Part shown: positions 1-64,000 of the stretch, piece after piece | How the letters are laid out: each line of letters opens with the position of its first letter | Numbering within the stretch: the stretch's first letter is position 1 | DNA from: Anaerolineae bacterium | GTDB taxonomy: Bacteria > Chloroflexota > Anaerolineae > B4-G1 > DUEL01 | DNA length: 64,000 nt | Assembly: GCA_036172315.1 (NCBI GenBank) | Contig: JASFBC010000018.1 | Span: forward strand, 246-64,245 | Direction of reading: 5' to 3' | The notes under the pieces: generated by a model | Told to the model about the DNA's origin: nothing | Seen by the model: the letters and a program-made list of their open reading frames with translations, nothing else | Databases searched by the model: none | Translations under genes and position numbers: made by a program

Positions 1-42
1 CCACGGTACCCCCGGCCGGGCAACTCTGAAAGTTCCTGGCAT

Positions 43-1557
43 TTAGCGGGAAACCCCCAGAATCCAGCGCTCATAGAGGTCCCGATGTTCACTTCCCGTC
101 ACCGCCCGGACCGTCGCCAGAAAGGAATCCGGGGTGGCGATGCCGTAACGGTGGCGGCGGTAGTACGCCCGCAGAATGGCGAAGAAGTTCTCGTCCCCCA
201 CCCGACCGCGCAGGGCGTGGAAGTAGAGGGTACCCTTTCGGTACACTACTGGGCTGTAGAGGTCCCGGGGATAGGCGGCGACCGGCAGCCCGGCAGGCAT
301 GTCGCTCCCTTCTTCTACCAGCCGGTCGTAGGTGGCCTGAAAGTCTTCCTTCAGAATCCCGGCCGCCACATCAGCGCCGTAGAGAAATTCGTGGTACAAC
401 AACGTGGTGTACTGGGTCAGCCCTTCATCCAGCCAGGGTTCGTCCACCTGATCGCTTCCCACCACGCCGTACCACCACTGGTGAGCCACCTCATGCGCCA
501 CCACCCACTCCAGGCGAGGGTGACCGTTATAGAGCCGGTCCGAAATGACCACCAGGGTTGGGTACTCTATTCCCCCGGCCCGGGTCGGAGTCTCCACTAC
601 GTCCAGTTCCTCGTACGGGTACGGCCCGAAAAGGCGGGAGTAGAGAGTCAGGGCATTTACAGCCATTCCCAGGACTTGCTCGCCACCCTCCCGATGATGG
701 GAGTAGAAGTAACTGTTGACGACGACCCCTTCGGCGACCTGGCTGGCGACCTGGTAATCGTCGCCCAGGATGAGAGCGAAATCGCGGACCGGGCCAGCCT
801 GGCAGGACCAGCGCCCGGCCCCCAACATGGAGCACGTCCCGGAAGCCACCAGCGTCATCGTGGGCGGCGCCGTCACGTCCACCTGGTAGAAAGCGATGTC
901 GGAGTAGACGGCATCGCCGTATTCCGGCGCGATCTCCACATTCCAGCCCTCCTCGTCGTAGACAGGGATCAGGGGATAGACCTCAGGCAGGGCTATCACG
1001 CCCCGCACGTAGGAGAACTGGGCGTAGTCTATTTCGTCGGTCAGGGGGACGGTGACGGTGAACCCCATGCTGAGAGTGATGGTCTCCATAGGGGCCAGGG
1101 GCGGGCTCAGCCAGAGGCGCAGGGCCGACCCGCCCAGACGGACCTCCGGGCTAACCGGTCTCCCGTTCAGGCGGAGGAGGGTTACCTTCATCTTCCCCCC
1201 GTAGCCGGGAGTATTCGGGAAGAGACGGAGGTAGAGATCGCTCAGGGGGACTTCCTCGGTATTGGTGTAGCGGACCCGCTGCTCCCCTATTATCTGGGCT
1301 TGGGCGACATCCACGGTCAGGGAAATGGCGTACCGGGAGGCCAGGGAGAGCGCGTCCGGGGGAGGGGGTGTATCCATCGGCGCGGCGGTGGGAAAGGGAC
1401 GGGGAGTAGGCGCCGCCGAGGTGGGAGATGATGGGGGCATCAGGGGCAAGCAGGCGATGAGCAGAATGAGCAACCCAACCAGGGCAAAGGCCCGGGGCAG
1501 GCGGCCCGGGAATGCTCGCTGGTACCAATAGTCGGTGGGGGTGGGTGAGCCGTTCAT
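43..1557 (-). CDS. M1-family zinc aminopeptidase (HEXXH...E gluzincin), membrane-anchored/secreted
   Basis: The ORF contains HEVAHQWWYGVVGSDQVDEPWLDEGLTQYTT, which is the M1 HEXXH-(18)-E motif. Start is placed at the internal ATG (MNGSPTPTDYW...), which is followed by a hydrophobic segment. The longer ORF in the track reads through the lexA promoter region. Confidence 0.8.
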   Translation of the reverse strand: MNGSPTPTDYWYQRAFPGRLPRAFALVGLLILLIACLPLMPPSSPTSAAPTPRPFPTAAPMDTPPPPDALSLASRYAISLTVDVAQAQIIGEQRVRYTNTEEVPLSDLYLRLFPNTPGYGGKMKVTLLRLNGRPVSPEVRLGGSALRLWLSPPLAPMETITLSMGFTVTVPLTDEIDYAQFSYVRGVIALPEVYPLIPVYDEEGWNVEIAPEYGDAVYSDIAFYQVDVTAPPTMTLVASGTCSMLGAGRWSCQAGPVRDFALILGDDYQVASQVAEGVVVNSYFYSHHREGGEQVLGMAVNALTLYSRLFGPYPYEELDVVETPTRAGGIEYPTLVVISDRLYNGHPRLEWVVAHEVAHQWWYGVVGSDQVDEPWLDEGLTQYTTLLYHEFLYGADVAAGILKEDFQATYDRLVEEGSDMPAGLPVAAYPRDLYSPVVYRKGTLYFHALRGRVGDENFFAILRAYYRRHRYGIATPDSFLATVRAVTGSEHRDLYERWILGVSR

Positions 1558-1594
1558 CGGCCATATTGTACAACAAAAAGGGGAAATTTCAAAT

Positions 1595-1623
1595 TTGACA
1601 TTGAACGGATGTTCGTTTATAAT
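1595..1623 (+). promoter_or_regulatory. lexA sigma70 promoter (TTGACA-17-TATAAT) with embedded GAACGGATGTTC SOS (Cheo-type) box
   Basis: TTGACA at 1595-1600 and TATAAT at 1618-1623 are separated by 17 bp. The GAAC-N4-GTTC box lies at 1603-1614. RBS GGAGGC precedes the lexA ATG at 1651. Confidence 0.7.
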
Positions 1624-1650
1624 AAGAGAAACCCACCGCAGGAGGCTCCG

Positions 1651-2313
1651 ATGAACAGACAGCGGGAAGAGGTAGAGAAGCAGGAGCGACGGATTCTGGA
1701 GTGCATCCGAGACTTTATCTGGGAACGGGGCTATCCTCCCACCGTCCGGGACATCGCCCGGGAACTGGGGATCTCTTCCACCTCGGTGGTGGACTATCAC
1801 CTGAGGCGGCTGGAGCGGGCGGGATGGATAGAGCGGGACCCCCGCTCCTCCCGGGGCATTCGTCTCACTGCGGCCGGCGCGCGTGGGCTGGGACTTGGCG
1901 AGATCATCTCCATCCCGCTCCTGGGCGATATTGCGGCGGGCGAACCGATTCCCATCCCCTCCTCCGACTTCTCCCTGCTGGGCGTGGAGGAGACGATTGA
2001 GTTAACCCGCAGCCTCGTGGGAGACCCGCAAGATCTCTATGCTCTGCGTGTCCGGGGGAATTCCATGATAGACGCGATGATCCACGACGGCGACATCGTG
2101 ATTATGCGCCCCACTCCCTCCGTGGAGAACGGAGAAATGGCGGCGGTATGGCTGGAGGACCGGGAGGAGATCACCCTCAAGAGGGTATACAGGGAGGGAG
2201 AACGGGTCCGCCTGCAGCCCGCCAACCCGATGATGGCCCCCATCTATGTGGATGACCCCCGGCAGGTGAAAATCCAGGGCAAGGTCGTGATGGTCATCCG
2301 ACAGGTCTGTTGA
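1651..2313 (+). CDS. lexA: LexA repressor (wHTH + S24 peptidase domain)
   Basis: N-terminal wHTH region ECIRDFIWERGYPPTVRDIARELGISSTSVVDYHLRRLERAGWI. The S24 GNSMIDAMIHDGD and LKRV(Y) Ser/Lys dyad region is present. Confidence 0.9.
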   Translation: MNRQREEVEKQERRILECIRDFIWERGYPPTVRDIARELGISSTSVVDYHLRRLERAGWIERDPRSSRGIRLTAAGARGLGLGEIISIPLLGDIAAGEPIPIPSSDFSLLGVEETIELTRSLVGDPQDLYALRVRGNSMIDAMIHDGDIVIMRPTPSVENGEMAAVWLEDREEITLKRVYREGERVRLQPANPMMAPIYVDDPRQVKIQGKVVMVIRQVC

Positions 2314-2329
2314 ACGGTGCAGACTGGAG

Positions 2330-4738
2330 TTATCCCAGAGCCTCTTCTATCGGAGGGTACTCGTCGGTCGCTCTATCGGCAGTGGCGGGCGAAGGGGGGC
2401 GGCGAATCGGCAGCAGGACGGTGAATGTACTCCCCTGCCCGGGGGCGGATTCCAGCCAGACGCGCCCCCCGTGTGCCTCCACCAGGGACTTAACGATAGA
2501 GAGTCCTACCCCCATGCCTCCCGCTGCCATTCGCAGCGGGTCATCGGTGTGATAGAACCGCTCCCACACCCGGGATTGTTCCTCCGGCGGAATGCCGATG
2601 CCCGTGTCCTGAACCCAGAGACGGCAGAACTGGGGAGAGGCACCACCCGGTTCCGGTACCCCTGCCAATCCCACCGTTACCCGACCGCCTGGGTAGGTGA
2701 ATTTGACGGCATTGCTGATCAGGTTGCTCACTACCTGACGGATGCGCAGCGGGTCCACCTCTACTGAGGGCACATCATCCGCCACTTCCAGCCGCCATTC
2801 CAGTTGCCTCGCCTTCATCTGAGGAACGTAGGATTCCAGGACCTCGCCGACCAGCAAGGCCAGGTCTGTGGGAGCGTAATTCAATTCCAGGCCTCCTCGC
2901 TCGCTTTCGGCGATAGCGATGAGATTATTGGCAATCGCGACCAATCGGCGGGCATTGTCGTGAATGATGTGGAGAAATGTGGACTGGGTGTGAGATAGCG
3001 GGCCCACTATGCCGCTGTAGAGCGCCTCGCTGTAGCCCAGAATGGCGGTCAGGGGCGTCCGGAGTTCGTGAGAGATGTGGGCGATAAATTCCCGTTTGGA
3101 CTTCTCGGCCTGAACCTCTCGGGTGACATCCCGCAACACGGCCACTGTGCCCAGATGCTCGCCGGTGGGGAGTCGGATAGGCGCCGCGCTGACCGCAATC
3201 TGTTTCCCCTCCAGTTCGAAGAGGGTATGGAGTGGCGATTGAGGATGGATCACATCTCCCGGAGACTGGGCAGCGATAGCCTCCAGCGCCGGCTGGACGG
3301 GGCGGCCCAGGAGTCGTTCCCGGGGAACCCCCAGAATATGCTCCGCCGCCGCGTTCATCCGGATCGCCACCCCCCGCTCATCGGTCACAATGATCCCCTC
3401 ACTCGCACTCTCCAGGATGGCTTCCCGCAGGGAAGCCTCACGCTCCCGCTCCCATAATGCCTGCTCCAGGCGTTGGACCTCCCGTTCCAGGCGGCGGTAG
3501 AGATAGACGTTCTCAATCGCCGCCGCCATTTGAGTCGCAATGGACTCGCATAGACGGATGTCCCGGCTTTCAAAAGGACCCGGCCGGTGGTCATTGACGA
3601 TAACGAGCACCCCTACTACCTGGTCCCTCTGGATCATGGGTTGCACCATTACCGTCCCACCTTTGGGGCTTTGCAGGAGGTCGTAGAGGGATTGGAGGTC
3701 CGGCTGGGGACGGTGGGGATGGAGAATCAGGTGCCGCCGCCTTCGGACGGCATAGGCCAGAAGAGGGTACCGGTCTAAGGGCACATCAATGGGGTCAGGA
3801 GATGCCAGGTGTCCGACCAGCGGAGCGTACAGGGTCATCAGGCGCAGTCGCTCAGGGGCCTCTTTTCCGGAAAGGTCTGCTGGCGTTTCTTCCGGTCGTA
3901 GCAGGACCGCTATCCGGTCGGCATCCAGGGCCTGGGCAATATGTTCCACCACCTGCTTCAGGACCTCTTCCAGTTCCAGGGACGCACTGAGCGCCTGACT
4001 GACTTCCAGCAGGGAGAGCAGTTCTCTGGTCTGCTGCAGGGAGCGTTCGCTGAGGGTTTGCAGTTCCTGCCGATAAGCCCAGAGGTCCTGAAGAGCCGCG
4101 CGATACACGACGACGGAGATGAGAGGATAACCGAAGAGATTGACCAACCGCCCCAGTCCCGTCTGATCTATAGTCACTAACCCGTTACCCAGGGCGATGA
4201 TCAGAAAGGCGATGCCGGGTAGTGGATTTTCTACCCGCCGCCGATGCAGGACCAGATACAGGCCACTGAAGATGGCCAACAGGGTTGCCCAGATGTCCCA
4301 GATCGTCTGTTGCCAGAAAGCAGTGTATTCAAAGAAGGGGACAGAGCGAGCCAGAGGGTACCAGAAAGGGAAGAACAGGAGGGTGACGCCTAAAATTGCT
4401 GTGGACTGAACCATCAAGAACCACCACCTTGCCCGGCGTCCGAGCAGAGGGGAAAGGAATGCCCAACTTATCACGGTGAGGCTGGCAACCTCCAGCGCGT
4501 AGAGAAGGGGAGCAAGGACGTTATAGCCTTGAGGCCCCAGGACCAGGAGAGGAATCCGCAGGAACAGTACGACCGTGAAAGCGATCAAAAAGCGCCGCTG
4601 GTCTGGATTTCGGGTATGCCGGTACTCCACCACTGCGATACCGGCTGCCCCCTCCAGGGCCAGCAGAATCAGCAGGTGGTAGACGAAAGTACCCGGTCCC
4701 GTGCTGAGCAGGTTATAGAGCGGGCCCAGAATTCCCAT
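2330..4738 (-). CDS. Multi-TM sensor histidine kinase (GAF-PAS-HisKA-HATPase)
   Basis: About 8 N-terminal TM helices are followed by a GAF-like region and a PAS region. The H-box is HELRTPLTAILGYSE, and the HATPase N/G boxes are present (VQDTGIGIPPEE, GGMGVGLSIV). Confidence 0.85.
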   Translation of the reverse strand: MGILGPLYNLLSTGPGTFVYHLLILLALEGAAGIAVVEYRHTRNPDQRRFLIAFTVVLFLRIPLLVLGPQGYNVLAPLLYALEVASLTVISWAFLSPLLGRRARWWFLMVQSTAILGVTLLFFPFWYPLARSVPFFEYTAFWQQTIWDIWATLLAIFSGLYLVLHRRRVENPLPGIAFLIIALGNGLVTIDQTGLGRLVNLFGYPLISVVVYRAALQDLWAYRQELQTLSERSLQQTRELLSLLEVSQALSASLELEEVLKQVVEHIAQALDADRIAVLLRPEETPADLSGKEAPERLRLMTLYAPLVGHLASPDPIDVPLDRYPLLAYAVRRRRHLILHPHRPQPDLQSLYDLLQSPKGGTVMVQPMIQRDQVVGVLVIVNDHRPGPFESRDIRLCESIATQMAAAIENVYLYRRLEREVQRLEQALWEREREASLREAILESASEGIIVTDERGVAIRMNAAAEHILGVPRERLLGRPVQPALEAIAAQSPGDVIHPQSPLHTLFELEGKQIAVSAAPIRLPTGEHLGTVAVLRDVTREVQAEKSKREFIAHISHELRTPLTAILGYSEALYSGIVGPLSHTQSTFLHIIHDNARRLVAIANNLIAIAESERGGLELNYAPTDLALLVGEVLESYVPQMKARQLEWRLEVADDVPSVEVDPLRIRQVVSNLISNAVKFTYPGGRVTVGLAGVPEPGGASPQFCRLWVQDTGIGIPPEEQSRVWERFYHTDDPLRMAAGGMGVGLSIVKSLVEAHGGRVWLESAPGQGSTFTVLLPIRRPPSPATADRATDEYPPIEEALG

Positions 4739-5405
4739 AAGGATTCCTCAAAACAAGACGGGTTGAGTGGTCGCCGGTTTTGTCAATCGAGCGAGATCAT
4801 TCAGGGCCGACTTTGTGCGTTTGCATGCTCTCCGTTATCCCTCCCTCTCCTCCACTAGGCCTGTGGCCAGGGGAAAAGGAGAGATTGGAGGCAGGTGACC
4901 AATCCAATTATATCTCATTCCGACAAGCAGGCAATCATGCGTATTCACGGATTACATCTCTTTCCTCGCCAGCAGCGGGAGGATCATTCCTCATCACTAC
5001 CGTCACTACCCGTTTGTCAGGAAAGCCGATAGCAGGTATAATGTTGGCGAAAAAGTAACGATTCAGCCCGATGGAGGTCACCCTCCTGGTGCCAATTGGA
5101 AATCGGTCTCCCTGGACGCTTTGCGCCGGGCGTCAACACTCGGGCGAATTTTATTTTGGACGCAGATTCACGCAGATTCTCTCGGATTATCTCTGGAAAT
5201 CGTAATTGTTCAGCCCGATGGAGATCGCCCTCCCGCAGACCACAGACCGTAGACCACAGATGACGGTGGTCGGTGGTCCGTAGTCGGTGGTCTGTCGTCC
5301 ACCGTCTGTCGTCCATCCCGGAAGGACGGCGCACGCCATCCATTGGCCAGAGGCCCGGGGAAGACAAAGCGCCGAATAGTTACAAAATACCATAAGGAGG
5401 CACCC

Positions 5406-6077
5406 ATGTTAGTCGGTGAAAGGATGACCAAACGTCCCATTACGGTGACCGAGGAGACGTCCCTGCCCGAAGCGCTGGAATTGATGCGCCGGGAGAAGAT
5501 CCGCCGCCTCCCCGTGCTGGATAAACACGGGAAACTGGTGGGCATCGTGACCGAATTGGACCTTCTGCGAGCCTCTCCCTCCCCAGCAACTACACTGAGC
5601 ATCTACGAAATCCCCTACCTCCTCTCCAAAGTCAAGATGCATAATATTATGACCCGCGAGGTCATTACGGTGACCGAGGACACCCCCATAGAAGAGGCGG
5701 CCCGCATTATGGCCGATAACAAAATCGGCGGTCTGCCTGTCATGCGGGACGACAAACTGGTCGGCATCATCACCGAGACGGACATCTTCAAACTGATGCT
5801 GGAACTCTTCGGCGCCCGCCAGAGCGGTATCCGTGTTACCCTCTCTGTGCCCAATGAGAAGGGCATCCTGGCCCGGGTGACCGGCAAGATCGCCGAAATG
5901 GGCGGCAACATCCTCTCCCTGGGCACCGCGATGGGCGAGGACCCGTCCACCAGCACTCTCATCCTGCGGGTAGCAGACGTTTCCGAAGAGGCGCTGGTAG
6001 CGGGGCTGAACGGCCTGGGCGGCGGTATCCGGGTTACCCACTCCCTTACCTGTACCTTGCCCGTCTGCCCGACCTGA
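5406..6077 (+). CDS. CBS-pair + ACT domain protein (AcuB-like)
   Basis: Two CBS motifs (RRLPVLDKHGKLVGIVTELDLL and GGLPVMRDDKLVGIITETDIF) plus a C-terminal ACT-like RVTLSVPNEKGILARVTGKIAEMGGNI. RBS AAGGAGG precedes the ATG at 5406. Confidence 0.8.
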   Translation: MLVGERMTKRPITVTEETSLPEALELMRREKIRRLPVLDKHGKLVGIVTELDLLRASPSPATTLSIYEIPYLLSKVKMHNIMTREVITVTEDTPIEEAARIMADNKIGGLPVMRDDKLVGIITETDIFKLMLELFGARQSGIRVTLSVPNEKGILARVTGKIAEMGGNILSLGTAMGEDPSTSTLILRVADVSEEALVAGLNGLGGGIRVTHSLTCTLPVCPT

Positions 6078-6162
6078 TTGGCGTTCACCGGCGTCGGATC
6101 GCTGGATAGGGCCTCCCGCCGTACCCGAATCCCTCAGCGGGAGGCCCGCCCAGGAGCACGCG

Positions 6163-7842
6163 ATGGACATCCCGAACCTCCGCTGGTGGGGGTGGGGTAC
6201 CCTGGATCGTTCTTACCCCCTGGAGAACCGGCCGCGCTTCTGGCCTACCCTGCGGGCCTGGCTGGAACTGCCCGACGACCTGAGGGAACGCCCGCCGGTC
6301 CCCCTGGAGTCGCTCCAACTCCGACCGTCCCGCCTGGACGACCCGGTTCTGGCCTCTCTGTGCCGACTGGTCGGAGAAGAGGCGGTCCGGCTGGACCTGC
6401 GCACCCGCGTGGAGCATGCCTGCGGCAAGGCCTATCGGGACCTGGTACGCGTGCGGGCCGGCATCATCCCCAACCCCCCGGATGCCGTCGTCTACCCGGC
6501 CGACGAGGGACAGGTGGCGGCGGTGGTCGCCTGGGCCGCCGACCGGGACATCCTCATTATCCCCTTCGGCGGCGGGAGCACCGTCCTGGGCGCTGTGGAG
6601 CCGCCCCCTGACGACCGTCCCGCCATCAGCCTGGACCTGGCCCGCCTGGACCGGCTCATCTCCATAGACCCCGTCTCCCGGACCGCCCGCATCCAGGCCG
6701 GCGCGACCGGGCCGGAGGTGGAGGCCCAACTGAATGCCCACGGCTTCACCCTGGGCCATTTCCCCCAATCCTTTGAGTTCTCCACCCTCGGCGGCTGGAT
6801 CGCCACCCGGGGCGCCGGTCAGACTTCCACCGGCTACGGCAAAATAGAGCACATGACCCAGGCGGTCCAGGTGGTCACCCCGGTGGGCATCATTGAGACG
6901 CGCGATGTCCCCGCCGCCGCCACCGGCCCCAGCCTGTTGCACCTCCTGATTGGTTCGGAGGGGACCTGCGGGGTCATCACCCAGGCGACGATGCGAATCT
7001 CCCCCTGCCCCGAAGTCCAGGACTACCGGGGGTTCCTCTTCCACCGACTGGACGAGGCCGTCGCCGCGCTGCGTGACCTGATGCAGCAGGGCCCCTGCCC
7101 CACCATTGCCCGCCTCTCCGACCCCGAGGAGACAGCGGGTTTCGCCGCTATGGCCCATGCCCACTCCGGCCTGCGGGCGCTGGCGGACTGGGCCGCAGAC
7201 CGGTACCTGGCCTGGAGGGGCCACAGTTTGACCGGCGGGAGTTGTTTCCTGCTCTTGGGCTACGACGGCCGCCCGGAGGATGTTCGCCCCCGCTGGCGGC
7301 GGGCGACCGAAATCTGCCGGGACCATGGAGGCCTGCCCCTGGGCCGCCGCGTCGGCGAATCCTGGAAGCGGGAGCGGTTCGCCCATCCCTACCTGCGGGA
7401 TACCCTCTTAAGCGTCGGCGTCATGGTGGATACGCTGGAGACGGCCACCACCTGGTCCAACCTGCTTCACCTCTACGAGGCGATGACGGCGGCCATCCGG
7501 GCAGCCATCCGGGAGACTGGCGGCGGCCCCGGCTACGTGATGACCCATATCTCCCATAGTTATCCCTGGGGAGCCTCTCTGTATACCACTTTCCTGGGCC
7601 GGCAGGTGCCTGGTGCGGAGATTGAGCAGTGGTGGGCCGTGAAAGAAGCGGCGACGGAGGCAATTTTGGCCGCCGGAGGCACCCTCAGCCACCATCACGG
7701 CATCGGCCGCGACCATACCCGCTGGCTCCGGGAAGAGATCGGTCCGCTGGGGTTGAGGACTCTTCAGGCCCTCAAGGCCGCCCTGGACCCCACCGGCATT
7801 ATGAACCCGGGCGTCCTGCTGCCGACCCGGGCGATGCCGTAG
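6163..7842 (+). CDS. FAD-linked oxidase (FAD_binding_4 / alkyl-DHAP-synthase- or GlcD-like)
   Basis: FAD-binding PCMH-type region VVYPADEGQVAAVVAWAADRDILIIPFGGGSTVLG. The C-terminal FAD-oxidase domain contains HHHGIG. Confidence 0.7.
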   Translation: MDIPNLRWWGWGTLDRSYPLENRPRFWPTLRAWLELPDDLRERPPVPLESLQLRPSRLDDPVLASLCRLVGEEAVRLDLRTRVEHACGKAYRDLVRVRAGIIPNPPDAVVYPADEGQVAAVVAWAADRDILIIPFGGGSTVLGAVEPPPDDRPAISLDLARLDRLISIDPVSRTARIQAGATGPEVEAQLNAHGFTLGHFPQSFEFSTLGGWIATRGAGQTSTGYGKIEHMTQAVQVVTPVGIIETRDVPAAATGPSLLHLLIGSEGTCGVITQATMRISPCPEVQDYRGFLFHRLDEAVAALRDLMQQGPCPTIARLSDPEETAGFAAMAHAHSGLRALADWAADRYLAWRGHSLTGGSCFLLLGYDGRPEDVRPRWRRATEICRDHGGLPLGRRVGESWKRERFAHPYLRDTLLSVGVMVDTLETATTWSNLLHLYEAMTAAIRAAIRETGGGPGYVMTHISHSYPWGASLYTTFLGRQVPGAEIEQWWAVKEAATEAILAAGGTLSHHHGIGRDHTRWLREEIGPLGLRTLQALKAALDPTGIMNPGVLLPTRAMP

Positions 7843-7855
7843 ACGACGATCATAG

Positions 7856-7920
7856 CGTTTCGCAGGCTAACAGCCTGCGCTACAGGCTGACAGCCTGCGT
7901 TACAGGCCGCCAGGCTTGCA
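7856..7920. repeat. REP-like hairpin tandem array (unit CAGGCTAACAGCCTGCGCTA, ~3 copies)
   Basis: The 8-bp stem CAGGCT/AGCCTG with an AAC loop is repeated in tandem between the FAD-oxidase stop and glpD. Confidence 0.8.
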
Positions 7921-8004
7921 CTATACGAAGCCCGGAGGTCAACCCTGGAACCCGTTCCCTCGTCCAACTATCGTCCCTTCTCGGTTTCCGCTCGCGAGGA
8001 GAAC

Positions 8005-9582
8005 CTGGCTCGCCTCGCCGACGAGACCTTTGCCGTTCTGGTTATCGGCGGCGGCATCACCGGCGCCGCGATTGCGCGGGATGCGGCGATGCGGGGCTTC
8101 TGCACCGCGCTGGTAGAGAAGGGCGATTTCGCTCTCGGCACCAGCAGCCGCTCCACCCGCCTGGTCCATGGCGGTATCCGCTACCTGGAGTACGGCGAGT
8201 TCCGTCTGGTGTTTGACGCCTGCACCGAACGGCGCATCCTGCGCCGTATTGCCCCCCGCCTGGTCCGCCCGCTGGCTTTCCTCTATCCCCTCTACGCCGG
8301 TCAGCGCCCTCCGGCCTGGAAACTCCGCCTGGGCCTCACCCTCTACGACGCTCTCAGCCTCTTCCGCAACGTCCAGATGCACCGCTGGCTCTCTCCGGAG
8401 GAGGCCGCCCGGCGGGAGCCCCTGGTCGCTGGACGGGGACTGATCGGCGTGGGCCGCTACTACGATGCCCAGGTCAACGACGCCCGACTGACCCTGGCGA
8501 TGGTCCGCGCCGCCCACCTGCACGGCGCCGTAGCGGCCAACTACGTCCGGGTGGTTGGTCTGATGAAGACCGGGGGGAAAATCGTCGGCGCGCAGGTAGT
8601 GGACGCGCGCTCCGGGCGGGAGATAGAAGTCCGGGCCCGCATCGTTGTCAATGCCACCGGCATCTGGGCTGACCACATCCGCGCCCTGGACGACCCCAAC
8701 GCCCGCCCCATGCTCCGTCCCACTAAAGGCATCCATCTCCTTATCCCGCGCACCTGTCTCTATACCCATCACGCCCTCATCTTCACCTCTCCGCGCGATG
8801 GCCGCCATATGTTCGTCATCCCCTGGAAGGACTTCGCCCTTATCGGCACCACCGACACCGATTACCCGGGCGACCTGGATCACCCCGCGGCCGACCCCGA
8901 CGACGTGGCGTACCTCCTGGAGGCCGTCAACCACCTCTTTCCCGGCGCCCGCATCAGCGAAGCAGACATCATCAGTACCTTTGCCGGACTGCGCCCCTTG
9001 GTGGCCGCGCCGGGTCATCCCTCCGCCGTCTCCCGCACCCACGTTATTGTGGAGAGTCCCTCGGGACTGGTGACCATCACCGGCGGCAAACTGACCACTG
9101 CCCGCCGTATGGCCGAAGAGTTGACCGACCTTGTCCAGAAGCGGCTGGCCCAAATGGGCATTGCGGCCCGGTCCGGATGCCGGACTCAGGAGCCCCTGGA
9201 GGGCGCGCAGATGGAGGCGGTGGAAATGGAGATGCCGGACGAGCGGGTGGCCCGTCATCTGGTGGAAACCTACGGCGGCGACGCCCGCTGGATTCTGGGT
9301 TATGTGGAGGAGAATCCCGCGCTGGGTGAACCGATGGTGCCGGGATTGCCGTACCTGCTGGCGGAAGCCCTCTATGCCGTCGGGCACGAAATGGCTGTGA
9401 CCCTCAGCGACGTCCTCATCCGTCGCACCCACGTTATCTATGATACCCGGGACGGTGGACTGGGCCGCGCGCGGGCCGTCGCGGAGGTGATGGCCCCCCG
9501 CCTGGGCTGGGACAAGGCGGAGGTAGAACGCCAACTGGCCGATTATGCCGCACAGATGGCATTGACCCGGGCTCCTCGTTGA
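8005..9582 (+). CDS. glpD: FAD-dependent glycerol-3-phosphate dehydrogenase (GlpD/GlpA family); start codon unresolved
   Basis: The dinucleotide-binding motif [18 protein letters not shown] is encoded at about 8038-8085. [11 protein letters not shown] and the C-terminal GlpD domain are present. The first ATG (8089) lies downstream of the GxGxxG motif, and there is no ATG, GTG or TTG in frame between the upstream stop (7888) and 8089. Confidence 0.75.
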
Positions 9583-9592
9583 CGGAATACGC

Positions 9593-11110
9593 ATGAAACG
9601 CCATCACACCAACTGGGCCGCCCTCCAGGGCTGCGCGCTCACCGGATTCCTGCTCCTGTGGTTGATCGGAGCCGGACTGGTAGGCTACACCTTTATCGCG
9701 CTGGGACGGCAGCCCACCCTGACTCCGGTGCCGATGCCGACTCCCTCGCCTGATCCTTCCCCCACGCCGACGGCGACCCCTACCCCGACGGCGACGCCTA
9801 CCCGGACGCCGACCCCCAGTCCGACCCCCATCCCTTCTCCTACTCCAACACCGACCGCCACCCCAACCCCGCGCCCCACCCCTGTCTTCCGCGCGCCGCC
9901 GGGCACTATGGTGGTCCCGTCCCCTTTCCCCATGCCCACGCCCGACCCCAACGCGCCGCCCGATGCGGTCATCCCGACGCCCGTCAACCCCATCCCTGTC
10001 GCCGCCGACGCTGTTAACATTGTCGTCCTGGGCAGCGACAAGCGCCCCCACTGGACGGAGTGGCACACCGACGCCATCCACATCGTCTCCATCCAGCGGA
10101 ACCGGGCCGTTGTTTCGGTCATCTCCATCCCACGCGACCTATACGTCTACATTCCCGGCGACGGGATGAACCGGATCAATATGGCCGACTACCACGGCGA
10201 GGCCACCGGTTATCCTGGCGGTGGGTGGGCCAACCTGCGGGATACGCTCCTCTACAATCTGGGCATCCGCGCTGACTACTACGTCCGCACCGACTTTGAC
10301 GGTCTCATCGGCATCGTGGACGCGCTGGGCGGCATAGACGTCCCCGTCCCCTGCCGCCTGAGCGACCACTGGCCCTACCCCGATGCCAGCGGACAGTATC
10401 CCATCTTCACCCTGGAGCCAGGTGTCCACCATCTGGACGGTGAACAGGCCCTCTGGTATGCCCGCTCCCGGATGACCACCAGCGTCTTCTCCCGGGACCG
10501 CCGTCAACAGCAGGTTCTGCAAGCCATCTGGCACAGACTTCGGGACAGCGGCTGGCTGGCCCAGATTCCCACTCTCTGGGACCAGTTCCAGAGCATGTTT
10601 GTGACCAATCTGGACCTGCCTGCTGTCCTGGACCTGGCGCGGGTGGCGTTCTTCCTCCAGGAGCAGAACATCCGCTATTACAACATCGGCGCGCAGCACG
10701 TAACGCTATGGGTGACTCCCTGGGGCGGGAGCGTCTTCCTGCCCCGCTGGGAAGCGATAGGGCCAGTCCTGGCGGAGGCGATGGCGCCACCCTCCGAGGG
10801 TCGCCTGACCCGCACTTTTATGCCGGTGGAAGTCTGGAACGGGACGTCCAATCCGGACTGGGACCTGCTGGCGGTGGACCGGCTGGTTCGGGCGGGCTTC
10901 CCCGCTATCGTCGGCCAGCCGGACCGAAGGGACTATCCCCAAACAATGCTCATCCTCTTCCGGGAACACGCGAAGGGGACAGGCGTGGAGGACCTGAAGC
11001 GGATGTTCGGGATTCCCGAAGAGCGGGTGTCCTATAAACCGAACTGGGGCACCGCCTACGGCTTCCGCCTCATCATCGGCGCCGATTATCAGACCTGCTA
11101 TGAGAGATAG
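9593..11110 (+). CDS. LytR-CpsA-Psr (LCP) family cell-envelope protein with Pro/Thr-rich linker
   Basis: N-terminal TM helix. Linker [34 protein letters not shown] core [54 protein letters not shown]. LytR_C-like C-terminus. Confidence 0.8.
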
Positions 11111-11202
11111 ACGACGGACGACAGACCACGGACGACAGACCGCAGACGACAGATGGCAGGTGAGAGACCACGGGCCCCGATCGGTGGTCGGTGGCCCGTG
11201 GT

Positions 11203-11996
11203 CGGTGGTGATCGTGAAGGGCGGCGGCGACCTGGGCACGGGCGTCGCCTGGCGGCTCCACCGCTGCGGCTTTCGCGTCCTGGTCACCGAGGTCGCCCAA
11301 CCCACTGTGATCCGCCGCGCTGTGGCTTTTGCCTCGGCGGTCTATGAGGGAAGCATCACGGTGGATGGCGTTACGGCGCGGCGGGTGGAGGACGAGGCCG
11401 GCATCCGGTCCGCCTGGGCCGCCGGTGAGGTCCCCGTCGTCGTGGACCCGCAGGCGGAATGGGTGGGGCGCCTGCGTCCGCTGGCAGTGGTAGACGCCAT
11501 TATGGCCAAGCGGAACACCGGCACCCGCATCACCGACGCGCCCGTTGTGGTGGCGCTGGGGCCGGGATTTGTCGCCGGTGTGGATTGCCATGCGGTCGTG
11601 GAGACCAACCGGGGCCACAACCTGGGGCGGGTCATCCTGGAGGGGGGTGCCGAACCGGATACGGGTGTCCCCGGCGAAGTGGGCGGCGAGAGCGCGCGGC
11701 GGGTCCTGCGCGCCCCGGCCGATGGCGTCTTCCGGGGGGTCCGCGCCATCGGCGAGCGGGTACGGGCCGGAGAAGTGGTGGCCTATGTGGACGACGTCCC
11801 CGTCCTTTCCCAACTGGACGGCGTCTTGCGGGGCCTGCTCCACGATGGGTTGACTGTCCGCGCGGGGATGAAAGTGGGGGATGTGGACCCTCGGGCCGTC
11901 GTGGCCCACTGTTTCACCATCTCAGATAAGGCGCTGGCAGTTGGCGGAGGGGTGCTGGAAGCGATTCTCTTTCTGGCCTGTCGCGGGGGCCGGTAG
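11203..11996 (+). CDS. YqeB-family protein (selenium-dependent molybdenum hydroxylase system accessory family, TIGR03309-like)
   Basis: VVIVKGGGDLGTGVAWRLHRCGFRVLVTEVAQPTVIRRAVAFASAVYEG resembles the YqeB-family N-terminus. The upstream part of the track ORF (11100-) is encoded by the GACGAC/GACCAC repeat and is probably not coding. The start is tentatively placed at a GTG. Confidence 0.5.
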
Positions 11997-12068
11997 GGAG
12001 TCCGTGGGGGCGCGTCTCCTCCACACCCGCAGAGTTCTAAAGCAGAGGGCACCGCTGGCGCGGGTAGG

Positions 12069-12725
12069 CTACGGCGCCCCCCGGGCCACTTGATAGATAG
12101 CCTCCAGGAGCGATGCCTCACCCATTGCGTCCTGCGATAACTCCCAGACCATCACCCCACCCGCGCGCTCCAGCGCCAGCCGCGTCTTAGCCTGGACGGT
12201 GGGAATCCCGTTGTAGTAGATGGGTACGCCGTCCACCGTCACCACATCCTTCCATGGCGCGTTCGGGTCCAGGGAGACCAGGGCCCGGTACTCCATCCAT
12301 TTGGGCCGCCCATAGAAAGGGATGCCCAGGACCGCTTTCTCCGGCGGGAGTCCCCTGCTCAGCCAGTAATCCAGCCCCTCCACCGCGTAGGAGTACGGGG
12401 AGTGATCTGGGCCATCGCCGCCGTCATAGGCCATAATGCCCAGGGAATCCACATAGCCGAAGACCTCGTCGGGAATCCCCTCCGCCAGGGGCCCCTTGCC
12501 GACGGTCGCCGTCGTCAGCAGGCGGCCCCGGATGTGCATCTCTTCGGCCAGCACCTCCATTCTGAAGATGCTGCTGGGTTCGCCATCACTCTGGAGGAGC
12601 GCTGTGGAGATTGGGCTGGAGAGTCTGGGCTGGGCAGCGGGATAGGCAGGGGGCAGACGGCTTCGCCGCCCCCCTCGTTCTTCCTCACCCCCTTCGGTTG
12701 GGGAGGCAGATGGTGAGAGGGTCAT
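12069..12725 (-). pseudogene. Glycoside hydrolase family 18 (chitinase-like) C-terminal fragment lacking catalytic DxxDxDxE
   Basis: Contains GH18 beta6 (LGIMAYDGGD) and beta8 (GVMVWELSQD) signatures only. There is no signal peptide or catalytic motif. It overlaps the pgpH-like stop. Confidence 0.45.
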
Positions 12726-14782
12726 GCCGTCGGATACGGCAATCGGGGGTGAAATACACCTTTCAGCGTATAGACGAAGGATCGTTGTGCCTCGTTCAGT
12801 TCCCTCAGGGTGATCGGACAGTCATCTAACTGCTCCGTCTCGAGCACTTCCCTGAATATCTCCCCAACGACCCGGGCCAGGTCCTCCGGTGTGGTGGGGC
12901 GGCGGGACCGGACAGCGGCCTCGCACCGGTCCGCCAGCATCACCAGCGCCGTCTCCCGACTCCGGGGCCGGGGGCCCCGATGGCGAAAATTCGCCTCGTT
13001 GATCCGCGACGGGTCACCGGCCTGCTCCACCGCCCGCTCGTACTGGAATCCGGCGCGGCTGGTCCCGTGGTGCTCACTGATGAAGGCCCGGACCCAGGAG
13101 GGGAGGCGGTAGCGACGAGCCAATTCCAATCCGTCCTGGACATGCCCGATGATGACCTGCGCGCTGGTGTGAGGGTCCAACTGGTCGTGAGGATTCGTGC
13201 CCTCCAACTGATTCTCGGCGAAGAAGTACGGGCGGGCGATTTTGCCGATGTCGTGGTAGTACGCCCCCACCCGCACCAGCAGGGGGTTGAGGCCCATCCG
13301 TTCGGCCGCCTGTTCGGCCATGCTGGCCACCATCAGGGAGTGGTGATACGTGCCGGGCGCCTCCCGCAGCAGCCGCTGCAGGAGCGGATGGTCGGGACGG
13401 CTCAACTCCAGCAGCCGGAAGGTGGTGGGCAGGTCAAAGAGAGGGCCGAGGAGGAAAAGGCCGGCCAGAGCCAGGCTGGCGGAAATCACCCCGTTGGTCA
13501 CGGCTTCTATCAACGCCAGGCCAAAAGAGAGGGGGTCCGGGTGGGTGGCAAGGAGGGCAAAGGCCACCAGGACTCCCACCGTTGCCAGTGCCGAGACGAA
13601 GCCAGCACGGAACAGAACAGTCGGGCGGTCGGTGCGACGGACCGCGAGGGTAGCCGCGATGCCCCCAACCGTCGCGTAGATGGCCAGTTCCAGGGACTGG
13701 TCCCCGATCAGGCCCATAGCGGCCCCGACCAGTAGGCTGGCGACCAGGCCGGTGGGCACGCCCAGCGTGGCGGTTGCCAGCATCCCCAGCGCTGGCGCCG
13801 GGAACAAATAGCGCAACACCGTCCGGTCGGGGACCATCAGGCGGACCAGCGCCAGGAAGAGGGCGATCAGCAGCGTCAGCAGAAGCGATTTCCTCCCCTC
13901 CTGTAGCACATCCGGCTGGAAGCGGGCCAGAATGACCCCCATCAGCAGTACGCCCAGTACAGATAGAATGCCGTTGGCAGCGACCTCCGTCCAGCGGGTA
14001 CGGGGTTGTTGCAGGCCCAGTTCCTGCAACGCTTCCAGGTCCAGCGCGCTGACCCGCTGCCCCTCCCGTACGATAACCTCATTGGCCTCAAAGGTGCGGA
14101 TGACCGGTGGGGCTGCCTCCCGCGCAGCCTGGCGGGCCTGTCGGGTGGCCTCTTCGTCGTAGAAGGAATTGGGGGCAATGAGCCGCTGGGCCAGGGCGGT
14201 GGTGACGGCCGCCTCATCGCTGGAGAGGTCTAATCCGACCAGCGCGGCAGCCTGCTGTCGCGCCTGGTCTATGCTGTCCTCTCGCACTCCCCGGCGCATC
14301 GTCTCCGCGACGACATTAAGGACTTCCAGTTGCACCCGGTTCCAGGATTCGTCGGAGAGAGTGGGGAGTATGTCGGCGACTACAGGGGGCAGGTCTTTCA
14401 ATTCCGGCACGGCGACCGTCCAGGCCCGGCGCTGAGCAGGGTGGGCGTAAGGGTCCGCACGGACGGCGCTCAGATAATCCAGTGCCTGGCGCGCCCGCTC
14501 CAGTTGCTGACGGGCCAGGTTGGGGTCCGGGGCCGTATAGACAGGAGGTACAGCCTTTTCTGCCTGCTGCTGTTGTTCGGCGGTCCGGATGGCGCTCTCA
14601 TAGGTAATGCGGCGCGGCGAGCGGATGTCCCGGGGGGCCACATCCCCCTCTTCCAGGACCACGCGGCCGGAGGGGAGCAGGGGGAAAGAGAGCAGGAACG
14701 TGCTGACCAATACCAATAACAGCGCCAGAAGAGCCAGCCGTCCCCAGAGCCACCATTTCCGTCCGATCGGGTTTGCTCTCAT
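12722..14782 (-). CDS. 7TM-receptor with intracellular HD/HDIG phosphohydrolase domain (PgpH-like c-di-AMP phosphodiesterase family)
   Basis: N-terminal extracellular region and 7 TM helices. HDIG domain HHSLMVASMAEQAAERMGLNPLLVRVGAYYHDIGKIARPYFFAENQ. Confidence 0.8.
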   Translation of the reverse strand: MRANPIGRKWWLWGRLALLALLLVLVSTFLLSFPLLPSGRVVLEEGDVAPRDIRSPRRITYESAIRTAEQQQQAEKAVPPVYTAPDPNLARQQLERARQALDYLSAVRADPYAHPAQRRAWTVAVPELKDLPPVVADILPTLSDESWNRVQLEVLNVVAETMRRGVREDSIDQARQQAAALVGLDLSSDEAAVTTALAQRLIAPNSFYDEEATRQARQAAREAAPPVIRTFEANEVIVREGQRVSALDLEALQELGLQQPRTRWTEVAANGILSVLGVLLMGVILARFQPDVLQEGRKSLLLTLLIALFLALVRLMVPDRTVLRYLFPAPALGMLATATLGVPTGLVASLLVGAAMGLIGDQSLELAIYATVGGIAATLAVRRTDRPTVLFRAGFVSALATVGVLVAFALLATHPDPLSFGLALIEAVTNGVISASLALAGLFLLGPLFDLPTTFRLLELSRPDHPLLQRLLREAPGTYHHSLMVASMAEQAAERMGLNPLLVRVGAYYHDIGKIARPYFFAENQLEGTNPHDQLDPHTSAQVIIGHVQDGLELARRYRLPSWVRAFISEHHGTSRAGFQYERAVEQAGDPSRINEANFRHRGPRPRSRETALVMLADRCEAAVRSRRPTTPEDLARVVGEIFREVLETEQLDDCPITLRELNEAQRSFVYTLKGVFHPRLPYPTA

Positions 14783-14884
14783 CCGCGCATATTAAACCCC
14801 AGAATAGCGGAGAACGCAACCCGGCTCCGGGGTGTCACCTGCCTCCTTCTCTCCCCCGAAACGGGGTACTTTCAGCCACCCGCA

Positions 14885-16042
14885 TCAAACCTCCCTCCAC
14901 CTCCGGGTCAACCCTTTATAGTATGCTTTGGGGGAGGGAGCAGGGACGATGCCCGCGCTCATCAGCGCATTCCCCATCATTTCCTCCAGTTGCTCCCGCT
15001 CCGGCCCGCTGATATAGGCCAGTTCGTCCGCCCGGGCCAGCACATAGGGGAATCCGCCCAGGATGCGGCACTGGGCGACAATCCCAGCGTGGCTGAGCCT
15101 CAGCGCATCCGCATCCTCCGCAACCCAGCACGGTATCTCCACCCGGGCGATGATCGGCTCTCTCCCCTCCGCAGCGACGTTCAGATAGAAAAACCGGATC
15201 TCATGTCCTGCGGGGACGTAGTAATTCCGGTTGATCCCGCTGGGCGAGACGAAGAGAGCCGACCGGGCACCGGCTGGCAGGGAAGCGAAGAGAACGCGGT
15301 CGGGAATACGCTCCAGAGGATTTTTCTCCGCCCGTGCCCGTCCCGGGTCGCCGCCGACCCGGGCCAGATGGAGGAGTTTCCCCACTTCGGTATGGCGCGG
15401 CCGACTGATGAACGCGGCCAGCGCCGCCCCTTTTTCACGGATGCGCTCCATCTGGCGAAGGTAGAAGGCGATTTTCTCCTTCCGCCCTGCGGGGGGGAGG
15501 TCATCCAGCACCCACAGGATCAGGGTACCGTCCACCAGCGCCAGGGTCGGATCCGGTGGTTCTGCCTCTACCAGGTCGGCCAGATGGGCGATCTCGGCAC
15601 AGTCCCGCCGTACATCCAGCAGGTTGCCGGAAACCAGTAAATCTCCTTCGTAGAGGTCCTCGTCCCGAAAGGCCAGGGTTGGGATGCTGCGGGCCTCGGG
15701 CGCTTCCCCGCTGCCATGCCGGAAGACCAGGCTGCCGATGTTAATGAGATAGTAGAGGGCCAGGCTGTGGCGATCCGGCCCGATGGCGCTTCCGTCGGCG
15801 CCGATGACGGTGAAGCGCTGGGGGAGCGGCGGACAGGCCCGCATGGTGTTCAGAGGTTCGGATGTGGGGATGGCCGCTCCGGCCTCTGCAGCGGCTTCCT
15901 GAAAGGAGAGGCCGGATTCAGGGAACTCCTCCATCCACAGACGGGCAGCAGCAACCCGGCTCCCCAATTCCTGTTCCTGCCGGGCCAGCGCACGTCCCAT
16001 CTCATTCGCTGCGCGGGATAGATGGGTCAGGTCCAGGGTCAT
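14885..16042 (-). CDS. NurA-domain-like nuclease (putative), no adjacent HerA
   Basis: IGADGSAIGP and ALVDGTLILW resemble the two conserved D-G-S/T motifs of NurA (PF09376). Amino-acid composition is normal, unlike the overlapping GC-artefact ORF. Confidence 0.4.
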   Translation of the reverse strand: MTLDLTHLSRAANEMGRALARQEQELGSRVAAARLWMEEFPESGLSFQEAAAEAGAAIPTSEPLNTMRACPPLPQRFTVIGADGSAIGPDRHSLALYYLINIGSLVFRHGSGEAPEARSIPTLAFRDEDLYEGDLLVSGNLLDVRRDCAEIAHLADLVEAEPPDPTLALVDGTLILWVLDDLPPAGRKEKIAFYLRQMERIREKGAALAAFISRPRHTEVGKLLHLARVGGDPGRARAEKNPLERIPDRVLFASLPAGARSALFVSPSGINRNYYVPAGHEIRFFYLNVAAEGREPIIARVEIPCWVAEDADALRLSHAGIVAQCRILGGFPYVLARADELAYISGPEREQLEEMMGNALMSAGIVPAPSPKAYYKGLTRRWREV

Positions 16043-16106
16043 GGTGATCCCTCATCGGAGGGATGGGGCGATCGGAGCACAGGCCGCCAGGCCTGCCGGA
16101 TGCAGG

Positions 16107-17540
16107 CTAACGGCTTGCGCTCCAGTAACGCCTCACCTCGGCGACAATCCGCTCCAGCGCGCGGCGGGTCTCCTCCATGAGCAGGGCCGCGTCGCCGTTG
16201 GTGCGGGTGCGGACGGAGAGGCGGAGTTTGTCCTCGGTGCCAGAGTAGCGCAGGAGGACCTCCGCTCCTTCCCCCGCCCGGGCCTGCAGGCCGTCCAGGG
16301 CGGCCCGGATTTCCGGCACCTCTGTCAGCGGGATGGGGATGCGGGGCGCTTCCAGGCTGACCATCGCCTGCGGATAGCGGGGGATTCCCGCCGTCAGGCG
16401 GGAGAGACGGCCATCGGCCTCATCCGCCATCAGCGCGGCGACGACCAGCGCGGTGTAGATACCATCGCCGGTGGTCTGACCCCGATCCAAAATCAGGATG
16501 TGGCCCGATTGCTCTCCGCCCAGCACTGTTCCCACTTCCCGCATCCGCTCCAGGACGAATCTATCCCCGACCTTCGCCTCCACGACTTCAATCCCCAGCG
16601 GGCGCAGCGCCTCGTGCAGGCCGAAGTTGCTCATCGGGGTCGCCACAATGAGAGGGGGCGAAATCAGACCCCGGGCATGGAAATGGCGAGCCAGAATGAC
16701 CAGGATGCCGTCGCCGTCCACGATGCCGCCCTGCTCGTCCACCAGGACAACCCGATCGCCGTCGCCATCAAAGGCGACACCCAGATGAGCACCGGTGCGG
16801 ACCACGCGGGCGGCCAGGCTACGGGGTTCTATGTACTCGTAACTCTCGTTGATGTTCAGGCCGTCGGGCTCGCCGTTCAGAACTTCCACCTGCGCGCCCA
16901 GCCGTCGGAAAACCTCCGGTGCAACGAAGGAAGTGGCGCCGTTGGCGCACTCCAGGATAACCCGGAGGCCAGAGAGGTCCCGCTTTCCTCGCCAGGAGCA
17001 CACCAGATAGTCCACGTAGGCCTCCGCCAGTTCAGAGGCCGGGCGGGACCGCCCCAGCCCGCGCGTATCCCGGGGAGTGAAAACTTGCGCGGGGTCCAAG
17101 ACCAGCGATTGAATCCGGTCCTCCAGCGCATCGTCCAGTTTATAACCGTCGGGGCCGAAGAACTTAATGCCGTTATCCTCCACGGGGTTGTGGGAGGCAG
17201 AGATAACCACGCCCAGGCTGGCCCCCAGGTGACGGGTCAGATAAGCCACGGCGGGAGTGGGGATGACCCCCGCGTGGAGGACGTCTATCCCCTGGGAGAG
17301 AAGGCCGGCAGTGATGGCGCTTTCCAGCATCATGCCGGAGACGCGGGGATCGCGGCCGATGATAGCAAGGGCCCTTCCCCCTTTCCCTCCGCCCCCCCCG
17401 GCAGGAGGGGAGGGAGTGAGGGCCAGCCCCACCGCCTGCCCGATGCGCAGGGCCAGTTCCGGCGTCAGTTTCCATGAACGGTGCTCGTTGGTAAACTCGG
17501 TGGTGCCGCGAATGCCGTCGGTGCCGAACAGGGCGCCCAC
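16107..17540 (-). CDS. glmM: Phosphoglucosamine mutase
   Basis: GTDGIRG and the active-site Ser loop ISASHNPVEDNGIKFFG. GTG start with AGGAGG RBS (revcomp 17547-17552). Confidence 0.9.
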   Translation of the reverse strand: MGALFGTDGIRGTTEFTNEHRSWKLTPELALRIGQAVGLALTPSPPAGGGGGKGGRALAIIGRDPRVSGMMLESAITAGLLSQGIDVLHAGVIPTPAVAYLTRHLGASLGVVISASHNPVEDNGIKFFGPDGYKLDDALEDRIQSLVLDPAQVFTPRDTRGLGRSRPASELAEAYVDYLVCSWRGKRDLSGLRVILECANGATSFVAPEVFRRLGAQVEVLNGEPDGLNINESYEYIEPRSLAARVVRTGAHLGVAFDGDGDRVVLVDEQGGIVDGDGILVILARHFHARGLISPPLIVATPMSNFGLHEALRPLGIEVVEAKVGDRFVLERMREVGTVLGGEQSGHILILDRGQTTGDGIYTALVVAALMADEADGRLSRLTAGIPRYPQAMVSLEAPRIPIPLTEVPEIRAALDGLQARAGEGAEVLLRYSGTEDKLRLSVRTRTNGDAALLMEETRRALERIVAEVRRYWSASR

Positions 17541-17664
17541 TTAGTCCTCCTGGGTTCAAGAAATTTCATCGGGAATAGGACGCGGAGAAACACGGGTTTT
17601 TTATTAAAGGCAAGATTGCTTCCCCGTTGTTATTCCCGATAAAGTCTAAGGATCTATCGGTTCC

Positions 17665-19619
<1,955 letters not shown>

Positions 19620-19837
19620 AGACGGCCCCCAAAAAGGGCGTGAATCTCCCCGTCCTCAGTGGTATATCCGGATGTGAAAAGCGTCATAGGCAACTTGATT
19701 TTCAGGACAGACGAGGGTACGCCAGTGCCGGCCCTTACCCTACCCCCAACCCTCTCCTCGCTGGGTTCTTCCCCGGTGGAACGGGGCACTGCCTGGCTCT
19801 GGCCCGGATGCGACCCCCTCTGAGGTGTCTGGCACGT

Positions 19838-20617
19838 TCACTCTCCCCTGAGAAAGCACAAAATCCCCTCCACGATCCCCTGGGCAACCACATCCTGCCG
19901 GTTCAGGAGAATATCCCGGTCGGCCAGGAGGAAGCCGATCTCTATGATGGCGCCCGGGGTGGAGGGGTCAATCTCATAGAAAGTGTGGTACTGGCTCATA
20001 TCGGGGGTGATGCTACCTTCGTGGAGGGCCAGGCCAGTGCGGGCCCCGTAGCGGCTGATCAGGCAGGCTACCAGCCGGTCCTCCACGTGGGGGATGGCGC
20101 TCGCTTCCACCCGGGCCACCTTGAAGCCGGAGGCCTCGGGGTAGAGGCATGCATCGGCGTGGATGGAGACCAGAGCCCGGGCCCGGTAGCCCTCCAGCCG
20201 GGGGTCAAACTCCTCCAGCAGGTCGGTAGGGTACCCGGCCGCCTCCAGCGCCGCGACGACCCGCCGGGCGACCGCCAGATTCACGTCCACTTCCCGCAGC
20301 CAGCCTTCGCAGACGGCACCGGTATCGTTCCCCCAATGCCCGGCGACGATGCCAACGGGCAAAACCTCCGGCGTCCCGGGGAGGGGCGTCGGCCGGGGAG
20401 AAGGGGTGGGAAAGGGAGTGGAGGCCCACAAGAGGGAGCCCGGCGATGGGGTGACGGAGGGGGGGCCGGCAATATTTCCCACGCCAGTGCTCAGCCCAAT
20501 GCGGATGAGGACCAGGAGAGCAGTTCCCAGAACCACCAGCACCAACAGGCGCGGCGCACCGGAGGCAGCGGGCGGCCTCTTCCGTGGCTCTATCGGACGG
20601 GCCATAGCAGGTCTCAT
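19838..20617 (-). CDS. N-acetylmuramoyl-L-alanine amidase (Amidase_3 family) with N-terminal TM and Pro-rich linker
   Basis: GIVAGHWGNDTGAV...ALVSIHADA. Start placed at the internal ATG (MRPAMARP...) ahead of a hydrophobic segment. Confidence 0.7.
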   Translation of the reverse strand: MRPAMARPIEPRKRPPAASGAPRLLVLVVLGTALLVLIRIGLSTGVGNIAGPPSVTPSPGSLLWASTPFPTPSPRPTPLPGTPEVLPVGIVAGHWGNDTGAVCEGWLREVDVNLAVARRVVAALEAAGYPTDLLEEFDPRLEGYRARALVSIHADACLYPEASGFKVARVEASAIPHVEDRLVACLISRYGARTGLALHEGSITPDMSQYHTFYEIDPSTPGAIIEIGFLLADRDILLNRQDVVAQGIVEGILCFLRGE

Positions 20618-20660
20618 GGCGCAGATCCCAGGGCGCAGGGTTGCAGGATGCCGGGCGTGC

Positions 20661-21185
20661 CTACCGACTCTCTTCCACGCAAAACGCGCCAATATGGTGC
20701 TTGTTGACCAGAATGCCACCGGCGTTGAAGACGATGTCGGGCCGGATAGAACCGCGCACCCGACCGTCCAGAATGACCAGAAAGTCCCCCGTCTCCGTCA
20801 CCAGCAACCGCCGCAGGTCCACCCGGGCGGAGAGGCGCAGGTAGCCGCTGATCTCAAACGTGGGGACGGTGAGGAAGAGGTTGTAAAGATACGCCCCCAT
20901 GTAACTGCCGTAGGCCTGCTTGCGGGGCAGGGCATCCTCCTGACGGGCCACCAGCGCCAGGGTCAGATTCGCCTTCGCCAGCGTGGAGGCCGGATAGGAG
21001 GCGAGAATATCGCCGGGCCGGTCAATCGGGGAGATGTAGGCACCCTCCAATTGCAGGAATCCCGTTGTCCGGTCGTTCAGCATCTCAAACAGGCATTGAC
21101 GGCGCACATCCAGGTGCCCGGAGATGCGGTAACTGTGGGTGAAAAAATCCACCACCAGCCAGCCGACCTGTCGGATTTCCTCCAT
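20661..21185 (-). CDS. Hypothetical protein (174 aa) between deoC and the amidase
   Basis: Normal amino-acid composition (MEEIRQVGWLVVDFFTHSYRISGHLDVRRQ...). Tightly packed in the operon. No family recognised. Confidence 0.5.
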   Translation of the reverse strand: MEEIRQVGWLVVDFFTHSYRISGHLDVRRQCLFEMLNDRTTGFLQLEGAYISPIDRPGDILASYPASTLAKANLTLALVARQEDALPRKQAYGSYMGAYLYNLFLTVPTFEISGYLRLSARVDLRRLLVTETGDFLVILDGRVRGSIRPDIVFNAGGILVNKHHIGAFCVEESR

Positions 21186-21194
21186 AGCGACTCC

Positions 21195-22145
21195 TCACGT
21201 TGACGGTGGACGGTATAGCAGAGAGAGCCACCCCTCCCGCTGATGCCGGTGGGGACAGCGGGGGCAGAGGGCCAGAGCCGCCGCCCGCAGTTCGGGGGTC
21301 TGCTTCTCCGCGTAGCCGGAGGGGCAGTAGGAGCAAGGGATCGCGTCGGTCAGGTCCTGCCGCACCCGCTCCAGCGTGGAGAGAAGGCCCGCAGGGCTGG
21401 AGGTGCCCAGGCGGAACCGCTCCGGCGTCCGCAGTTCGGGCGTGGGCGCGCCGGCGAAGATCAGCCGCACCGCGTCGGCGGCGGTACGGATGCCTCCGGC
21501 GGCCTTCACCCCCATCCCGGGCCCCACCGCCTCCCGCATCCGGCGGATATGCTCCGGCGTCGCGCCGAAGGCTTCCATCCCGGTGGAGTTCTTCACAAAG
21601 TGAGCCCCCGCCTCCTGTGCGATCCGGCAGGCCAGGGTGATATCTTCGCGGCGCAGTTCGGAGGAGCGGATAATGACCTTGATAACCTCCCCGTCGGCTG
21701 CGTCCACCACTGCGGCGATCTCCCGCCAGGTGTACTCGGGGTCGTCCCGGAGACGGCCGACGTTGATGACCATATCCAGTTCCACCCAACCCGGCCCCTC
21801 CTGGCGAAGGGCGCGGCTTTCGGCAACGATGCGGGCCGCCTGATGTGCTTTCATTGCGATGGCGGACTTGCCTAGAGGGAAATCCACCACGTAGCACTCT
21901 TTCACCCCGGTCCCCGCCAGCAGCCGAGGCAGCAGGTCCACCTCCACCGGGTTCACGCAGACCGAGGCGCAGCGGTGGCGGATGGCGGTTTCGGCCAGAG
22001 CGCGGATCTTCGCCTCCGGCGTGTCGGCCCGCAGGTCGGTGGCGTCTATCAGCGCGGCCAGCCGCTGGGGGGTGAGCCAGCGGATAATCTCTTCCAGCGC
22101 GTCGGGTGGGAAATCTACCCGCGGCAGCGACGGCGATTCGTCCAT
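21195..22145 (-). CDS. deoC: Deoxyribose-phosphate aldolase with C-terminal Cys-rich extension
   Basis: DeoC core CASVCVNP...FPLG...ELDMVIN...VIKVIIRSSEL...AHFVKNSTGME (Schiff-base Lys). The C-terminus carries CSYCPSGY...CPRCPHRH. Confidence 0.75.
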   Translation of the reverse strand: MDESPSLPRVDFPPDALEEIIRWLTPQRLAALIDATDLRADTPEAKIRALAETAIRHRCASVCVNPVEVDLLPRLLAGTGVKECYVVDFPLGKSAIAMKAHQAARIVAESRALRQEGPGWVELDMVINVGRLRDDPEYTWREIAAVVDAADGEVIKVIIRSSELRREDITLACRIAQEAGAHFVKNSTGMEAFGATPEHIRRMREAVGPGMGVKAAGGIRTAADAVRLIFAGAPTPELRTPERFRLGTSSPAGLLSTLERVRQDLTDAIPCSYCPSGYAEKQTPELRAAALALCPRCPHRHQREGWLSLLYRPPST

Positions 22146-22153
22146 CGTACCTC

Positions 22154-22750
22154 CTATTCCTCGCCGTGAGACGGAAAGGGGTGATGAGCCACCAGCCCCC
22201 AGTACTGGGGGGGCCAGTAGCAGAGCCAGGCTTTGCCGATAATGTTCTTGCGCGGCAACGGCCCCCAGGCGTGGGAATCGCTGGAGTTGGCGCGGTTATC
22301 GCCCAGGACGAAGTACTCATCTGGCCCCAGGCTCCAGGTGCCCGTATACGGAATGCCCGAATTCAAATACGGCTCGTCCAGCCGGTACCCGTTGATCCAG
22401 ACCGCGCCGTCCCGAACCTCCACCCGCTCCCCGGGCAGGCCGATGATGCGCTTGATGTAGTCCTCCCCCGTCCCGTTGGGGGAGACGAAGACCACAATAT
22501 CCCCTCGCTGGGGTTCGCGGAAGCGATAACTGATTTTGCTGACGACCAGATACTGACCGTTGTGGAGCATAGGCTCCATGCTGGAGCCCCGGACGTAGAA
22601 GCGGCCCGTCAGCGCATTGATGACCAGATAGATGAGCATCGCCAGGACGAAGGTCTCCCCCACATCCCGCAGGAAAAAGCGGGCGGGTGACGGCCGCTCC
22701 GGGGCCGGGGTGGGCCTGAACGCTTCCAGTTCAGCGGGTTGTGAATCCAA
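22154..22750 (-). CDS. lepB: Signal peptidase I
   Basis: GSSMEPML (catalytic Ser), YIKRIIGLPGERV (Lys box), YFVLGDNRANSSDSHAWGP. Confidence 0.9.
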   Translation of the reverse strand: MDSQPAELEAFRPTPAPERPSPARFFLRDVGETFVLAMLIYLVINALTGRFYVRGSSMEPMLHNGQYLVVSKISYRFREPQRGDIVVFVSPNGTGEDYIKRIIGLPGERVEVRDGAVWINGYRLDEPYLNSGIPYTGTWSLGPDEYFVLGDNRANSSDSHAWGPLPRKNIIGKAWLCYWPPQYWGLVAHHPFPSHGEE

Positions 22751-22772
22751 TGATACCTCCCAGGATCGTCTT

Positions 22773-23563
22773 TTACAGACGATGCGCGTAGAGAAAACCC
22801 AGATAGGGGTGAACGGGGTTCGGGGTCACCCGCGTTCGGAATCCATGCCGGTGCAGGTAACTGATCAGGTCAGTATGGGTGAATTGAGTGAAACCATCGT
22901 GATACTCCAGGCACATTCGGGGAATCCTCTCCAGGATAGTAGGGGAAGTTCCGAAGAGCACATCAAACTCGCATCCTTCGCAGTCCATTTTCAGAAAGTC
23001 ACATTTGGTCTCAAGGACATCTTCTAAGGTCAGCGCTTGCACCTCTAAAGAAGGGATTAAGCCAGCGGATGGCTGATTGGCTATGGTGGTGTACTGGACG
23101 GCTTCCCCTCTGGCGAACAGCCTTAACGTTTCGCGTCTGGCCCCAACGGCCATCGGGAACACCGAAACATTCCGGACGCCGTTCAGGGCGATATTCTCCT
23201 GGAGCAACCGGTACGATTCCGGGAAGGGCTCATAGGCATAGATAGACTACGGGGATTCTCGCGAGCAATCAGGATGGCGAAATCACCGAGACCGGCACCT
23301 ATATCAATCACCGTCCAACCGTCCTCAATTCGCGTGCCGTATAATTCATACTGCCGGTCCAAGCAAGTCTCCTTGATAATCCAGACATCCATCAGGCTCC
23401 GCACCTGGAATCGGCATCCGTTCCTGAGCCAGATGACGGCCTGTTTGCCCGACAAAAGGTGGAACAAGAAAGGCCAGTTCTCAATCTCTCCAAAGAGGGT
23501 TGGGATGGAACGGAAATAATAGCCAAGGCGCGAGGCTATTCCGGTGGCCCTGGTCATGGACAT
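22773..23563 (-). pseudogene. FkbM-family SAM-dependent methyltransferase disrupted by a frameshift (two ORFs 23183-23563 and 22773-23207)
   Basis: The N-terminal ORF has the SAM motif VIDIGAGLGDFAILIARENP. In another frame the sequence continues as SIYAYEPFPESYRLLQENIALNGVRNV, through to the FkbM signature FLKMDCEGCEFDVL. A 1-nt frameshift lies near 23215-23225. Confidence 0.7.
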
Positions 23564-23679
23564 GCTCCCGAAGGGTTTAATGCCAGGGCGGGGTCAACGA
23601 CGAGGCTTTCACTCTGTTCTCCCATTCACTTGTAACTGTAACTATCTACCAGGCCTGGCGGCCTGCGCTACATTGTCTA

Positions 23680-24186
23680 TTATAATCCAGATTGACCGAG
23701 CAGCAACTCCTCCGAAACCACCCTCACCCCCTCCCGCCGCAGAAGGGCGGCGGTGACGCCTTCCCCGGAGACCAGCCGCCCACTATGGGTTCCGTCGTAG
23801 ATGCCGGAAGGGCTACAGGAGGGGCTGCGGGCCTTCATCACGGCCAGCCGGATACCGTACCGCCGGACCAGAGCCAGCGCCGCTTCTGCTCCCCGAAGGA
23901 AGGCCTCCGTCACGTCCTCCCCCACTGGGGTGAGGACGCGCGCCCGGCCATCCAGAACGTCGCTGCCGCTGCCGCCGGCGATCTCCGCCGGCGGACGGGG
24001 TACCGAAAGTCCGCCCGCTACCTCCGGGCAGACCGGGACCACCCGCCCCAGCGCCGCCAGCCGGACCAGTTCCGCCACAGCATGCCCACCCCCGTCGTAG
24101 GCTATGGGCAACCCCAACAGACACGCACTGACCAGGATCACATCCTCCCCGTTCATCGTTCTCTCCCGGATAACAAAATCTGCCAT
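23680..24186 (-). CDS. DUF523-family protein (2-thiouracil desulfurase-like family)
   Basis: ILVSACLLGLPIAYDGGGH...PVCPEVAGGLSVPRPPAEI matches the DUF523 core. The start could instead be the internal ATG at 24156. Confidence 0.6.
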   Translation of the reverse strand: MADFVIRERTMNGEDVILVSACLLGLPIAYDGGGHAVAELVRLAALGRVVPVCPEVAGGLSVPRPPAEIAGGSGSDVLDGRARVLTPVGEDVTEAFLRGAEAALALVRRYGIRLAVMKARSPSCSPSGIYDGTHSGRLVSGEGVTAALLRREGVRVVSEELLLGQSGL

Positions 24187-24280
24187 GTATTATACCCTTC
24201 CCCACCAGAAAGCAAGATGGAGAGAAGGCCTCCCCCGGCACCCCTGCCCTGCCTTGTATCCGAACCTCAGGGCCTCCCCC

Positions 24281-24345
24281 TTGACATCCGGCAAGAACTG
24301 TGCTATAATCATAGCGCATTAGTTCAATGGATTATTAGTTCAATG
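24281..24345 (+). promoter_or_regulatory. gntR promoter (TTGACA-17-TATAAT) plus tandem direct repeat ATTAGTTCAATG x2 (putative autoregulatory operator)
   Basis: TTGACA at 24281-24286 and TATAAT at 24304-24309. Repeats lie at 24318-24329 and 24334-24345, the second overlapping the ATG. Confidence 0.65.
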
Positions 24346-24720
24346 AGATTGCAGATAGAGCCCCAGAGCCCGATCCCCATCTACGTCCAGATTGAGGAGC
24401 AGGTGCGGGCACTGATTGCGGCGGGGCAACTGCGCCCCGGGGACCAGTTGCCCACCATCCGCCAACTGGCCGTGGACCTGGGGGTGAACTACAACACCGT
24501 TGCCCGGGCCTACCTGGAACTGGAGCGCGCCGGGGTCATCACCACCCAGCGCGGGCGGGGGACCTTTGTCGCCGGAGTGCCGGACGAGGCCCGGCAAGCC
24601 CAACTGCGGGAGGAGAAACTGCGCGCCCTCCTGCGGGCGGCGATAGACGAGGCGCTCCGCCTGGGATATACTCAGGATGAAATCACGACCGCGTTCCGGC
24701 AGGAAGTCGGACGCGGATAA
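24343..24720 (+). CDS. GntR-family transcriptional regulator, YtrA-like (short C-terminus)
   Basis: IPIYVQIEEQVRALIAAGQLRPGDQLPTIRQLAVDLGVNYNTVARAYLELERAGVITTQRGRGTFV is a GntR wHTH. 125 aa. Confidence 0.85.
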   Translation: MRLQIEPQSPIPIYVQIEEQVRALIAAGQLRPGDQLPTIRQLAVDLGVNYNTVARAYLELERAGVITTQRGRGTFVAGVPDEARQAQLREEKLRALLRAAIDEALRLGYTQDEITTAFRQEVGRG

Positions 24721-24726
24721 CCGCAG

Positions 24727-25779
24727 ATGAACCCGGAGGAGTTCAAAGAAATTCTACTACCGACAAAGGAGGCAATGATGGTCGTAGTTCCGGCAACTCA
24801 ATCCCGGCGCGGGGAGCGCGCCCTGGTATCGGGGACGGTTCAGCGGAAAGAGACCGCCCTAAAGGGCTTCAGCGGACTGGCCCTGGGCATCTTCTTCATC
24901 CTGCTGGTTGTCTCCCTCATCCTGGCCGTCATCCTGGATGCCCTGGAAATCCCGGACGGCTGGATTGCCGCTGAGGTCGTCGTCCTCAACCTGGTGGGCC
25001 TCTACATCCTCTTCGCCTTGCGCGTCGCCAACCAGTGGGAGAAGGCCATCGTCCTGCGGCTGGGGCGCTTCCGGGGCCTCAAAGGCCCCGGCCCATTCTG
25101 GGTCGTCCCGGTCGTGGATACCATCCCGGCGATGGTGGACCATCGGGTGATGGTCACCCCCTTCACGGCGGAGCGGACGCTGACGAAGGATTCGGTGCCG
25201 GTGAACGTGGATGCCGTCCTCTTCTGGGTGGTCTGGGATGCGCAAAAGGCCGTGCTGGAGGTAGAGGACTACCAGACCGCCATCGCCTGGGCCGCCCAGA
25301 CGGCCTTGCGGGAAATCATCGGTCAGATGGACCTGGCCAGCATCCTGGTCGGACGGACGGTGATGGACGCCGAACTCCAGCGCATCATTGACGAGCGGAC
25401 GACGCCCTGGGGGATCACTGTCCAGTCGGTGGAAATCCGCGATATCGTCATCCCGGAGGCGCTGGAGGATGCGATGAGCCGTCAGGCGCAGGCGGAGCGG
25501 GAGCGGCAGGCGCGGGTCATCCTGGGGGAGAGCGAGAAGCAGATCGCCGCGTCTTTCGCCGAGGCCGCGCAGGCCTACCGGGATAACCCCACCGCGCTCC
25601 ACCTGCGGGCGATGAACATGCTCTTTGAGGGACTGAAGGAGAAAGGCGCGCTGGTCATCGTCCCCTCCAGCGCGGTGGAGACAATGAATCTGGGCGGGCT
25701 GATGGGAGTGGCCTCTTTGACGGGCACCCTGCAGACGCTCCTCGGAGGACAGCCCCCGGCCCCGCCCCAGGAGGGTTGA
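24727..25779 (+). CDS. SPFH/band-7 (stomatin-like) membrane protein
   Basis: N-terminal TM helices, then the SPFH core QWEKAIVLRLGRFRGLKGPGPFWVVPVVD...VNVDAVLFWVVWDAQKAVLEVEDY. Coiled-coil C-terminus. Confidence 0.85.
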   Translation: MNPEEFKEILLPTKEAMMVVVPATQSRRGERALVSGTVQRKETALKGFSGLALGIFFILLVVSLILAVILDALEIPDGWIAAEVVVLNLVGLYILFALRVANQWEKAIVLRLGRFRGLKGPGPFWVVPVVDTIPAMVDHRVMVTPFTAERTLTKDSVPVNVDAVLFWVVWDAQKAVLEVEDYQTAIAWAAQTALREIIGQMDLASILVGRTVMDAELQRIIDERTTPWGITVQSVEIRDIVIPEALEDAMSRQAQAERERQARVILGESEKQIAASFAEAAQAYRDNPTALHLRAMNMLFEGLKEKGALVIVPSSAVETMNLGGLMGVASLTGTLQTLLGGQPPAPPQEG

Positions 25780-25780
25780 G

Positions 25781-26284
25781 ATGGCCACCGAGGTGCGGCG
25801 GGCAGATCAGATAGAGGTCATCCCTTCCGGCTTCCTCAGCCTCCGCTACGAGTTTCGCTCTCCTGGAGGAACGCTGGGGGCACTGACCCTCCCCGCCTTC
25901 CGAACGGAGGGCCGGTTTCAGGACGCCGATGGCCGCCAGTGGCGGATGCGGCGGAGCCACTGGTGGCGGCGGGAGTATGAACTGCGGGCCGACGACGCGG
26001 TGGCGGCAACGGCGCGGGGACGGGGGTTCTGGCGGACCGACCTGGACCTGGAATTTGGAGGGCAGTTGTATCGGCTGGAGTCCGCTGACCGCTGGGGCGG
26101 GAAGTGGCGACTCCTGGGCCCGGCGGGGACAGCGCTGCTGGAAATCCGGCGGCGCGGGGTGCTGCGCTCGGGGCTGGTCGTGGACGTGCGGGGGCCGGTG
26201 GCGGGGGAACTGCTGGCCTTCGCCGTCTACCTGATCGTGACCATCGGGCGGGAGCACGCAGCGGCCGCGGCTGCCAGAGCGTAG
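25781..26284 (+). CDS. Hypothetical Trp/Arg-rich protein with C-terminal hydrophobic segment
   Basis: Starts 2 nt after the SPFH stop with an AGGAGGG RBS. No family recognised. Confidence 0.45.
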   Translation: MATEVRRADQIEVIPSGFLSLRYEFRSPGGTLGALTLPAFRTEGRFQDADGRQWRMRRSHWWRREYELRADDAVAATARGRGFWRTDLDLEFGGQLYRLESADRWGGKWRLLGPAGTALLEIRRRGVLRSGLVVDVRGPVAGELLAFAVYLIVTIGREHAAAAAARA

Positions 26285-26333
26285 AGCAACGTGCCAGGCA
26301 CTTCCGGAATTCCTGGCGCATTCAGGAGGCAAA

Positions 26334-27104
26334 ATGTTGATTCCGGCGTTTATCGCGGAGATTCTCATCATGTTGGGCGCGCCGGTGGCGCTCTGGCTCT
26401 TCCTGCGGCAGAAGTATCGGGTTGCCTGGGGGCTGATCGGGGTGGGCGTGCTGACCTTCATCATCTCCCAGGTGGTACATATTCCGCTGAATCTGGGCTT
26501 GGGCCTGATCGGAGAGGGGCGCGGGGGGGCGTTATGGCCTCTGCCGGCGATGGCCGCTGTGGCGGGCATGAGCGCTGGGGTCTGCGAAGAGGGGGCTCGC
26601 TACCTGGTGCTCCGTTTCTGGCGAAAGGAGGCCCGCTCCTGGGCCCAGGGACTGGCCTTCGGCGCCGGGCACGGGGGGATAGAATCCATCTTGTTGGGGC
26701 TCTCCGTCCTGAGCGGTTTCGTCGGCATGCTGGTGCTCAGCAGGCTGGGTCCCGAAAACCTGGGGCTTTCCGGGGAACTGCTGGAGCAGACCCGACAGCA
26801 AATGGAAGCGTACTGGGCGATTCCCTGGTACCTGCCGCTTCTGGGCGGGCTGGAACGGGTCTTCGCTATCACTATGCACCTGGCCTGGACACTACTGGTG
26901 CTGCGGGCAGTGGTGCGGAGAAACCTCTTCTGGCTGGCCCTGGCGGTACTGGCCCATGCGCTGGTGGACGGGCTGGCCGTCGGCCTGATGCGGTCGGGGG
27001 TGTCCCTTCCGGTGATAGAGGGGGTGGTCTTCCTGCTGGGGCTGGGCGCGCTGGCCCTTATCCTGTTTCTGCGGCCGCGCGAGGCGGAAGCCGCCGATGG
27101 ATGA
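26334..27104 (+). CDS. YhfC-family (CPBP-related) putative intramembrane metalloprotease
   Basis: Polytopic membrane protein with CEEGARY (EExxR), AFGAGHGG and HALVDG motifs, as in YhfC/CPBP intramembrane proteases. Confidence 0.5.
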   Translation: MLIPAFIAEILIMLGAPVALWLFLRQKYRVAWGLIGVGVLTFIISQVVHIPLNLGLGLIGEGRGGALWPLPAMAAVAGMSAGVCEEGARYLVLRFWRKEARSWAQGLAFGAGHGGIESILLGLSVLSGFVGMLVLSRLGPENLGLSGELLEQTRQQMEAYWAIPWYLPLLGGLERVFAITMHLAWTLLVLRAVVRRNLFWLALAVLAHALVDGLAVGLMRSGVSLPVIEGVVFLLGLGALALILFLRPREAEAADG

Positions 27105-27364
27105 GGCGTGCGCCCGCGCGGGATAGAAACGCGGAAGCACCCTGAGGAAGCGCAGGTACCCCCTGCGCTCCTCATTTCCACCTGTGCGGTTCGCCAGTTT
27201 TTGAAACGCTTCTTGGCCTGGGTGTCACCCGGGAACCGCACCGGTGGATTTTTTTCGTTCGCCCCTTTTCCGCTTTGTGCTATAATTAGCGCGCGATGCC
27301 CCAATTGGCCCGGGACGTTTCACGTGAAACAATTCAGAACGCCTGCTCCCCGGGAAGTCAGGAA

Positions 27365-28198
27365 ATGGATCCCGCCCTGTATTCCCATCTCATAGACCTG
27401 GCCCTGGCCGAGGATATCGGCCCCGGAGACGTTACCTCGGAGGCGGTGCTGCCGCCAGGCCTTCGCCTCCGCGCCCATATCGTCGCCAAACAGGGAGGAG
27501 TCATCGCCGGGTTGCCCGTTGCCGAGGCCGTCTTCCGGCGAGTGGACCCGTCCGTCCGCTTCACCCCGGGCGTCGGAGACGGCGCGCAGGTGGAGGCCGG
27601 GACCGTCCTGGCGGAGGTGGAGGGGCCGGCCCGAAGCCTCCTGGCAGCGGAACGGACCGCCCTCAACTTCCTCCAGCGCCTCTCCGGTATCGCCACCTTC
27701 ACCCGCCGCTTCGTGGATGCCGTCGCCGGGACGCGCGCCATCATCCTGGACACCCGTAAGACCCACCCTGGCTGGCGGGCCCTGGAGAAGTACGCCGTCC
27801 GCATGGGCGGCGGGCGGAACCATCGCATGGGCCTCTACGATATGATCCTCATCAAGGACAATCATATCGCGGCGGCAGGTTCCATCACCGAAGCCGTCCG
27901 GCGGGCCCGCGCGGCCTGCCCCGACCTGCCCCTGGAGGTGGAAGTCAAGAATCTGGACGAACTGCGGGAGGCATTGGAACTGCCCGTGGACCGGATTATG
28001 CTGGACAACTTTGACTTGGAGGGCATTCGTGCCGCCGTCCGCATCGCCGCCGGACGGGTGCCGCTGGAGGTCTCCGGCGGGGTGACGCTGGAGCGGGTCG
28101 CCGAACTGGCCGCGACGGGGGTGGACTATATCTCCGTGGGCGCGCTGACGCACTCCGCCCCGGCGCTGGATATGAGTATGGAAGTGGTAGGCAAGTAG
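27365..28198 (+). CDS. nadC: Nicotinate-nucleotide pyrophosphorylase (quinolinate phosphoribosyltransferase)
   Basis: LIDLALAEDIGPGDVTS...ILDTRKTHPGWRALEKYAVRMGGGRNHRMGLYDMILIKDNHI is a clear NadC signature. Confidence 0.9.
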   Translation: MDPALYSHLIDLALAEDIGPGDVTSEAVLPPGLRLRAHIVAKQGGVIAGLPVAEAVFRRVDPSVRFTPGVGDGAQVEAGTVLAEVEGPARSLLAAERTALNFLQRLSGIATFTRRFVDAVAGTRAIILDTRKTHPGWRALEKYAVRMGGGRNHRMGLYDMILIKDNHIAAAGSITEAVRRARAACPDLPLEVEVKNLDELREALELPVDRIMLDNFDLEGIRAAVRIAAGRVPLEVSGGVTLERVAELAATGVDYISVGALTHSAPALDMSMEVVGK

Positions 28199-28290
28199 AA
28201 AGGTAGACAGGTGGACAAGGCAAGGAGAGAAGTGGATGGCCGTTCGTAGCAAGGCACGAAACGAAGGGGAGTGCCGTTCGGAGGTGAAAA

Positions 28291-28782
28291 ATGTCCGTAC
28301 CTCAGACCGTCGGCGAATTGCTGGATATTCTGATCGCAGGGGAGAAGGCCTCGCAGAAGTTCCACCTGCGGCTTCAGCGGATGTTCGCCCATCATCCCCG
28401 CGCCGCAGAGGTGTTCTGGGCTATGGCCGCTGACGAAGCCCTTCATGTCTGGATGTTGCAGCAGGCCCAGGAGGCTCTCACCCCGGAGCAGGCGGCAACT
28501 CCCCTTCCCCACGAGGTTGCCTGGAAAGTCTCCGAAATGATGGCCCTTTCGCCGGAAGCGATTCTCCATCGCATCCATACCCTGGAAGATGCCTATCAAA
28601 CCGTCCACGAACTGGAAGCCTACGAGTTCGGCGCCGTCCTGGATTTCATCCCCTCTGAGTTTTTCCCCGGGGAGTACCAGCGACAATTTTTGTATTCCCA
28701 GTTAAAAGAGCACACAGGCCGGCTGGAGAGGCTGGACCCGCCTGAATGGCGCCAGGAAATTCTGGCTCTCCGGGAGGCATAG
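28291..28782 (+). CDS. Ferritin-like/four-helix-bundle hypothetical protein
   Basis: Helical protein with ExxH-type motifs (EKASQKFH, DEALHVW, EAYEFG). Family not certain. Confidence 0.4.
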   Translation: MSVPQTVGELLDILIAGEKASQKFHLRLQRMFAHHPRAAEVFWAMAADEALHVWMLQQAQEALTPEQAATPLPHEVAWKVSEMMALSPEAILHRIHTLEDAYQTVHELEAYEFGAVLDFIPSEFFPGEYQRQFLYSQLKEHTGRLERLDPPEWRQEILALREA

Positions 28783-28783
28783 T

Positions 28784-29917
28784 ATGGAAGGGAAAAGCGT
28801 CGTCTACTTTGCAACTGCCAGAGCCGCCCGCTGGGATTATGAATATAGCCTGGCCGCCCGGCTGGAGCGGATGCTGGAGCGGCTGAATCTGGGAAGCCGG
28901 ATAGAGAAAGACGAGTACGTCGCGATCAAAACGCACTTCGGGTCGCCCGGCGCCCACCGCATCGTGCGCCCCCTCTTCCTGCGCAAGATCGCCGACGCGG
29001 TCAAGGCTGTGGGGGGCAAGCCCTTCGTCTGCGATACGGTGCGGATCAACGGTTGGGACTATTTGGAGGTCGCCAATCAGAACGGGATCAACCCCCAGTC
29101 CGTCGGATGTCCGGTCATCCTGGCCGACGGCCTCTTCGGCTATGACAGCATAGAAGTCCCCGCCGGCCCCATTCTGGGCTCCGTCCGGGTCGCCTCCGCC
29201 ATCTACGATGCCCCGGCGATGATCGTGGTCTCCCATTGCAAGGGGCACATAGAGGCCGGGTACGGCGGGGCGATCAAGAATCTGGCTATGGGAGGCGTGG
29301 CGGGCCGTCATCGCAGCGGAGACTGGCGACAGGCACGCGGCCATCTCCATGCCGCCGGTCCCGAATCCACCCTGGAGCGCTACCCGGAACTGTGCATCCT
29401 CTGCCTCCAGTGCCTTCACGTCTGCCCGACAGGGGCCATTTCGGAAGTGGACGGCACCCTGGTAGTGGACGATGAGAAATGCTGGCGCTGCGGACGCTGT
29501 GAACGGGTCTGCCCCGAAGGGGCCATCCGGCTCCAGAAGCGGGGGCGAGACGAGTTCCAGGCCGCCCTGGCCGAGGCGGCGCAGGCCGTCCTCTCCACGT
29601 TCCGGCCGGGCAAGGTTGTCTTCCTGAACTTCGCGCTGGAGGTACAGCCCGAATGCGACTGTATGCCGATGGCGGATACCCCCATCGTTCAGGACCAGGG
29701 GATTTTCGGAGGGGATGACGTTGTGGCGGTGGAACAGGCGACGTTGGATGCCATCAACCGCGCCCTGCCGTTGCCCCAGTCCGCCGCCGCTGACCGGGGG
29801 GTTCAGCCCGGCCAGCGCATCCTGACGGAGACGCTGGGGATAGACGGACAGTTACACGTGGACGCCGCCGCTGCCCTGGGGATGGGACGGCGGGAATACC
29901 AGCTGGTGGAGGTCTGA
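28784..29917 (+). CDS. DUF362 domain protein with internal 2x[4Fe-4S] ferredoxin domain
   Basis: DUF362-like N-terminus (VAIKTHFGSPGAHRIVRPLF...ILADGLFG). CILCLQCLHVCPTGAI and CWRCGRCERVCPEGAI are two CxxCxxCxxxCP clusters. Confidence 0.7.
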   Translation: MEGKSVVYFATARAARWDYEYSLAARLERMLERLNLGSRIEKDEYVAIKTHFGSPGAHRIVRPLFLRKIADAVKAVGGKPFVCDTVRINGWDYLEVANQNGINPQSVGCPVILADGLFGYDSIEVPAGPILGSVRVASAIYDAPAMIVVSHCKGHIEAGYGGAIKNLAMGGVAGRHRSGDWRQARGHLHAAGPESTLERYPELCILCLQCLHVCPTGAISEVDGTLVVDDEKCWRCGRCERVCPEGAIRLQKRGRDEFQAALAEAAQAVLSTFRPGKVVFLNFALEVQPECDCMPMADTPIVQDQGIFGGDDVVAVEQATLDAINRALPLPQSAAADRGVQPGQRILTETLGIDGQLHVDAAAALGMGRREYQLVEV

Positions 29918-29990
29918 GGCAAACAAAAATAGCGCACCATGGCGTTCGCCATAGTGCGCAAATGAGGAGGGCAGCGGGAGAGGGCGCTGA

Positions 29991-30264
29991 TCAGGATTTG
30001 CTCATCATCTGGTGGAAAAATCGCATCAACCGCGCCTTGCGTCGGGCGGCGTTGTTCTTGTGGATGATGCCCTTCTCGGCCGCCTTATCCAGCGCGCCGT
30101 ATGCCCGCCGAATGGCCTCCCGAGCCTCCTCCGGTCGGCCGGAGAGGATGGCCAGGCGGGCTTTTTTGACCATTGTCCGGGTGCGCGTGCGGAACATCTG
30201 GTTGCGCAGCCGCCGACGCTCGTTTTTGCGGATATTCTTGATAGCCGACTTCGTGTTTGCCAAC
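29991..30264 (-). CDS. rpsT: 30S ribosomal protein S20 (bS20), TTG start
   Basis: (M)[34 protein letters not shown] is the bS20 signature. TTG start with GGAGGGA RBS. Confidence 0.9.
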
Positions 30265-30361
30265 GCTTCCCTCCCTGATTGGATGTGGGTATATTCTACC
30301 GCAACTTGCCGGATTTGTCCAGTGCGCGTACATGCCGGCACCTCCAAAGGTGCCTGGCCCG

Positions 30362-31117
30362 TTACACAGCCGCCCGGCGCAACATGGATGTGAGCCACAG
30401 GCGCGCCGGGTGCTCCACCCGCTCCAGTTCGGCAACGACCTCTTCCACCTCGTAGGCCACCCGCCGCAGGGTGACGGTGCACTCCGGGCCGTTGAAGTCC
30501 AGAAAAGCATACGCAGCGCGGGGGTCGCCGTCCAGCGGCAGGCCGACGCTCCCTCCGTTGACCAGTCGCACCCCGCCCACCCTCCGGTCCAGCGGGCGAT
30601 GGGTGTGCCCGTAGGCCATCAGGCGCGCGTCCAGGCCGGAGAGATAGGGGAGAATCTGCTCCTCCGGTGTATCGGGGAAGATGTCGGCCTCGTCGTCGCC
30701 GGGGACGGCGTGGACGGCCACGACGCGGCCATAGCCGGAGAGGTCCATCTCCAGCCGCGTCGGCAGGTCGCGCAGGAAGCGGTATTCCTCCCAGGTCAGC
30801 CGCCCTACCGTCCAGCGGAACAGCGCGTCCCGCATCTCCAGGAAGCCGGGCATGCGGGCCCAGTCCTCCGGGGAACGCACGGGTGCCAGCGGACGGCGCC
30901 CGGTGACCAGATAGCGGTCGGTGTTCCCCTGGAGGAAGGAGACGTTGGGGAGCGCCCGCAGGCGGGTCAGGACCTCCCCGGGCCAGGGGCAGAAGGCAAC
31001 CAGGTCGCCCAGCACCCAGTAGAAGTCCGGCCGGCCCTGGCGCTCTATATCCGCCAGGACCGCCTCCAGCGCGGGGAGGTTGCCGTGGGTGTCGGAAAGG
31101 ATGGCCAATCGGGTCAT
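30362..31117 (-). CDS. Calcineurin-like metallophosphoesterase
   Basis: [13 protein letters not shown]...WVLGDLV...GNTD...GHTH motifs. AGGAGG RBS precedes the internal ATG at 31117. Confidence 0.8.
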
Positions 31118-31145
31118 AGGGACCTCCTGTTCAGAAAACAGCGGT

Positions 31146-31577
31146 TCACCCCTCGCTTTCGGGGTGGGATTTCTCCCCGGCGAACGGACGTCTTCGGGGG
31201 AAGATGGAAACCCACACGATGACCAGGAAAAGAACAGAGAGCACCAGGTCGCGCGGGCGGGTCTGGCGGGCGTAGTCGGACGCGTCAAAGAGCAGGTGGT
31301 TCAGCCAGACATGGGCCTGATAGAGGGTCACGGCGGCCAGGGTGGCCCAGTGGCTCCAGGGACGCCGCCGGTGGAGGCCCACCGCGCAGGCCAGCAGCAC
31401 CACCCCCCAGAAAACCCCCATCCCCGCCAGATAGGCCCAGGGGATGGTCAGCGGGAGGTCGGGGAGTATGCGAGCATAGCGGAAGGCCATCACGGCCCGC
31501 CCTAGGTTGCCCAGGCCCACCAGCCCGATCAAAAGGACAAGGGAAGCCGGCCGCCAGCGGGAGGGACGAGCGTTCAT
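31146..31577 (-). CDS. Small hypothetical membrane protein (4 TM)
   Basis: MNARPSRWRPASLVLLIGLVGL... is hydrophobic. Start overlaps the upstream polysaccharide deacetylase stop. Confidence 0.5.
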   Translation of the reverse strand: MNARPSRWRPASLVLLIGLVGLGNLGRAVMAFRYARILPDLPLTIPWAYLAGMGVFWGVVLLACAVGLHRRRPWSHWATLAAVTLYQAHVWLNHLLFDASDYARQTRPRDLVLSVLFLVIVWVSIFPRRRPFAGEKSHPESEG

Positions 31578-32452
31578 TGGGCCCTTTCCAGTTCCAGCAG
31601 GCATAGGGATGTCCCCGCGCCACGCCACGGGAGCCGCTCCAGAAACGCCTGCAGCGAACGCAGGCCATTCACCTCCATCCGCCGGAGGTAATAGCGGCGC
31701 TCCAGCCGCTGGATGGGAGAACCCCCTCCTCCTGCGGCGACCCGATAGCCGGCCCGCTCCAGCAGTGCTGGCAATTCCTTCCGGTAGCCACCGTAGGGAT
31801 AGGCAAAACTGACGACCGAAACTCCCAGTTTCTCCTCCAGGGTCTCCCTGGAGCGGGCGATCTCCCGCCACGCTTCCTGGTCGTCCGCATCGGCCAGGTT
31901 CACATGCTTGCGCCCGTGGGAGGCGATCTCCATCCCGGCGTCCCGCATTTCGGCCAGTTCCTCCCAGGTCATAAAGCGGGGATAGCCGATGAACGAGGTG
32001 CTGACGAAGAACGTGGCCCGCATCCCGTAGCGCTGGAGCAACGGGAAAGCGACGTCGTACTGCTCCCGCCAGCCATCGTCAAAAGTGAGGGCGATGGGAC
32101 GGTCGGGTAAAGTCGTCTGGCCGTCCAGCGCGGCCGCAATTTCCCCTATGGTCACAGTATGATACCCCAACGCGTTCAACCATTTCAGTTGAGCCTCCAG
32201 GTCGGCCGCCGTCACGTTGAATCGGGAGACAGATTGCCCCTCCCGTTCCAGTCTCTCCCGCCCGACGAAATGGTATATCAGGATCGGCAGCAGGACCTCC
32301 CCCTCCTTCAGGTTGTAAACGGGGTCGGGGGCACAGAGGCGCTGGATGAGTGCGGGATCGGGAGGAGATTCCCCCAGCGCGACGCCGCTGGCCTCCATCG
32401 AGAGAAGGAAGACGAGGGGAAACAGAGCGAAAAGCACAGGGAAAGGGCGCAT
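31574..32452 (-). CDS. Polysaccharide deacetylase (NodB homology domain), secreted
   Basis: Signal peptide MRPFPVLFALFPLVFLLSMEASG. NodB motifs TFDDG, HG..H and PYG. GGGAGGAGG RBS. Confidence 0.85.
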   Translation of the reverse strand: MRPFPVLFALFPLVFLLSMEASGVALGESPPDPALIQRLCAPDPVYNLKEGEVLLPILIYHFVGRERLEREGQSVSRFNVTAADLEAQLKWLNALGYHTVTIGEIAAALDGQTTLPDRPIALTFDDGWREQYDVAFPLLQRYGMRATFFVSTSFIGYPRFMTWEELAEMRDAGMEIASHGRKHVNLADADDQEAWREIARSRETLEEKLGVSVVSFAYPYGGYRKELPALLERAGYRVAAGGGGSPIQRLERRYYLRRMEVNGLRSLQAFLERLPWRGAGTSLCLLELERAQ

Positions 32453-32477
32453 TTCCTCCTCCCGAATCAGTTTCAGA

Positions 32478-33593
32478 TCAATCGTTGCCGTGCGGATGGT
32501 GGCTTCTTCCCATTGCCTGGACAAAGCGTACCAGGAACTCGGCTTCATCATAATCCCGATCTGCCGGCTCATACCATTCAAAAGCCAGTTCCAGGGGTTG
32601 GCCGTCCTCTCCTGCGCCCCGTATGTGAAGGTAGCGGCGGTCCTTCAGATACGGTCCCCCCGCCGGAGCCCCGGCTCCCAGAGCGGAGGCTACTGCCTGC
32701 TTCAGGATGTGCCCGACGATGAAGGGCTTCCAGTCCGGGAGCGGCAAGGAGACCTCCGCGCTGATATGGTCTAAGGGCATCACGCAGCAGCCATCGGGCC
32801 GGCCATCCAATTTGCTGCGCGGCGAGTAGTAGAGCCAGCCGAGCAGATAATCCGGTGTTACCTGCACATCGGCCAGTGAACTCACTACCTGGGTGTTCAG
32901 GCTTTCCACAAAGGCCCGCTCTTCCGGCGGGGCGCTCTGCCACTCTATGATGCGGATATGCTGAAAGGCTGGTCGGGGACGGTGGTGCCAGGGGAATTTC
33001 TGATAAAGGCGAAAATGTTCGTTCTGCTCGCGGTGGCGCCACAGGCATTCCAGAAGATCCTGAAAGAAGTGGACCGCCGCCGGGTCGTCTACGGAGAGGA
33101 CGAAGCCCCACATCCCCTCTTGGGGAAGGACGGCCAGTTCGTCCACGAAGTGCGGCTCCGGGAAGAGGGACAGCACGTCCCCCCGGCGTGCGCCGGGTAG
33201 ATGGATTTCCTGCACATCGGGGTAGAGGGTAATCTTGGCGTTGGGCCGGGATGAGCCGCTGGCACCGGCCGCGATCCGGGCTTTGTGCGGTTGCGTAAAG
33301 TCCACCTCATGCCAGCGGAGGCCTGTGCGCCAGCGGAGACGATCATTTTCCAGCACCAGTTCCCCTTGTCCTCGCTCGGCCAGGCGCAGGAGAAGCGGAT
33401 AGGTCACCACAGCGACGACCAGCCCGGGAATAAACCCTCCGAAGCAGAGCAACACCCCCAGCCAGTTGGGGACGTTCCAGCCCAGGAGAGCCAGGATTCC
33501 CAGGAACAAACCCGCCCAGACCCCCAGACAGATCAGGGTGGGCAAGATAACGGTATACCAACCACTTGTGTAAGAAACGGTCAGGCGATGCAT
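32478..33593 (-). CDS. Hypothetical membrane-anchored protein (2 TM + ~300 aa soluble domain)
   Basis: Only the C-terminal 371 codons (MHRLTVSYTSGWYTVILPTL...) have protein-like composition. The upstream part of the track ORF is a GC artefact overlapping the amidohydrolase gene. Confidence 0.5.
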   Translation of the reverse strand: MHRLTVSYTSGWYTVILPTLICLGVWAGLFLGILALLGWNVPNWLGVLLCFGGFIPGLVVAVVTYPLLLRLAERGQGELVLENDRLRWRTGLRWHEVDFTQPHKARIAAGASGSSRPNAKITLYPDVQEIHLPGARRGDVLSLFPEPHFVDELAVLPQEGMWGFVLSVDDPAAVHFFQDLLECLWRHREQNEHFRLYQKFPWHHRPRPAFQHIRIIEWQSAPPEERAFVESLNTQVVSSLADVQVTPDYLLGWLYYSPRSKLDGRPDGCCVMPLDHISAEVSLPLPDWKPFIVGHILKQAVASALGAGAPAGGPYLKDRRYLHIRGAGEDGQPLELAFEWYEPADRDYDEAEFLVRFVQAMGRSHHPHGND

Positions 33594-35176
33594 TTGTATA
33601 CCCACCGTCCTCCCACCATCGTCCCTAGAACCCGCGTCAGGGGGATAAGGGACGGGTCGGCATTGAAGATGTCCTGGTCCAGCACCACCAGGTCGGCCCA
33701 TCGGCCGGGGGTCAGGGTGCCCAGCCGGGCATCCAGCCCCGCCGCATAGGCCGCGCCCCAGGTGTAGGCCCGAACGGCCTCCTCTACGGTGATGCGCTGG
33801 ACTGGAACCCATCCCTCCGGCCCACCGTGCCCGTCCGGGCGGGCGCGGGTCACCGCCGCGTGGATGCCCAGGAAGGGATTGGGGCTCTCCACAGGGCAAT
33901 CGGAGCCGAAAGCCAGGACTGTCCCGGCATCCAGGAGGGAGCGCCAGGCATAGGCAGTGGCACAACGGGCAGGCCCCCAGTATCGGTCCGCCATCGGCGC
34001 ATCCTGGACGGCATGGATGGGTTGCATGGAGGCGACGATGCCCAGCGCGGCCAGCCGGCCCACGTCGTCGGGGTGGAGCAACTGGACGTGCTCTATGCGG
34101 TGGCGGAGGCGTGCGCGGTTCTCGGGCGGCAGGGTCTCCAGTGCGTCCAGCACCAGCCGGTTGGCCCGGTCGCCAATGGCATGCACCGCCAGCGCCAGCC
34201 CGCCTTCCGCCGCCCGCCGGACCACCCCTTGCAGTTCCTCCGGCTCCAGGGTCAGAATGCCCCGGTTTCCGGGCTCGCCGATGTACGGTTCCAGCATAGC
34301 CGCCGTGCGGGGGCCCAGCGCGCCGTCCGCGAAGAGTTTGATGCCGCCGATGCGCAGGAAATCGTCCCCCAGGCCGGAGCGGAGCCGGAGCGCCAGCGCG
34401 TGCTCCAGCGCCTCCAGCGGCAGGTAGAAGACGATGCGCACGGGGAGCGGGGCCCCGTCCTCCCGAAGCCGCTGGTACGCCGAGAGCGAAGCCAGGTCGC
34501 CCATGTCGTGGACGGCGGTCAGGCCCAGGCGGGCCAGGTGTTCCAGTGCAGGCGGGAGCATCCGCGCCAGAGCCGCCTCGTCGGGGCGGGGGACGACCTC
34601 CTGGACCAGCCGCATGGCCTCTTCCATGAAGAGGCCGATGGGGCGGCCCGATTCGTCCCGGACGATGGGTCCGCCGGGCGGGTCGGGGGTGTCGGCGGTG
34701 ATGCCGGCCCGCTCCATGGCGCGGGTGTTCGCCACCAGCGCGTGCCCGCTCCGGGCCGTCAGCACCACGGGATGAGCCGGCGCGACGGAGTCCAGGTCGG
34801 CAGCGGTGGGGAAGCGGCGGTCGGGCCATTCCTCCTGATGCCACCCCCGGCCCAGAATCCACTCCCCCGCCGGGGTGATAGCGGCCCGCGCTGCGACCCG
34901 AGCCAGCATCTCCTCCCGGGTGGCCGTCCCGGTCAGGTCTACCTGCTGGAGCCCCTGGGCGAACCAGGAGAGGTGGATATGGCTATCGGTCAGGCCCGGC
35001 AGGACCGTCCGTCCCTCCAGGTCCACCACCTCCGTCCCCGGACCCGCCAGCGCGCGCAGGTCGTCCCCGCCCACCGCCCGGATGCGCCCCCCACAGATCG
35101 CCAGCGCGCTGGCCTGGGGGCATCGCGGGTCCATCGGGTAGATGCGTCCGTTGATCAGCAGAATATCAGCGTTCAC
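33581..35176 (-). CDS. Amidohydrolase-3 family metal-dependent hydrolase (YtcJ-like)
   Basis: (V)NADILLINGRIYPMD...VLPGLTDSHIHL...HAIGDRAN. GTG start inferred at 35176. Confidence 0.75.
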   Translation of the reverse strand: MNADILLINGRIYPMDPRCPQASALAICGGRIRAVGGDDLRALAGPGTEVVDLEGRTVLPGLTDSHIHLSWFAQGLQQVDLTGTATREEMLARVAARAAITPAGEWILGRGWHQEEWPDRRFPTAADLDSVAPAHPVVLTARSGHALVANTRAMERAGITADTPDPPGGPIVRDESGRPIGLFMEEAMRLVQEVVPRPDEAALARMLPPALEHLARLGLTAVHDMGDLASLSAYQRLREDGAPLPVRIVFYLPLEALEHALALRLRSGLGDDFLRIGGIKLFADGALGPRTAAMLEPYIGEPGNRGILTLEPEELQGVVRRAAEGGLALAVHAIGDRANRLVLDALETLPPENRARLRHRIEHVQLLHPDDVGRLAALGIVASMQPIHAVQDAPMADRYWGPARCATAYAWRSLLDAGTVLAFGSDCPVESPNPFLGIHAAVTRARPDGHGGPEGWVPVQRITVEEAVRAYTWGAAYAAGLDARLGTLTPGRWADLVVLDQDIFNADPSLIPLTRVLGTMVGGRWVYKCIA

Positions 35177-35309
35177 CTCGCACCAATCCAGGCCTCCCGG
35201 CCGGCATCCCAGGGCCGGCACCGCCAATGACCAAATACCCTCTGCGCTTCTGCCTTTTGCGCCCTCCCTGTCTGGTGTATAATTATACCCACCTTTCTCT
35301 GGAGGCAAA

Positions 35310-36680
35310 ATGGTTATGCGCCTGCTCATCCGCCAGGTGGCCGCCATCCCGCTGGACGGCGAACACAACCTGCTTCCCGAGGTGGACATCGCCATAGAGG
35401 ATGGGCGAATCCGGGCCATCGGGACGGTCCCGCCCGATTTCGTCCCCGAGCAGACGATAGACGGGCGGGAATGGGTGGCCCTCCCGGCTTTCTTCAACGC
35501 CCACACCCATGCCGCAATGACCCTGGAGCGGGGCTGGGCGGAGGACCTGCCCTTTGACCGCTGGCTGAACGAGAAAATCTGGGTGGCCGAGTCGGCGCTG
35601 GAGGAAGAAGACGTCTACTGGGGCGCGGCGCTGGCCTGCTGCGAGATGATCCGCTCCGGCATCGTCGGCTTCGCCGACCACTACTTCTGGATGCATCAGG
35701 TTGCCCGCGCAGTCGCCGAAGCCGGAATGAAGGCGAACTTAGCCTGGTGCCAGTTCGGCATCGGCGCCGAACAGGAAGTGGGCGGTGCCACGCTGGAGGA
35801 TACCGTCGCCTTTATCCGGGAGTGGCATGGCGCGGCGGAGGGTCGCATCCGCTGTGCGCTGGGGCCCCATTCCCCCTATATGTGCCCGCCGGCGTTCCTT
35901 CGCCGCATCGTGGAGGAGGCGGAGCGGCTGGGGGTGGGCATCCACCTGCACGTGGCCGAATCCCAGGAACAGGTCGCCAACTCGCTGAGGGCCCACGGCC
36001 GGACGCCAGTGGCCCATCTGGCTCACCTGGGCGTCTTTGACCATCCCACTATCGCTGCCCACTGCATCGCCGTTACCGATGAGGATTTGGCCATCCTGGC
36101 GGAGAAGGGGGTCTGGGTAGCCCATACCCCCAAGACCTACATGAAACTGGCGATGGGGATGGCCCCGCTGGATCGCTTTCTGGCAGCAGGGGTCCGGGTG
36201 GCGCTGGGGACGGATGGGCCGGCCTCCAACAACGACCTGAACATGCTGGAGGTTCTGCGCATCACGGGACTGGTGCATAAAAACCGGGTCGGCGACCCGG
36301 CGGCATTCCCGCATCCCCTGCTCCTGCGGTGGGCGACGCAGGAGGCAGCCCGCGCATTGGGGTTTGCATCTGAGGGGACGGTTGCCCCTACGACGGTCGC
36401 CCCCACGCCTGTGGGCGTCCTGCGGCCCGGCGCCCCCGCCGACCTGATCCTGATGGACACCCGGGGTGTCCACTGGACCCCGCGCCACGACCTGGCCGCC
36501 AACGTTATCTACGCCAGCCACCCCGCCGATGTCCGCTACGTCTTCTGCGACGGACGGCCTCTGCTGTGGGACGGCGAACTGGTCACGCTGGACGAAGAGC
36601 GCATCCGCTACGAGGCGGAGCGGCGGGCCTTCCGTATGACCGGCACGCCGATGCGGCAGGTGCGGAGGTACGGGGGATAG
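35310..36680 (+). CDS. Amidohydrolase, 5-methylthioadenosine/S-adenosylhomocysteine deaminase (MtaD)-like
   Basis: LPAFFNAHTHAAMTLERGWAEDLPFDRWLNEKIW...HLHVAES...GTDG. An extended -10 (TGTATAAT) lies upstream at about 35268. Confidence 0.75.
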   Translation: MVMRLLIRQVAAIPLDGEHNLLPEVDIAIEDGRIRAIGTVPPDFVPEQTIDGREWVALPAFFNAHTHAAMTLERGWAEDLPFDRWLNEKIWVAESALEEEDVYWGAALACCEMIRSGIVGFADHYFWMHQVARAVAEAGMKANLAWCQFGIGAEQEVGGATLEDTVAFIREWHGAAEGRIRCALGPHSPYMCPPAFLRRIVEEAERLGVGIHLHVAESQEQVANSLRAHGRTPVAHLAHLGVFDHPTIAAHCIAVTDEDLAILAEKGVWVAHTPKTYMKLAMGMAPLDRFLAAGVRVALGTDGPASNNDLNMLEVLRITGLVHKNRVGDPAAFPHPLLLRWATQEAARALGFASEGTVAPTTVAPTPVGVLRPGAPADLILMDTRGVHWTPRHDLAANVIYASHPADVRYVFCDGRPLLWDGELVTLDEERIRYEAERRAFRMTGTPMRQVRRYGG

Positions 36681-36707
36681 AGCCATATTTTCTTCGGAGG
36701 CGATAGG

Positions 36708-37997
36708 ATGAACTTCATCACTGCTCTTCGCTGCACCATCTGCGGCGCCTATTACCGCGTGGATGAGGCGGACTACGTCTGCCCCCACCACGGGAACGAT
36801 GGCATCCTGGATGTGGTGTACGACTACGACCGCATCCGGCGGGAGGTCTCGCCCCGGGAGTTAACCGCCAGCCCGGAGCGCTCCATCTGGCGCTACATGC
36901 CCCTCCTGCCGGTGGATCCGGAGGTGGCCCGACGGCTGGCGGAGGGGACGGTGTTGGGGAGTGTCGGGTGGACGCCGCTCTATCCGGCCCCCCGTCTGGC
37001 CCAGGGGTTGGGGCTCCGGCACCTCTGGATCAAGGACGATAGCCGCCAGCCCACCGCGTCCTTCAAGGACCGCGCTTCGGCAATGGCGGTCGTCAAGGCG
37101 CGAGAGCGCGGGGCGGAAGTGGTGACGACGGCCAGCACGGGCAACGCCGCCGCCGCCCTGGCAGGGCTCTGCGCCGCCGTCGGGCAGCGCAACGTCATCT
37201 TTGTTCCCCGGACTGCCCCCCAGGCCAAAGTGGCCCAACTCCTGGCTTTCGGCGCTACCGTCCTGCTGGTGGACGGCACCTACGACCAGGCCTTTGACCT
37301 CTGCCTGGAGGCGTCGGCGGCCTTCGGCTGGTACAACCGCAATACGGCCTACAACCCGTACATGTCCGAGGGGAAGAAGACCGCCGCCTACGAAATCTGC
37401 GAGCAACTGGCCGTACAGAGAGGGGATTCGGCTCCCTTTCAGCCTCCGGATGTCATCCTTATCCCCGTCGGCGACGGGTGCATCATCGGCGGCATCCACA
37501 AGGGGTTGCGGGACCTGGCCGCGCTGGGCTGGATAGACCGCATGCCGCGCCTGATCGGGGTCCAGGCTGAGGGCTCCTCCCCGCTGGTGGACGCCTGGGA
37601 GCGGGGGCTGGAGGGCTGGGAGATGAAGCCTGTGGAAGCCCATTCGGTGGCCGATAGCATCGTCGCGGGCCTCCCCCGCGACCGTATCAAGGCGCTGCGC
37701 GCGGTGCGGGAGACGGGCGGGGCCTTCCTCCGCGTGAGCGACGAGGAGATTCTGGCCGCTATCCCCGCGCTGGCCCGGGGCTGCGGCGTCTTCGCGGAGC
37801 CGGCGGCAGCGGCGGCTTATGCTGGTCTTGTGAAGGCCGTGGAGCGGGGACTGGTAGGGGCGGATGAGCAGGTCGTCGTCCTGGCCACCGGCTCCGGCCT
37901 GAAGGACGTCGCCAGCGGGATGAAGGCGACGGGTCAGCCCCTCACCGTCGCCCCTGACCTGGAGGACGTCCGGCGGGCGCTGCTCCAACGTGCCTGA
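36708..37997 (+). CDS. thrC: Threonine synthase with N-terminal zinc-ribbon
   Basis: CTICGAYYRVDEADYVCPHH ribbon. PLP Lys motif SFKDRASAMAVVKA...TASTGNAAAALAG. Confidence 0.85.
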   Translation: MNFITALRCTICGAYYRVDEADYVCPHHGNDGILDVVYDYDRIRREVSPRELTASPERSIWRYMPLLPVDPEVARRLAEGTVLGSVGWTPLYPAPRLAQGLGLRHLWIKDDSRQPTASFKDRASAMAVVKARERGAEVVTTASTGNAAAALAGLCAAVGQRNVIFVPRTAPQAKVAQLLAFGATVLLVDGTYDQAFDLCLEASAAFGWYNRNTAYNPYMSEGKKTAAYEICEQLAVQRGDSAPFQPPDVILIPVGDGCIIGGIHKGLRDLAALGWIDRMPRLIGVQAEGSSPLVDAWERGLEGWEMKPVEAHSVADSIVAGLPRDRIKALRAVRETGGAFLRVSDEEILAAIPALARGCGVFAEPAAAAAYAGLVKAVERGLVGADEQVVVLATGSGLKDVASGMKATGQPLTVAPDLEDVRRALLQRA

Positions 37998-38039
37998 CGC
38001 CTCTGAAAGGGCCAGGCACGTCCAGGAGGAGGAAATGCA

Positions 38040-39200
38040 ATGAAACGAGCCATCTATATGGACTATTCTGCCACCACACCGGTGGACCCCCGGGTGGTGG
38101 AGGCGATGGCGCCCTACTGGAGCGATGTCTTCGGCAACACTTCATCGGCCCACACCTGGGGGCAGGCCGCCGCAACGGCACTGGAGCGGGCGCGGGAGCG
38201 GGCGGCCCACATCTTGGGCTGCCGCCCGTCGGAGATCGTCTTCACCGCGTCGGGGACGGAGGCGGATAATCTGGCCCTGCGCGGCATCGCCTGGGCCGCC
38301 CGTCGGGCCGGCCGGGGCAACCACATCATCACCACCCCCGTGGAACACCACGCGGTGGAAGCCACTGTGGAGCAACTCCATCGCCTCTTCGGTTTTGAGG
38401 TGACGGTTGCTCCGGTGGACGGGCACGGGCTGGTGGATCCGGAGGAGGTCCGGCGGGCTATCCGTCCCGATACTCTCCTGGTCAGCGTGATGACGGCCAG
38501 CAACGAGGTCGGCACGGTTCAACCTATACCGGAGATTGCCGCTGTCTGTCGGGAGCACGGCATCCCCCTCCACACCGACGCAGTCCAGGCCGCCGGGCGG
38601 ATGGCGCTGAACGTGGAGGAACTGGGGGTGGACCTGCTGGCCCTTTCGGCCCACAAATTCTACGGCCCCAAGGGGGTGGGCCTTCTCTACGTCCGGAGGG
38701 GGCTGGCGCTGATACCGGCCATCACTGGCGGGGGACATGAGGGGGGCCGTCGTCCCGGGACGGTCAACGTGGCCGGCATCGTCGGTATGGCGACCGCGCT
38801 GGAACTGGCGGAGGCGGCGCGGGAGGAGGAGACGGCCCGCCTGGCCCGTCTGCGAGACCGGCTGATAGCGGGCGTCCTCTCCGCCATCCCGGACGTCCGT
38901 CTGACCGGTCATCCGACCCGACGGCTCCCCCACCTGGCCAGTTTCGCCATCCGGGGCGTGGAGGGAGCCTCGGTGGTGGTCGGGCTGGACCTGGAGGGGA
39001 TTGCGGCCAGTTCCGGGGCGGCCTGCGCGGAGGGGGAGGCCCGCCCATCTCCGGTGCTGGAGGCCATGGGATTGCCGCCGGACTGGGCCGTGGGGGCGCT
39101 GCGCCTCTCCCTGGGTCGGTACAACACTGAAGAGGACGTGAATGCTGTTCTGGAGGTCCTCCCGCGCGTGGTGGCCCGGCTGCGGGAGGAGCCCTCGTGA
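38040..39200 (+). CDS. iscS: Cysteine desulfurase (IscS/NifS class)
   Basis: IYMDYSATTPVDPRVVEAM...SAHKFYGPKGVG (PLP Lys)...SSGAACAEGE (catalytic Cys loop). Confidence 0.85.
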   Translation: MKRAIYMDYSATTPVDPRVVEAMAPYWSDVFGNTSSAHTWGQAAATALERARERAAHILGCRPSEIVFTASGTEADNLALRGIAWAARRAGRGNHIITTPVEHHAVEATVEQLHRLFGFEVTVAPVDGHGLVDPEEVRRAIRPDTLLVSVMTASNEVGTVQPIPEIAAVCREHGIPLHTDAVQAAGRMALNVEELGVDLLALSAHKFYGPKGVGLLYVRRGLALIPAITGGGHEGGRRPGTVNVAGIVGMATALELAEAAREEETARLARLRDRLIAGVLSAIPDVRLTGHPTRRLPHLASFAIRGVEGASVVVGLDLEGIAASSGAACAEGEARPSPVLEAMGLPPDWAVGALRLSLGRYNTEEDVNAVLEVLPRVVARLREEPS

Positions 39201-39269
39201 GAGGTCGGCAGGACGTGGATTTCGCAGAGGTAGGGTGGAAGTACGGAAAAGACAAGGAGGATAGAGAAT

Positions 39270-40067
39270 CTGGAGGACCTGGAAGCGCTGGAGCAGGTTT
39301 TTCGGAAATATCCGGACATCCGGGCCGTCTACCTTTTCGGGTCGGCTGCGGAGGGACGGGAAGGGCCCGAGAGCGACCTGGACCTGGCGGTAGTCCCTCG
39401 CTCTCCGGCCGCTCGTGCCCATCGCCTGGACATCCTGGCCGACCTGGCCCGGGTGGGTTTCTGTAGAGTGGACCTGGTCTTTCTGGATACCGACGACATT
39501 GTCCTGAAGTATGAGGCCATTCGCCTCAATCGGACGGTGTATCAAACAGCGGATTTTGACCGGGGGGAGATGTATTCCCGCGTTGTGCGGCAGTACCTGG
39601 ACTTTTTGCCGTATCTGCGGGTACAGCGCCAGGAATACAAGCGGAGGATTGCCGATGATTCGGGTAGAGGTCATCGTAAACGGCTGGATAAACTGGGTGA
39701 ATACTTATCTATTCTGCGGAAACTGCGGGAGTATGAATGGGAGGAGTTCATTCGCGATCCCGAGCGCTATGGAAGTGCAGAACGCTTCCTCCAACTGGCG
39801 ATTGAGGCCGTTAACGACATCGGAAGCCACCTTATTGCCGCGCTGAGCCTAGGGACGGTCAACTGGTACAGCGACATCCCGGTGATTCTGGAGGAAAAAG
39901 AGTACATCCCTCCTGAACTCCGGGAGCGGTGGATTCGGATGATCGGTTTCCGGAACGTGCTGGTTCACGATTATCTGGAGGTAGACCGCCGGGTTGTCTA
40001 TGAGGTGCTCCAAAGAGGTCTAGAGGACTTGGAGGCACTGCGGAGTGTCTTTGCGCAATTTCTATGA
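39270..40067 (+). CDS. Fused minimal nucleotidyltransferase (MntA-like) / HEPN (HepT, DUF86-like) protein; start codon unresolved
   Basis: A single open frame runs from the stop at 39231 to the stop at 40067. It contains the NTase motif LFGSAAEGREGPESDLDLAV, then the HEPN Rx4HxY motif FRNVLVHDY. There is no ATG, GTG or TTG before the GTG at 39453. An AAGGAGG RBS lies at 39254-39260. The TGA overlaps the mnmA ATG (ATGA). Confidence 0.6.
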   Translation: MEDLEALEQVFRKYPDIRAVYLFGSAAEGREGPESDLDLAVVPRSPAARAHRLDILADLARVGFCRVDLVFLDTDDIVLKYEAIRLNRTVYQTADFDRGEMYSRVVRQYLDFLPYLRVQRQEYKRRIADDSGRGHRKRLDKLGEYLSILRKLREYEWEEFIRDPERYGSAERFLQLAIEAVNDIGSHLIAALSLGTVNWYSDIPVILEEKEYIPPELRERWIRMIGFRNVLVHDYLEVDRRVVYEVLQRGLEDLEALRSVFAQFL

Positions 40068-41152
40068 ACCGCCATGTTGTAGTTGCAATGAGCGGAGGGG
40101 TGGATAGCAGCGTCGCGGCCGTGCGGCTGGTGGAGCAGGGCTACCAGGTGACCGGGGTGATGCTGCGACTGTGGGCCGAGCCCGCCGCCGGTTGTCGGGA
40201 TAACCTCTGCTGCACGCCGGAGGCGGTGGCGCGCGCGCGGGACGTCGCCGCGCGGCTGGACATCCCGTTCCATGAGGTGGACATGCGGGAGCCCTTCCGC
40301 CGCGCCGTTGTGGAGACCTTCATCGCCGAATACGCTGCCGCCCGTACTCCCAACCCCTGCATCCCCTGCAATCGGGAAATCCGATTCGGGTTGCTGATGC
40401 AATGGGCCCTGGAGCACGGTGCCGACTATCTGGCGACCGGCCATTACGCCCGAGTCCGCCAGGTGGGGGACCGCTATCAACTGCTGCGGGGCCGGGACCG
40501 CACCAAAGACCAGTCCTACGTCCTGCACATCCTGACGCAGGCGCAATTAGCGCGCGTCCTTTTCCCCCTGGGCGACCTGACCAAGAAGGGGGTCCGGGAA
40601 CTGGCGCGGGCCCGGGGCCTCCCCATCGCCGACCAGCCGGAGAGCCAGGATATCTGCTTTCTGGCGGACGGGGACTACCGTCGGTTCGTCGCTGAACATA
40701 TGCCGGAGGCGGTCCGCCCTGGCCCTATTCTGGACAGGGCGGGCCGGGTACTGGGGGAGCACAGAGGGCTGATTCACTACACCATAGGCCAGCGGAAGGG
40801 CATCGGCGTGGCGGCTCCGCATCCCCTCTACGTCCTGGACATGGACCCTCAGCGCAATGCCCTGATCGTTGGACGGGCGGAGGAGTTGGGGCAATTGGAG
40901 TGCGTGGTGGCCCGGATGCACTACATTTCCGGCGAGGAGCCGCCGGGGCCTTTTGAGGCCACCGCCCAGATTCGCTACCGCCACAGGGAGGCCCCGGTGG
41001 TCGCCACGCCCCTGCCGGGAGGCCGCCTCCACGTCCGCTTCGCCGTCCCCCAGCGGGACATCACCCCGGGCCAGTACCTGGTCCTGTACGACGGCGAAGT
41101 CGTCCTGGGGGGCGGGGTAATTTGTGCGCCTTGGGAAACCGTGATACAATGA
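40064..41152 (+). CDS. mnmA: tRNA-specific 2-thiouridylase
   Basis: VVAMSGGVDSSVAAVRL PP-loop, CIPCNREIRFG, and a catalytic Cys region. Confidence 0.9.
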   Translation: MNRHVVVAMSGGVDSSVAAVRLVEQGYQVTGVMLRLWAEPAAGCRDNLCCTPEAVARARDVAARLDIPFHEVDMREPFRRAVVETFIAEYAAARTPNPCIPCNREIRFGLLMQWALEHGADYLATGHYARVRQVGDRYQLLRGRDRTKDQSYVLHILTQAQLARVLFPLGDLTKKGVRELARARGLPIADQPESQDICFLADGDYRRFVAEHMPEAVRPGPILDRAGRVLGEHRGLIHYTIGQRKGIGVAAPHPLYVLDMDPQRNALIVGRAEELGQLECVVARMHYISGEEPPGPFEATAQIRYRHREAPVVATPLPGGRLHVRFAVPQRDITPGQYLVLYDGEVVLGGGVICAPWETVIQ

Positions 41153-41290
41153 AGTCGTCTTGGGGGAGGGTGATTTGTGCGCCGGGGGAAAGCGTGATAC
41201 AATGTCTTTAAAGAAGCACATCCTGACCACCTACAGCGATGAGGAGACTTTTCTAATCGGGGAAGCGCCATCCTACTGAGAGGGAGAGCG

Positions 41291-41761
41291 ATGGGAACAA
41301 GGGGTGAAAATCCAGAAGCAATCCCCACGCCCGCCGAGGCCCGCCTGAAGCGCAACCTGATCCTGAGCCTGCTCCTCGTGGGCGCGTTTATGCTGGGTAT
41401 GATCGCCTTGCTGGTGGTGCTGGCGGTGGACGCCTATCGCTCTCCGGTCCAGCCCAGCCCGGGGGCGGCGGTCGTCTCCCTGATGCGGGATGCGGCTATC
41501 ATCCTGGTCGCCTGTGAGACCCTCCTGATCGGCATCCTGCTCATTATCCTGACGATCCAGGTGCAGGCGCTGGTGTCGCTCCTTCGGGACGAGATTCGCC
41601 CGATGTTGGAGACCCTCAACGACACCCTGGCGACCGTCCGGGGGACGACGCGGTTTGTCAGCCATCATCTCGTCTCCCCGACCATCCAGGCGGCCAGTTT
41701 TATGGCCGGCGTGCGGCGGGTGCTGAAAGAGGTCGCGGGGTTCTTTAGAGGCGCACAATGA
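41291..41761 (+). CDS. Hypothetical N-terminally membrane-anchored protein (YtxG/DUF948-like)
   Basis: GAGGGAGAG RBS. TM helices, then a helical region. Normal composition, unlike the overlapping minus-strand ORF. Confidence 0.5.
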   Translation: MGTRGENPEAIPTPAEARLKRNLILSLLLVGAFMLGMIALLVVLAVDAYRSPVQPSPGAAVVSLMRDAAIILVACETLLIGILLIILTIQVQALVSLLRDEIRPMLETLNDTLATVRGTTRFVSHHLVSPTIQAASFMAGVRRVLKEVAGFFRGAQ

Positions 41762-41796
41762 TCCGTGAAAATCCGGCGAGTTTTTCTTTCTAGGAC

Positions 41797-41984
41797 GTGA
41801 TTGAGGCCGTGGAGGCTCTGCCTCCAGATGACAGGCTTTGCTGGTGGAAATCATCCGCCAGCGGTTGGTCCAATACCGCCGTAAAGCACTGGCGGCGGAG
41901 ATTGCCGAGGCCCGTGAAGCCTACCAGCGGGGTGAGGTACGCCGGGGCACAGTGGCTGATTTAATGCAGGAACTGGCAGATTGA
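41797..41984 (+). pseudogene. Putative antitoxin of RelE/ParE pair; apparent frameshift near 41829
   Basis: A GTG-start frame gives MIEAVEALPPDDRL..., then shifts +1 into ...LLVEIIRQRLVQYRRKALAAEIAEAREAYQRGEVRRGTVADLMQELAD*. The stop overlaps the toxin TTG start. Confidence 0.4.
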
Positions 41985-42265
41985 GGACGCTGGTCTGGAG
42001 CGCAACGTTTGTACGGGCTTTCAAGCGGGCTGTCCGTCGCCAGCCGGAACTTCGGGCCAGGATTGAGCGCACCCTTCAACAATTGGCAGAGGATCCGTTT
42101 CATCCCACGCTACACAGCCACAAACTGAAGGGCGAATTGGCTGGCTCATGAGCCTGCACTGTAGATTATGACAACCGTATCCTTTTTGAGTTCGTCTAAA
42201 ACCCTGAGTCGGGGGAGGAAGAAATCCTTCTACTGACGATGGGAACCCATGACGAGGTTTACTGA
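41981..42265 (+). pseudogene. RelE/ParE-family toxin with two in-frame nonsense codons (TGA 42150-42152, TAA 42198-42200)
   Basis: (M)RTLVWSATFVRAFKRAVRRQPELRARIERTLQQLAEDPFHPTLHSHKLKGELAGS*ACTVDYDNRILFEFV*NPESGEEEILLLTMGTHDEVY* matches the RelE/ParE fold signature (HKLKG..., ...LLTMGTHDEVY). The frame is continuous but interrupted twice. Confidence 0.6.
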
Positions 42266-42297
42266 GGTATTCTCCCACAGAAACAGGAGGACTTCCC

Positions 42298-42687
42298 ATG
42301 GCAAAAGACAATGGCAGCGATGTGGTGGCCTTTCTGGCCGGATTCGTGGTCGGTGGGCTGGTGGGAGCGGCGGTGGCGCTGCTCTTCGCCCCCCAATCCG
42401 GTAAGGAGACGCGGGCTCAAATTCGGGCCAAAGGCGTGGAACTGAGCGAGAAGGCAAAGGAAGAAGCCGAACGGGCGCGCCTTCGGGCGGAGCAGGCGCT
42501 GGAAGAAGCCCGCGCCAAGGCGGAAGCGGTCGCCGCCGACCTTCGCCGCCGGGCCGAGGAGATCCAGGCCCAGGGACAGGTGGTCCTGGAGGAGGGCCGC
42601 CGGCAACTGACTGAGGTGGTGGAAGGAACCCGCAAGGCCGTCACCCGGGCCCGGGGAGGCGCCCCCGTCGAAGAGCCTTCAGCCTGA
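42298..42687 (+). CDS. YtxH-like protein (N-terminal TM + coiled-coil)
   Basis: VVAFLAGFVVGGLVGAAVALLFAPQSGKETR is the YtxH-type start. The rest is helical and charged. Confidence 0.6.
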   Translation: MAKDNGSDVVAFLAGFVVGGLVGAAVALLFAPQSGKETRAQIRAKGVELSEKAKEEAERARLRAEQALEEARAKAEAVAADLRRRAEEIQAQGQVVLEEGRRQLTEVVEGTRKAVTRARGGAPVEEPSA

Positions 42688-42811
42688 CTACTACGGCATC
42701 GGGAGCAACGGTCGGAAACCGCCGTAAGAGAGCGGAAGGGACCGCGCGCCCTACGTCCTTCGCGTTTCCTTTCCCGTTTTACGCATTCCGTTCCACCCTG
42801 CGAGGTGACCG

Positions 42812-43297
42812 ATGGAACTCCTGACCGTTCGTATCCAGAAACCGGATGACGTCAACTTCATCCTGGGAATGAGCCACTTCATCAAGACGGTGGAGGACAT
42901 CCACGAGGCACTGGTGAACACGGTGCCGGGCATCCGCTTCGGCCTGGCCTTCTGCGAGTCCTCCGGCCCGGCCCTGGTCCGCTGCAGCGGCACCGATGAG
43001 GCTATGATAGAACTGGCGAAGCGGAACGGACTGGCCATCGGTGCGGGCCACTCGTTCCTCATCTTTCTGGCCCCCGGTTTCTATCCTATTAACGTCCTCA
43101 ACGCCGTCAAAGCGGTGCCGGAGGTCTGCCGCATCTTCTGTGCCACCGCCAACTCCGCCGAGGTCATCATCGCCCAGACGGAGCAGGGACGGGCTATCCT
43201 GGGAGTGGTGGACGGTGTCAGCCCCAAAGGGGTGGAGGGACCGGAGGAGGTAGCCCACCGCAAGGAGTTCCTGAGAAAAATCGGCTACAAATTGTAG
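42812..43297 (+). CDS. Adenosine-specific-kinase-family (PF04008-like) protein
   Basis: MELLTVRIQKPDDVNFILGMSHFIKTVEDIHEAL... About 160 aa, resembling the PF04008 family from memory. The assignment is unverified. Confidence 0.4.
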   Translation: MELLTVRIQKPDDVNFILGMSHFIKTVEDIHEALVNTVPGIRFGLAFCESSGPALVRCSGTDEAMIELAKRNGLAIGAGHSFLIFLAPGFYPINVLNAVKAVPEVCRIFCATANSAEVIIAQTEQGRAILGVVDGVSPKGVEGPEEVAHRKEFLRKIGYKL

Positions 43298-43306
43298 GAG
43301 ACCGGT

Positions 43307-43792
43307 ATGCGAATTCCCCTTCCCCCTGCAGTCCGCGAAGCCTGGGGAGATAGCATCGCCGATGCCTTTATCCTCTGGCTGGAGGATTGGGGAAGCCACC
43401 TGATCCGGGAGAAGGCCGTTCCCCGGGACGAATATCGGGAGGTTCTTTCCCGCGCGGAATTCCACCAGGAAATTCAAGCCCTCCGCCAGGAGATGCTCGC
43501 CCTCCATCAAGCAACGCTGGAGCAATTAGACCGGATGCAGGAGCGGATGGACCGGCTGCAGATCCAAACGCAGGAGCGGATGGACCTGCTGCGGGTTCAG
43601 ACTCAGGAGCGGATGGACCGGATGCAGGCTCAGATCCAGGAGCGGATGGACCGGGAATTCGCAGCGGTTCATGAGCGCCTGGATCGGATGTACCACCAGA
43701 TGGTCATCCAGACCCGATGGTTGATCGGAGCCCTGCTGGGGTTCGGCACCATCATCACGGTCCTGCTGGCAATTGCCCAGTTCAAACCGTGA
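43307..43792 (+). CDS. Coiled-coil protein with 4 tandem QERMDR repeats and C-terminal TM anchor
   Basis: A 33-bp DNA repeat (x3.7) at 43538-43660 encodes QERMDRLQIQT/QERMDLLRVQT/QERMDRMQAQI/QERMDREF. C-terminal TM WLIGALLGFGTIITVLLAIA. Confidence 0.55.
   Translation: MRIPLPPAVREAWGDSIADAFILWLEDWGSHLIREKAVPRDEYREVLSRAEFHQEIQALRQEMLALHQATLEQLDRMQERMDRLQIQTQERMDLLRVQTQERMDRMQAQIQERMDREFAAVHERLDRMYHQMVIQTRWLIGALLGFGTIITVLLAIAQFKP
43538..43660 (+). repeat. 33-bp in-frame tandem repeat (x3.7) inside coiled-coil gene
   Basis: CAGGAGCGGATGGACCGG... units encode the QERMDR heptad-like repeats. Confidence 0.8.
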
Positions 43793-43802
43793 AAGGTCGG
43801 CC

Positions 43803-44531
43803 GTGGAAATCCCTTCCCTCTTCCTAGCCCTTCTGGCAGGTCTGGCATCCTTTCTCTCCCCCTGCGTCCTCCCGATGGTACCGGCCTACATCGGCTACCT
43901 GAGCGGCCGCGCCATCGCCGGAACGGATGCCGGGACTTCCGTCCGGGAGCGGTTCGCCACCTTTCTCCACGCCCTGGCCTTTGTCCTGGGCTTCTCGGCG
44001 GTCTTTGTCGCCCTGGGTGCGGCCGCTGGCGGGCTGGGCCGCCTCCTGCGCTCCGACTGGGTCCGCTGGGTCGGCGGGCTGGTGATGGTTTTCTTCGGAC
44101 TGGCGCTGATGGGGGCCATCAAACTCCCTGCCCTCTACACCGAACGGCGGCTCCACCTCCCCACCGGCTCCCGATGGGGGTACCTCTCCTCCGCCCTCGT
44201 CGGCATCTCCTTTGCCGCCGGATGGACCCCCTGCGTCGGGCCGGTGCTGGGGGCCATTCTGGCCCTGGGGGCCAGCCAGGAGACGGCCATAAAGGCCGCG
44301 CTCCTGCTGACGACTTACTCCCTCGGTCTGGGCCTCCCCTTCCTTCTGGTTGGACTGGCGGTAGATCGGATTGGCGTGGGGCTGCGGCGCCTCCACCGTT
44401 ACCTCCGCCCTATCCAGGTTGTCACCGGCGTCCTGATCCTCCTCTTTGGTGTGCTCCTTTTTATGGACTGGCTGCGGATCTTGGGCGCGTGGATGACTTC
44501 CCTGGGGCTGGGCTGGGACCTGGGGCTTTAA
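43803..44531 (+). CDS. ccdA: Cytochrome c-type biogenesis/thiol-disulfide transporter CcdA (DsbD TM domain)
   Basis: LSPCVLPMVPAYIGYLSG and the second Cys in AAGWTPCVGPVLGAIL. 6 TM. GTG start inferred. Confidence 0.8.
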   Translation: MEIPSLFLALLAGLASFLSPCVLPMVPAYIGYLSGRAIAGTDAGTSVRERFATFLHALAFVLGFSAVFVALGAAAGGLGRLLRSDWVRWVGGLVMVFFGLALMGAIKLPALYTERRLHLPTGSRWGYLSSALVGISFAAGWTPCVGPVLGAILALGASQETAIKAALLLTTYSLGLGLPFLLVGLAVDRIGVGLRRLHRYLRPIQVVTGVLILLFGVLLFMDWLRILGAWMTSLGLGWDLGL

Positions 44532-44565
44532 CGGACCGGGCTTCTACAAGAGCCCGGCCCGTTTT

Positions 44566-45459
44566 TTACCCATCTCGCTTCAATTTCCCCGTCCGTTTGG
44601 CGTATTTCTCGGCCTGGTGGAAAATCGCCAGCCCCAACGGGATGGAGACGACCCCCGCCAGGAATGCCGGCCAGAGATAAGGCCAGAGGGAGACCGTAGA
44701 TGCGCCCCGCAGGATGGCTGCTCGCATCCCTTCTAATATAAAGGTCGCCGGAGAGACCCGCGCCAGCGGCTGGATCCAGTCCGGGAGCACCTCCACCGGA
44801 TAGTAGACCCCAGAGATGAGCAGGAAAACGGCCTGCAGGACGTTGGTCATCTGCGCGCCGCGCTCCGGGAACAATAGCGGCAGCACCGACGCGACGATGC
44901 CCAGTCCGATAAAGGATAGACTCCCCGAAAGAAGCACCACCGTCGCCCCCCAGAGATTTGCCCCGCTCAGGTCCAGGTGGAAGAAGAGCACCACCACCCC
45001 CAGGATGACCAGCGTGAAGAGCAGGCTGTAGGCTACAGCGAAGGCCGTCTGTCCCGCCATATGGGTGAGCCGGGTGATGGGAGCCATCAGGGTATACTCT
45101 ATCGTTCCCTCCCATCGCTCCCAGGCGATCATCTCGCTGATGTTATCAAAGATGATGGCCAGGAAGCGCCAGACCATCGTCCCGATGAGCAGGTAGAGGA
45201 TGAGATAGTTAGTATCCACCGGCACACCGGAGATGGCCTCCATGCCGGCGCCGATGTAGGTGATGGAGAGGGTATTGGCAATGGAGTAGGCCAGCCAGAC
45301 TACTTCCCATCCCCAATAGCGGCGCACCAGGTTGAAATTCCGCTCCACGAACGCATAGGAAGCGCGGAGGGTTCGGACGAGCGTGTATCGTATACTGCTG
45401 ATCGCATATAACGCATTTTGTTTCTTGCCCATTGTGCACCGCTCCTGAACCAAAATCAC
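44566..45459 (-). CDS. ABC-2 type transporter permease
   Basis: 6-TM ABC-2 family topology. The ATPase gene lies upstream on the same strand. Confidence 0.7.
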   Translation of the reverse strand: MILVQERCTMGKKQNALYAISSIRYTLVRTLRASYAFVERNFNLVRRYWGWEVVWLAYSIANTLSITYIGAGMEAISGVPVDTNYLILYLLIGTMVWRFLAIIFDNISEMIAWERWEGTIEYTLMAPITRLTHMAGQTAFAVAYSLLFTLVILGVVVLFFHLDLSGANLWGATVVLLSGSLSFIGLGIVASVLPLLFPERGAQMTNVLQAVFLLISGVYYPVEVLPDWIQPLARVSPATFILEGMRAAILRGASTVSLWPYLWPAFLAGVVSIPLGLAIFHQAEKYAKRTGKLKRDG

Positions 45460-45500
45460 TTCAACCGGAAAATTGTGGTTCAGTCGTCAGTGGTCGGTGG

Positions 45501-46444
45501 TCAGTAGTGGTCAATCGTCAGTGGTCGCCTCCAGAACGTCAGATCGGTCTGGAACTCCAGGCCCAGGGCGGATGCCAGTGCTCTGCCCTCCGGCTCCTCC
45601 ATGAGAAGGTCTATGTAGGCGAAGCCCAGGTGGGCCGCCAGGGCCTGCAGGGTCTCCACCGCCGGGCGCAGGTCGGCCTCCGGCGGCGCCCAGACGAAGC
45701 CGTCGGCCTGGGCGGGGGCCAGGGGTTGCGCCCGCAGGCCCAGCCAGACCCTTTCCCCGCCCGGCATGCGGGCCTGCCATCGCCCCCAGGGGAGGCGAGC
45801 CAGTTCCGGCAGCGGTCGGTCGGCGATCTCGTGCCACATATGGCGCCCGGTCTGGTAACGGCCCACCCGCAACGCCAGCCCTTGCCCGGCGGGATAGGGG
45901 GCATCATCGGCCTGGCGGAGGCCGGCGGGGAGGGGAACCTCCCGCGCTGAAGCCTGCCATTCCCGCAGCCACAGCCAGGGCTCAAACCCCACCCGGCGAT
46001 AGAACGGCTCCGCCTCCCGCTCCGGCTGGGTTGTGAGCGCCGCGCAGCCGCGCTCCTTCGCCAGCGCGACCCCCGCCTCCACCAGTGCCCGGCCGACTCC
46101 CCGTCCGAGATGGGCCGCATGGACGAAGAGCAGGGAAAGGTGAAGGACATGCCCGTACGGTGGCGGCTCGTTATCTTCCACGAACTCCGCCTCACCCACC
46201 CCTTCCTCTCCCCGCAGAGCGACCAGGGCCAGATGGCCCGCTCCCAGCCAGCGTCGGAGGTGGGCCGCGCAGGTCTCCGCGTCCATCCACGGGCCGCCGT
46301 GGAGCCAGTGCTCGTAGCGGGAGAGGGCGTCGTATGGCACGGCCTCCCCTTTCCCACCCCGCCGCCAGACCCGGATGTGGCTGCAATGGACAGCGGTGAT
46401 GGCCTCTGCGTCCTCGGGCGTCGCCGGACGGATGGTCAAACCGT

Positions 46445-46448
<4 letters not shown>
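45501..46448 (-). CDS. GNAT-family N-acetyltransferase with C-terminal extension
   Basis: GNAT motif A HVLHLSLLFVHAAHLGRGVGRALVEAGVALAKERG. 4-nt overlap with the ATPase gene. Confidence 0.6.
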
Positions 46449-47278
<830 letters not shown>

Positions 47279-47346
47279 CCACCTTCTTCTCCGAGATGGT
47301 AGCCGTGGAAGATTTCGGCCTGATTCTGTGGCCATCCACGGAAATA

Positions 47347-47495
47347 GGACGCAGATAAACGCAGATTCTCTCGGATTTATTTCGGACGCAGATAAACGCA
47401 GATTCTCTCGGATTTATTTAGGACGCAGATAAACGCAGATTCTCTCGGATTTATTTCGGACGCAGATAAACGCAGATTCTCTCGGATTATCTTTG
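47347..47495. repeat. 37-bp tandem repeat array (GGACGCAGATAAACGCAGATTCTCTCGGATTTATTTC x3.5) in the 5' leader of the ABC-exporter operon
   Basis: Near-identical units at 47347, 47384, 47421 and 47458 (partial). These are followed by a 32-bp repeat x2 at 47511-47575. Confidence 0.85.
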
Positions 47496-47922
47496 AAAAT
47501 CTTCACCATCGGCCAGCGAAGCCTGCGAAAATCTGCGTCCATCTGCGAGCGAAGCCTGCGAAAATCGGCGTCCCGTTTTATTTCGGACGTAGAGAAAGGC
47601 AGATTCTCGCGGATTTTTTAATATTAAGGGCAAGATTTCCCCGTCGCTATTCCCGATAAAGTCTCATATAGACAGCGCGGCCGTAGGGGGAGCCCCACGG
47701 CCGCGCGCAGGAGAAACAGAAAGGCCGTGGGCTCCCGCAGGCGCCCACGGCCTTAAGTATTATTTAATTAGCAGCCAGGTGGCGCACTGCGGCACGGCAT
47801 GCGGGTATCCCCACTACCCAGCGCAGGAAACCCGATCATCCATGGAATCGTCGCAATGCTCATCTGGCCTGCTCCTTGGTGATTTCGTTTTCTATTCTAC
47901 TCCACTCCGGAGAATTGTCAAA

Positions 47923-49494
47923 TCAAGATTCCCGATAATGGCAGCCCCGGCTCCGGCGGTTGTGATAGGCGGCCTCTGCGACCAGGAGCGCCGCCTGCAC
48001 CGCGTGGCGCAACCCCACCAGCCCGTCGCTCAGCCGGCTGGCCCGGTAGAAGTCGTCTATCTCTTCCTTCAGGTGGCGGAGGTCCCGGAGGGCGCGCGTG
48101 AGCCGCCGCTCGGAGCGGACCAGCCCCACATAGTTCCACATGGTGTACTGGATCGCCCGCAGGTCGCGCCAGATAAGGGCCGGGTCCGCCTCCTCCACCC
48201 CGGTCTCCTCCCAGGGCGGGACCTCCTCCGGGGAGACGATGGGGAGCGCACCCCGCGCCGCGATGGCCCGCGCGGCGCGCTGGCCCCAGACCAGTCCCTC
48301 CAGGAGCGACGTGGAGGCCAGCCGGTTGGCCCCGTGGACCCCCGTGCAGGCCACCTCTCCGACGGCGTAGAGGTTGCGAATCGTCGTCCGGCCCCACTCA
48401 TCGGTCCAGACCCCGCCGCAGAAGTAGTGGGCCGCCGGGACGACCGGGATGGGCTGGGCAGTGATATCCAGCCCCAGCGACCGGCAACGGTCATAGATGG
48501 TGGGGAAGCGCTCCCGAATCCGCTCCGGCGGGAGGATGGAAGCAATGTCCAGCAGGACATAGGGGTAGCCGTTGGCAACCATTTCGTGGTGGATGGCCCG
48601 CGCGACCACGTCCCGGGGCGCCAGGTCGCCCCACTCCGGGGCATATTTCTGCATAAAGGGACGACCATCCGGAGTGAGCAGCCGTCCTCCTTCCCCTCGT
48701 ACTGCCTCCGAGATGAGGAACCCCTCCGCGCCGGGGAGGGCCAGGACGGTGGGATGGAACTGGATGTACTCGGCGTTGATGACGCGCGCTCCGGCCCGAT
48801 AGGCCATGGCCAGGCCATCGCCCCGGGCCCCCTCCGGATTGGTGGTGTACCGGTAGATGCGACCCAGGCCGCCCGTCGCCAGTACCGTCGCCCCGGCCAG
48901 ATACCGGTGCACCCGCCCGGTGGCCCGGTCCAGCACATACGCGCCATGGCAGGTGATGGGGTCATAGACGGTGAGGGAGTCGCGGGCATGGTGGGGAAAG
49001 GTGATGAGGTCCACCGCTGTGGCGCCGGTCACCAGGCGGACGTTGGGATACCGGCGCAGCGCGGCGACCAGCGCCCCGATGATGGCCCGCCCCGTCGCAT
49101 CGCCGACGTGGAGGATGCGGGGGCGGGAATGGGCACCCTCCAGGCCGTAAGCCAGCCGCCCGTCGGGCTCCCGGTCAAAGGGGACGCCCAGTTCCCGAAT
49201 CAAAAACTGCTCCACCAACCGGGGCCCCTCTTCGGCCAGGATCCGGACAGCGGTGGGGAGGCTGAGGCCGGCCCCGGCGGCCAGGACGTCCTGGGCCAGG
49301 AGGTCGGGGCTATCGTCCTCCCCCAGCGTGACGATGCCGCCCTGAGCGTAGCGGGTGTTGCTCTCTTCGGGGTCCGCCGCGCGGGTAATAACGGTGACCT
49401 GCCGCTGGCGGTCGCGCGCCAGGACCAGCGCGGCGGTCGCTCCGGCAATCCCACAGCCGATGATCAGGACGTCACTCTCTACCAGTTCGGTCAT
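47923..49494 (-). CDS. nadB: L-aspartate oxidase
   Basis: DVLIIGCGIAGATAALVL...RPILHVGDATGRAII...the HGANRLASTSLLEGLVWG family signature. The ATG overlaps the vapC stop (ATGA). Confidence 0.9.
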   Translation of the reverse strand: MTELVESDVLIIGCGIAGATAALVLARDRQRQVTVITRAADPEESNTRYAQGGIVTLGEDDSPDLLAQDVLAAGAGLSLPTAVRILAEEGPRLVEQFLIRELGVPFDREPDGRLAYGLEGAHSRPRILHVGDATGRAIIGALVAALRRYPNVRLVTGATAVDLITFPHHARDSLTVYDPITCHGAYVLDRATGRVHRYLAGATVLATGGLGRIYRYTTNPEGARGDGLAMAYRAGARVINAEYIQFHPTVLALPGAEGFLISEAVRGEGGRLLTPDGRPFMQKYAPEWGDLAPRDVVARAIHHEMVANGYPYVLLDIASILPPERIRERFPTIYDRCRSLGLDITAQPIPVVPAAHYFCGGVWTDEWGRTTIRNLYAVGEVACTGVHGANRLASTSLLEGLVWGQRAARAIAARGALPIVSPEEVPPWEETGVEEADPALIWRDLRAIQYTMWNYVGLVRSERRLTRALRDLRHLKEEIDDFYRASRLSDGLVGLRHAVQAALLVAEAAYHNRRSRGCHYRES

Positions 49495-49904
49495 AAGCCT
49501 CCCGTGAGCCATTCCACCCGGATCAATCCTTCCACTTTCTGGAACTCCGGGTCGCCCGTCACCAGGGTCGCGTCCTGCACCCAGGCCAGTGCCGCCGCAA
49601 AAGCGTCTGCGTAGGAGATGGGATGATTCGCTTTTATGTGGGCTGCTGTAAAGGTGAGATCCCGGTCCGGAGGAACAATCTCTAGGGGGAGGTGGTCTAT
49701 GATCCGGATGGCCCCCTCCGCAGCGGGACGTCCCCCTTGCCGCTCACTGATATAGAGCACCTCCCCGTAGTTCACCAGGCATAGGGAGAGGCGAATTTCT
49801 CCGGCATGGGCACTGAGAAGCAACTGTCGAGCCCGCTCCGCTCCGGGCTCTCCACGCAGATAAGCGAGGAGCGCGAAGGCGTCAAAAACGTAACGGCGGC
49901 TCAA
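49491..49904 (-). CDS. vapC: PIN-domain toxin (VapC family)
   Basis: VFDAFALLAYLRGEPG...ISYADAFAAALAW...TGDPEF shows the PIN acidic residues. Overlaps vapB. Confidence 0.75.
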   Translation of the reverse strand: MSRRYVFDAFALLAYLRGEPGAERARQLLLSAHAGEIRLSLCLVNYGEVLYISERQGGRPAAEGAIRIIDHLPLEIVPPDRDLTFTAAHIKANHPISYADAFAAALAWVQDATLVTGDPEFQKVEGLIRVEWLTGGL

Positions 49905-50142
49905 CTTCCTGTTCCTCCCTCTCCCGCTCTTTCAGGAGGGCCTGAGTCCAGGACCCCTCGCCTCCAAAACGCCGAAGGGCCCCGAAACCCTCTTGGACAG
50001 GGTCCTCCGGGACTGGCACAATGGAGAGGATGCCGCCATAGTCAATAAACTGAACCCGTGTGCCAGGCCGCAGGCCATACCGCTCCCGGTACTCTTTGGG
50101 GATTACTACCCACCCTTTTGGAGAAACGGTCATTGTCGTCAT
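49882..50142 (-). CDS. vapB: AbrB/SpoVT-MazE-type antitoxin (VapB)
   Basis: MTTMTVSPKGWVVIPKEYRERYGLRPGTRVQFIDYGGILSIVP is a swapped-hairpin AbrB fold signature. Promoter TTGCAT-16-TATACT lies at 50178-50205 (minus strand). Confidence 0.7.
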   Translation of the reverse strand: MTTMTVSPKGWVVIPKEYRERYGLRPGTRVQFIDYGGILSIVPVPEDPVQEGFGALRRFGGEGSWTQALLKEREREEQEVEPPLRF

Positions 50143-50322
50143 GCTGAAACCCCAGTAAGTAATACTTTCTGCAAAAAAGTATACCAGAAAGGGCGGAAAA
50201 TGCAACCGGAGGGGCGATAGCCGCCGCCCTTTCCACTCCTCCCGTTTGACAAACAGCAAGATGTATAATAAGATTGAGGCGATTCCACGTTATTGTAAAA
50301 GCCGACCTTGAGGGAAATTTTT

Positions 50323-51669
50323 ATGGAAAACGAAACTCTTCTATCCCGCATCTCTTCCCGCACCGCGCGGGTCGCCGTTATCGGACTGGGATATGTGGGG
50401 CTGCCGCTGGCGGTAGCCTTCGCCCGGGCCGGGTTCCCGGTCACCGGCGTGGATGTGGATGAGCGCAAGGTTGCCGCGCTGAACGCAGGCCGCAGTTACA
50501 TCGGCGACGCCTCCGATGAGGATCTGCGCCCCTATGTGGCGTCGGGCCGCCTCCGCGCCACGACGGACTACGACGCGCTTCGGGACGCAGACGCCATTTT
50601 CATCTGCGTCCCCACCCCCTACGACGCCCAGCGGGCCCCCGACCTCTCCTACATCCGCGCCGCTGCAGAAGGCATTCGCCTCCGCCTCCGCCCCGGCCAA
50701 CTGGTCGTCCTGCAATCCACCACCTACCCCGGCACCACCGAGGAGATCGTCCAGCCCATTCTGGAGGCGAGTGGTCTCAAGGCGGGCGTGGACTTCTACC
50801 TGGCCTTCTCCCCGGAGCGGATCAACCCGGGCGACAAATACTGGTCGGCTTCCAATACCCCAAAGGTGGTGGGGGGCGTGAATCCGGCCTCCACCCATCT
50901 GGCCTGCGAGTTGCTGGGCCAGATGGGCGCGCCCGTCCACCCCGTCTCCTCCCCCCGCGCTGCCGAGATGACCAAACTCCTGGAAAACATCTTCCGCTCC
51001 GTCAATATCGCGCTGGTCAACGAACTGGCCCTGCTGGCGGAGCGGATGGGAATTGATTTCTGGGAGGTCATAGAGGCGGCGAAGACCAAACCCTTCGGGT
51101 TTATGCCCTTCTATCCGGGGGCCGGGGTGGGCGGGCATTGCATCCCGGTTGACCCCTACTACCTCTCCTGGAAGGCCCGGGAGTACGACTTCTACACCAA
51201 ATTCATAGAACTGGCGGCAGAGGTGAATCAGGCCATGCCCTACCACGCGGTGGACCTGGTGGCAGAGACCCTCTCTCAAGACGGGCTCCCTGTGAGGGGG
51301 GCGCGGGTTTTGGTGCTGGGCGTGGCCTTTAAGCCAGATATAGACGACCCTCGCAACTCCCCCGCCGAGCGGGTGATAGAACTCCTGCTGGCCCGGGGCG
51401 CGGAGGTCCGCTATCACGACCCCTACATCCCCCGCTTCACCGTCGGGGGGGACGTCTTCTACCGGCCCAACTGTACGCTGGAATCGGTCCCGCTGACCGA
51501 TGAGGAACTGGCATCCGCCGACTGCGTGGTCATTGTGACCGGACACCGGTCGGTGGATTACGCGCGGGTGACCCAAACGGCGCAGCGGATGGTGGACTGC
51601 TGTAATGCTACCCGGGGCGCGCCGCAGGGGCAACGGGTCGTCCGCCTGGGCGCTCCTTTCCCCCGGTGA
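50323..51669 (+). CDS. Nucleotide-sugar dehydrogenase (UDP-N-acetyl-D-glucosamine/mannosamine 6-dehydrogenase-like)
   Basis: VAVIGLGYVGLPLAVAFARAGFPVTGVDVDERKV...GGHCIPVDP (catalytic Cys). Confidence 0.85.
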   Translation: MENETLLSRISSRTARVAVIGLGYVGLPLAVAFARAGFPVTGVDVDERKVAALNAGRSYIGDASDEDLRPYVASGRLRATTDYDALRDADAIFICVPTPYDAQRAPDLSYIRAAAEGIRLRLRPGQLVVLQSTTYPGTTEEIVQPILEASGLKAGVDFYLAFSPERINPGDKYWSASNTPKVVGGVNPASTHLACELLGQMGAPVHPVSSPRAAEMTKLLENIFRSVNIALVNELALLAERMGIDFWEVIEAAKTKPFGFMPFYPGAGVGGHCIPVDPYYLSWKAREYDFYTKFIELAAEVNQAMPYHAVDLVAETLSQDGLPVRGARVLVLGVAFKPDIDDPRNSPAERVIELLLARGAEVRYHDPYIPRFTVGGDVFYRPNCTLESVPLTDEELASADCVVIVTGHRSVDYARVTQTAQRMVDCCNATRGAPQGQRVVRLGAPFPR

Positions 51670-52274
51670 ATCTGATGAACCGCAAGGGTAACTCCTCGCA
51701 TCCTCTACGATGGGAGACCCGGCCTCCCTCTCCGGCCCACCTGCGCGCGATACAGGTTTTGACCGGTGTCATCATCGTTGGCGCGCTGGCGGCAGCGGTC
51801 TATTTCCGGGACCGAATCCAGGAACTGGCCGCCTACGGCTACGCGGCGGTCTTCCTGGTGGGGCTGCTCAGCAACGCTACCATCATCCTGCCCGTCCCGG
51901 GCCTGGCGGTCAGTTCAGTGTTGGGGGGTGTCTTCAATCCCTGGCTGGTGGGGCTCGTGGCGGGGGTCGGACAGGCGCTGGGGGAACTCTCCGGCTACCT
52001 GTTGGGCTACAGCGGCCAGACGCTGGTCTCCGACCGCCCCCTTTACAGCCGCATCCAGGGCTGGATGCGCCGCTACGGGGTCTGGGTCATCTTCGTCCTG
52101 GCGGTCATCCCCAACCCCGTCTTTGACATCGGCGGGATGATGGCCGGCGCGCTGCGGTTCCCGGTGTGGAAATTCCTGGGCAGTTGCGCGGCCGGGAAAA
52201 TCATCAAAAACACCGCCTTCGCCCTGGCCGGATACTACGGCATAGAGGCCCTTATGCGTCTGTTGGGGCGGTAG
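51666..52274 (+). CDS. VTT/DedA-family (YqaA-like) membrane protein
   Basis: Small polytopic protein with a VTT-like core (LLSNATIILPVPGLAVSSVLGG...). Overlaps the upstream stop. Confidence 0.5.
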   Translation: MNLMNRKGNSSHPLRWETRPPSPAHLRAIQVLTGVIIVGALAAAVYFRDRIQELAAYGYAAVFLVGLLSNATIILPVPGLAVSSVLGGVFNPWLVGLVAGVGQALGELSGYLLGYSGQTLVSDRPLYSRIQGWMRRYGVWVIFVLAVIPNPVFDIGGMMAGALRFPVWKFLGSCAAGKIIKNTAFALAGYYGIEALMRLLGR

Positions 52275-52321
52275 ATGCTCTCTGCGACCGGCGACCTGCA
52301 ACCTGTCTGTAAGGAGGCACC

Positions 52322-54148
52322 GTGAATGGCTATATGGGCAAACTGCTGCGCGTGGACCTCTCCGGAGGCCGAATCTGGGAGGAGCCGCTGAACGAAGCGT
52401 ACGCCCGGCTCTTCGTCGGCGGGAGCGGCCTGGCGGCCCGCTACCTGCTGGATATGGTCGGCCCGGAGACCGACCCCCTCGGCCCGGAGAATCCCCTTAT
52501 CTTTATGACCGGCCCGCTGGTGGGCACTGCTATGCCCTCGGCAGGACGGCTGAGCGTGGGTGCGCTCTCCCCCCTCACCCGCATCTGGGGGGAGTCCAAC
52601 ACTGGCGGTTTCGTGGGGCCAGAACTCCGCTTCGCCGGATACGACGGCATCATTGTCACCGGACGGGCCGACTGCCCCGTCTGGCTCTCCGTCGTGGAGG
52701 GGGAGGCCCGCCTGCACGACGCGGCCGACCTCTGGGGCCTGGATTCTTACGCCACCCAGGAACGGGTCCGGGAACTCCTGGGCGAGCCGAAGGCGCGCGT
52801 CCTCTGCATCGGCCCCGCCGGGGAGCGCGGGGTGAAGATGGCGGCGGTGATGAACGACCACGGCCGCGCCGCCGGGCGGACCGGTATGGGCGCCGTGATG
52901 GGCTCCAAAAACCTCAAGGCCGTCGCCTTGCGGGGCACCGCCCAGGTCCCCCTGGCCGACCCGGAGGGGTTCGGGGCGACGGTGCGGGAAATCAACGCCG
53001 CCCTCTCTGAAGACATGGTCGCTGAGGCCCTCCGGCTGGCGGGAACGGCCGGTTATGTGGACATGGCGCTCATGTTCGGCGACCTCCCCATCCGTAACTG
53101 GCGGGTAGGGGAATGGGAGGAGGCCGGAAACCTCTCCGGCGTCCTTCTAACGGACCGGTACCTGAACCGGCGGATGGCCTGCTACCGCTGTCCCATCGCC
53201 TGTGGCCGGGAGACCCGCGCGCCCCGCTATGGCCTGGAGAAGGTGGACGGCCCTGAGTACGAGACCATCGGCGCGCTGGGGACGATGCTGATGGTTGCCG
53301 ATCTGGAGGCCGTCATCTACGCCGGGCACCTCTGCAACGTGTACGGGATGGACACCATCAGCGTCGGCTGCACAATCGCCCTGGCCTGTGAGTTGATGGA
53401 GCGGGGGGTGATCCCCCCTGCCGACACCGGCGGCCTGGAAATTCGCTTCGGCGACGCGGAGACCGTGCACCGGCTCATCTCCATGATCGCCCATCGGGAG
53501 GGCTTCGGGGACCTCCTGGCGGAGGGAAGCGCGGCGCTGGCCCAGCGGTACGGCGTACCGGAACAGGCCGTCGTCGTCAACCGGCTGGAGGTGCCCATGC
53601 ACGACCCCCGCGCCTTCGTGGGCATGGCCGTCACCTACGCCCTCTCCCCGCGCGGCGCCTGCCACATGGAGGGGGACGTGTACGGCGTGGACACCGGGCA
53701 AGGGCCGGCGACCGAACTGGGCATCCTCCCTGGCGACCGCTTTGAGATGAGCGAAGAGAAGGGACGCATCGCGGCCCGTCAGCAGGCCTGGCGCAACCTC
53801 TACAACGGGATGATCCTCTGCCAGTTCCAGAATCCCGGCGTGGAGCGGGTGCGGGCGGCGCTGAGCGCGGCCACCGGCTGGGACCTCTCTCCGGAGGACC
53901 TGTTAGAGGCCGGGAAGCGCATCGTCACCCTGAAGCGGGTGCTGAATATGCGCCGGGGGTTGACCCGCGCCGACGACCGTCTCCCCGCGTCGCTGCTGGA
54001 GCCCCTGGAGACGGGCGGGGCAGCGGGCGTGGTGCCCGACCTGGAAGTCCTGCTGGCGGGCGCGTACGCCGAATACGGCTGGGACCTGCAGACCGGCGCG
54101 CCGACGGAGGCGGCGCTGGCAGCGGTGGGGTTGGGCGGGCGCGGATGA
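52322..54148 (+). CDS. Tungsten-type aldehyde:ferredoxin oxidoreductase (AOR family)
   Basis: [44 protein letters not shown] is the AOR N-terminus. The AFOR_C domain has [11 protein letters not shown] cluster ligands. Confidence 0.85.
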
Positions 54149-54750
54149 ACGCAGACCGGAGGGAGCGCTCCCTTCGGCGGGCCGCCGTGGCGATCATCGC
54201 CACCACCCTCCTCCTGGTCGCGGAGAGTTACCATACCCTCTGGGGCAACCGGCTGCTGACCCGCACTCTACTCTATCTGGTGGTCCCGCTAAGCATCATC
54301 CTGCTGGCTTTCCGGGAGTCCCCGGCCCGCTACGGGTTCCGGCTGGGGGACTGGCGGGCAGGGCTGAGGTGGACGCTGGGGGCATGCGCCGGGCTGGCAG
54401 TGCTGATGGCCATCGTGGCCCGGACGCCGGCGTTTCGGGCGTACTACAGCGGCGCCGCCTCCGGCCGACTGTTCTGGCTGGCGGACGGAGTGGAACTGCT
54501 GGGGTGGGAGTTCTTCTTTCGGGGGTTTCTGCTCTTTGCGCTCTACCGGGCCTGCGGGCCGCTGGCGCTGCTTCTGCAGGCGGTGCCGTTCACACTGGCC
54601 CACATCGGCAAGCCGGAACTGGAGACGCTCAGTTGCATCTTCGGCGGGACCGCCTTCGGCTACATCGCCTGGCGGACCCGTTCATTCCTCTATCCGTTTC
54701 TGATCCACTGGTTTCTGGCCTCTTTTACGGCGGTAGTGGCCGCCGGGTGA
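54145..54750 (+). CDS. CPBP-family (CAAX-type) intramembrane metalloprotease
   Basis: WEFFFRG (EExxxR variant), FTLAHIG (FxxxH) and HWFLASF motifs. 4-nt overlap with the AOR gene. Confidence 0.6.
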
Positions 54751-54774
54751 TGCGGATGGCGACGTTCGTAGTAA

Positions 54775-54816
<42 letters not shown>

Positions 54817-55000
54817 CTGAGGAAGATAGGCTTATCCTCCCGTCGGGCCTCCTGCAGCGCCTCCTCCCCCCAGGGGTACCAGTCCACCGGGTTATCGGCA
54901 TGCTGGCGCAGATAGGGGCTGGTTTCGTGAATGAGACGGTTCGGCATGGGACTCCTGTAACGTGCCAGGCACTGCTGGAAGTTCTTGCGCCCCGTTCCTC

Positions 55001-56026
55001 CTACAAGTACTCCGACCGGATCCCCCACCAGTACATATCCGCCAGCCGTTGGTGCTCCTGGCGCAGGCGGACGTAACTCTCGTAGCGATGACGGTGGACC
55101 CGTCCCGTCTCCAGCGCCACCATTACCGCACACCCCGGTTCCACGGTGTGAGTGCAATCGGAGAAACGGCAGTCGGCCACGTAGGGCGCGATGTCCGGAA
55201 AATAGGCGTCCAGTTCCTCCGGGTCCACGTCAAAGAGGGCGAGGGCGCGGATGCCCGGCGTATCGGCGACCCAGCCGCCCCGCTCCAGGGGGAAGAGTTG
55301 GGTGACGACGGTGGTATGGCGGCCCTCGCCGGTGGCCTCGCTGACCTCCCGTACGGCCAGGCCCAGCCCGGGTTGGATGGCGTTGAGGAGACTGCTCTTG
55401 CCGGTGCCTGAGGGGCCCACCAGCGCCGAGACCCGCCCCTCCAGTTGCCGGGCCAGGTCCTCCACCCCCTCCCCCGTCTCCGCGCTGGTGTAGAGGACCG
55501 GGTAGCCGATCTCCTCATAGATGCCGAAGAGGCTCTGGGCCTCCTCCCGGCCCACCAGGTCTATCTTATTGGCGCAGACGACGGCGGGGATGTGCTGGAG
55601 TTCGGCCCCCACCAGGAGCCGATCCAGCAGGCGCAGGTTCGGCTCCGGCTCCGCGCAGGCGAAGACGAAGACGGCCTGGTCGGGATTGGCCAGGATGACC
55701 TGCTCCCGCTCGGAGAGATACCCCTCCCGGTCCCAGGAGCGGGAGCCCCGGCCGCCGGGGGGCGGGGCCAGGCGGGCCAGTACCCGCTCCCGGGGGAGCA
55801 CCTCCTCAATGACGCCGACGCCACCGGAGGCCAGCCGGAAGCGGACCCGGTCCCCCACGGCGACGGGGTCAGTATCCAGCCGCCGCTTCTTCAGCCGCCC
55901 CCGCAGATGGCAGAGGAAGTCCCCCTGGTCGGTATGGACGGTGTAGAAGCCGCTCTGGGCGCGGATGACGAGGCCTTCTATCATCGTGAAATGGGATGCG
56001 TATTGCCGTGCCTTGCTCCCTGTCAT
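55001..56026 (-). CDS. rsgA: Ribosome small-subunit-dependent GTPase A
   Basis: Circularly permuted GTPase NKIDL...[15 protein letters not shown]. Zn motif [14 protein letters not shown]. The start could instead be the ATG at 55984. Confidence 0.85.
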
Positions 56027-57540
56027 GGCGTTGGGGTACTCTCTGCCTGGCGGCAGAGGCGGATACCTTCCTGGGCATTGGCGTCGTTAGGGTCCATCTG
56101 GAGCGCGGCGTCAAAGAGCGGGTAAGCCCGCTCGCACTGGGCCATATAGTAGTAGCAGAGGCCCAGGGTGTAGAAGTACTCAATGCGAGGTCCCCGGACC
56201 GGTTCGGCTTTCAGCGTGGCTGTCACCGTGCCGTCGGAGGCCACCCAGAAGGGGCCGGTGTTCAGGGGAGTATCGGAGAGCGTCCGCAGGCCGCTGAACC
56301 AGCCCACGTAGACCTGGCCGGTGGGCGGGTCGGGCATCCGCTCCAGGGCCAGCGTGACCTCGCCAGTGGCCGCGTTCATCGTGACCTGACCGCGCGCGGC
56401 GGCCCAGGCGCCGGTCTTGTCGGTGGGCGTCAGGTCGGCGGAGAAGCGGATCATCCCGTTGTCGGTGGGGCGGAGCCGCCCCTCCAGGATTTTGCGGGCG
56501 AGGGTGGGATAAGTGTACTCCTTCTGGACCGGTTCCACCGTGATGTAAAAGCCGCGCGCAGCCCGCCGGGAGGCCCGGTAGGCCATATCTATGGCCTTCT
56601 CAAAGTTGGGGATGGCCGATTCGTAGTTGCGCTGGCTCCAGTAGACGGTCGCCAGGCGGCCGTACGCCGTAGCATACTCCGGGTCGGCCTGGATGGCCTG
56701 CTCCAGGTACCGCCGGGTCTCCTGGTATTCCTCAATCGCATAGTAGACCCAGCCCAGTTGGGCCAGCGCATCGGCTCGGTAGGGGGCCAGTTCCACTGCC
56801 CGACGGTAGGCCGCGATGGCGCCGGACGGGTTTAGCAGCGCCTGGCGGTTCCGACCAACGTCCAGATACAGGTAGGCCAGGTTGGGGTGAACCTCCAGCG
56901 CCTTCTGGTAGGCCTCAATCGCCCCGCTGTAGTTGCCCATCATCTCCAACGCGTAGCCGTAAGCCCTCAACCCGTCCACGCTGCGGGGGTCCAGTTTCTG
57001 GGCCGTCCGGGCCGCCTCCAGCGCGGCGTTCCATTGCCCACTATCCATATACGCCTCGGAGAGGTAGGCATAGGCCTCGGCGTACTCGGGTTGCAAGTCG
57101 ATAGCCCGGTCGCAGGCATCCAGCGCGTCCTGCACCCACCCGACCCAGTCGTAGGCCATACAGAGAGCCGCCCAGGCGGGAGCGGAGTTCGGGTCTATCG
57201 CCACCGCCCGCTCCCCGTACCGGACAGCCTCCAGCGGTTTGCCGTCCAGCACCAGCAGGCGGACCAGAGGCGGGTAGAGGGACGCGTCGTTGGGAAACAG
57301 CCCGATGGCCTGCTGGTAAACCGCGATGGCGCTCCGCAGGTCTCCATCCCAATAGTACCTGTCCGCCTCTATCTGGTAGGACTGAGGAGAACGGGTAGGG
57401 GTCGGAGTGGGCACAATGGTCACTTCCACCTCCTGCGGCTGGACCCGGAAGTAGACGTATCCCGCCGCCCCGATGAGCAGGAGCAGAAGGAGAACCCGCC
57501 AGGGGTTGGAGTGCTTTCGCCTGCGCCGGCTCAGGTACAT
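56023..57540 (-). CDS. TPR-repeat protein with N-terminal TM anchor
   Basis: Multiple 34-aa TPR units (AWAALCMAYDWVGWVQDALDACDRAIDLQP...). Confidence 0.75.
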   Translation of the reverse strand: MYLSRRRRKHSNPWRVLLLLLLIGAAGYVYFRVQPQEVEVTIVPTPTPTRSPQSYQIEADRYYWDGDLRSAIAVYQQAIGLFPNDASLYPPLVRLLVLDGKPLEAVRYGERAVAIDPNSAPAWAALCMAYDWVGWVQDALDACDRAIDLQPEYAEAYAYLSEAYMDSGQWNAALEAARTAQKLDPRSVDGLRAYGYALEMMGNYSGAIEAYQKALEVHPNLAYLYLDVGRNRQALLNPSGAIAAYRRAVELAPYRADALAQLGWVYYAIEEYQETRRYLEQAIQADPEYATAYGRLATVYWSQRNYESAIPNFEKAIDMAYRASRRAARGFYITVEPVQKEYTYPTLARKILEGRLRPTDNGMIRFSADLTPTDKTGAWAAARGQVTMNAATGEVTLALERMPDPPTGQVYVGWFSGLRTLSDTPLNTGPFWVASDGTVTATLKAEPVRGPRIEYFYTLGLCYYYMAQCERAYPLFDAALQMDPNDANAQEGIRLCRQAESTPTP

Positions 57541-57613
57541 TGTCGGAAGACCTCTGATGGGTTGACGGTTATGAGTATGCCATAGATTGGGGAATTTGTC
57601 CAGAGTTCGCGTA

Positions 57614-57690
57614 GCGCAGGCTGCTACGCAGGCTAACAGCCTGCGCTACAGGCTAACAGCCTGCGCTACAGGCTAACAGCCTGCGCTACG
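57614..57690. repeat. REP-like hairpin tandem array (3.5 copies of CAGGCTAACAGCCTGCGCTA) flanked by direct repeat ATTTGTCCAGAGTTC
   Basis: Exact 20-bp tandem units at 57629, 57649 and 57669. Flanking ATTTGTCCAGAGTTC lies at about 57594 and about 57697. Confidence 0.85.
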
Positions 57691-57815
57691 TGAGAGATTT
57701 GTCCAGAGTTCACTTCGGGGGTATAATTTACCCCGAGAAGATTGCCCTCCTGGCGCCGATGGAGGGGCAGGGGCAATAGAGGGGCAACCCGGCGGTTGCC
57801 CCGGTGGAGAGGCCG

Positions 57816-58463
57816 ATGCTGGTGCGAGACCGAATGACGCCCAACCCGATTACCCTGCGTCCCGGCAGCGACCCGCTGGCCGGAGTGGCTATCTGCAAAA
57901 GCGGCGGCTTCTGCCATCTGCCGGTGGTGGACGAAAACGGGCGTCTGGTGGGGATGGTTACCGAAGAGGAACTGAAGCATTTCCTGGCAGCCGCGCCCTC
58001 CCCCGGCGTCCTCCAGCGACAGCACCGGGTAGAGCAGGTAATGAAGTCCCCGGTCGTCTCGGTGCCGCCCGATTATCCCCTGGAAGAAGCGGCCCGGCTG
58101 ATGATTCACCACCATCTCAGCGGGTTGCCGGTAGTGGATGAGACAGGCCGACTGGTCGGCATCATCACCCGCTCCGACATCTTTGCCCAGTTCGCCGAAG
58201 CCCTGGGCGCCGATACGGCGGCGGTCCGGGTCACAGTCCGGGTGCCCAATCGCCCCGGTGAACTGGCCAAACTGGCCGGACGCATCGCACAGGCAGGGGG
58301 GAACATCTGCTCCGTTGTTTCCCACTCTCCAGGGACCACGGGCCAGATGGACCTGACACTGCGGGTGGAGGGTGTGGGCCGGGAAGCGTTGCTGGCGGCC
58401 ATCCGGGCCGATCCGGAGGTGGAAGTCCGCCACGTCTGGGAGCGGGAAGTGGAGGGGCAATGA
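57816..58463 (+). CDS. CBS-pair + ACT domain protein (paralog of 5406-6077)
   Basis: MLVRDRMTPNPIT...GLPVVDETGRLVGIITRSDIF...RVTVRVPNRPGELAKLAGRIAQAGGNI. Confidence 0.8.
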   Translation: MLVRDRMTPNPITLRPGSDPLAGVAICKSGGFCHLPVVDENGRLVGMVTEEELKHFLAAAPSPGVLQRQHRVEQVMKSPVVSVPPDYPLEEAARLMIHHHLSGLPVVDETGRLVGIITRSDIFAQFAEALGADTAAVRVTVRVPNRPGELAKLAGRIAQAGGNICSVVSHSPGTTGQMDLTLRVEGVGREALLAAIRADPEVEVRHVWEREVEGQ

Positions 58464-59386
58464 GCCGCCCGTCCAGGTGGGCCTGCGCGCTGGCCCTGGG
58501 GGTTTTACTGCTGACGGCCTGCTCGTCTGGGGGGAACGGCGGCGGACCGCCGGAGGGGGATTCCATCGCCCTGGCCCAGGCTACACCCCCGCCCCAGTCC
58601 CTGCTGGTCCCGGGAAAGAGCGTGGAGGGAACGCTGGAAGCCGGAGAGACGGACCGGTGGGTCTTCGCGGCCGCTGGAGGGGACACCGGAACACCCAACC
58701 TGGTCACCGTGGAGGTCTGGTTTCGCCCCAGCACCGCCTCCGGACCGGAGGCATCGCTGCGGGCCACCCTGCTGGCACCGGACGGCACGACGGTGGCCGA
58801 AGAGGAGGGCACGGTCACCCTGCCGCCGTACATCGTGGAGCGGGAACTCCCTCAGACCGGCTCGTATCTCCTGCGATTGGAGGCCCTATCGGGAACGCCG
58901 GGCCGCTACACCCTGCTGGTCACCCTCTCCGAGGAGCGCTACTTAACCCGGCCGGAGGTCTACAGCGGCGGGCCGCCGGCGGGCTGGCCGCTGGAGGAAC
59001 TCCCGGTGGGCAGTTCCGGTTTCGCCTGGCCGGCGCCGCGTCGGGCTATCTCGGGCTGGTACTTCCATGACCCGTCCAATCCCCGCCACATCGGGCTGGA
59101 CATCGCAGCAGCCCTTTACGACCCCATCTTCGCCACAGCCGACGGGGTAGTCTCTTTCGCCGACGTCTCCGGTGGCTATGGCAATCTCATCGTCATAGAC
59201 CACGCCGACGGCTGGCAATCCTGGTACGCCCACCTTTCGGCCTTTTCTGTCATTCCCGGCCAGCAGGTACGGCAGGGGGAGACCATCGGCGCGGCAGGCA
59301 GTACCGGTCGCTCCAGCGGGCCGCACCTTCACTTTGAACTTCGTCATAACGGGGTGCCGGTGGACCCCCTGCTCTATTTGCATTAG
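58460..59386 (+). CDS. M23-family peptidase lipoprotein (LytM-like)
   Basis: Lipobox LLTAC. HIGLDIAA...DHADGWQSWYAHL...GSTGRSSGPHLHFEL. Confidence 0.85.
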   Translation: MSRPSRWACALALGVLLLTACSSGGNGGGPPEGDSIALAQATPPPQSLLVPGKSVEGTLEAGETDRWVFAAAGGDTGTPNLVTVEVWFRPSTASGPEASLRATLLAPDGTTVAEEEGTVTLPPYIVERELPQTGSYLLRLEALSGTPGRYTLLVTLSEERYLTRPEVYSGGPPAGWPLEELPVGSSGFAWPAPRRAISGWYFHDPSNPRHIGLDIAAALYDPIFATADGVVSFADVSGGYGNLIVIDHADGWQSWYAHLSAFSVIPGQQVRQGETIGAAGSTGRSSGPHLHFELRHNGVPVDPLLYLH

Positions 59387-59426
59387 CCGTCGGGGGTTAA
59401 CCGTTAGCGTTCAGTCGTCAGTGGCC

Positions 59427-61022
59427 ATGTTCTTCAATTATTGGATTCGCCAGCGGGACTACCTGCTGAAAATCAGTCGGGCACTGACTGCCCAACTGGA
59501 CCTGGATACCGTCCTGGCCGAAGTGCTTAAGGCGGCCATGGAGATGTTGGGCGGGCAGGCGGCCCTCATCGCCGTTCGGGAGACAGACGGTCGGTTCACC
59601 ATTCGGGCCGCGCGCGGCTTCCCTCTCCGACTCCAGGACTACTTCTCTCTCCTGTTGATGGACATCCCCAACCAGGTGGACCCGTTTCTTTTCCGAATTC
59701 CCAACCTGGAAGCGAAACTGGCGGAGGTCGCCCTGCGGACTGGCCTTCCCTTCAGCCAGGTCATCGCCCTTCCGATGAGAATCGGGCAGGAACTGATCGG
59801 TGTCCTCTACGTCATCCGGGCCTACGGCGCGGCCTTCACGGCAGACGACCGGGAGGTCCTGGCCAGTTTCGCCGACCAGGCCGCCATCGCCGTCCACAAT
59901 GCCCAGTTGTACCAGCGGCTGGCTCAGGAGAAGCGCCGCCTGGACGCCATCCTGGAATCCAGCGCCGACGGGGTGATGATTCTGGACCCCGGGCAGCGCA
60001 TCACCGTTTTTAACCGGGCGCTGGCGGAGATGACCGGCTGGTCGGCCGCCGAGGCCATCGGCCGCCACCACGACGAGGTCATCCAGTGGGCCCGGCGGGA
60101 TACGGAGATGGACCTGAGCCGGGCCACCGCAGGCGGCTGGCCCCTGGCCCATTCGCGGGGGAAGGCCGTCCTCTACGTGGAGGGAGACCTGCGCCGCCGG
60201 ACCGGAGGCGTCCTCAGCGTGGGCATCACCTATGCCCCCCTCCTGGACCGGGAGGGGAAACTGGTCAACATCATTGCCAACGTGCGGGACATCACCCGTT
60301 TCCGGGAGGCGGACCGGCTCAAATCCACCTTCGTCTCCGTCGTCTCCCATGAACTGAAGACACCAGTGGCGACGATTCTGGGGTACGCCGAAACCCTGGC
60401 CCGCCCGGATGCCCAGTGGGACCCGGAGACGGTCCGGGAACTGGCCGAGGGCATCCAGGAGGAGGCCCAGCGGTTGAACCGTCTGATTACCGACCTTCTG
60501 GATGCTTCCCGCATCCAGGCCCGGGCATTGCCGCTCCGGCAGGAGGAGGTGGACCTGGAGATGCTGGCCCAGCGGGTCATCCAGCGGTTCCGTCCCCAGA
60601 CCGACCGGCACGACATCGCCGTCCGTTTTCCGCCAGACTTCCCCATTGTCCAGGGGGACCCGATGCGCCTGGAGCAGGTGTTGAACAATCTGGTCTCCAA
60701 CGCCATCAAGTACTCGCCGGAGGGGGGACGGATCCGCATCCGGGGGGAGGTTCGGCCCGAGGAGGTGATAATTTCGGTGAGCGACGAAGGCATTGGCATC
60801 CCCGCGACGGAACAGGGGCGCATCTTTGATCCCTTCTACCGGGTGGACGAGGCGCCTGTCCGGCAGGCGGGTGGCGTTGGCCTGGGGCTCTATCTGGCCC
60901 GGGCGATTGTGGAGGCCCATGGGGGCCGCATCTGGGTGGAGAGCGAGCCGGGGAAAGGGGCCACCTTTTCTTTCAGCCTCCCACGCCCCCGGCACGACAG
61001 CCTCCCTGTGCCGTTCGGTTAA
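59427..61022 (+). CDS. Cytoplasmic sensor histidine kinase (GAF-PAS-HisKA-HATPase)
   Basis: H-box SHELKTPVATILGYAE, N-box NLVSNAIKYS, G-boxes DEGIGIP and GGVGLGLYLA. Confidence 0.85.
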   Translation: MFFNYWIRQRDYLLKISRALTAQLDLDTVLAEVLKAAMEMLGGQAALIAVRETDGRFTIRAARGFPLRLQDYFSLLLMDIPNQVDPFLFRIPNLEAKLAEVALRTGLPFSQVIALPMRIGQELIGVLYVIRAYGAAFTADDREVLASFADQAAIAVHNAQLYQRLAQEKRRLDAILESSADGVMILDPGQRITVFNRALAEMTGWSAAEAIGRHHDEVIQWARRDTEMDLSRATAGGWPLAHSRGKAVLYVEGDLRRRTGGVLSVGITYAPLLDREGKLVNIIANVRDITRFREADRLKSTFVSVVSHELKTPVATILGYAETLARPDAQWDPETVRELAEGIQEEAQRLNRLITDLLDASRIQARALPLRQEEVDLEMLAQRVIQRFRPQTDRHDIAVRFPPDFPIVQGDPMRLEQVLNNLVSNAIKYSPEGGRIRIRGEVRPEEVIISVSDEGIGIPATEQGRIFDPFYRVDEAPVRQAGGVGLGLYLARAIVEAHGGRIWVESEPGKGATFSFSLPRPRHDSLPVPFG

Positions 61023-61204
61023 ATCTCGTAACTACCCACCCTTCCCGGCGGTTTCGCCGCCAGGGGGTGAAGACCCAACCACCGCCCGGTAATTACGAAA
61101 ACAATGGCGACCGGATTGACGGATCATATCTGGACGCGGGATGAATCACTACTATGGGGAGTGACCACCCGGCCCGCATTCCAACGGTGATAGGTGATAA
61201 AGGA

Positions 61205-62707
61205 ATGAGCGACATCCCATCTGCCCGCGAGACCAGCCAGGCCCGCTGGTTCCGTCAGTCCTGGCTTCTGATGGGGCGGGAACTGCGGGATTATCTGCGG
61301 GACTGGCGCATTCTGTTCCCTATCTTCGCCCTGACCCTCCTGTTTCCCCTCGTGATGCGCTTCGTGACGGGCTATCTGGAGGGTTCCTTCTATGAACAGT
61401 GGGGGGCAGAAGGGGTAACAACCCGCCTGCTTCCCCTTATGATCCTGCTGGTGGGATTTGTCCCCGTCTCCATCTCCCTGGTCATCGCTCTGGAAGCCTT
61501 CGTGGGGGAAAAGGAGCGGATGAGCCTGGAGCCGCTTCTGGCGACACCGCTCTCCGACCTTCAACTGTATCTGGGAAAGATGGCGGCAGCGCTGGTCCTC
61601 CCGCTGATGGCCAGCACCGTCGGCATCGCTTTCTATCTGCTCATCCTGCCGATAGAGGCCCGTCCGACCCCCATGACCCTGCTTCAGGTCTTCCTTTTAA
61701 CAGTCGGCAAGGCCCTGGTGATGGTCTCCGCCGCCGTCATCGCCTCCAGCCAGACCACCAGCGTCCGGGCGGCCAATCTTCTGGCCAGTTTCATCATCAT
61801 TCCGATGGCCTTGTTGCTCCAGCAGGAGAGCCTCATTCTTCTCCACAGCGGCAACCGGGTTCTGTGGTATATCCTGCTCTTTCTGCTGGTGGCAAACTTC
61901 ATGCTGGTCCGGATGGGGATTCGGCTCTTCAACCGGGAGGAATTGCTGGGGCGGGAAATTGACGAACTGAATCTGCGCAACATCTGGCGAATGTTTCGGC
62001 GGCATCTTGTCTGGGAGCGGTGGTTCTTCGGGTGGCCAACGGAGCGGTTCCCCCGTCCCCTGCGCTGGTTGAGCACCTGGACCGGGCTGTATCTGCGGGA
62101 GATTCCCCGGGTTCTGGCCCGTTCTCATCTGGCGCTCGCTTTGGTTCTGATCTCCCTGGCGGGCGCTGTGTGGGTGGGTTGGGAGGTCGCCATCCGCTTC
62201 CGGCTTCCGGCCGAATACATCCCGCTGGATCAGGTGACCGAAGAGACGTTTCGGCAGGCTTCGGCCATCTCCTGGCTACCCGCTTTTACCGTTTGGGGAG
62301 TCCTGAAGAATAACGTCCGTTCCCTCACACTGGCGGCCATCTTTGGGACCTTTTCCTTTGGGTCGCTGGCGATTATCCTGCTGATGGCCCCGGTTGCCAT
62401 CATTGCTTATGCTGCCTTCCAGGTCGCCTGGGCGGGATATGACCCGCTGATGTTTGTGCTGACGTTTGTCATGCCGCACGGCGTGCTGGAGATGCCCGCA
62501 GCCATCATCGCCACCGCGCTGGCGGTACGGCTGGGCGCGGTCCTCGTTGCCCCGCCCCGGGGGATGACGGTTGGGGAAGGATGGATGCAGGCTCTGGCCG
62601 ACTTCGTGAAGGTCTTTCTGGCCGTGGTGGTGCCTCTGCTGGCCCTGGCCGCCGCCGTGGAGGTTTCCCTCACACCGGCTCTCGTACTGGCCGTGTACGG
62701 GCAATAA
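61205..62707 (+). CDS. Polytopic membrane protein: ABC-2-like permease region fused to SpoIIM/DUF95-like C-terminal domain
   Basis: About 12 TM helices. The C-terminal PHGVLEMPAAIIATALAV resembles the SpoIIM (HG.hElPA) motif. Confidence 0.5.
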   Translation: MSDIPSARETSQARWFRQSWLLMGRELRDYLRDWRILFPIFALTLLFPLVMRFVTGYLEGSFYEQWGAEGVTTRLLPLMILLVGFVPVSISLVIALEAFVGEKERMSLEPLLATPLSDLQLYLGKMAAALVLPLMASTVGIAFYLLILPIEARPTPMTLLQVFLLTVGKALVMVSAAVIASSQTTSVRAANLLASFIIIPMALLLQQESLILLHSGNRVLWYILLFLLVANFMLVRMGIRLFNREELLGREIDELNLRNIWRMFRRHLVWERWFFGWPTERFPRPLRWLSTWTGLYLREIPRVLARSHLALALVLISLAGAVWVGWEVAIRFRLPAEYIPLDQVTEETFRQASAISWLPAFTVWGVLKNNVRSLTLAAIFGTFSFGSLAIILLMAPVAIIAYAAFQVAWAGYDPLMFVLTFVMPHGVLEMPAAIIATALAVRLGAVLVAPPRGMTVGEGWMQALADFVKVFLAVVVPLLALAAAVEVSLTPALVLAVYGQ

Positions 62708-62730
62708 CGAAAAGCATCCCCCCAGGCCCA

Positions 62731-62985
62731 TTATTGCCCCGCTGCTGCCTTTCTCAGCGCGTCCAGCGCCTCCCCGGCATCCTCCCCTTCGGCCCGGAGG
62801 GTGACCACCGCCCCCTGTTCCACCCCCAGGGCCAGCAGGCTCAGCAGGCTTTTCGCGTCCGCCTCCCGGCCGTTGTAGAGGACGCGCACCCGGCTGTGAA
62901 ACCGCCGCGCCGTCTGGACGAAGCGGGCCGCAGGACGGGCATGCAATCCCTCCGGGTGACCCACCGTCACTTCTATCTCCCGCAT
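62731..62985 (-). CDS. ptsH: Phosphocarrier protein HPr
   Basis: VTVGHPEGLHARPAARFV (active-site His in GLHARPA). 84 aa. Confidence 0.9.
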   Translation of the reverse strand: MREIEVTVGHPEGLHARPAARFVQTARRFHSRVRVLYNGREADAKSLLSLLALGVEQGAVVTLRAEGEDAGEALDALRKAAAGQ

Positions 62986-63016
62986 CGGATCACCCGCCAG
63001 TCCCCCCTGATCCGCA

Positions 63017-64000
63017 TCATCCCCCCAACAGTCCCACCCGAATCGCCTCGCCGGCCTCGTTCAGTCCCGGCCAGATGGGGTACGCGCTGAGGATGCCAAT
63101 GAGGATGATGGCGGCCATGATCCATGTGGGGGAGATATTCTTCCGGGCTACCAGCCACCACACCAGCAACACCAGTAGCAGAGGCAGTAAATTGGGCATC
63201 AGGCCATCCAGGATGGCCTGCAGGCGAAACGTACTGCCGCCGATTATGAAGGCCACCGGGGTGGAAAGGCGGACGAACTGGACCGCCAGCGCGCCCATAA
63301 TGAAATTGCCCAGCACTCCCGCGCCCAGAATGATGCGCGCAATAGCGCCGGTGCGGAGGATAGACGTCACGGCTGCGCGTCCTTGCACATATCCCTGCCA
63401 CCAGACCCACCATCCCACCCCCCAGACAAAGGTTGCGACCGCAACCAGGTAGAAGAGCGGGCCCAGGATGTTCCCCCGCGTCGCTGTGCCGATGGCCCCT
63501 CCGGTGGCGATTCCGATGCCCAGCGCCAGCGCAATAGGGATGACGATGCCCTGCTGAAGGGTGTCGCCGATGCCCGCCATCGGGCCCATCAGTCCGGTCT
63601 TGACCCCGTTGATGGCGTCGTCGCTAATGTCGGCCCCGGCGGCCCGTTCCTCCTCCATCGCGATGACGATGCCATGGATGATGCCGCCGATGTCCGGCTG
63701 GGTGTTGAAAAAGACCAGATGCCGTTTCAGGGCTGCGCGGATGTCCTCCTGCTTTTGGTACAGTTTCTCAATGATGGGCGTCATGCTGTGGGCGAAGCCC
63801 AGCCCCTGCATCCGCTCCCAGTTGTAGCAGGAGTGGGAGAAGAAGAGCCAGCGCAGCCATGCCCGGAAGACGTCCCGGCGGCTGAGCAGGCCTGGACCAG
63901 CCCGCCGCTCAGCGGCAGGCACCAGTTGCCCCCTATCATCCCGGGTCGTGAAGAAGACGTGGATATAGGCTACACAGGCGCCGACGATGGCCAGAACCAC
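63017..64000 (-). CDS. PTS mannose/fructose/sorbose-family EIID component (5' end/start beyond or near window edge)
   Basis: YNWERMQGLGFAHSMTPIIEKLY...HLVFFNTQP is the IID signature. The ORF is open to the window end. Confidence 0.65.
   Translation of the reverse strand: MVLAIVGACVAYIHVFFTTRDDRGQLVPAAERRAGPGLLSRRDVFRAWLRWLFFSHSCYNWERMQGLGFAHSMTPIIEKLYQKQEDIRAALKRHLVFFNTQPDIGGIIHGIVIAMEEERAAGADISDDAINGVKTGLMGPMAGIGDTLQQGIVIPIALALGIGIATGGAIGTATRGNILGPLFYLVAVATFVWGVGWWVWWQGYVQGRAAVTSILRTGAIARIILGAGVLGNFIMGALAVQFVRLSTPVAFIIGGSTFRLQAILDGLMPNLLPLLLVLLVWWLVARKNISPTWIMAAIILIGILSAYPIWPGLNEAGEAIRVGLLGG

Follow-up and report, generated by a model that had tools for sequence, protein, structure and literature searches.

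A four-gene operon in the 64,000-nucleotide stretch of DNA analyzed here (the window), from a Thermoflexales-like Chloroflexota (Anaerolineae) bacterium, probably constitutes an autorepressed, single-operon regulon for membrane stress or defence, in which a YtrA-type repressor and a stomatin are fixed and the downstream cargo is variable. The genes lie on one strand in the order gntR, stomatin, 167-aa gene and yhfC, and all four, the third being tubby-like, are predicted to be transcribed as a single unit from an extended −10 promoter up to an intrinsic terminator. The features of the locus are the following.

24281-24309, + strand: sigma-70-type promoter with −35 TTGACA, a 17-nt spacer and extended −10 TGcTATAAT (12 of 12 positions match)
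24281-24286, + strand: −35 box TTGACA
24301-24302, + strand: TG extension of the −10 box
24304-24309, + strand: −10 box TATAAT
24318-24329, + strand: candidate operator repeat 1, ATTAGTTCAATG, starting ~1-2 nt past the inferred transcription start
24334-24345, + strand: candidate operator repeat 2, ATTAGTTCAATG, with the gntR ATG (24343-24345) inside it
24343-24720, + strand: gntR, YtrA-subfamily GntR repressor of 125 aa (PF00392, 1.9e-19)
24775-25779, + strand: stomatin-type SPFH protein (Band_7, PF01145, 1.1e-36), with the Shine-Dalgarno (SD) sequence AAGGAGG at 24766-24772
25781-26284, + strand: 167-aa basic protein, a predicted tubby/LURP-one-like barrel (AF2 and Foldseek)
26334-27104, + strand: polytopic YhfC-family protein (PF10086), predicted glutamic-type intramembrane protease, with SD sequence AGGAGG upstream
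27144-27173, + strand: shorter hairpin ahead of the terminator
27177-27255, + strand: intrinsic terminator, G+C-rich stem at 27177-27247 and T7 at 27249-27255

Comparison with related loci indicates that the invariant core of this arrangement is gntR–stomatin and that YhfC is accessory, not obligate. Of 60 metagenome loci centred on the stomatin, 58 have a gntR gene next to it, and the stomatins are 63-76% identical across lineages where YhfC is ~40% identical. The first-pass annotation had proposed a four-gene module that should recur in related genomes, and the GntR–SPFH–167-aa protein–YhfC order is indeed syntenic in Thermoflexales. The expected co-occurrence of stomatin and YhfC was borne out in part: an ortholog-grade SPFH gene lies upstream of yhfC in 20 of 61 Chloroflexota loci, in MAGs that bear the labels of several orders, but the other 41 have no stomatin nearby, and the conserved unit is gntR–stomatin rather than stomatin–YhfC. 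Viewed from the stomatin, YhfC follows in 8 of the 31 loci whose downstream sequence reaches 3 kb or more, and YhfC or CPBP in 11; most stomatin loci of this clade carry neither within 5 kb. The spacing between stomatin and yhfC runs from overlap up to 4.4 kb with unrelated genes between, and in two loci (L010 and L014) a tubby-like gene and yhfC co-occur although the upstream sequence available there matches neither stomatin nor gntR. YhfC is one of several interchangeable downstream genes, the cargo in relatives comprising YhfC, CPBP, SdpI/DUF1648, DUF4177, bPH_2, ABC-2 exporters and the tubby-like protein. In the literature, we found no paper tying YhfC to SPFH proteins.

The assignment of the regulator to the YtrA type is well supported. 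PF00392 matches residues 14-76, Pfam finds no second domain, and the 125-aa protein gives a full-length alignment (residues 5-114) to the short YtrA-type structures 4ham, 3neu and 6sbs (121-134 aa). [quoted passage not shown] Similarities to the NCBIfam Rv1152 and PmtR models fall under their cutoffs, with the PmtR-like match reaching 70.9 bits over residues 1-77. Like the YtrA autorepressors (B. subtilis YtrA, S. aureus PmtR, Sulfolobus YtrASa and Listeria Lmo2241/Lin1836), it is a winged helix of ~125 aa with a ~50-aa C-terminal tail, it is encoded by the first gene of an operon that it probably represses, its targets are membrane proteins or ABC exporters, and its predicted site lies over the transcription start. 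YtrASa, for example, represses its own gene from a site lying over the transcription start, and the genes under its control encode membrane proteins (PMC6746942). The system described here differs from these in having a tandem direct-repeat operator with a 16-bp period (8-bp or 17-bp in relatives) instead of a long palindrome, and a stomatin instead of an ABC transporter as the constant partner.

The second gene had been called stomatin-like, and both its Band_7 match and its closest relatives agree with this: PH1511 (3bk6; 5e-40) and human stomatin (2e-39) score far better than HflK (~4e-10). The longest open reading frame spans 24727-25779, but a start at 24727 was rejected because two things favour the downstream codons: the position of the SD sequence and the 333-aa length of an external gene call on an identical contig. 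The real start is more likely ATG 24775 (334 aa) or the adjacent in-frame ATG 24778 (333 aa), the latter fitting the external call. Hydropathy suggests two N-terminal hydrophobic helices, in segments within residues 27-86, with a topology drawn from charge distribution only. No gene of the operon matches NfeD in Pfam, and the precomputed Pfam annotations that accompany related loci list no NfeD either. Stomatin–NfeD operons (SPFH1; P. horikoshii PH1511/PH1510) likewise encode a stomatin-type SPFH protein with an N-terminal membrane anchor that shares its operon with a membrane protease candidate. However, the operon studied here lacks NfeD, its candidate is an optional glutamic intramembrane enzyme of the YhfC/CPBP superfamily, and a dedicated repressor heads it. 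A second comparison is the B. subtilis pspA–ydjGHI (samGHI) operon, an envelope-stress operon where an SPFH protein likewise has small membrane or Zn-ribbon proteins as companions; one locus related to ours contains a Zn_ribbon_13 gene. The operon in the window nevertheless has no PspA/ESCRT-III gene and a different regulator, and its stomatin is membrane-anchored and of another SPFH subfamily, whereas YdjI is cytosolic.

The 167-aa protein was described at first pass as Trp/Arg-rich and tightly coupled, which is accurate on both counts. Its reading frame begins one base past the SPFH stop, and by this spacing it is coupled in translation to the SPFH gene; the protein contains 15.6% Arg and 3.6% Trp and has a pI of 10.8. 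No match was found in Pfam (E up to 0.1) or NCBIfam, nor to the LOR, Tub or Scramblase profiles by sequence, and 10 distant relatives have no Pfam match at E up to 1. The AF2 model (pLDDT 86.9, pTM 0.85) has 12 strands and a helix at residues 142-166, and Foldseek aligns it with 1zxu (At5g01750; E 7.8e-5, TM 0.65) and with the tubby C-domains 1i7e, 1s31 and 1c8z (probability 0.99-1.0). On this model, the protein is predicted to adopt the tubby/LURP-one fold, a 12-strand barrel with a helix at its C-terminus. It would share this architecture with the tubby/LURP-one (DUF567)/phospholipid scramblase superfamily, from which it differs in being without Pfam-detectable similarity, smaller (about 155-170 aa), bacterial and a family of its own, one with 403 cluster representatives. 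One distant tubby-like relative, P0209, is recorded only on contigs of ~1 kb, too short to be informative on gene context.

For the last gene, the annotated EExxR and His motifs of YhfC type were recovered, and a profile search places the protein in a protease family: PF10086 matches at 1.2e-35 (123.5 bits, the curated cutoff being 24.2), and the match extends over 213 of the profile's 222 positions. In an alignment of 26 homologues, E85, E86, R89, H113, E174, R175 and H208 do not vary, and D212 is conserved in at least 90%. A paired Glu plus Arg and two His on separate helices form the superfamily motif (PMC5874806); the catalytic residues are intact, and protease activity is predicted. The earlier label of metalloprotease does not hold, since the current annotation of YhfC is a glutamic-type intramembrane protease. 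The AF2 model (pLDDT 87.2) matches APH-1 chains (probability 1.0, TM 0.59-0.67) and also TMEM147-like chains. These best matches are non-catalytic scaffolds, and Rce1 is absent from the top fold matches. The relationship of DUF2324 to APH-1 was first described by Pei et al. 2011, as cited in PMC5874806 and PMC7387801. A profile search found no solved relative of YhfC by sequence, and in the literature we found no characterised member, function or substrate. With its strong Pfam match, invariant EExxR/H/H residues and APH-1-like fold, the protein shows no family-level difference from the YhfC/DUF2324 family (CPBP–PrsW–APH-1 superfamily); it is the stomatin and GntR context that is new.

The mix of YhfC, CPBP, SdpI/DUF1648, DUF4177, ABC-2 and tubby-like genes in relatives suits a general membrane-stress or immunity operon better than the specific protease quality-control pairing suggested at first pass. 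PmtR senses PSMs, and it is possible, if somewhat doubtful, that the locus is an antimicrobial-peptide or toxin immunity island, in which the YtrA repressor would sense membrane-active peptides and switch on immunity and export, with the stomatin acting only as a membrane stabiliser and YhfC resembling Abi/CPBP immunity proteases. The SdpI/DUF1648 immunity-type, CPBP (Rce1-like) and ABC-2 exporter genes of relatives are consistent with this, as is the PmtR-like similarity of the repressor, although that match lies below cutoff. Prokaryotic CPBP members have also been linked to antimicrobial-peptide protection (PMC5874806). However, the operon in the window has neither a transporter nor SdpI, its invariant partner is a stomatin, not an immunity gene, and we saw no gene for a bacteriocin or toxin in the vicinity. 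PADLOC, which covers anti-phage systems only, returned no match for any of the four proteins. A known anti-phage defence system was rejected on this result.

Alternatively, stomatin and YhfC could form a dedicated SPFH–protease quality-control pair, in which a stomatin cage would enclose and gate YhfC and YhfC would replace the missing NfeD partner. HflK/C encloses FtsH in this manner, and the archaeal stomatin pairs with the NfeD/STOPP protease. SPFH proteins as a rule partner with proteases (PMC2636767), which favours the idea, as do the lack of an NfeD gene in the operon, the 11 of 31 stomatin loci with YhfC or CPBP downstream, the 20 of 61 YhfC loci with stomatin upstream, and the occupation of the protease slot by either of two families from one superfamily. 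We nonetheless regard it as rather unlikely, given that most stomatin loci lack YhfC and CPBP within 5 kb, that the spacing is so irregular, and that the tubby-like gene and yhfC travel together in L010 and L014, where no stomatin or gntR was matched on the available upstream sequence.

A further proposal concerns the signal. YtrA proteins have no ligand-binding domain, and the stomatin, possibly with the tubby-like barrel, might be the missing sensor: membrane perturbation would alter its assembly, which would sequester the YtrA repressor at the membrane or hand it to YhfC/CPBP for cleavage, leading to derepression. We consider this a long shot; if true, it would represent a bacterial membrane-tethered transcription switch, reminiscent of proposals made for tubby and scramblase proteins of eukaryotes, and the near-obligate gntR–stomatin adjacency and the tandem-repeat operators would be two sides of one new mechanism.

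Several features support reading the four genes as one transcription unit. Genes 2-4 each stand behind an SD sequence with intergenic gaps of 1-54 nt, no internal terminator was found within the operon, and the 171-nt terminator region folds with z = −4.7. It is quite improbable that yhfC has a promoter of its own and follows an unrelated gntR–stomatin unit only by chance. The 49-nt spacer ahead of yhfC does contain an imperfect hairpin, and many related operons are without YhfC, but yhfC is on the same strand, its spacer holds an SD sequence and no promoter-like or terminator-like site that we could find, and the linkage holds even between lineages whose YhfC proteins are ~40% identical.

The promoter, annotated earlier as a perfect TTGACA-17-TATAAT, is present as described and carries a TG extension in addition. 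A search of the 64 kb with up to one mismatch found 3 such sites against 0.03 expected; two sites are perfect, the gntR promoter and the lexA promoter. The −35 and −10 boxes are invariant across 10 aligned relatives. The leader that follows is ~26 nt long, AT-rich and without an SD sequence, and searches for an RNA element in leader or spacers with Rfam (gathering thresholds) and ARAGORN came back empty over the whole window.

The first pass had also noted two direct 12-bp copies after this promoter, the second overlapping the gntR ATG, and had proposed them as an autoregulatory operator. ATTAGTTCAATG does occur as two exact copies, 16 nt from start to start, with no other exact copy within the window. 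Its sole near-match, with 2 mismatches at 1599-1610, was rejected as a second GntR site, being the GAAC-N4-GTTC LexA box of the lexA promoter. The repeat pair is kept in loci L002, L007, L008, L009 and L011. As Thermoflexales relatives retain the two copies at their 16-bp spacing amid diverging flanks, GntR very likely uses them as its autoregulatory operator. Further support comes from other lineages, where different tandem repeats occupy the same place and occur only before gntR. In all relatives, the segment from the −10 box to gntR carries direct repeats in tandem, with units of 16, 17 or 8 bp; in Anaerolineales, 3-6 tandem 8-bp ATACAAnn units begin at the −10 box. The recognition helix VNYNT..AYLEL goes with TAGTTCAA and VNFNT..AYR.L with ACAA, a covariation that is confounded by phylogeny. 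Operators of the YtrA family are normally long palindromes (PMC4494728), and no inverted repeat was found in 24270-24400; the direct-repeat operator, with its 16-bp period and the 8-bp or 17-bp units of relatives, is atypical for YtrA regulators. The region has 33% G+C in a 65% G+C genome, gntR has no SD sequence and YtrA sites are normally palindromic, all of which would suit repeats that are a mere by-product of an AT-rich leader (a translation enhancer or slipped duplication) with GntR regulating something else, but this is highly improbable, as repeat position is constant across lineages though the unit sequence changes, the Anaerolineales arrays start in a −10 box that is untranscribed, the 8-bp arrays are exclusive to gntR promoters (28 of 28 directly before gntR and on its strand, in 1.52 Mb of fetched loci), and in L011 the repeats stand apart from the ATG.

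In the autorepressed operon that we favour, GntR dimers would bind the tandem repeats spanning the transcription start, leader and start codon, and the bound repressor would block RNA polymerase so that a very strong promoter stays off. A membrane-related signal would free the repressor; the analogy of PmtR or YtrA suggests that it might be amphipathic peptides or damage to the envelope. The stomatin, whose two termini are predicted to be cytoplasmic, would then form a cage at the cytoplasmic side of the membrane, the basic tubby-like barrel may bind the anionic membrane surface or the cage, and YhfC might cleave or otherwise handle membrane-embedded peptides or proteins in or near the stomatin domain. 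Several observations sit uneasily with this scheme. The candidate operator lacks the palindrome expected of YtrA sites, the 8-bp period of relatives is awkward for dimers on one helix face, and the helix–repeat covariation may reflect shared ancestry. Moreover, the fold search matches YhfC best to the non-catalytic APH-1 and TMEM147, not to Rce1, and YhfC follows stomatin in few loci (8 of 31) and mostly occurs without it (41 of 61).

The significance of the operon is likewise read from sequence. The system is found in largely uncultured Chloroflexota. The 167-aa protein would represent an unannotated bacterial family with a predicted tubby/LURP-one fold, and the link of YhfC to stomatin, SdpI, CPBP and ABC-2 genes would give this family its first testable context, in membrane stress or peptide defence. 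Tandem direct-repeat operators of 8, 16 and 17 bp would broaden the DNA-recognition modes of GntR proteins. Moreover, YtrA regulators are widespread, and how they sense without an effector domain is a question for which a clade whose repressor is nearly always coupled to a stomatin may offer a concrete system for testing the signal input.

Four consecutive genes, encoding a GntR regulator, a stomatin-type SPFH protein, a 167-aa protein and YhfC, lie between a consensus promoter and a terminator with the following features.

24281-24286, forward strand: -35 box TTGACA, 17 nt from TATAAT
24304-24309, forward strand: -10 box TATAAT, with TG two bases upstream
24318-24329, forward strand: repeat 1, ATTAGTTCAATG, exact 12-mer
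24334-24345, forward strand: repeat 2, ATTAGTTCAATG, exact 12-mer that includes the gntR ATG
24766-72, forward strand: Shine-Dalgarno sequence AAGGAGG of the SPFH gene, before ATG 24775 and the adjacent in-frame ATG 24778
before ATG 25781, forward strand: Shine-Dalgarno sequence GGAGGG of the 167-aa gene
before ATG 26334, forward strand: Shine-Dalgarno sequence AGGAGG of yhfC
27177-27247, forward strand: long, G+C-rich terminator stem 3' of yhfC, then seven T at 27249-27255

Based upon the small intergenic gaps (54, 1 and 49 nt, in order), the absence of any promoter-like or terminator-like site found between the four genes, and the terminal hairpin with its T run, the region from gntR to yhfC looks like one operon, extending from about 24316 to about 27255. 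The sequence downstream of yhfC folds much more stably than shuffles (z = -4.7). Sites matching TTGACA-17-TATAAT with at most one mismatch number three in the 64-kb window, versus 0.03 expected from shuffles, and only two of them are perfect. Between the -10 box and the ATG the G+C content is 33%, compared with 64.7% for the window, and the gntR ATG (24343), which lies inside repeat 2, has no Shine-Dalgarno sequence. The position of AAGGAGG places the SPFH start at 24775 or 24778, and an independent gene call on an identical contig gives a protein of 333 aa, equivalent to 24778; a start at 24727 was therefore set aside.

Several other elements were seen around these genes and elsewhere in the window. 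The 49 nt that separate yhfC from the 167-aa gene contain an imperfect hairpin, GCCAGG…TTCCGGAA…CCTGGC (26293-26317, forward strand), which lacks a T-run and may serve in processing, stability or translation. The 156-nt intergenic region holding the gntR promoter is common to gntR and a divergent gene of the 2-thiouracil desulfurase family (23683-24186, reverse strand; PF04463, 7e-40), a neighbor also present in the syntenic metagenome-assembled genome (MAG) L085. Directly after the operon terminator, the extended -10 string of the gntR promoter, TGTGCTATAAT, recurs at 27276-27286 (forward strand) with a poor -35 box (TTCGCC), before nadC (27296-28198). The second perfect promoter of the window (1595-1623, forward strand) precedes ORF 1609-2313, which encodes LexA (PF01726 and PF00717), and its spacer holds GAACGGATGTTC, a GAAC-N4-GTTC sequence of the SOS-box type. 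Judging from this arrangement, lexA is autoregulated through an operator within its consensus promoter.

The GntR protein is 125 aa long, with a winged helix as its sole domain (PF00392, 1.9e-19). Its nearest solved structures, aligned over nearly the full length, are the short YtrA-type proteins Lmo2241 (4ham), Lin1836 (3neu) and YtrASa (6sbs), and its similarity to Rv1152-type and PmtR-type regulators falls below NCBIfam cutoffs. The two copies of ATTAGTTCAATG are the only exact ones in the whole window, and no inverted repeats were found in 24270-24400. All relatives have a near-consensus promoter before gntR and tandem direct repeats between the -10 box and the start codon. The closest relatives keep a TAGTTCAAT-containing pair at the same 16-bp spacing within divergent flanks, three loci (L012, L013 and L003) have the first copy inverted, and a small group carries two 17-bp units. 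Members of the Anaerolineales have three to six 8-bp ATACAAnn units, and the -10 hexamer forms the first unit. These arrays of three to six units lie upstream of gntR in loci L031, L036-L038, L040, L064, L069, L070, L084 and L101-L168. A regular-expression scan of both strands of all collected loci (1.52 Mb) returned 28 arrays of at least three units, every one directly before gntR on the same strand. Moreover, the recognition helix VNYNT..AYLEL pairs with TAGTTCAA repeats and VNFNT..AYR.L with ACAA arrays, a covariation that is confounded by shared ancestry. Conserved position and spacing, arrays exclusive to gntR and recognition-helix covariation together make the repeats very likely the GntR binding site. 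The 8-bp period is unexpected for a dimeric winged-helix repressor and may reflect an unusual binding geometry or polymerization along DNA.

The first-pass annotation had described a YtrA-type GntR regulator, a consensus promoter and two direct 12-bp copies, the second overlapping the gntR ATG, as a candidate autoregulatory operator. The protein matches, promoter and repeats are all as it described them, and conservation of the repeats before gntR in relatives supports the operator. As predicted here, the site of Sulfolobus YtrASa covers the transcription start (PMC6746942). However, sites of the YtrA subfamily are typically long palindromes, whereas the putative operator consists of direct repeats, a design described for regulators of the MocR type and for a few GntR proteins of the HutC type (PMC4494728). 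The sequence data indicate that the GntR regulon is one operon, as is usual for YtrA regulators (PMC4494728).

Homologue names place the window in Thermoflexales-like Chloroflexota. Conservation was assessed by three independent samplings, via the 167-aa protein, YhfC and stomatin, with counts that are drawn from the best 80 loci per scan, skewed to relatives of the window and inclusive of incomplete contigs. When the 167-aa protein was used, GntR–Band_7–167aa was present in every locus with enough sequence. In one Thermoflexales MAG synteny with the window is complete, spanning the upstream 2-thiouracil desulfurase gene through to nadC and the DUF362 gene on the downstream side; here gntR and the stomatin gene are separated by an additional CPBP gene and a URO-D gene. 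In another locus (L002:4051-8944; GCA_017880035.1, JAEDZT010000260.1) the Band_7–167aa–YhfC block occurs twice in tandem and an ABC-2 transporter follows gntR; the first block has split or shortened genes (Band_7, 133 + 195 aa; YhfC, 220 aa), so that the doubling may stem from a recent duplication that has begun to decay, or from two strains having been assembled together.

The YhfC-centered sampling (best 80 loci, one genome per species) was almost entirely from Chloroflexota. Upstream sequence reaches 4 kb or more in 61 loci, of which 20 have an ortholog-grade stomatin gene upstream on the same strand, at distances from overlap to 4.4 kb; gntR lies further upstream on that strand in 19 of these 20. 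Three more loci have gntR without stomatin (gntR–ABC–YhfC, gntR–CPBP–YhfC and one other), and a fourth, with shorter upstream sequence, has gntR directly followed by YhfC. Among the best 80 metagenome loci centered on stomatin, 60 have 500 nt or more of upstream sequence; gntR immediately precedes the stomatin gene in 58 of them and lies further upstream in the other two. Where the downstream sequence extends for 3 kb or more (31 loci), it contains YhfC (8), CPBP (3), either protease (11), a tubby-like protein (7), SdpI/DUF1648 (11), DUF4177 (14) or none of these (7, several with ABC-2 transporters). Accessory families identified by Pfam are DUF4177, bPH_2, Zn_ribbon_13, DUF1648+SdpI and Rce1-like. 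Across lineages stomatin identity is 63-76% with long invariant stretches, compared with about 40% for YhfC over the same range. Hence, on these locus counts and the conservation of stomatin, the fixed unit is repressor plus stomatin, and YhfC, although common, is one of several membrane proteins that vary between loci. The gene order noted initially is retained in Thermoflexales, where GntR–Band_7–167aa–YhfC is syntenic, but YhfC (8/31 stomatin loci) is not a constant member.

Small DUF4177-like proteins (WEYRV…GWE motif) are encoded directly 3' of the stomatin gene in Anaerolineales (for example L015:4458-4676, L036:5990-6406, L052:1564-2803 and many L1xx loci), in the slot held by the tubby-like protein in Thermoflexales. 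Some carry a transmembrane segment at the C terminus and are present as two or three copies.

The SPFH protein is of the stomatin type (Band_7, 1.1e-36), matching P. horikoshii stomatin (5e-40), human stomatin (2e-39) and QmcA (7e-26), and HflK at only about 4e-10. It has two hydrophobic segments within residues 27-86, and the positive charge flanking both implies a topology in which the SPFH domain should face the cytoplasm.

The 167-aa protein has no match in Pfam or NCBIfam and is strongly basic (pI 10.8, 15.6% Arg, 3.6% Trp). A confident AlphaFold2 model (23-homologue alignment; pLDDT 86.9, pTM 0.85) comprises twelve strands and then a C-terminal helix (142-166), and its Foldseek matches in the PDB are At5g01750 (1zxu, a LURP-one/DUF567 protein; E 7.8e-5, TM 0.65) and next tubby C-terminal domains (probability 0.99-1.0). 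A profile search of 1.84 billion cluster representatives (E ≤1e-3) yielded 403 relatives; the best 150 are nearly all below 230 aa, mostly about 150-170 aa, and ten distant relatives had no Pfam matches. The protein thus represents a bacterial family that lacks annotation and is predicted to adopt a tubby-like fold. In some genomes two divergent paralogues stand in tandem (tubby-like genes at L011:5777-6817, L001:1586-2577, L014:6387-6911 and L010:6430-6921). In L010 and L014 a tubby-like gene immediately precedes yhfC, and the upstream sequence examined matched neither stomatin nor gntR; the tubby-like–YhfC link can therefore stand alone.

YhfC matches PF10086 (1.2e-35) and is labeled "YhfC family glutamic-type intramembrane protease" in source annotations. 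Residues E85, E86, R89, H113, E174, R175 and H208 are invariant among 26 homologues, in agreement with the defining signature of the Rce1/CPBP superfamily, a glutamate pair with an arginine and two histidines (PMC5874806). The AlphaFold2 model of YhfC (pLDDT 87.2) matches APH-1 chains (probability 1.0, TM 0.59-0.67) and TMEM147-like chains, and Rce1 does not appear among its top hits. This fold result fits the placement of DUF2324 next to APH-1 in published work, as cited in PMC5874806 and PMC7387801. The literature searched contained no paper giving a function for the YhfC family. The SPFH/stomatin and YhfC family assignments and the Trp/Arg-rich description made at first pass all hold, although the annotated protease type is glutamic and the first pass had suggested a metalloprotease.

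From the observed promoter, repeats, genes, terminator, conservation pattern and intact catalytic residues, we infer how the operon may work. The repressor would bind the repeats and cover the start site and leader that follow a very strong promoter. Since the repressor has no effector domain, its release would not involve a classical small-ligand pocket, and might instead be triggered by a protein partner or, as with PmtR, by amphipathic peptides. Stomatin, once expressed, would form an oligomeric assembly on the inner membrane face, the basic tubby-like barrel would join the membrane surface, and YhfC would act on peptides or proteins embedded in the membrane. We consider this probably a membrane-stress or membrane-defense operon. 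A specialization in peptide immunity, overlapping this general model, is a tentative alternative. Rather doubtful is a dedicated SPFH–protease control pair, which also overlaps it: one of two related protease families does recur beside stomatin, but the SdpI-type immunity, CPBP, ABC-2 exporter and small DUF4177 genes of relatives point more to membrane stress or defense. The recurrence of YhfC or CPBP leaves some room for the membrane quality-control module proposed initially, but this varied accessory set makes its dedicated pairing less likely.

YtrA-type GntR, stomatin-type SPFH and YhfC proteins are known families, and the 167-aa protein is a new sequence family with a known fold. Three features appear to be new: repressor and stomatin are coupled almost without exception in a Chloroflexota clade, NfeD is absent and its place is often taken by YhfC or CPBP, and the putative operators are built of tandem repeats. 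No paper linking YhfC or YtrA regulators to SPFH proteins was present in the literature searched, and a 2009 survey of prokaryotic SPFH operons (PMC2636767) leaves GntR regulators unmentioned. The finding is a gene-context inference in mostly uncultured organisms; the arrangement is well supported comparatively, and it suggests hypotheses that can be tested for three protein families about which little is understood.

Follow-up and report, generated by a model that had tools for sequence, protein, structure and literature searches.

A single reading frame flanked by a cysteine desulfurase gene and by mnmA in an Anaerolineae genome (GenBank assembly GCA_036172315.1, contig JASFBC010000018.1; the 64,000-nt stretch analysed is hereafter called the window) joins an MntA-like nucleotidyltransferase (MNT) to a HepT-like HEPN domain. 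We regard it as probably (at a probability of roughly 0.6) a young lesion by which a chromosomal module of the type VII toxin-antitoxin (TA) class had its toxin disarmed, caught in early decay and further silenced by loss of its start codon, and not as an evolved component of tRNA thiolation. All features described below lie on the forward strand.

A fused MNT-HEPN reading frame upstream of mnmA

Positions 39234-40067 form one open frame, preceded by a TAG at 39231-39233 and closed by a TGA at 40065-40067. Counted from the position of the ancestral mntA start, the fused MNT-HEPN reading frame (39243-40067) comprises 274 codons plus the stop, and the residues of the fused protein are numbered here from the codon at 39243. 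In translation, the nucleotidyltransferase (NTase) catalytic motif GS-x10-DxD (G33 S34 ... D45 L46 D47; 39339-39383) falls inside the matches to Polbeta, NTP_transf_2 and MntA_antitoxin, and the HEPN RNase motif Rx4HxY is read as R237-N-V-L-V-H242-D-Y244 (39951-39974). The HEPN (HepT) domain (39678-40064) is in the mntA frame and is recognized by NCBIfam and Pfam profiles as well as by Foldseek. The original prediction of one ORF encoding first an MntA-like NTase and then a HepT-like HEPN domain is therefore upheld by the frame, the motifs and the profile search that it had proposed, in which both domains score over the NCBIfam and Pfam cut-offs: the MNT half reaches 79.2 bits with NCBIfam MntA_antitoxin (cut-off 60) and 65.6 bits with Pfam Polbeta, and the HEPN half 118.5 bits with NCBIfam HepT_toxin (cut-off 60) and 105.7 bits with Pfam HepT-like. 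The AlphaFold2 model of the fused protein (mean pLDDT 90) contains two folded domains, the packing of which against each other is unreliable (pTM 0.59), and pLDDT falls to 66-80 over residues 131-150. Foldseek TM-scores are 0.86-0.91 against HepT chains of Shewanella oneidensis and 0.72-0.80 against MntA chains. Both catalytic motifs and all 274 codons are intact and, beyond the two lesions described below, nothing in the frame positively indicates decay. The public gene call P0002 (204 aa), which is 100% identical to the fused frame across 77% of the query, is a truncation without the NTase motif; it starts at a GTG (39453-39455) located 3′ of that motif and without an upstream Shine-Dalgarno sequence.

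Profile matches of both neighbours also confirm the proposed position of the module. The upstream gene (38040-39200; Pfam Aminotran_5, 290 bits) encodes a cysteine desulfurase of the NifS/IscS type, which scores 480.7 bits with NCBIfam NifS and 368.9 bits with IscS, both under the equivalog cut-offs, and is 92-94% identical to its same-position counterpart in the related loci L001 and L010-L014. Exact-sequence look-ups with P0002 and with the MnmA and cysteine desulfurase of the window returned no match. The downstream gene is mnmA, coding for tRNA 2-thiouridine(34) synthase (40064-41152; NCBIfam NF001138, 428.6 bits, cut-off 284). The module is syntenic between these two genes in at least 10 related assemblies, the closest loci being metagenome-assembled genomes (MAGs) of Thermoflexus, Thermoflexales and Anaerolineae. 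The mnmA ATG (40064) does overlap the TGA of the fused ORF as ATGA, as had been pointed out; the multi-locus alignment recovers the same overlap in L011-L014 and L008, and it is an ancestral trait common to two-gene orthologs, not a feature of the fusion. The idea that the fused frame is kept open by translational coupling was set aside in view of the L010 ortholog: since a 67-nt spacer without a Shine-Dalgarno sequence precedes mnmA in that locus, mnmA does not depend on coupling. A promoter and terminator scan of 36400-41600 yielded nothing informative, and no integrase or phage genes adjoin the module.

Origin of the fusion in an overlapping gene pair

Two intact genes are found at the same place in nine Thermoflexus-like assemblies representing seven distinct lineages, and the two-gene loci listed are L001-L004, L010-L014, L039 and L040. 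In these relatives, hepT overlaps mntA by 38 nt and is read in the +1 frame; L001, for example, encodes an MntA of 149 aa and a HepT of 137 aa with the 38-nt overlap and the +1 offset. Pairwise and multi-locus DNA alignments place a 1-nt deletion in the window at 39675-39676, at the boundary of hepT codons 7 and 8, where the orthologous ATCCGY has become ATCG, and the same deletion is present in locus L038. The missing base is one C inside the 38-nt overlap, because of which the rest of hepT now lies in the mntA frame. The alignments show that this single loss merged the mntA and hepT frames into the 274-codon MNT-HEPN ORF. At the resulting junction, ...KRRIADDSGRGH is followed directly by RKRLDKL..., that is, the MntA tail continues into HepT from residue 8 through a polar, Gly-rich segment.

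The former hepT start is still recognizable (39643-39657): a GGAGG (39643-39647) is followed by a 7-nt spacer and an ATG (39655-39657) that lies +1 to the mntA frame, and the whole element matches the hepT start of L001 and L010-L014 in the alignments. It now opens an out-of-frame ORF of 63 codons (39655-39846), which makes up the C-terminal portion of ORF 39511-39846 (…PMIRVEVIVNGWINW…PR, then the stop). The frames thus show that the window has lost the capacity to make free HepT, the old start yielding only this 63-aa out-of-frame peptide. The Shine-Dalgarno sequence and ATG of hepT are still intact in the window, which speaks for a young fusion. Against L001, both halves have a pairwise ω of 0.13-0.19, a value from a very short branch with low dN/dS power; the 17 nonsynonymous and 14 synonymous window-private changes, on the same short branch, are within the range of intact orthologs and not neutral-like.

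Fusions of this kind have arisen repeatedly. The databases hold approximately 15 fused homologs, and at least seven fusions among the relatives are independent, with differing junctions. No fused clade with one common junction was found, every fused relative examined having a junction of its own; this includes the fused pairs P0003/P0004 (77% identical) and P0005/P0009 (72% identical). Among species representatives containing both halves, one fused locus stands against approximately 18 two-gene loci, and a degenerate junction-pattern scan of metagenomes recovered three contigs, 3/3 of which have the two-gene allele in intact form. Given the overlap, every net −1 shift of the frame near the junction, be it a 1-nt deletion or an insertion of 5 or 29 nt, creates a fusion resembling FhepTA, the characterized fused MNT-HEPN protein discussed below. 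Other alterations were encountered at the same locus: L008 carries an independent fusion with a GTG start, in which the internal hepT ATG is gone and both motifs are conserved; the hepT of L041 has suffered a MITE-like insertion plus replacement of the catalytic Arg by Trp; and L034 has kept nothing but a remnant. The proposal that the fusion is an unusual design built into the sulfur relay hence finds no support in the comparison of orthologous loci, given separate mntA and hepT genes at the same site in nine assemblies, a 1-nt deletion as the point of departure, and the precedents of FhepTA (PMC13000451) and the fused database homologs.

ACG in place of the ancestral start codon

The fused frame contains no ATG, GTG or TTG ahead of the GTG at 39453, and the observation that no canonical start precedes the NTase motif in the window accordingly stands. 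The codon at the ancestral mntA start is ACG (39243-39245), differing by T>C at 39244 from the start codons with which it aligns: all eight aligned orthologs have a canonical start opposite this codon, ATG in L010-L014 and L034, and GTG in L008 and L015. The most telling comparison is with L038, an independent Logan assembly (run SRR24425660; 4729 nt) that is 99.94% identical to the window, with three mismatches and no gaps. L038 has ATG where the window has ACG, and its protein, P0121, is the identical 274-aa sequence except for M in place of T at residue 1. All three differences between the window and L038 are nonsynonymous, and each time it is the window that shows the derived state, the orthologs being conserved at the site. 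Because so close a relative has the same deletion together with an ordinary ATG, the absence of a start evidently reflects either a T>C change private to the window, at 39244, or a consensus error; if ACG is a consensus error, the gene may simply be an ATG-initiated fusion. A metagenome scan for the start-region allele, with either ATG or ACG, gave no match.

Comparison with FhepTA and other single-chain proteins

Of the features that define type VII MntA/HepT systems, the fused protein has the MNT domain with GS-x10-DxD and the HEPN domain with Rx4H and an adjacent acceptor Tyr, whereas the arrangement of two separate adjacent genes, with the antitoxin upstream of the toxin, is replaced in the window by a single ORF. 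The orthologs of the locus are ordinary two-gene modules; the window differs from them and from the canonical systems in having one ORF, no free HepT, and a stoichiometry fixed at 1:1. The domain families are those of SO_3165/SO_3166 of S. oneidensis (PDB 5YEP, 7BXO, 6M6U) and of the MNT/HEPN pair of Aphanizomenon flos-aquae (PDB 7AE2-7AE9), and a PDB sequence search gave E-values of 1e-9 to 3e-5; identity to the solved proteins is only ~20-26%.

The closest precedent is FhepTA (SO_1440), a fused MNT-HEPN protein of 276 aa encoded by the S. oneidensis prophage CP4So (Yao et al., Nucleic Acids Res 2026, PMC13000451). Neither natural FhepTA nor an engineered fusion of MntA with HepT is toxic, and FhepTA oligoAMPylates itself intramolecularly, for which its linker of 3-5 hydrophobic residues is essential; two cysteines of its HEPN domain form a redox switch, it resides on prophages or mobile genomic islands, and the Shewanella two-gene pairs are separated by a 15-bp intergenic spacer (PMC13000451). 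The role of the Tyr beside RφxxxH in the HEPN RNase motif has likewise been described (PMC13000451, PMC7641770), and by analogy Y244 is expected to be the AMPylation site of the fused protein. The window fusion resembles FhepTA in being a single polypeptide of similar length (~275 aa versus 276 aa), in coexisting with highly similar two-gene HepT/MntA forms in related genomes and, presumably, in its chemistry, namely oligoAMPylation of the Tyr in cis and a non-toxic full-length protein. It differs in its origin by a 1-nt deletion within a 38-nt overlap, as opposed to a pair spaced by 15 bp; in its polar, glycine-rich linker, DDSGRGH, where that of FhepTA is hydrophobic; in the absence of Cys from residues 146-274, and with it of the redox switch, the sole Cys being C74 in the MNT domain; in being part of a chromosomal operon instead of a prophage or genomic island; and in the mutated start codon of the window genome. 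Because the fusion arose locally from a two-gene ancestor, the comparison implies that it and FhepTA are probably convergent, the fusion itself not being of shared descent. The fused MNT-HEPN kind has thus already been described (FhepTA, PMC13000451), and the window holds a young mutational variant of it, not a new recoding or sulfur-relay device.

An N-terminal Pol-beta-type NTase and a C-terminal helical domain in one chain are also found in the aminoglycoside-modifying enzymes ANT(4′)/KNTase, ANT(9) and ANT(3′′). Membership in this group was rejected, as scores with the NCBIfam ANT models amount to 18-26 bits, far from the cut-offs of 340-545 (at best 25.9 against 400), and the whole-length Foldseek matches (6SXJ, 6UN8) fit poorly, with a TM-score of ~0.4, an rmsd of 8-10 Å and 12-15% identity. 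The C-terminal domains of ANT/KNTase enzymes are not known to contain the Rx4H RNase motif. CapRel(SJ46), another single-chain toxin-antitoxin (cited in PMC13000451), is similar in concept, being an autoinhibited single protein in which the antitoxin domain is covalently joined to the toxin domain. However, its folds and chemistry are unrelated (a toxSAS pyrophosphokinase versus HEPN RNase plus NTase), and the window protein gives no evidence of a phage-sensing trigger.

Disarmed toxin or functional single chain

Taken together, the data are best explained by the following scenario. In Thermoflexus-like Chloroflexota the module consists of an mntA antitoxin gene followed by a hepT toxin gene, between the cysteine desulfurase gene and mnmA. 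Loss of the C at 39675/39676 brought the remainder of hepT into the mntA frame, leaving one MNT-HEPN ORF and no free HepT. In the product, where translated, the MNT domain with its GS-x10-DxD motif would oligoAMPylate Tyr244 beside R237-x4-H242 in cis and so keep the RNase off, as in FhepTA, and the T>C change at 39244 (ATG>ACG) would silence the fusion further in the window genome. Points in favour of a toxin lesion include the other toxin lesions that L041, L034 and L008 carry at the same locus, the differing junctions of the fused relatives examined, and the lack of toxicity of FhepTA and of the engineered fusion.

A possible, though clearly less probable, reading is that selection maintains the locus as the gene of a functional, FhepTA-like MNT-HEPN protein in a single chain: a self-AMPylating RNase that would be sensitive to ATP level or proteolysis and be translated from the ancestral start, with ACG being either a consensus error or a near-cognate start of low efficiency. 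In its favour are the intact ORF with both motifs and the confident AlphaFold2 model, the ATG of the sister strain L038, the appearance of 3/3 window-private SNPs as errors or deleterious variants, the number of fused homologs in the databases, and the experimentally established functionality of FhepTA (PMC13000451). The independent fusion at the same locus in L008 adds to these, and since L008 has lost the hepT ATG yet keeps its motifs, the fused form can persist for some time. However, the junction differs in every fused relative examined and no fused lineage is seen persisting through divergence, two-gene alleles dominate the relatives, and the start codon has been lost in the window genome. 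Moreover, the DDSGRGH linker is an accident of the frame, unlike the hydrophobic linker essential for self-AMPylation of FhepTA, and the HEPN domain is without the cysteines of the redox switch. The points that stand against the decay reading are the intact frame and motifs, the persistent fusion in L008, the chance that ACG is a consensus error, the low power of the dN/dS tests, and the fact that FhepTA demonstrates that fused forms can be regulated and functional.

We consider improbable a more elaborate reading, in which the 38-nt +1 overlap eases a recurrent, selected one-base toggle between two-gene and single-chain forms, the HEPN RNase is tied to tRNA 2-thiolation, as would be reflected in the stable position of the module and in the fusion of its stop with the mnmA start, and the fused, weakly initiated allele acts as a tuned regulator of mnmA translation or tRNA turnover. 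Harder still to sustain is the original prediction that translation of the frame begins at a non-canonical codon (CTG at 39270 or ATA at 39261) for which AAGGAGG (39254-39260) sets the position, or relies on a recoding event. Its appeal is that no canonical start lies upstream of the NTase motif and that CTG 39270 sits 9 nt downstream of AAGGAGG, a workable spacing. In bacteria, initiation from CTG or ACG reaches about 1% of that from ATG at most. Furthermore, AAGGAGG lies downstream of the ancestral start, inside codons K3-T4-R5-R6, which are partly conserved (orthologous MntA proteins have KTRR, KTRG or KSRG), and the heptamer occurs in the window as often as expected from shuffles (10 observed versus 10.0 expected); it was consequently rejected as a ribosome-binding site of the gene. 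The ancestral start at 39243, an ATG or GTG in 8/8 aligned orthologs and an ATG in L038, and the lack of any slippery site or recoding signal in the frame argue in the same direction. The least credible option, lastly, is an artefact of sequencing or assembly, with both genes intact in the real genome: the deletion falls in a two-base homopolymer (CC) and the source is probably metagenome-assembled, since all closest loci are MAGs, but the independently assembled L038 has the same deletion, 8 kb of flanking genes are free of frame-breaking indels when compared with orthologs, relatives contain natural fusions too, and the flanking ORFs (PALP, cysteine desulfurase, mnmA and a 156-aa ORF) are full length and collinear with relatives, so that random sequencing noise does not explain the lesions.

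Implications

The value of this analysis is mainly corrective, in that an apparently start-less bifunctional enzyme of the sulfur relay is traced to a canonical TA pair with two point lesions. For this MntA/HepT subfamily, the overlapping +1 arrangement means that fusions arise easily, as illustrated by the natural cases, of which at least seven are independent. The module is also unusually stable in place, being syntenic in the cysteine desulfurase-mnmA operon throughout a genus-level clade, within which one locus offers intact, fused, MITE-disrupted and eroded states for comparison. With this natural series of fusions, it becomes possible to ask whether the single-chain form represents a stable design alternative or serves as a transient means of disarming the toxin.

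Domain content of the fused frame

As the original prediction had it, a single open frame on the forward strand separates the cysteine desulfurase ORF (NifS/IscS-type by ORF reading and profile search; end at 39200) from mnmA. It is limited upstream by an in-frame TAG (39231-39233) and closed by a TGA (40065-40067) overlapping the mnmA ATG (40064) as ATGA. In profile searches, both predicted domains of the 277-aa conceptual product exceeded the curated NCBIfam cut-offs of 60 bits, namely MntA_antitoxin (79.2 bits; residues 24-127) and HepT_toxin (118.5 bits; residues 151-268), with Pfam scores of 65.6 bits for Polbeta, 32.6 bits for NTP_transf_2 and 105.7 bits for HepT-like; the neighbour on the other side was likewise identified as MnmA. 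In the AlphaFold2 model (mean pLDDT 90, pTM 0.59), the MntA part ends in a long C-terminal helix (107-138), which a break (139-141) separates from the first HEPN helix. Foldseek matched it to Shewanella oneidensis HepT chains (TM-scores 0.86-0.91) and MntA chains (0.72-0.80), whereas whole-length matches to ANT(9) and ANT(4′) were poor (TM-score ~0.4), and a PDB sequence search returned the same families. Structural comparison of this predicted fold backs the two domains only. Immediately 5′ of the cysteine desulfurase gene lies a gene for a 429-aa PALP-family enzyme (36708-37997) with a Cys-rich N-terminal segment, CTICGAYYRVDEADYVCPHH, which is syntenic in the related contigs L001 and L002.

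Origin of the fusion

Protein searches returned ~15 fused homologs (250-309 aa, 48-76% identity) and many stand-alone MntA proteins (145-152 aa) with up to 84% identity to the N-terminal half. The closest of the latter, P0017, is encoded on contigs (L001-L004) that match the window in gene neighbourhood, in the order PALP enzyme, cysteine desulfurase, mntA (149 aa), hepT (137 aa), mnmA and a 156-aa ORF, with hepT in the +1 frame and overlapping mntA by 38 nt. A tblastn survey of locus states, with four proteins against species-representative genomes, found two intact genes in five named MAGs (L010-L014; Thermoflexales, Thermoflexus sp. and Anaerolineae), as is also the case in metagenome contigs L039 and L040. 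Compared at the cysteine desulfurase-mnmA locus, all these relatives carry mntA and hepT separately. Among species representatives with both halves, one locus is fused, ~18 have two genes and three are disrupted otherwise.

Base-level alignments reveal that hepT still has its Shine-Dalgarno GGAGG (39643-39647) and its ATG (39655-39657) in the window, which reads ATGATTCGGGTAGAGGTCAT-CGTAAACGG against ...GTCATCCGCAAACGG in orthologs, one C being absent at the hepT codon 7/8 boundary (39675/39676). With hepT in +1 to mntA and the deletion inside their overlap, the remainder of hepT joins the mntA frame. All that the former hepT start can open is an out-of-frame ORF of 63 codons, which stops at 39846. 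The fusion is reproducible, since the independent assembly L038 has the same 1-nt deletion. These alignments establish that one lost base fused a canonical type VII toxin-antitoxin pair, and that free HepT can no longer be produced from the window locus.

The ATGA overlap, taken originally as a sign of translational coupling within a sulfur-relay operon, is real but ancestral, because the two-gene loci L011-L014 and the differently fused L008 have it too; a role of the fusion in sulfur relay is unlikely. The hepT stop-mnmA spacer of L001 (4827-4893) contains a GC hairpin, GCAGGCCGCCCGGCCTGC, once, and that of L002 (4827-4914) contains it twice; the insert lies between TGAACC and TGAGCC, suggesting insertion into the ancestral overlap.

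Loss of the start codon

No canonical start precedes the NTase motif in the window, as first noted; the first ATG, GTG or TTG is the GTG at 39453, 3′ of the motif. The public gene call, P0002 (204 aa; 39453-40067), begins there and is devoid of the NTase catalytic motif, a gene-caller fallback forced by an ACG at 39243-39245. This ACG lies opposite the mntA start in 8/8 aligned orthologs (ATG in L010-L014 and L034; GTG in L008 and L015). The second member of the 90%-identity cluster of P0002, P0121 (274 aa), begins MEKTRRIENLEDLEAL... and is identical to the window translation from 39243 except at residue 1, which is M and not T. It is encoded on L038, a contig from the Logan assembly of run SRR24425660 that aligns to 38175-42903 over 4729 nt with 3 mismatches and no gaps (99.94% identity) and has a T opposite 39244, giving ATG. 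Since L038 is otherwise near-identical yet reads ATG, the start was lost through one T>C substitution, private to the window and absent from this 99.94%-identical strain. Non-canonical initiation or recoding, proposed for a protein with no start, is thus unneeded and unlikely. The AAGGAGG (39254-39260) invoked in its favour exists, but its 10 copies in the window equal expectation (10.0) and it lies within codons K3-T4-R5-R6, where orthologs have KTRR, KTRG or KSRG.

The other differences from L038 are MnmA G66D (40260) and ORF156 V28L (41372). All three are nonsynonymous, the window being derived each time at sites conserved in all orthologs, a pattern compatible with private variants of slightly deleterious effect or with consensus errors in the window assembly.

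Recurrent lesions of the toxin

Fusion junctions rebuilt from DNA differ among relatives. One-nucleotide deletions account for the window and L038 (hepT codon 7/8), L008 (same locus, GTG start; near codon 10, the hepT ATG already mutated to ACG), L005 (codon 3), L007/L009 (codon 8) and P0004 (codon 2), whereas insertions produced P0003 (5 nt, 5′ of a TTG start) and L006 (29 nt, 5′ of the GTG start). At the protein level, the junction of P0009 from Thermoflexus hugenholtzii is apparently distinct again. In this 250-aa fused paralog of a cultured organism, odd substitutions occur in conserved motifs (SDPDLAV for SDLDLAV) and the C-terminus is truncated, as might result from degradation of the fusion or from poor sequence quality. 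Junctions differ even between fused proteins of 72-77% identity, and among the fused relatives compared we found no fused clade with post-fusion divergence.

At the cysteine desulfurase-mnmA locus the toxin has been struck repeatedly: fused (window/L038, L008), disrupted (L041) and eroded (L034). In L041 (Ga0209162_1008248), hepT is split at 4910-5030 by a MITE-like palindrome of ~130 nt (outer arms GTCATTGCGAGG...CTCGCAATGAC, inner arms CGAAGCAATCTCC/GGAGATTGCTTCG) with a duplicated AGAAAAAGG at its flanks. In its Rx4H motif (~5085-5095), the catalytic Arg is replaced by Trp (GGATTCTGGAAC, read G-F-W-N), by its sequence a second inactivating change in one toxin. The palindrome has a related copy between the cysteine desulfurase gene and mntA in L013 (2841-2927); the window has none. 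In L034 (DAOTWL010000188.1, 3001-3780), a frameshifted mntA remnant precedes G/C-run-rich sequence and hepT is gone, an advanced stage of decay of the module.

Selection and relation to FhepTA

Measured against L001, the MNT half had an omega of 0.19, the HEPN half 0.13 and the flanking genes 0.10-0.14. The module (39243-40064) had dN 0.11 and dS 0.57-0.82, two to three times the flank values (PALP, cysteine desulfurase and mnmA; 36708-39197 and 40064-41149; dN 0.03-0.05, dS 0.33-0.37), pointing to either faster evolution or exchange by recombination. Window-private changes (17 nonsynonymous, 14 synonymous) give a somewhat high ratio, within the intact-ortholog range of 0.43-1.36. Omega and these counts therefore imply either recent lesions or persisting constraint.

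The main rival reading is a functional protein resembling FhepTA, the ACG being an error or tolerated. FhepTA (SO_1440, 276 aa) coexists in Shewanella with two-gene forms of >90% similarity; full-length FhepTA and an engineered MntA-HepT fusion are non-toxic, whereas the isolated HEPN domain is toxic. Its MNT domain blocks HEPN dimerisation and transfers three AMPs intramolecularly, in a linker-dependent manner, onto the tyrosine next to RφxxxH; the HEPN domain also contains a redox switch made up of two cysteines (Yao et al., Nucleic Acids Res 2026, PMC13000451). The window protein has this architecture and the two motifs, but is joined by a polar, accidental linker (DDSGRGH) and lacks cysteines in the HEPN domain; its module is chromosomal and syntenic, and its fusion is of independent origin. 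We regard this rival as rather unlikely. With a probability of roughly 60%, the fusion is instead a young toxin-disarming lesion heading to decay, silenced further here by the start-codon change. By analogy with FhepTA and MntA/HepT biochemistry, a protein made from the ancestral start would self-AMPylate on Y244 and show no toxicity. Fused MNT-HEPN proteins are a known kind, already described as FhepTA, of which the window provides a further, independently arisen case.

Follow-up and report, generated by a model that had tools for sequence, protein, structure and literature searches.

A YafQ-like toxin-antitoxin operon, very probably inactivated only recently, in the chromosome of an Anaerolineae bacterium

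Toxins of the YafQ/YoeB/RelE type are ribosome-dependent mRNA endonucleases that are held in check by an antitoxin encoded upstream. Members of this group (PF15738) with solved structures include Helicobacter pylori HP0892 (4lsy/2otr), Escherichia coli YafQ (4mmj/4q2u), Vibrio cholerae YafQ (9lew), YoeB (2a6q) and Mycobacterium tuberculosis RelK (3oei). The toxin described here resembles them in its length (about 90-94 aa), in its predicted β-α-α-β-β-β-α fold and in coming second in a two-gene operon whose stop and start codons overlap. It is also like YafQ and HP0892 in that its family carries one histidine in an HSHKLKG motif and another in a C-terminal G-T-H-D-E-V-Y motif, both of which align with HP0892. 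It differs from the group in being only 12-23% identical to any solved toxin and below the NCBIfam YafQ and RelE cut-offs, in having a partner that is not a DinJ/RelB-type ribbon-helix-helix protein, and in that the copy studied here is a pseudogene.

The decay of toxin-antitoxin (TA) modules by deletion or by accumulated nonsense mutations has been reviewed (PMC7167474), and ccdO157 of E. coli is given as an eroding module in the part of that review which cites Mine et al. 2009. Among TA copies in Photorhabdus, the toxin alone was pseudogenised in 185, both genes in 186 and the antitoxin alone in 8 (PMC13617665). The locus described here shares with these eroding chromosomal modules a conserved neighbourhood and an apparent course from a toxin nonsense mutation through the decay of both genes to deletion. 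As in those modules, toxin-only and both-gene pseudogenes are common states, and the slot has a high turnover and also takes other selfish cassettes. It differs in lying in another phylum (Chloroflexota, Thermoflexales), in belonging to another TA family, and in being known from comparative sequence alone.

We analysed a 64,000-nucleotide stretch of contig JASFBC010000018.1, referred to as the window. Bases 41758-42265 of its forward strand are very probably the remains of a chromosomal type II TA operon, with the antitoxin first, the toxin second and their stop and start codons overlapping. The pair would have been knocked out recently in the window lineage and would now consist of two non-functional pseudogenes. 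The features of the locus are as follows.

41291-41761, + strand: intact gene for a 156-aa predicted membrane protein, the upstream flank, kept in all congeners.
41758-41984, + strand: antitoxin pseudogene (76 aa in orthologs), from DNA alignment to the intact copies in L001 (3774-4004) and L010 (4061-4291).
41786-41787, + strand: point at which the antitoxin lacks 3 bp, in frame, that L001, L010 and L002 have, from DNA alignment.
41791-41793, + strand: nonsense TAG in the antitoxin at ortholog codon 13, CAG to TAG by C>T, from DNA alignment.
41830-41833, + strand: 1-bp deletion in the antitoxin, one C lost at about 41832 (GATGACCAGG in orthologs, GATGA-CAGG in the window).
41981-42265, + strand: pseudogene of a YafQ-like RelE-superfamily toxin, 94 codons, from translation, Pfam, NCBIfam, homolog search and alignment.
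42149-42151, + strand: nonsense TGA at toxin codon 57, a near-invariant Trp, TGG to TGA by G>A, from family alignment, ortholog DNA and the structural model.
42197-42199, + strand: nonsense TAA at toxin codon 73, Gln in most of the family and CAG in orthologs, from family alignment and ortholog DNA.
42298-42687, + strand: intact gene for a 129-aa YtxH-like protein, the downstream flank, kept in all congeners.

Both reading frames of the pair are destroyed. In total, three nonsense codons and two indels lie within 510 bp, rather than the two stops and one frameshift of the preliminary description. The toxin frame stops at codons 57 and 73, and the antitoxin frame is broken by a stop at codon 13 (ortholog numbering) and by the 1-bp and 3-bp deletions. 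Neither gene can now give a full-length product.

Read in one frame, 41981-42265 (+) gives LRTLVWSATFVRAFKR...ELAGS, a stop, ACTVDYDNRILFEFV, a second stop, and NPESGEEEILLLTMGTHDEVY before the natural stop TGA at 42263-42265, in agreement with the near-complete RelE/ParE-like frame from TTG 41981 that had been described. This TTG overlaps the stop of the antitoxin (TTGA). The two internal stops had been read correctly as a TGG to TGA change at a Trp consensus site and as a TAA without a change of frame, but they had been misplaced at 42150-42152 and 42198-42200; codon arithmetic and the ORF table, in which the 56-aa toxin fragment ends at 42151, give the positions listed above. In an alignment of 18 relatives with the window toxin, the first stop falls on the near-invariant Trp57 and the second on position 73, which is mostly Gln. 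The comparison that had been proposed with the family thus places both stops at conserved sense positions, and it bears out a toxin inactivated by point nonsense mutations, with W57 and Q73 replaced, the frame kept and the rest intact. The change from CAG to TAA at codon 73 required a C>T as well as a third-position G>A.

The surviving pieces of the pair, of 56, 48 and 55 aa, are all shorter than 60 aa, which fits the remark that an ORF track with such a cut-off would miss them. In an exact look-up, neither the 56-aa nor the 48-aa fragment was found in the protein collection, which suggests that gene callers skip them. A paralog search showed that neither gene has a further copy in the window. 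ORFs on the opposite strand, among them one of 96 aa at 42021-42311 (minus strand), were rejected as coding: they mirror the sense frame, their 'MSFAM' start is what the ytxH start gives when read in reverse complement, and the changes in the sense frame are overwhelmingly synonymous.

To place the toxin in a family, we used as a query its sequence with W and X put at the two stops. A search of 5.8 billion proteins matched 505, the best with 94% identity (E 1.4e-53), and nearly all relatives are exactly 94 aa long. Where their source gives a name, they are YafQ, RelE/StbE or YoeB family toxins, and among the homologs listed (the best 120 of 505) nearly all had a precomputed PF15738 assignment. 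Relatives at about 52% identity lie on cyanobacterial plasmids and are annotated as RelE/StbE toxins. The reconstructed toxin scored 30.5 bits with the Pfam YafQ_toxin profile against a cut-off of 30, a thin margin (E 4.5e-7, profile positions 2-86 of 88), and the YoeB, ParE-like and HigB-like profiles scored lower, ParE-like_toxin reaching 18.1 bits against a cut-off of 28. Both NCBIfam models stayed below their cut-offs (RelE_StbE, 26.5 against 27.9; YafQ TIGR00053, 27.9 against 87.25). The lack of a RelE/ParE-family match, which had been named as grounds for abandoning the identification, was not observed, given the E value of the best relative and PF15738 at its cut-off.

The toxin family was also found to be unusually uniform, with 80-94% amino-acid identity at 94 aa (homologs P0001-P0120) in metagenome-assembled genomes (MAGs) labelled as Thermoflexales, Acidobacteria, Synergistota, Bacillota, Bipolaricaulota/Acetothermia and Marinimicrobia. 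This suggests either very recent horizontal spread or binning noise.

The fold was modelled with AlphaFold2 on P0004, the intact syntenic ortholog of the broken window copy. The model (pLDDT 94.8) has the order β-α-α-β-β-β-α (E3-6 H8-20 H24-37 E57-60 E65-73 E80-89 H90-93), that is, the N-terminal strand, two helices, three-stranded antiparallel sheet and short C-terminal helix of a RelE-type RNase. A Foldseek search of the PDB gave YoeB, HP0892, RelK and YafQ as the best matches (E 5e-7 to 1e-4, TM 0.7-0.8 [0.71-0.79]), the named top structures being Agrobacterium tumefaciens YoeB/ParE (6n90), H. pylori HP0892/HP0894, M. tuberculosis RelK, and V. cholerae and E. coli YafQ. ParE2 and HigB structures matched more weakly (E≥1e-3), and those of ParE2 ranked under the YoeB, YafQ and RelE structures. 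The toxin therefore belongs to the YafQ/YoeB/RelE mRNA-interferase branch rather than to ParE; the earlier RelE/ParE label holds at the level of the superfamily, from both the profile and the ortholog fold, but not for the ParE branch.

Four residues, H47, K48, K50 and H90, are invariant or nearly so across the family. H47 and H90 align with two histidines of HP0892, H90 with the one in its C-terminal GSHSELF motif, and we take both to be catalytic-type residues from what is known of YafQ and HP0892. Based on the ortholog fold, the conserved residues and knowledge of the family, the intact toxin is predicted to be a 94-aa mRNA interferase of the YafQ/YoeB/RelE type. In the ortholog model, the TGA at codon 57 sits at the start of β-strand 2, ahead of all three core strands, so the 56-aa product would lack the entire β-sheet as well as the conserved C-terminal His90. 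H90 lies downstream of both stops in the window.

The toxin gene directly follows a small antitoxin gene, with the overlap TTGA in the window and L001 and GTGA in L002, and the same pairing was found in the non-syntenic contigs L002 and L003. These two non-syntenic toxin copies adjoin other HepT and MNT genes. The antitoxin was recovered in two frames by tblastn. Alignment with ortholog DNA puts its start at ATG 41758-41760, which overlaps the TGA stop of the 156-aa gene (ATGA), and not at GTG 41797 as first assigned; its natural stop is TGA 41982-41984. A switch of frame had been placed near 41829, and one C is indeed missing at about 41832, but the damage had been understated, since the TAG at 41791-41793 and the 3-bp deletion after 41786 had been overlooked. 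The 1-bp deletion shifts the last 48 codons (TTG 41838 to 41984) into the +2 frame relative to the start. These C-terminal codons form an open frame with only three missense changes.

No Pfam or NCBIfam family, DinJ and RelB included, matched the antitoxin, either as reconstructed or in its intact orthologs. The pair thus does not have the DinJ/RelB ribbon-helix-helix antitoxin of a canonical DinJ-YafQ system. The PDB lead for the antitoxin was the ParD2-type helical antitoxin 8c26_B, which has a similar length (71 aa, against 76 aa) and gives a weak end-to-end alignment over the motif '(V/I)EALppD(E/D)Q..LVE.I', but the match was not significant (E 0.57), and the antitoxin differs from ParD2 in having no Pfam or NCBIfam family even when intact. 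A scan of 41100-42800 revealed no promoter-like site, and terminator-like matches were at background level.

Comparison with related genomes, as had been proposed, showed that a syntenic Thermoflexales genome keeps both genes intact. P0004 is encoded on a 61-kb contig of this Thermoflexales MAG (JACIWQ010000003.1; loci L001/L004). The gene order in L001 is the same as in the window: cysteine desulfurase, MNT/HepT, mnmA, the 156-aa membrane protein, the 76-aa and 94-aa proteins, the YtxH-like protein, an Adenosine_kin-like protein and DsbD. The intact 76-aa antitoxin and 94-aa toxin of L001 therefore lie between the same neighbours as the broken pair. No Pfam family was found for the 156-aa membrane protein, and the last codons and stop of its gene are part of the left junction of the TA cassette.

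A scan with MnmA, using one genome per species from a collection outside which the window genome lies, identified eleven congeners with 87-91% amino-acid identity. The TA pair was present in the slot in two of the eleven, intact in L004 and with a broken toxin in L010 (Thermoflexus sp. RSWP15). In L010 the antitoxin is intact and the toxin (L010:4288-4572) carries a nonsense codon at codon 33 (Q33 to TAA, CAA to TAA by C>T). This codon arose independently of the stops in the window, and the copy shows the module at a stage at which the toxin alone is a pseudogene. All that is left of the cassette in L009 is the left junction and a possible right junction, and two more distant relatives, L015 and L085, have an empty slot of 38-97 bp. 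In a metagenome scan anchored on the YtxH-like neighbour, the matches listed included two distant relatives (L084 and L085), neither with the TA pair, and no close strain.

Other variation was observed in and around the slot. In L012 (3466-6014) the slot encodes an N6_N4 DNA methylase of 329 aa, a BglII-like endonuclease of 207 aa and a coiled-coil protein of 295 aa whose end weakly resembles NucS_C, and a restriction-modification cassette also lies between the 156-aa gene and ytxH in L084 (1277-4000). The decay of such cassettes is seen at several stages: L005 (7733-8750) has a methylase alone, L006-L008 have debris, and in L010 (3606-4064) half a methylase precedes the TA pair. The C-terminus of the 156-aa protein takes one of two forms, ...GFFRGAQ or ...GFIGGQSG, according to the cassette that abuts its gene.

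Just upstream, a second addiction-type module, of an MNT nucleotidyltransferase and a HepT (HEPN RNase), is rearranged at 39243-40067 of the window (compare L001:423-1248 and L129:1069-1893). L001 and L010 have two distinct genes that overlap, and in the window the loss of 1 bp about 20 nt downstream of the HepT ATG joins them in one frame. The nearly identical Logan contig L129 encodes a 274-aa MNT-HepT fusion that begins with ATG and contains both Pfam domains, and L014 also gives a contiguous match. The window has ACG in place of this start (SNP at 39244), and all that remains there is a 204-aa ORF from GTG 39453 without the nucleotidyltransferase motif. A tandem duplication of about 53-55 bp lies over the 3' end of mnmA at 41096-41204 of the window (copies 41109-41151 and 41162-41204, 86% identical); L001, L009 and L010 showed no such duplication. 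Between mnmA and the 156-aa gene, L001 (2360-3291) carries an extra pair of nucleotidyltransferase (163 aa) and HEPN (147 aa) genes, where the window (41153-41290) has only a 140-bp spacer. Together with the differences in MNT/HepT and in the TA pair, this means that three TA-type cassettes vary within about 3 kb around mnmA.

We polarised the substitutions in the pair with L004 and L010, and L002 was listed for reference. Changes in the window lineage comprised 36 synonymous, 7 missense and 3 nonsense, all three nonsense changes being C>T or G>A. Under neutrality, roughly two to three missense changes would be expected for each synonymous one. The ratio of 36 to 7 is far from this, which argues that most of the divergence arose under purifying selection and that the inactivation was recent. 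The locus had been called decaying, which is accurate; these counts of lineage-specific changes narrow it to recent decay. Among the three genomes, the DNA of the pair was 0.81-0.87 identical, against 0.85-0.89 for the flanking core genes, which is consistent with vertical descent from a common ancestor followed by lineage-specific loss.

Neutral drift may not be the whole story. Nonsense changes make up 3 of the 10 protein-altering substitutions, against about 5% expected (P about 0.01, or 0.07 without the stop that drew attention to the locus), an excess over neutral drift that is unproven. At this locus, at least two Thermoflexus lineages have independently lost the toxin through C>T or G>A nonsense transitions. 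Decay shaped by selection to silence the module, or by retention of the 48-codon antitoxin fragment as an anti-addiction factor directed at a toxin family that apparently moves between phyla, nevertheless seems unlikely to us.

In a more definite form, the pair would still have a partial function: the 48-codon C-terminal ORF (TTG 41838 to 41984) would be expressed and, as an orphan, could protect from addiction by incoming homologous toxins, or repeated toxin knock-outs would be positively selected. The open state of these codons with their three missense changes, the mild over-representation of nonsense codons and the independent knock-out in L010 are in its favour, as is the apparent horizontal mobility of the toxin family (85-94% identity across MAGs of several phyla, with relatives on cyanobacterial plasmids). 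However, no convincing ribosome-binding site was seen at a proper distance before TTG 41838 on reading the sequence, 41100-42800 holds no promoter-like site, recent inactivation wholly accounts for the conservation of the fragment, and the nonsense excess loses its significance when the ascertained first hit is set aside (P 0.07). We consider such a function decidedly improbable, and non-functional pseudogenes remain our reading of the pair.

A further possibility is that both genes are intact in reality and that the stops and the indel are artefacts of sequencing or assembly. The window comes from a contig of 69 kb, probably of a MAG, and single-base indels are a classic assembly fault. Bearing on this is Logan contig L129 (SRR24425660_80735, 4729 bp), which was reached through exact look-up of neighbouring window proteins. 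Compared with window 38175-42903, it has three differing bases (99.94% identity), one of which abolishes a start codon in the way an error might. Across the TA pair, however, L129 is 100% identical to the window, with every lesion present, and it differs from it at three sites elsewhere; the TA gap has no called gene in L129 either. Since all lesions are common to two separately built assemblies, an error peculiar to one of them is very unlikely as their source, although L129 and the window assembly could both go back to a single sample. Five separate lesions in 510 bp, three of them substitutions, and flanking genes that are intact and of ortholog length also speak against error. Overall, we give an artefact very little probability, and take the lesions to be real.

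Programmed recoding, by which TGA would be read as Trp or Sec, TAA and TAG suppressed and the frameshift bypassed so that full-length proteins were still made, can draw on a TGA exactly at a Trp codon and on the almost unchanged remaining sequence, but it would need a separate bypass for all three kinds of stop codon and for the -1 deletion, intact orthologs use plain TGG and CAG, seven neighbouring conserved genes end at ortholog-like lengths (five by TGA, the others by TAG and TAA), and no Rfam element, SECIS included, was found in 39000-45000 at E≤1, so that, given the stop-codon use of the neighbours and the absence of such an element, recoding is not credible and its probability is close to nil.

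We propose the following course for the inactivated pair. An ancestor of several Thermoflexus/Thermoflexales species would have had it in the slot between the gene for the 156-aa membrane protein and the ytxH-like gene, where it would have been kept under purifying selection for most of its time. When intact, the roughly 76-aa, putatively helical antitoxin would neutralise the 94-aa toxin. In the window lineage, the toxin would have received two nonsense transitions (TGG to TGA and CAG/CAA to TAA), and the antitoxin a nonsense transition (CAG to TAG), a 1-bp deletion and a 3-bp deletion. The toxin was probably hit first and the antitoxin second, because loss of the antitoxin with an active toxin is lethal; once the toxin was dead, the antitoxin would have been free to decay neutrally. 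L010 has the state that this order predicts as an intermediate. The dead pair would now be heading for deletion.

The TA pair in the window is an ordinary, recently eroded copy of a well-known kind, and its state is textbook erosion of a chromosomal TA module. The locus matters little on its own. For annotation, it should be recorded as a pseudogenised YafQ/RelE-family TA pair, with no gene calls for its fragments of 48-56 aa and without adding its toxin to any count of functional ones. The slot between the 156-aa gene and ytxH is a hot spot of turnover, where other congeners have a BglII-like restriction-modification cassette. Set beside its relatives, the locus forms part of an erosion series in a thermophilic Chloroflexota lineage, with the pair intact in L001, the toxin dead in L010, both genes dead in the window and L129, junction remnants in L009, and an empty slot in L015 and L085. 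This Thermoflexales series agrees with the models developed from Enterobacterales (PMC13617665, PMC7167474).

Follow-up and report, generated by a model that had tools for sequence, protein, structure and literature searches.

A probable MITE/BOX-like interspersed repeat family with an amplified internal module, found beside a conserved ABC exporter leader in a Thermoflexales genome

In BOX elements of Streptococcus pneumoniae (boxA - boxB(n) - boxC) the ends are paired; the elements are transcribed together with their neighbours, and their length depends on the size of the internal array, which itself varies most in length where it is long (PMC3049150). Among the systems with which we compared the repeats described below, BOX is the closest in architecture; the likeness is architectural only, with no sequence relationship apparent and a host from a different phylum. 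Each is a composite interspersed repeat in which two dissimilar end modules, partly inverted repeats of one another, enclose an internal module that may be missing, present once or amplified in tandem, so that copies range from less than 100 to several hundred bp in length. The two are alike also in being intergenic and in having predicted folds with paired ends, and our element, like BOX, is probably co-transcribed. The internal unit is 37 bp in our element versus about 45 bp for boxB, and our element also has a second module of 33 bp. With bacterial MITEs (Correia elements, RUP, Nezha) the element shares its small size, its non-coding character, its AT-richness relative to the host, a strongly base-paired predicted structure, terminal inverted repeats (with a 10-bp perfect core) and its presence or absence at conserved sites; however, its inverted repeats are short, and an amplified internal tandem module is atypical of MITEs. 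The BIMEs of enterobacteria and the NIMEs of Neisseria likewise consist of short modules that vary in order and number within intergenic DNA, but our element is without a REP-like palindromic unit, and its ends are not of that kind.

For the conserved leader of the ABC exporter operon beside which the repeats lie, and not for the repeats themselves, the closest known system is bmrB-bmrCD of Bacillus subtilis, where a leader-peptide (ribosome-mediated) attenuator precedes an exporter operon (PMC4191407). In both, a short ORF and then a terminator-like hairpin lie upstream of an ABC exporter operon, and alternative pairings are possible between the ORF end and the hairpins. The two differ in that no sequence relationship is apparent and that the operon here is for an ABC-2-type exporter with a GNAT gene, for which we infer the mechanism entirely.

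The window (the whole stretch of DNA analysed, 64 kb) contains on its minus strand an ATPase-GNAT-permease operon, the products being an ABC-2-type ATPase, a GNAT acetyltransferase and an ABC-2 permease. The ATPase gene is the first of the operon (46445-47278), and its start at 47278 was correctly placed in the original prediction, which described tandem repeats upstream of it. Tandem Repeats Finder confirmed the array of a 37-bp unit, at 47347-47488 on the minus strand (period 37, 3.8 copies, 98% matches, score 277). The 31-nt core GGACGCAGATAAACGCAGATTCTCTCGGATT has four exact occurrences, at 47347, 47384, 47421 and 47458, and is found again at 5158 with 2 mismatches, where shuffled sequence is expected to give none. 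The octamer ATCTGCGT is present twice per 37-bp unit on the minus strand with a spacing of 10 nt; this is the internal duplication that had been noticed. Blocks 47345-47414 and 47419-47488, 70 nt each, are 100% identical, so that in the most recent event in the array a 74-bp block of two units was probably duplicated. Each strand of the 37-bp unit has a TAA, which recurs in frame every 111 nt across the array.

The second array had been assigned a period of 32 bp; it is a true tandem array, but with a period of 33 (47495-47573, minus strand, 2.4 copies, 87% matches). Within the 33-bp unit, GGACGCAGAT has the orientation opposite to that of the GGACGCAGAT of the 37-bp units, which makes pairing between both arrays possible; the 33-bp unit had no occurrence elsewhere in the ~300 kb searched. 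A fifth, degenerate 37-bp unit lies at 47577-47619 on the minus strand (88% identity to the reference copy) and is the counterpart of the single core in the short form described below (alignment A4). This fifth unit had escaped the original prediction, as had the inverted GGACGCAGAT and the modularity of the repeats as a single element with inverted-repeat ends.

The 37-bp units, the 33-bp units and a further motif of ~50 nt all belong, as modules, to a single element with inverted repeats at its ends. Its long form (~326 bp, both ends located) occupies 47339-47664 on the minus strand, i.e., the strand of the ABC operon, and reads 5' to 3' on that strand as distal end, ~50-nt motif, degenerate unit, 33-bp units, four 37-bp units and proximal end. 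The ~50-nt motif is the distal end module (47613-47664, minus strand) and includes the terminal inverted repeat TTATCGGGAATA; its inverted-repeat partner is the proximal end GCGTCCTATTTCCG (47339-47352, minus strand), situated 60 nt upstream of the ABC start codon. A proximal end of the GCGTCCTATTTCCG type is also present at 17570-17583 and in a copy from a relative (locus L006, below).

The ~50-nt motif was rightly said to be common to the region upstream of glmM: the 17-mer TATTCCCGATAAAGTCT is exact at both 47648-47664 and 17631-17647 (0.03 expected), a 28-nt stretch is 93% identical between the ABC and glmM sites, and gapped similarity extends over ~90 nt (alignment A4). At glmM the motif is again part of an element, an 87-bp short form with one core (17561-17647, minus strand), located between the stop (17665) of a GDP-mannose-dehydratase-like (epimerase-like) gene and the glmM GTG (17540), 20 nt upstream of the latter; the spacer upstream of glmM that holds it is 124 nt, and no promoter or terminator was detected in this spacer. 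The layout of the glmM copy is ACTTTATCGGGAATA - 49 nt - GTCCTATTCCCGATGAAA, and its inverted repeat ATCGGGAATA/TATTCCCGAT is perfect over 10 bp (17568-17577 and 17631-17640) and matches at ~13/17 when extended. The core of the short form (...TTTCTCCGCGTCC) is repeated five times in the ABC copy, with two 33-bp units inserted after the first core (A4), and is single in the glmM and L006 copies. A basic copy is ~90 bp and runs, toward the downstream gene, from the distal end ACTTTATCGGRAATA through an AT-rich stretch and a core of phased (A)TCYGCG repeats to the proximal end GCGTCCTATTYCCG, where the distal end recurs as an inverted repeat. The distance between the ends differs greatly among copies (49, 63 and ~300 nt).

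The solitary 37-bp unit that had been reported was found at 5150-5201, on the minus strand. It consists of a unit plus array junction without end modules, and its 52 nt are 90% identical to the last array unit with its junction. The leader of a CBS-domain gene, on the plus strand, contains this unit; a plus-strand promoter (5014-5042) precedes the unit, which is oriented antisense to its transcript. Repeats of other types (38-nt repeats and heptamer arrays) are clustered around it.

Copies of the element have a GC content of 41-46% (45.6% for the long form) versus 64.7% for the window, and contain only short incidental ORFs. Neither a sigma-70-like promoter (by scanner and by eye) nor an intrinsic terminator (a hairpin with a U-run) was found inside the copies. 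The whole window gave no Rfam match at the gathering threshold, and E-value mode returned only hits far below threshold. Predicted RNA folds have a 13-bp terminal stem in the short form (z = -2.4 against shuffles) and paired ends in the long form (z = -2.7). The two arms of the terminal repeat change together, the glmM copy having CGGGAATA/TATTCCCG and the L006 copy CGGAAATA/TATTTCCG; in the ABC copy the inverted repeat contains a single G-T position. When the three full copies are compared this amounts to a single two-sided change in the terminal stem, G-C to A-T. Such preservation of pairing between the window and L006 copies would suit a shared RNA structure, but transposon ends that share one recognition protein would be expected to show it just as much.

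We compared five glmM loci (L006, L008, L009, L108, L109) and seven ABC loci from relatives within the Thermoflexales (Chloroflexota), which are 76-94% identical to the window in the GlmM and ABC ATPase proteins. The element was absent from the upstream region of the ABC operon in L013, L014-L018, L020, L022 and L023, and from upstream of glmM in L006, L008, L009, L108 and L109. Relatives lacking it numbered 7 for the ABC site and 5 for the glmM site. At the ABC site, where the upstream gene in the window resembles L-aspartate oxidase (nadB), relatives without the element keep the nadB to ABC synteny, the promoter, the small ORF and both hairpins of the leader, and the promoter, small ORF and hairpins 1 and 2 are present even where a different gene lies upstream (L022, L023). 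The distance from hairpin 2 to the start codon is 49 nt in L023 and about 70 nt in L013, orthologous sites from which the long form is absent (alignment A2), and the L023 flanks GCTGTCTAT... and ...CGGCTACCATC align to the window across a gap of ~350 nt. At the glmM site, L108 keeps the epimerase to glmM synteny and the TTGAACCCAGGAGG flank, with a 73-nt spacer free of the element; the sequence upstream of glmM in L006, L008 and L109 is unrelated to that of the window. Since the element is missing at conserved orthologous sites, insertion at both sites appears to be lineage-specific. No target-site duplication could be defined when the flanks were compared with the element-less sites in L023, L013 and L108, because the spacers of these relatives have diverged too far next to the insertion points.

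These relatives have intergenic repeats of their own. L014 and L018 carry a different insert at the ABC site, a perfect 43-nt palindrome; the glmM spacer of L009 contains its own 14-nt tandem array; and GC-rich palindromes occur as lineage-specific intergenic repeats in L014, L023 and L109.

Related copies of the element were found in two relatives, at sites non-orthologous to those of the window. A full short form is present in GCA_014360895.1 (L006, 15113-15205; nhmmer E = 2e-25), 38 nt upstream of a parA/CbiA-like gene, with the compensated ends CGGAAATAG/CTATTTCCG. In GCA_017880035.1 a partial copy (L013, 2257-2293; 92% over 37 nt, E = 2e-8) is situated where the start of yfhO is annotated. 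The 64-kb window thus has three loci, and ~240 kb of relatives yielded one full copy and a partial one; searching about 300 kb of Thermoflexales DNA with the family profile added no convincing copies, and weak unit-like matches (E 0.002-0.9) were seen at gene junctions (window 24702-24737, L109 7059-7101 and L022 14385-14421). In two independent short-read assemblies the sequence breaks within a copy, L001 starting inside a 37-bp unit and L007 ending inside an element of the L006 type, and these breaks hint at multiple copies. Scans of wider collections gave only chance matches: four single ones in unrelated phyla when a genome collection that does not include the source genome was scanned for ACGCAGATTCTCTCGGATT, none in metagenomes for the 31-nt unit, and three AT-rich ones with no family resemblance when metagenomes were scanned for the two ends at a 40-70 nt gap. 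The 37-bp unit was absent from the viral sequences scanned; a permissive end pattern gave 84 single matches there, which on scoring with the family profile proved to match the pattern alone.

The repeats lie as an insertion between the conserved leader of the ABC operon and the ribosome-binding site of the ATPase gene. The region had been labelled a long structured leader; the structured leader that is conserved is instead 47675-47921, mostly outside the interval to which this label had been given. It begins, on the minus strand, with a strong sigma-70-like promoter, TTGACA-16-TAGAAT (47894-47921), that is conserved in seven genomes (alignment A1); no other sigma-70-like site was found by scanning 47000-48100. 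There follows a conserved 31-codon ORF (MSIATIPWMIGFPALGSGDTRMPCRSAPPGC, 47768-47863, minus strand) with an AAGGAG ribosome-binding site at 47872-47877. Across the seven genomes the ORF is 30-32 codons long and its N-terminal part diverges, while the last codons, RSAP(P)G, are kept both as protein and as DNA (CGCAGTGCGCC); the ORF of the window ends in RSAPPG. Hairpin 1 (AAGGCCGTGGGC...GCCCACGGCCTT, 47709-47754, minus strand) is a terminator-like GC hairpin with a U-rich tail and is nearly invariant in sequence in the seven genomes. Hairpin 2 (GCGCGGCCGTGGGG...CCCCTACGGCCGCGC, 47675-47706, minus strand), likewise a GC hairpin, comes next, and the repeat element begins about 10 nt downstream of it. 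The arms of hairpins 1 and 2 are interchangeable, and a stretch at the ORF end, CCGCAG(U)GCGCC, shows complementarity both to codons 2-4 and to the top of hairpin 1. The predicted fold of the leader is far more stable than those of shuffled sequences (z = -5.6). No Rfam family corresponds to the leader, and a single-sequence search of a protein library with the leader peptide gave one 31-aa representative. By analogy with bmrB-bmrCD we offer, as a hypothesis only, that this leader is a candidate translation-coupled attenuator.

Taken together, the repeats probably represent a small non-coding interspersed repeat family of MITE/BOX-like type, with an amplified internal module, in this Thermoflexales genome. 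Of the origins listed in the original prediction the MITE-like one is best supported, by the inverted-repeat ends, the AT-richness relative to the host in a small and non-coding element, the modular amplification, the presence/absence polymorphism at conserved sites of relatives, and the related copies elsewhere. Copies of the element would have inserted into intergenic DNA of this lineage, one landing between the epimerase-like gene and glmM and another between the attenuator-like leader and the ABC ribosome-binding site. In the ABC copy the core may then have been amplified to five by slippage or unequal recombination, ending with the two-unit duplication noted above, and the second, partly inverted 33-bp module would have been duplicated as well. 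The glmM and ABC copies are probably co-transcribed with the genes downstream, as 5' untranslated or intercistronic RNA, because the copies contain neither promoter nor terminator and because L023 and L013 have no room for an ABC promoter after hairpin 2. In such a transcript the 5' untranslated region is predicted to fold, through the paired ends and complementary arrays, into a long imperfect hairpin, with a possible side effect on the stability or translation of the mRNA.

Several other ideas about the repeats were considered and rejected. A CRISPR array does not fit, since the units are directly head-to-tail with no spacers. A parS or centromere-like role, suggested by the L006 copy preceding a parA-like gene, was dropped because other copies precede unrelated genes. 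An IS of the rve family in L006 was examined as a partner transposase, and its ends proved unrelated; no cognate transposase with matching ends was found in the window and the fetched loci, which are a small sample.

The ATCTGCGT direct repeats could instead be operators of a factor that co-regulates glmM, the ABC operon and other genes, the array allowing cooperative binding. The regular 10-nt spacing within each unit is one helical turn, as for the direct-repeat sites of winged-helix response regulators, and the phased triplet TCTGCGC / TCCGCGT / TCCGCGT of the L006 and L013 copies is similar. Four copies of the element are also all in sense orientation, with start codons 20-60 nt further downstream; this could be a hint of function as against neutral insertion, but four copies are too few to separate insertion preference or selection from function. 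However, 11/13 of the ATCTGCGT occurrences in the window are within element copies and the other two are in coding DNA, with none free-standing in other promoter regions; the sites always accompany the end modules, and they are not kept upstream of the orthologous genes in any relative. At the ABC locus, moreover, two hairpins and the only detectable promoter precede the sites, an arrangement unusual for operators. We regard a cluster of binding sites as unlikely.

Nor do we attach much probability to the repeats being local and non-mobile, generated by slippage in place, with the similarity among the three loci due to gene conversion or to chance reuse of AT-rich spacers. The near-identity of the array units does point to recent local amplification, and unrelated lineage-specific intergenic repeats are numerous in these genomes (the L009 array and the L014, L023 and L109 palindromes described above). 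Against this, identical inverted end modules bound copies at unlinked loci 30 kb apart and also bound a copy at another locus in another genome, which is hard to explain otherwise than by dispersal of a defined unit.

A more elaborate suggestion, which we likewise think improbable, is that the element is a mobile regulatory cassette whose ATCTGCGT repeats, in DNA or RNA form, bind a protein and capture the genes downstream, the number of 37-bp units tuning the ABC exporter. If this were true, the sense copies 20-60 nt before start codons would put these genes under the control of that protein, and the array would be a variable-number 'rheostat' across several unrelated operons, acting at the ABC operon downstream of its attenuator.

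A shared cis-regulatory RNA, also raised in the original prediction, in which the ~50-nt motif and core would form a riboswitch-like or sRNA-target leader for glmM and the ABC operon, is very improbable: the sense orientation of copies in probable 5' untranslated or intercistronic regions, the predicted folds more stable than those of shuffles and the two-sided stem change would agree with it, but the element is missing from the orthologous leader of every relative examined despite conserved flanks and an adjacent true leader that is almost invariant, it has no Rfam match, the interior between its ends differs strongly by copy, and the solo unit is antisense to its transcript.

The probable MITE/BOX-like repeat family is new and of an ordinary kind; the conserved ABC leader is the more unusual of the two features. 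A full-text literature search on repeats in Thermoflexales returned nothing relevant, and the family is a previously undescribed one of small interspersed repeats in an uncultured and poorly studied lineage of Chloroflexota, with an end-core(n)-end layout that is best known from pneumococcal BOX elements. Elements of this kind break short-read assemblies (two cases here) and can pass for shared regulatory motifs; the arrays in them are candidates for use as variable-number markers. With the insertion removed, the conserved leader of an ABC-2/GNAT exporter operon becomes visible, comprising a promoter, a 31-codon ORF and twin hairpins, and this leader is a candidate for translation-coupled attenuation.

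The leader of the ABC-2/GNAT exporter operon, lying upstream of the operon on the minus strand (window 47675-47921), was retained in seven genomes, whatever gene stands upstream of it. It carries a promoter (TTGACA-16-TAGAAT), a 31-codon ORF (MSIATIPWMIGFPALGSGDTRMPCRSAPPGC) whose C-terminal RSAPPG was conserved at both the protein and the DNA level, and two hairpins, one terminator-like and near-invariant, and a second with interchangeable arms. The folding z was -5.6, and Rfam gave no match for 47675-47921. We regard this leader as a candidate translation-coupled attenuator. The final codons of the nadB-like gene (47927-47938; TTATCGGGAATC) match the terminal repeat TTATCGGGAATA of the AT-rich interspersed element at 11 of 12 positions, and are only 260 nt from that element. 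This likeness is probably coincidence, because the stretch is kept as coding sequence in relatives.

The solo 37-bp unit, i.e., the core unit of the element standing alone, lies within the roughly 350 nt leader of a CBS/ACT-domain gene; this leader is driven by a promoter at 5014-5042 on the plus strand, a strong one with the sequence TTGTCA-17-TATAAT. The unit is bracketed by a pair of 38-nt direct repeats, at 5049-5086 and at 5196-5233, which are 82% identical; differing repeat types are clustered together between 5014 and 5233. Weak unit-like matches (GGACGCGGATAACCGCAGATGAAC and similar) were seen at gene junctions or in upstream regions, at 24702-24737 in the window and at two loci from relatives (L109, 7059-7101; L022, 14385-14421), with E-values of 0.002-0.9. 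These may be ancient remnants of the element, or else chance matches.

The window holds other repeats. The 20-bp unit CAGGCTAACAGCCTGCGCTA, which forms a small hairpin by itself (CAGGCT/AGCCTG), occurs in two arrays 50 kb apart (7863-7907 and 57629-57689), one of 2.2 copies with 92% matches and the other of 3.0 copies with 100%, and is a further interspersed repeat family. Intergenic tandem arrays of heptamers (types CAGACCA, CGGTGGT and AGACGAC) were found at 5233-5312, 11109-11209 and 45475-45526; the stretches 5266-5310 and 11106-11150 are 80% mutually complementary. Another intergenic repeat, a 53-bp unit (41096-41204), is present in two copies with 85% matches, each with GTGATACAATG at its end. 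A nucleotidyltransferase/HEPN-type, toxin-antitoxin-like gene pair (39260-40050) has a GC content below that of the neighbouring DNA, and a similar pair occurs in the relatives' loci L018 and L022.

Several Thermoflexales relatives carry GC-rich perfect intergenic palindromes with the core GGCGGC...GCCGCC (example, TTGTGGTGGCGGCGAAGCCGCCACCACAA), located in L014 (9836-9880), L023 (9513-9555), L109 (1311-1352) and L006 (1112-1140 and 15459-15490). These look like a REP-like family, and the family was absent at the ABC site of the window.

Upstream of glmM, the GDP-mannose-dehydratase-like gene encodes about 680 aa in two relatives (L009, 7799-9841; L108, 1-2052) versus 332 aa in the window; a faint LAGLIDADG match falls between the two Epimerase halves of the longer proteins, and the extra length is probably an intein. 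The epimerase-glmM spacer of L009 (GCA_017880035.1) contains a tandem array (9838-9925) in which the 14-nt unit GAAACGTGAGAAGT recurs about seven times, with a partly inverted copy after it, and this array differs from the repeat in the same spacer of the window. The epimerase-glmM spacer is colonised by distinct repeats in distinct lineages.

Follow-up and report, generated by a model that had tools for sequence, protein, structure and literature searches.

The nadB gene for L-aspartate oxidase in the window (the whole 64,000-nucleotide stretch of DNA analysed here) lies flush against a VapBC toxin–antitoxin (TA) cassette. The explanation favoured here, with a probability of roughly 0.65, is that the cassette donated its promoter to nadB and that the resulting arrangement is a frozen accident, with no dedicated circuit connecting the toxin to NAD. 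According to this proposal, an mRNA begun at the promoter of the cassette would carry nadB as its third cistron, after vapB and vapC. Transcription of nadB would track VapBC autorepression, being low and constitutive and becoming de-repressed on antitoxin loss, and its translation would begin at the ATG at 49494, possibly aided by ribosomes terminating on vapC.

A VapBC cassette overlapping nadB

The three genes are arranged head to tail on the minus strand, as the original prediction held. Together with the signals at their borders they are as follows:

vapB, 49882..50142, minus strand: AbrB/SpoVT-fold antitoxin of 86 amino acids
vapC, 49491..49904, minus strand: PIN-domain toxin of 137 amino acids with a TTG start; acidic residues D8, E48, D100 and D118
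nadB, 47923..49494, minus strand: L-aspartate oxidase of 523 amino acids, its ATG overlapping the vapC stop codon
GGGAGG, 49498..49503, minus strand: Shine-Dalgarno-like sequence for nadB, inside the vapC coding sequence and 3 nt before the ATG
Strong hairpin with T-tract, 47712..47752, minus strand: the first one downstream of nadB, part of a separate small downstream unit
TTGACA-17-TAAGAT, 50246..50274, plus strand: divergent promoter of the UDP-glucose dehydrogenase (UGDH) gene, a neighbour boundary outside the cassette

The protein families named in the original prediction were all recovered in profile searches. The vapB product exceeds the cutoffs of both PF04014 (27.4 against 24.7 bits) and the AbrB family model TIGR01439 (41.9 against 28.3 bits), the vapC product matches PF01850 (PIN) at E = 2e-18, and the nadB product scores 500.6 bits against the equivalog model TIGR00551, for which the cutoff is 452.75. 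The overlaps that had been described are equally real. vapB and vapC share 23 nt, and the ATGA at 49494-49491 combines the nadB ATG (49494-49492) with the vapC stop TGA (49493-49491). The same nadB start is picked by an independent gene caller on an identical contig, and an in-frame alternative ATG at 49512 would give a longer form of the protein. nadC, said earlier to be separate, is indeed found apart from nadB at 27296-28198, and there is no nadA in the 64-kb window. A scan for Rfam families across the window returned none above threshold.

Judged by its sequence, the pair is a genuine type II VapBC cassette, and toxin activity is predicted. D8, E48 and D100 do not vary among 27 VapC homologues, in which D118 reaches at least 90% conservation; both genes are under purifying selection (dN/dS about 0.06-0.16 for vapB and about 0.06-0.2 for vapC). 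A single-sequence search of solved structures with VapC gave no match; the nearest solved structure, reached by profile only, is Mycobacterium tuberculosis VapC30 (PDB 4xgq, E = 5e-4). Neither VapB nor VapC matched the PADLOC anti-phage defence models. The cassette also behaves as an accessory or mobile element: its presence is patchy, its GC3 is low (62-66% in vapBC against 86% in nadB and 81% in the neighbouring dehydrogenase gene), it forms part of a recombination mosaic, and its vapC is a pseudogene in one relative, L019.

VapB and VapC might have been domesticated, serving today as nothing but a transcription factor complex for nadB and having lost their TA function. Two relatives give this idea some substance, namely L010, in whose type of VapC an Asn replaces the fourth acidic residue, and L019, where vapB has been kept and vapC lost. 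The idea is nevertheless highly improbable for the window, whose VapC has all four acidic residues and belongs to a strongly conserved family, and whose cassette is foreign in composition and recombines like a mobile module.

The vapB promoter and its putative operator

Upstream of vapB three overlapping or adjacent elements can be assigned:

TTGCAT, 50200..50205, minus strand: -35 hexamer of the vapB promoter, of which TTGC is kept in most relatives
TGgTATACT, 50178..50186, minus strand: extended -10, with TATACT at 50183-50178 and TG at 50186-50185
ATACTTT-N7-AAAGTAT, 50162..50182, minus strand: putative VapB(C) operator, a palindrome that covers the -10 together with the probable start of transcription

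TTGCAT and TATACT are separated by 16 nt. This promoter, previously described as good, is present and has the benefit of an extended -10, but the description was generous, as the -35 matches the consensus at just 3/6 positions. For this reason the promoter was not flagged by the consensus scan in the window; its counterpart in L010, TTGCCT-17-TATACT, was picked up by the consensus promoter scan. The inverted repeat reported across the -10 is real, and its arms are perfect over 7 nt (50182-50176 and 50168-50162). The pattern TATACT-N11-AGTAT occurs a single time in the 64-kb window, against 0.06 occurrences expected.

Eight vapB upstream regions were aligned, three of them from free-standing vapBC loci with VapC 60-68% identical. 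All eight share TATACT and, about 13 nt downstream of it, GTAT.AC, in DNA that has otherwise diverged. As this conservation of the -10 and of the core of the palindrome extends to free-standing vapBC loci, both are part of the cassette and travel with it. This phylogenetic footprint supports the palindrome as a candidate operator of VapB, the role that had been suggested for it.

The same palindrome was also considered as an operator of NrtR, the NAD-sensing regulator, and this was rejected because the NrtR consensus is absent from the window and the palindrome is found at free-standing cassettes as well. That consensus, TTAGTGT-N7-ACACTAA, was derived from seven Anaerolineae NAD operons. In the NAD operons of relatives, paired palindromes of this form stand downstream of TTGACA/TATAAT promoters and are likely NrtR operators. 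No NrtR site was found in the whole window, the upstream region of nadC included, with up to three mismatches allowed.

The junction between vapC and nadB

In three allele groups, those of the window, L002 and L010, the nadB start either overlaps vapC or falls inside it. The junction in the window, L102 and L019 is the 4-nt ATGA overlap. In the L002-type and L010-type alleles it is a 19-nt overlap, and this form, not ATGA, is the one that most relatives have. There, the nadB ATG is embedded in the GAA-TGG (Glu-Trp) codons of the C-terminal IEWL motif of VapC, a motif that is conserved in VapC and is also found in free-standing VapCs. Intergenic DNA between vapC and nadB is absent from every cassette-nadB locus, no terminator is predicted between the two genes in the window, L002 or L010, and no same-strand promoter was found inside vapBC of L002 or L010.

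A search for a separate nadB promoter returned one weak site, in vapC and in this genome only:

TTTACA-18-AATCAT, 49652..49623, minus strand: promoter-like sequence within vapC, matching 9/12 consensus positions, 130 nt upstream of nadB

Were nadB transcribed mainly from this site, the cassette would be merely adjacent to a gene that is transcriptionally independent of it. The site is on the correct strand, and as substitutions seen in this genome alone created both hexamers, it could be a recent gain. Chance would produce about 0.7 matches of this quality over the region scanned, however, and the -10, AATCAT, lacks the first T. The site is moreover missing from the closest allele, L102, as well as from L002, L031, L010 and L013, in all of which nadB is nonetheless conserved, and transcriptional independence is accordingly considered distinctly unlikely.

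The overlap of the genes, the lack of a terminator and the lack of a conserved internal promoter make co-transcription of nadB from the vapB promoter the best reading, and at the level of sequence they support the earlier placement of nadB under a TA promoter. Read-through from such a vapB-vapC-nadB transcript would probably end at the hairpin at 47712..47752. An RNA structure that occludes the nadB start and so enforces translational coupling was considered separately; the fold that would hide the ribosome-binding site is no better than those of shuffled sequences (z = +0.52), which gives this idea no support.

Distribution of the cassette among relatives

The comparison of nadB neighbourhoods that the original prediction had suggested was run on the 80 closest nadB loci of species-representative genomes, drawn from Anaerolineae and Thermoflexales and then from Acidobacteriota and others. 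In most of these loci nadA is directly upstream of nadB, usually with nadC ahead of nadA. The cassette is present in only four (L019, L020, L021 and L031), whose NadB proteins are at least 93% identical to that of the window. Three of the four share the UGDH-side context of the window; L020 is a 2.8-kb contig. In L019, a metagenome-assembled genome (MAG) at 7x coverage, vapB is intact and vapC appears to carry both an in-frame stop (nonsense) and a frameshift.

Several relatives are free of the cassette. In L022, UGDH adjoins nadB with 180 nt between them; L027 and L023, the latter in another context, are further close relatives without it; and in L024 and L025 the order is nadC-nadA-nadB. When L022 was searched for remnants of the cassette, alignment was confined to the UGDH promoter block and the 5' end of nadB. 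The promoter block is invariant in relatives, L022 included. A 9-mer shared with L022, TGGTATACT, is suggestive and not significant. In L024, L025 and L027 nadB starts with GTG, as it does in outgroups, which favours the cassette never having been present there.

Seen from the side of the toxin, nadB follows in every case in which the VapC homologue is 72-87% identical, and homologues at or below 70% identity are free-standing, in contexts that include GH130 glycosidases, PMT glycosyltransferases and ScpA. L010, with VapC 72% and NadB 83% identical to those of the window, has the cassette within a complete NAD operon, in the order NrtR-pncA-nadE-nadC-nadA-vapB-vapC-nadB-kptA-pncB.

Mosaicism and history

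When the window is compared with L002, nucleotide identity is ~90% in nadB and the dehydrogenase gene; over precisely the stretch formed by the promoter and vapBC it falls to 60-77%. The reverse pattern is seen between L002 and L008, with 99-100% identity in the cassette and about 92% in nadB. This mosaic indicates that the cassette has old, divergent alleles, which recombination exchanges while the frame around them stays conserved. Synonymous divergence between the window and L002 is 1.45 for vapC and 0.36 for nadB, a gap that may owe partly to their differing GC3. The dN/dS of nadB is about 0.07.

In a neighbour-joining tree of NadB, L010 is the sister of the Thermoflexus-like clade, and the cassette-free L024, L025, L027, L023 and L022 are interleaved with cassette loci between L010 and the clade of the window. 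With this topology, one insertion would call for three or more clean losses; the alternative is that recombination spread the junction, and the order of events is uncertain. The occurrence of the same junction in an operon (L010) and in broken-operon contexts points to a single origin of the cassette-nadB junction, apparently in Thermoflexales. The junction persists in three anciently diverged alleles (dS > 1.4) and through a rearrangement, which could reflect selection.

An adaptive account would hold that the cassette was kept for moving nadB from NAD-sensing control by NrtR to stress-sensing control. Degradation of the antitoxin would de-repress the operon, L-aspartate oxidase would rise with toxin activation, and the cassette promoter would permit the operon to split. 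Such rewiring is possible but unlikely. It would fit the retention of the same junction in two genomic contexts and three old allele groups, the purifying selection on both vapB and vapC, the disappearance of the NrtR operator from the window, and the precedent of Pseudomonas putida, in which the antitoxin MqsA represses nadB (PMC5422877). Yet the junction is one homologous structure of single origin, and is thus unreplicated, and close relatives manage with a dead toxin, as in L019, or with no cassette at all, as in L022. The closest VapBC relatives are, in addition, ordinary free-standing modules, and retention is more simply attributed to the presence of the nadB start codon and promoter inside the cassette. 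The broader claim is likewise doubtful. In it, insertion of a TA module in the NAD operon would have enabled fission of the operon by giving nadB an autonomous promoter, so that nadB could part from nadC-nadA, and would have transferred nadB from metabolite-sensing by NrtR to stress-sensing by antitoxin stability; the location of the nadB start signals within vapC would in turn anchor a selfish and otherwise dispensable cassette in the chromosome.

A proposed promoter donation and frozen accident

Promoter donation together with a frozen accident, the preferred reading, would begin with an ancestral nadC-nadA-nadB operon controlled by NrtR. The cassette would then have inserted immediately 5' of nadB, a state surviving in L010. 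Later, the NAD operon would have broken in the clade of the window (Thermoflexus-like Anaerolineae), and nadB would have stayed on the cassette and used the cassette promoter. The cassette would thus provide nadB with a promoter, with the context of its ribosome-binding site and, in most alleles, with its start codon. The linkage would persist because the start signals and promoter of nadB sit in the cassette, so that a functional tie between toxin and NAD is unnecessary. The cassette-free L022, the dead vapC of L019 and the free-standing relatives make a dedicated circuit unlikely.

If the tricistronic transcript is real, a gene of cofactor biosynthesis would depend on a selfish element for its promoter and start codon, and the locus would offer a natural example of how TA cassettes become entrenched in chromosomes and donate promoters for operon breakup. 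Expression of nadB in these thermophiles would then track antitoxin stability and not NAD levels. The case comes from a single lineage of hot-spring Chloroflexota, and close relatives can do without the cassette; known principles are illustrated here, and no new system is revealed. Being a single lineage-specific event that involves a dispensable, recombining cassette, it carries less biological weight than the original prediction had estimated.

Comparison with known systems

The co-transcription of a TA module with downstream housekeeping genes is an already known arrangement; a literature search for linkage of vapBC to nadB found no description of it. In Thermoflexus, an unexplained release of nicotinic acid has been reported, and the annotated nicotinate pathways are incomplete (PMC8129789).

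The cassette resembles other type II VapBC modules in its PIN toxin with an acidic quartet, its upstream AbrB/SpoVT-fold antitoxin, its overlapping genes, the palindrome (a putative operator) over its promoter, and its patchy, recombining distribution. It differs from them in that a housekeeping gene has its ribosome-binding site and its start codon in the 3' end of vapC. Its toxin is only remotely similar to the solved VapCs, as the profile match to VapC30 indicates.

In the mazEF-rsbUVW-sigB loci of Staphylococcus aureus and Listeria monocytogenes, a TA module is co-transcribed with downstream non-TA genes, and the TA promoter contributes to the expression of these genes (PMC4885055, PMC5308263). 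The window shares with them a TA module immediately upstream of a non-TA gene, and a joint transcript is predicted for it. The mazEF-sigB operons have additional promoters inside them, and mazF is followed by a weak terminator, whereas in the window there is no spacer and the genes overlap. The toxin also differs, a PIN protein in place of MazF, as does the downstream function, which is NAD synthesis and not a sigma factor.

The nadB of the window is orthologous to that of the NrtR-regulated NAD operons of Anaerolineae, in which relatives keep the order NrtR-pncA-nadE-nadC-nadA-nadB-kptA-pncB. Unlike in these operons, nadB stands apart from nadA and nadC in the window, which lacks the candidate NrtR operator, and the nearest promoter is that of the cassette.

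A connection between nadB and an antitoxin is also found in P. putida, where MqsA represses nadB in trans at a palindrome in the nadB/algU intergenic region (PMC5422877). In the window a TA antitoxin would likewise influence nadB transcription. MqsA, however, belongs to an unrelated antitoxin family and acts in trans, whereas the link in the window would be a physical fusion of the TA module and nadB into one operon.

NAD genes and the L010 allele

In the window, nadC (27296-28198) is solitary, with an SPFH-domain gene region on one side and a DUF362/ferredoxin gene on the other, and no copy of nadA was found in the whole 64 kb, which means that the ancestral nadC-nadA-nadB operon has been broken up in this genome. 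An intact NAD operon carrying the vapB-vapC cassette is found in L010, a related locus in another genome, and in the VapC allele within it (5001-5411) the fourth conserved acidic residue is replaced by Asn (TGNPEF versus TGDPEF). This substitution may give rise to a weaker toxin.

Elements downstream of nadB

Features between nadB and the ABC-transporter gene
47712-47921, minus strand: small unit downstream of nadB, with a promoter, a hairpin region/ORF and two terminator-like hairpins
47347-47573: two arrays of tandem repeats that separate the small unit from the ABC-transporter gene

On the minus strand of the window, a strong promoter (TTGACA-16-TAGAAT, 11/12) starts immediately past the nadB stop codon and is followed by a conserved hairpin region of ~90 nt and then two terminator-like hairpins. 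The ~90-nt region has a second reading as a 31-aa ORF (ATG at 47863, MSIATIPWMIGFPALGSGDTRMPCRSAPPGC). This unit is kept in the related loci L002, L006, L009, and L019 (the last with a vapC pseudogene), and is absent from L008 and from L022, which lacks the cassette. Its RNA fold has a z of -2.9; a comparison of 5 sequences showed no compensatory pairs, and no Rfam family matched. The unit could encode a small RNA or a micro-protein.

The first repeat array consists of a 37-nt unit (3.8 copies, 98% matches) and the second of a 33-nt unit (2.4 copies); both are missing in the aligned relatives.

Inteins in the neighboring dehydrogenase

The UDP-glucose dehydrogenase adjoining vapB is free of an intein in the window (453 aa, 50308-51669). 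Its orthologues in L004, L007, L009, and L021 contain an intein with an Intein_splicing domain, with or without a LAGLIDADG domain, yielding products of 634-931 aa.

Probable NrtR operators

In Anaerolineae NAD operons, 21-bp palindromes (TTAGTGT-N7-ACACTAA), none of which occurs in the window, are found in pairs 3' of near-consensus promoters. They were drawn from the intergenic regions between NrtR and the next gene in L010, L028, L033-L036, and L042, and they are probably the operators of NrtR, the proposed regulator of the ancestral operon.
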